Source of the DNA: a virus
Taxonomy: Duplodnaviria; Heunggongvirae; Uroviricota; Caudoviricetes
IMG/VR virus record: IMGVR_UViG_2648501498_000019
Reading direction: 5' to 3' (one strand)
Length of the DNA: 4,425 bases
Both the position numbers and the translations under genes were made by a program. The notes under the pieces were generated by a model, which saw only the letters and a program-made list of their open reading frames with translations, did not search any database and had not been told where the DNA came from. This document shows, in pieces, positions 1 to 4,425 of the stretch. How positions within the stretch are numbered: the first letter of the stretch is position 1; every line of letters starts with the position of its first letter.

Positions 1-86
1 AGGCCGCACGAATATAACGGTGGGTTGCCACCAAATGAATCGGAAAACCGATACTGGAAAAACTCTAAAGCGGTGGCCAGTTTTTG

Positions 87-242
87 TTGACCACTACAAA
101 GGGATATCCGAAGCGCGACGATTCCAGCCGCAGAATTGATGTTCCGTATGACGGATATGAAATCAAGACAATCACACATCCGCACTTCGGTGATAAACCG
201 GTAAAGGTGTTCGCGATAAAGGTGAATATCGGCAATGAATAA
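87..242 (+). CDS. Hypothetical small protein (about 51 aa), start uncertain (TTG at 87 or 84; no in-frame ATG)
   Basis: Frame is open from 69 to the TAA at 240-242 and translates to a protein-like sequence (...RIDVPYDGYEIKTITHPHFGDKPVKVFAIKVNIGNE). A hairpin/U-tract follows immediately at 246-273. Same orientation as xis/int. The only start candidates are TTG, with a weak GGTGG 10 nt upstream. Confidence 0.3.
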   Translation: MTTTKGYPKRDDSSRRIDVPYDGYEIKTITHPHFGDKPVKVFAIKVNIGNE

Positions 243-245
243 CAA

Positions 246-273
246 TCCTCGCACTCGCGGGGATTTCTTTTAT
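246..273 (+). terminator. Candidate intrinsic terminator (7-bp stem with one G-U pair, 4-nt loop, U-rich tail)
   Basis: tcctcgc (246-252), loop actc, gcgggga (257-263), then tttcttttat (264-273), lying 4 nt after the stop codon at 240-242. Confidence 0.45.
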
Positions 274-314
274 CTGAACTCGCTACGGCGGATTTTGTTT
301 TATGGAGATGATAA

Positions 315-482
315 ATGCACTTCCGAGTCACAGGTGAATGGAATGGAGAACCATTCAACAGAGTTATCGAAGCAGAGAACATCAATGACTGCTATGACCA
401 CTGGATGATATGGGCGCAGATAGCACATGCAGACGTAACCAATATTCGAATTGAAGAACTGAAAGAACACCAAGCCGCCTGA
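315..482 (+). CDS. Hypothetical 55-aa phage protein (MHFRVTGEWNGEPFNRVIEAENINDCYDHWMIWAQIAHADVTNIRIEELKEHQAA)
   Basis: ATG at 315 is preceded by GGAG (304-307) at 7-nt spacing; TGA at 480-482. Same strand as the downstream genes and packed tightly against the next ORF. It is below the length cutoff of the supplied ORF track. I do not recognise the product. Confidence 0.6.
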   Translation: MHFRVTGEWNGEPFNRVIEAENINDCYDHWMIWAQIAHADVTNIRIEELKEHQAA

Positions 483-510
483 TGGAGGTTTTTTTTATTG
501 GAGACAAGAA

Positions 511-855
511 ATGTCAGATTTGTCTATGAAGGTTTTGAAATGGCAATCGACTGGCGATGTTGGCATCAGTAGCGCAACTCTTGCCTCAATCGCATGTGGC
601 CTGAAAAAGAATATCTATGGTCATCACTTCGGCGCTCCCCATGACGCAGCAGACTTCCGACGATGCGTTGCACTTGTTGAGAAGATTCCAGAAATCAGAG
701 ATTCATTCGACAAGGTTGCAAAGCGCGTTCCGGCATTCAAAGGCATCCTCAACGAATGGGATTCCCTCGTTGCTCTGTTGAAGTCTGAAATGAAGATACA
801 CGGAAACAAAGCACCAGAGACTTACAGGAGAATCAGCGAGTTACGAAAGGACTAA
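511..855 (+). CDS. Hypothetical 114-aa phage accessory protein, function unknown
   Basis: ATG at 511 with GGAG (500-503) 7 nt upstream; TAA at 853-855. In the pL-operon orientation upstream of xis. Neither its length nor its position matches lambda ea8.5 as I recall it (93 aa, gene end about 296 bp from xis). Confidence 0.75.
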   Translation: MSDLSMKVLKWQSTGDVGISSATLASIACGLKKNIYGHHFGAPHDAADFRRCVALVEKIPEIRDSFDKVAKRVPAFKGILNEWDSLVALLKSEMKIHGNKAPETYRRISELRKD

Positions 856-914
856 CCACAGCCTCACACTCGATGAGGCCTGTTCATGGCTCAATGATAT
901 CCAGACCTACCATC

Positions 915-937
915 GCCGCATCAATGCGGCTTTTCTT
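915..937 (+). terminator. Candidate intrinsic terminator between the 114-aa ORF and xis
   Basis: Perfect inverted repeat gccgca (915-920) / tgcggc (925-930) with loop tcaa, followed by ttttctt (931-937). Confidence 0.5.
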
Positions 938-949
938 GCGTGTAATTGC
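936..949 (+). promoter_or_regulatory. CII activator box (TTGC-N6-TTGC) of the pI integrase promoter
   Basis: ttgc gtgtaa ttgc at 936-949, just upstream of the xis ATG (962). In lambda, CII-activated pI starts transcription inside xis so that Int is made without Xis. Confidence 0.75.
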
Positions 950-961
950 GGAGACTTTGCG

Positions 962-1180
962 ATGTACTTGACACTTCAGGAGTGGAATGCACGCCAGCGA
1001 CGCCCAAGAAGCCTTGAAACAGTTCGTCGATGGGTGCGCGAATGCAGGATATTCCCTCCTCCGGTTAAGGATGGAAGAGAGTATCTGTTCCACGAATCAG
1101 CGGTAAAGGTTGACTTAAATCGACCAGTAACAGGTAGCCTTTTGAAGAGGATCAGAAATGGGAAGAAGGCGAAGTCATGA
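962..1180 (+). CDS. xis: Excisionase Xis (72 aa)
   Basis: Translation MYLTLQEWNARQRRPRSLETVRRWVRECRIFPPPVKDGREYLFHESAVKVDLNRPVTGSLLKRIRNGKKAKS matches lambda Xis as I recall it. GGAG 8 nt upstream of the ATG. Overlaps int by 23 bp as in lambda. Confidence 0.95.
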   Translation: MYLTLQEWNARQRRPRSLETVRRWVRECRIFPPPVKDGREYLFHESAVKVDLNRPVTGSLLKRIRNGKKAKS

Positions 1181-2228
1181 GCGCCGGGATTTACCCCCTA
1201 ATCTTTATATAAGAAACAATGGATATTACTGCTACAGGGACCCAAGGACGGGTAAAGAGTTTGGATTAGGCCGAGACAGGAGGATAGCAATCACTGAAGC
1301 AATACAGGCCAACATTGAGTTATTTTCAGGACACAAACACAAGCCTCTGACAGCGAGAATCAACAGTGATAATTCTGTTACGTTACATTCATGGCTTGAT
1401 CGCTACGAAAAAATCCTCGCCAGCAGAGGAATCAAGCAGAAGACTCTCATAAATTACATGAGCAAAATTAAAGCAATAAGGAGGGGTCTGCCTGATGCTC
1501 CACTTGAAGACATCACCACAAAAGAAATTACGGCAATGCTCAGTGGATACATAGACGAGGGCAAGGCGGCGTCAGCCAAGTTAATCAGATCAACACTGAG
1601 CGATGCATTCCGAGAGGCAATAGCTGAAGGCCATATAACAACAAACCCGGTCGCTGCCACTCGCGCAGCAAAATCAGAGGTAAGGAGATCAAGACTTACG
1701 GCTGACGAATACCTGAAAATTTATCAAGCAGCAGAATCATCACCATGTTGGCTAAGACTTGCAATGGAGCTGGCTGTTGTTACCGGGCAGCGAGTTGGTG
1801 ATTTATGCGAAATGAAGTGGTCTGATATCGTAGATGGATATCTTTATGTCGAGCAAAGCAAAACAGGCGTAAAAATTGCCATCCCTACAACATTGCATGT
1901 TGATGCTCTCGGGATATCAATGAAGGAAACACTTGATAAATGCAAAGAGATTCTTGGCGGAGAAACCATAATTGCATCTACTCGTCGTGAACCGCTTTCA
2001 TCCGGCACAGTATCAAGGTATTTTATGCGCGCACGAAAAGCATCAGGTCTTTCCTTCGAAGGGGATCCGCCTACCTTTCACGAGTTGCGCAGTTTGTCTG
2101 CAAGACTCTATGAGAAGCAGATAAGCGATAAGTTTGCTCAACATCTTCTCGGGCATAAGTCGGACACCATGGCATCACAGTATCGTGATGACAGAGGCAG
2201 GGAGTGGGACAAAATTGAAATCAAATAA
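1158..2228 (+). CDS. int: Tyrosine integrase Int (356 aa), lambda type
   Basis: Translation matches lambda Int as I recall it (MGRRRSHERRDLPPNLYIRNNGYYCYRDPRTGKEFGLGRDRR...REWDKIEIK). Catalytic residues sit in the expected contexts (R in GQRVGDL, H-x-x-R in FHELRSLSAR, H...Y in LLGHKSDTMASQY). GAGG 7 nt upstream of the ATG. Confidence 0.97.
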   Translation: MGRRRSHERRDLPPNLYIRNNGYYCYRDPRTGKEFGLGRDRRIAITEAIQANIELFSGHKHKPLTARINSDNSVTLHSWLDRYEKILASRGIKQKTLINYMSKIKAIRRGLPDAPLEDITTKEITAMLSGYIDEGKAASAKLIRSTLSDAFREAIAEGHITTNPVAATRAAKSEVRRSRLTADEYLKIYQAAESSPCWLRLAMELAVVTGQRVGDLCEMKWSDIVDGYLYVEQSKTGVKIAIPTTLHVDALGISMKETLDKCKEILGGETIIASTRREPLSSGTVSRYFMRARKASGLSFEGDPPTFHELRSLSARLYEKQISDKFAQHLLGHKSDTMASQYRDDRGREWDKIEIK

Positions 2229-2320
2229 TGATTTTATTTTGACTGATAGTGACCTGTTCGTTGCAACAAATTGATAAGCAATGCTTTTTTATAAGGCCTA
2301 CTTAGTATAAAAAAGCAGGC
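2225..2320. other. attL (P' arm, common core, bacterial B site)
   Basis: Reverse-complement arm-type Int sites P'3 ataatgattt (2225-2234), P'2 attttgactg (2236-2245) and P'1 atagtgacct (2246-2255). IHF H' region tgcaacaaattgataagca (2262-2280). C' core site ctacttagt (2298-2306). 15-bp common core ttagtataaaaaagc (2302-2316, reverse complement of GCTTTTTTATACTAA). This is followed by ybhC upstream DNA. Confidence 0.9.
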
Positions 2321-2362
2321 TTCAACGGATTCATTTTTCTATTTCATAGCCCGGAGCAACCT

Positions 2363-3646
2363 GTGAACACATTTTCAGTTTCCCGTCTGGCGCTGGCATT
2401 GGCTTTTGGCGTGACGCTGACCGCCTGTAGCTCAACACCGCCCGATCAACGTCCTTCTGATCAAACCGCGCCTGGTACCTCTTCGCGCCCGATTCTGTCG
2501 GCAAAAGAAGCGCAGAATTTCGATGCTCAACACTATTTTGCATCCCTGACACCAGGTGCGGCAGCGTGGAATCCTTCCCCGATTACCCTGCCTGCGCAAC
2601 CTGACTTTGTTGTCGGCCCGGCGGGTACTCAAGGTGTAACGCATACCACGATTCAGGCGGCGGTAGATGCGGCAATTATCAAGCGTACCAACAAGCGCCA
2701 GTATATTGCCGTGATGCCTGGTGAGTATCAGGGAACGGTATATGTCCCTGCCGCTCCGGGTGGAATTACTCTGTACGGTACAGGTGAAAAACCGATTGAT
2801 GTGAAGATTGGGCTTTCCCTTGATGGTGGCATGAGCCCTGCCGACTGGCGTCACGACGTCAACCCGCGCGGCAAATATATGCCAGGTAAACCAGCGTGGT
2901 ATATGTACGATAGCTGCCAGAGCAAACGCAGCGACAGTATCGGTGTTCTCTGCTCTGCGGTCTTCTGGTCACAAAATAATGGCCTGCAACTGCAAAACCT
3001 GACCATCGAAAACACGCTGGGCGATAGCGTAGATGCGGGTAACCATCCGGCGGTGGCACTGCGTACTGATGGCGACAAAGTGCAGATCAATAACGTCAAC
3101 ATTCTCGGTCGTCAGAACACCTTCTTTGTCACCAACAGCGGTGTGCAGAACCGTCTGGAAACGAATCGTCAGCCGCGTACGCTGGTGACCAACAGCTATA
3201 TTGAAGGGGATGTGGATATCGTTTCTGGTCGCGGCGCAGTGGTGTTCGATAACACCGAATTCCGCGTGGTGAACTCCCGTACCCAGCAAGAAGCGTATGT
3301 GTTTGCACCGGCTACGCTGTCCAACATTTACTACGGTTTCCTCGCCGTAAACAGCCGTTTCAATGCTTCCGGTGATGGCGTGGCGCAACTGGGCCGCTCG
3401 CTGGATGTTGATGCCAATACCAACGGTCAGGTAGTGATCCGTGATAGCGCCATCAACGAAGGTTTTAACACAGCCAAACCGTGGGCTGATGCGGTGATCT
3501 CTAATCGTCCGTTTGCGGGTAACACCGGCAGCGTTGATGATAACGACGAAGTACAGCGCAATCTGAATGACACTAACTACAACCGCATGTGGGAATACAA
3601 TAACCGCGGCGTGGGTAGCAAAGTGGTTGCAGAGGCGAAGAAGTAG
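2363..3646 (+). CDS. ybhC: Outer-membrane lipoprotein YbhC, pectinesterase-like (CE8-like) fold, putative esterase/thioesterase
   Basis: GTG start with GGAG 6 nt upstream. Lipoprotein signal peptide with lipobox LTAC (MNTFSVSRLALALAFGVTLTACSS). Pectinesterase-like motifs are present (AVALRTDGD, GDVDIVSGRGAVVFD, QLGRSLD). Position next to attB(lambda) is as expected for ybhC. Confidence 0.93.
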   Translation: MNTFSVSRLALALAFGVTLTACSSTPPDQRPSDQTAPGTSSRPILSAKEAQNFDAQHYFASLTPGAAAWNPSPITLPAQPDFVVGPAGTQGVTHTTIQAAVDAAIIKRTNKRQYIAVMPGEYQGTVYVPAAPGGITLYGTGEKPIDVKIGLSLDGGMSPADWRHDVNPRGKYMPGKPAWYMYDSCQSKRSDSIGVLCSAVFWSQNNGLQLQNLTIENTLGDSVDAGNHPAVALRTDGDKVQINNVNILGRQNTFFVTNSGVQNRLETNRQPRTLVTNSYIEGDVDIVSGRGAVVFDNTEFRVVNSRTQQEAYVFAPATLSNIYYGFLAVNSRFNASGDGVAQLGRSLDVDANTNGQVVIRDSAINEGFNTAKPWADAVISNRPFAGNTGSVDDNDEVQRNLNDTNYNRMWEYNNRGVGSKVVAEAKK

Positions 3647-3662
3647 GAGCTGTTAACTATGT

Positions 3663-4425
<763 letters not shown>

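Follow-up and report, generated by a model that had tools for sequence, protein, structure and literature searches.

Read from left to right, the window, i.e., the whole analysed stretch of 4,425 nucleotides, opens with the terminal part of an IS3-family element and a gene stump. A terminator, ORFs of 55 and 114 aa and a second terminator follow, and then xis, int, an att core, ybhC and an IS1397-like element. This order identifies the window as the int-proximal part of a lambdoid prophage which is integrated at att-lambda in an E. coli-like chromosome. The prophage is 434/HK022-like, and its early-left operon (pL, "exo-xis") has its promoter-distal end in bases 1-860, where an IS911-like element cuts it off on the left. 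The gene xis (962..1180, plus strand) encodes a lambda-type excisionase of 72 aa (Pfam PF07825, E 4e-41) and int (1158..2228, plus strand) a lambda-type tyrosine integrase of 356 aa (Pfam PF00589 and PF09003), so that the lambda-type int/xis module described in an earlier, sequence-only reading of this DNA was borne out by Pfam. The junction between prophage and chromosome, next to ybhC, was read directly at 2301..2315 on the minus strand; its sequence GCTTTTTTATACTAA is presumably the lambda att core. Past it lies the chromosomal gene ybhC (2363-3646). The CII-dependent pI promoter region (936..967, plus strand) overlaps the start of xis; its position was carried over from the annotation of phage 434 (OL657226), and its sequence is conserved with lambda in the alignment. 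A search for RNA families with a permissive threshold yielded no Rfam match in the window.

The two ORFs which are the subject of this study are situated on the plus strand upstream of xis. The gene orf55 (315..482), the last gene of lambda's exo-xis region, encodes an acidic protein of 55 aa (pI 4.9), and ORF114 (511..855) a basic protein of 114 aa (pI 9.4), which is predicted to be all-helical. Their ribosome binding sites are GGAG motifs at 304-307 and 500-503, respectively, and terminator-like hairpins at 244-265 and 915-930 flank the pair, which are annotated as tL4 and t'I in records of phages 434 and HK022. In these points the sequence-only reading, which had listed a 114-aa ORF ending 107 bp from xis (106 nt were found here), a 55-aa ORF upstream of it, good RBSs and flanking terminators, was essentially correct.

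The left end of the window

Bases 1..98 (plus strand) are the right end of an IS911-like insertion sequence of the IS3 family, whose right inverted repeat ends with ...GACCACTACA at base 98. The last 29 codons and the stop codon of the transposase gene occupy positions 1-90, and bases 1-100 match, with 100% identity, an IS3-family element which 449 E. coli genomes contain. Its copy in E. coli 536 extends over L005:1350-2598 and possesses terminal inverted repeats of 27 nt; mapping of these repeats showed that the right one ends at a position equal to base 98 of the window, and that the IS end is intact. The junction between the IS and the DNA from base 96 onward was absent from every complete E. 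coli genome in the collection.

Adjacent to the element is a pseudogene (96..242, plus strand), the 3' remnant of a gene of the exo-xis region for a protein of 94 aa. It comprises about 48 codons and a stop codon, while the first 46 or so codons are missing from the copy at 84-242. The translation of the remnant matches residues 47-94 of WP_000002107.1 from the O26:H11 strain 11368, where the gene is intact, and positions 44-93 of phrog_625. In RefSeq the intact protein carries the name "ASCH domain-containing protein"; there was no match to the ASCH domain model, searches of the intact protein against Pfam-A (E<=0.01) and NCBIfam yielded no hit, and a comparison with PADLOC-DB was negative at E<=1. 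The ORF at 84-242, which starts with TTG and was listed with 52 aa, is a chimera of the IS end and the gene remnant and not a gene; a possible 51-aa ORF, as which it had been proposed earlier, thus turned out to be the 3' part of the 94-aa gene, interrupted by the IS3-family element. We infer that the upstream IS probably uncouples the block of stump, orf55 and ORF114, as well as read-through into xis and int, from pL in this strain; the region beyond the IS lies outside the window.

Identity and mosaic structure of the orf55-ORF114 segment

The ORF55 protein is 100% identical (55/55) to the product of lambda orf55 (lambdap35, NP_597778.1; lambda 29118-29285), and a comparison of the DNA showed five synonymous and no non-synonymous codon differences. 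In lambda, ea8.5 and xis are 295 bp apart, and most of this interval is taken up by orf55. A match to phrog_676 (E 6.6e-40, positions 1-55 of 55) places the protein over its full length in PHROG 676, the lambda Orf55 family. The gene is also placed like members of the lambda Orf55 family, with tL4 on one side and the t'I hairpin on the other, where the exo-xis region ends upstream of xis; this could be seen when it was aligned with lambda, 434 and a prophage of E. coli, and from the annotations. With a coverage of at least 80%, orf55 was detected in 2204 of the 5426 complete E. coli genomes (41%), and close homologues of the protein were confined to the Enterobacteriaceae in a word-indexed search.

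ORF114 is annotated under this name in phage 434 (GenBank M60848) and is also present in HK022. Its product is 100% identical to that of E. coli O26 Stx1a prophages (WP_001281774.1) and differs from ORF114 of 434 in one codon. It matches phrog_1229 (E 2.2e-51, positions 1-113 of 116) and belongs to PHROG 1229, the ORF114 family of 434 and HK022. Close homologues are enterobacterial; at the same coverage of at least 80%, the gene was found in 915 of the 5426 complete E. coli genomes (17%). The DNA of the window is 96-100% identical to that of HK022, 434, mEp phages and Stx phages: by megablast, bases 96-960 have 100% identity in O26 Stx1a-converting phages and 96.1% in HK022, and bases 218-960 have 98.4% identity in phage 434.

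The gene order of phage 434/HK022 is the same as in the window, namely tL4, ORF55, ORF114, t'I, xis and int, and ORF55 of 434 is identical to the copy in the window. All six features (as t-L4, ORF55, ORF114, t'-I, xis and int) are annotated in M60848; the HK022 record X51962 annotates tL4, and another record of 434 (OL657226; CPT_434_33/34) contains the RBSs, a terminator and the CII-dependent pI promoter. Phage 434 differs from the prophage of the window upstream of tL4: it has oppositely oriented genes for membrane proteins there, whereas the prophage of the window had the 94-aa "ASCH" gene, as in the O26 Stx1a prophages, here cut by the IS. Thus, orf55 and ORF114 are already known and count among the most frequent ORFs of E. 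coli prophages, even if both are labelled "hypothetical protein" in the genome records listed. The designation "unrecognised", which the sequence-only reading had given to this segment, does not apply to ORF114 and ORF55, being named features of M60848. Nor is the DNA upstream of xis unlike that of lambda, as had been supposed, since the ORF55 protein is identical to that of lambda and the homology extends from the tL4 hairpin through orf55. The reading had itself named identity of the segment with the reference lambda ea region as evidence against it; such identity was found for the orf55 part.

Details of the mosaic were obtained from a four-way alignment of the window, lambda, 434 and an E. 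coli prophage without ORF114. Homology with lambda starts at the tL4 intrinsic terminator (244..275, plus strand), which was found by a terminator scan; it has a 9-bp stem (244-265) and a T-rich tail, its predicted RNA fold has -13.1 kcal/mol (z -5.9), and the DNA in common with lambda has its left boundary there. In lambda, orf55 has the same flanks as in the window: the tL4 hairpin precedes the gene, and its stop codon is part of the t'I hairpin. Lambda and E. coli strain 377323_2f possess only one such hairpin around the stop codon, GCCGCCTGATGGCGG-T6, of -13.0 kcal/mol, and pI/xis follows it directly. In the window, as in 434 and HK022, about 0.44 kb are inserted at this hairpin relative to lambda, and orf55, which abuts xis directly in lambda, is separated from it by the ORF114 cassette. 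The left junction of the cassette is a weakened left copy of the t'I hairpin with a run of T8 (472..497, plus strand), which overlaps the stop codon of orf55; one base change (C>A, GGCGG to GGAGG) reduces its fold to -7.3 kcal/mol. The right junction is the t'I terminator (915..940, plus strand), which consists of a 6-bp GC stem (915-930) and TTTTCTT; its sequence GCCGCATCAATGCGGC-TTTTCTT has a fold of -10.5 kcal/mol. It was likewise found by the terminator scan; M60848 calls it t'-I, and OL657226 also lists a terminator here.

A trace of the former surroundings of the cassette is preserved between ORF114 and t'I. The 55 bp at 857..911 (plus strand) share about 91-93% identity with the beginning of the xis gene of P22-like phages, e.g., P22 and ST104, and represent a dead 5' fragment of a P22-type xis gene with codons 4 to about 21 (HSLTLDEAC...) and without a start codon, as a three-way alignment with P22 and Salmonella phage S135 showed. 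Phage S135 possesses a homologue of ORF114 with 62% identity, and 2 nt later an intact, unannotated P22-type xis. The remnant and the arrangement in S135 identify a P22-type int/xis module as the origin of the ORF114 cassette, from which it came into the lambda-type module together with a piece of xis. The match in the DNA had also prompted a comparison of ORF114 with the P22 Xis protein (116 aa) as a possible homologue, which was rejected (E 20); the match is due to the xis fragment downstream of ORF114.

Protein families and predicted structures

No Pfam, NCBIfam or PADLOC match was obtained with ORF114, ORF55 or the remnant, and all four matching PHROGs are labelled "unknown function"; the statement that no function could be assigned to these small proteins from sequence therefore stands. 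The literature search yielded nothing relevant for ORF114, the WP accessions or the PHROG numbers, and no experiment which assigns a function to Orf55 or ORF114 was found in it. The accessory-gene screen by Silas et al. does not cover the lambdoid exo-xis genes.

A profile search with ORF114 against 1.84 billion representatives resulted in 2772 clusters (of 50% identity) with a threshold of E<=1e-3; with E<=1e-10, 597 remained. The family spans phages of Proteobacteria and Actinobacteria and includes gp60 of Gordonia phage PhorbesPhlower and Clavibacter phage CN1A. Two alignments were evaluated, one with 67 diverse members, which are 28-59% identical to ORF114, and one with 83. The residues S20, P43, D45, D48, R51, C52 and W83 are invariant in both, and all of them are present in ORF114 of the window; W11, G18, S21, L55 and P60 are conserved to at least 90% in both alignments, and E93 likewise in that of 67 sequences. 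Most members have 105-135 aa. Longer ones carry N- or C-terminal extensions, which occur in small unrelated groups, one of them with a Cys-rich, zinc-ribbon-like motif; no known domain was found in these extensions, and no Pfam family in the 67 diverse relatives and 10 long fusion forms. Since the pI values vary widely within the family (median 5.7), its members do not show a shared mode of action based on charge. Distant relatives are encoded in runs of small early genes beside RecT/YqaJ, DNA methyltransferases, Lar, ParB_N and DUF5131.

The AlphaFold2 model of ORF114 (12.7 kDa) has a pLDDT of 72 and seven helices and is weak at residues 29-41. Many of the conserved residues, which form the motifs GxSS, PxDPxDFxRC and WD, lie close to the positions where helices are predicted to begin; their role may be that of structural helix caps, of a binding site, or of both. 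No solved structural relative of the model was found, a comparison of the ORF114 profile with PDB sequences gave matches at chance level only (E 0.5 or worse), and a Foldseek search of BFVD retrieved only uncharacterised members of the same family. An N-terminal helix-turn-helix was also considered, since GISSATL resembles HTH recognition helices; the idea was dropped, as no HTH model matched and the pI of the family is not consistently basic. The invariant polar residues of the model would suggest, tentatively, a conserved ligand or partner; in view of the conservation across phyla, the target of ORF114 would more likely be one which many hosts share than a strain-specific defence protein.

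Orf55 is a single-domain protein of 6.5 kDa, acidic throughout its family (pI 4.4-5.4), with an AlphaFold2 model of high confidence (pLDDT 90) and beta-beta-alpha-beta topology. The lambda protein was described by Donaldson (PMC8614690), where a resemblance was noted to the same three proteins as compared here, i.e., the RNA polymerase inhibitor Gp2 of T7, the Ung inhibitor p56 of the phi29 family and the epsilon subunit of Gram-positive RNA polymerase. From the resemblance to T7 Gp2, a modulation of RNA polymerase was proposed speculatively, and the placement of Orf55 at the beta' jaw is a speculative docking model; of the two functionally important arginines of Gp2, only one has a counterpart in Orf55 (PMC8614690). 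The sequence identities of Orf55 to the three proteins are 0-18%, and the structure matches which scored better than these were the unrelated proteins PurS and eL20. A passage in PMC9239242 cites a lambda segment with orf73, ea22, ea8.5 and orf55 as implicated in inhibiting the initiation of host replication. As a tentative suggestion for its mode of action, Orf55 most likely binds and modulates a host protein.

Expression and possible functions

On the available sequence evidence, orf55 and ORF114 are real, conserved protein-coding genes. A simple consensus scan, which a weak or non-sigma-70 promoter could escape, detected no sigma-70-like site in bases 1-1200, where 1.6 would be expected by chance, and the detailed annotation of 434 (OL657226) marks no promoter for the two genes either. 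As pI is located downstream of ORF114, ORF55 and ORF114 are absent from pI transcripts. Both circumstances, the lack of a detectable promoter and the location upstream of pI, suggest expression by read-through from pL. The two genes would then be expressed along with Xis and Int, and only when N-antiterminated transcription from pL passes tL4, as it should do early in an infection or upon induction, but not in the resting lysogen. ORF55 and ORF114 would accordingly be delayed-early products which are silent in the lysogen. The exo-xis genes have been described as the earliest pL transcripts (PMC8614690). Taken as a whole, i.e., as the end of the pL operon with the expression proposed here and the mechanisms suggested for the two proteins, this appears to be the best explanation of the locus, and we consider it rather probable.

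Other explanations have to be weighed against it. The small ORFs could represent cargo of the moron type, which benefits the lysogen or defeats host immunity, e.g., by anti-defence, superinfection exclusion or lysogenic conversion. The ORF114 cassette, like the morons of lambdoid phages (promoter, gene and terminator, expressed in the prophage), is a discrete, hairpin-bounded insertion between conserved genes in the mosaic exo-xis region, and it is present in some and absent from other, otherwise near-identical prophages. Genes for Lar and anti-RecBCD proteins are among the neighbours in related prophages, distant relatives of ORF114 occur near methyltransferase and Lar genes, and the topology of Orf55 is shared by the small acidic inhibitors AcrIE2, p56, Dmd and Gp2. 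However, of the classic moron layout only the terminator downstream was found (t'I at 915-930), but no promoter of its own; unlike morons, the cassette has the orientation of the pL operon and lies upstream of pI, and is therefore read as part of the operon. The search of PADLOC-DB with ORF114 and ORF55 (E<=1) was negative, the structural resemblances are weak and generic, and ORF114, conserved with invariant residues in phages of Proteobacteria and Actinobacteria, is unlike the narrowly distributed inhibitors and fast-evolving proteins of arms races. The presumed silence in the lysogen argues against morons for lysogenic conversion or exclusion; early, host-directed roles are compatible with it, and an anti-defence function expressed early may agree with the data. 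Cargo of this type is therefore regarded as unlikely. The sequence-only reading had pointed to a mosaic hotspot with moron, anti-defence and exclusion genes; the mosaic accessory DNA at the distal (exo-xis) end of the pL operon was confirmed, while a moron, anti-defence or exclusion character was left unsupported by the promoter scan, which detected none, the lack of matches to defence families and the conservation across phyla.

The association of ORF114 with excisionase genes raises the question whether it could be an accessory factor of site-specific recombination, i.e., a helper or regulator of excision which travels with these genes. Among 80 IMG/VR loci with close homologues of ORF114, the next downstream gene was of the excisionase type in 70. 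Lambda-type Xis accounts for 42 of these and P22-type Xis for 9; the other 19 have a protein of 66 aa, which matches phrog_66 ("excisionase and transcriptional regulator", E 3e-8) and, below the threshold, Pfam HTH_17. Of the ten remaining loci, six break off at a contig edge, 269 bp past ORF114. On the upstream side the neighbour varies, with orf55 in roughly half of the 80 loci. Moreover, the cassette carried along a piece of its former xis, and in phage S135 the stop codon of ORF114 is only 2 nt from the start of xis. Yet ORF114 is missing from lambda and from many prophages which possess the same xis/int; the protein shows no similarity to excisionases, neither by comparison with P22 Xis (E 20, see above) nor by a Pfam HTH or Exc domain; and a Pfam-recognised integrase or excisionase was found among the called neighbours of none of the seven distant family members examined. 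The adjacency could be explained equally well by a permissive recombination joint at the end of the pL operon, and such a joint is more likely than a functional link to excision, because lambda-type modules work without ORF114 and the seven distant members have no recognised integrase or excisionase as neighbour. A role in recombination thus seems improbable. Still further from what was observed is the notion that the ORFs are chance frames or decaying remnants without function, which may be considered highly improbable. It would suit the prophage, which is disrupted by an IS, the ORF at 84-242, which really is a remnant, and the many chimeric or truncated versions of ORF114 and ORF55 in the databases. 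But ORF55 differs from lambda in synonymous positions only, its five differences being all of this kind, and has a confidently predicted fold, ORF114 has thousands of homologous clusters with invariant residues, and both are preceded by canonical RBSs. For ORF55 and ORF114 the remnant explanation is refuted by this conservation; it is confirmed only for 84-242.

Of the uncharacterised prophage genes of E. coli, those for Orf55 and ORF114 belong to the most widely distributed, and they also occur in Shiga-toxin phages, where the exo-xis genes influence induction. Were a function established for either of the two, a gap of long standing in the map of lambda would be closed; the window itself provides no new handle for this. 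The point of broader interest is solely the ORF114 family, which is far wider than its annotation implies. In this very large family of phage proteins, which spans bacterial phyla, the invariant motifs GxSS, PxDPxDFxRC and WD may perhaps form a binding site for a ligand or partner which is used early in infection; as candidate roles, the protein could act as a sponge for immune signals, regulate a host machine of universal occurrence or assist in excisive recombination. This proposal is doubtful at present, but if it were true, ORF114 would define a new functional class of early phage proteins.

Origin of the ORF114 cassette

Directly 3' of the ORF114 stop codon, window positions 857-911 hold the 5' part of a P22-type xis. 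This fragment has no start codon and is dead; it shows that the source of the ORF114 cassette was a P22-type int/xis module. An intact P22-type xis of 116 aa (Pfam HTH_17, E 1e-8) was found in Salmonella phage S135 (2854-3204), where it starts 2 nt after orf39, the ORF114 homologue; the GenBank record of this phage has no annotation for it. Among 80 IMG/VR loci with close ORF114 homologues (L019-L098), 70 had an excisionase-type gene following the homologue. Such genes were of three kinds, encoding a lambda-type Xis, a P22-type Xis or a phrog_66 protein of 66 aa. The gene upstream was not constant across these loci.

Insertion elements and att core

Window positions 1-98 represent the right end of an IS911-like element of the IS3 family, which interrupts the prophage's 94-aa 'ASCH' gene; this junction was absent from all complete E. 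coli genomes in the collection searched. The insertion probably disconnected pL from ORF55, ORF114, xis and int. The intact 94-aa protein, encoded in strain O26:H11 11368 (L004, 5863-6147), is named 'ASCH domain-containing' in RefSeq. No match to it was obtained in Pfam-A or NCBIfam, and the label may stem from a weaker or different model.

The att core TTAGTATAAAAAAGC and a preceding inverted partial copy GCTTTTTTATA are located at 2281-2315, in the same arrangement as in the P' arm of lambda. The spacer is AGGCCTAC, compared to ATGCCAAC in lambda.

An IS1397-like element of the IS3 family, with its transposase on the minus strand, occupies 3679-4425 and is immediately preceded by a REP-like sequence (GCCGGATGCGGCGTAA) 3' of ybhC. 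Palindromic units of the REP type are known targets of IS1397. The ybhC-ybhJ interval of E. coli strain 377323_2f likewise holds an IS1397-family element.

The ORF114 family

The family of ORF114 (511-855; proteins P0161-P0387) comprises 2772 clusters at 50% identity, from phages of both Proteobacteria and Actinobacteria, and seven residues are invariant. Neither a model in Pfam nor a relative in the PDB was found for this family, and it has no function to its name. The size of this family is greatly understated by annotation.
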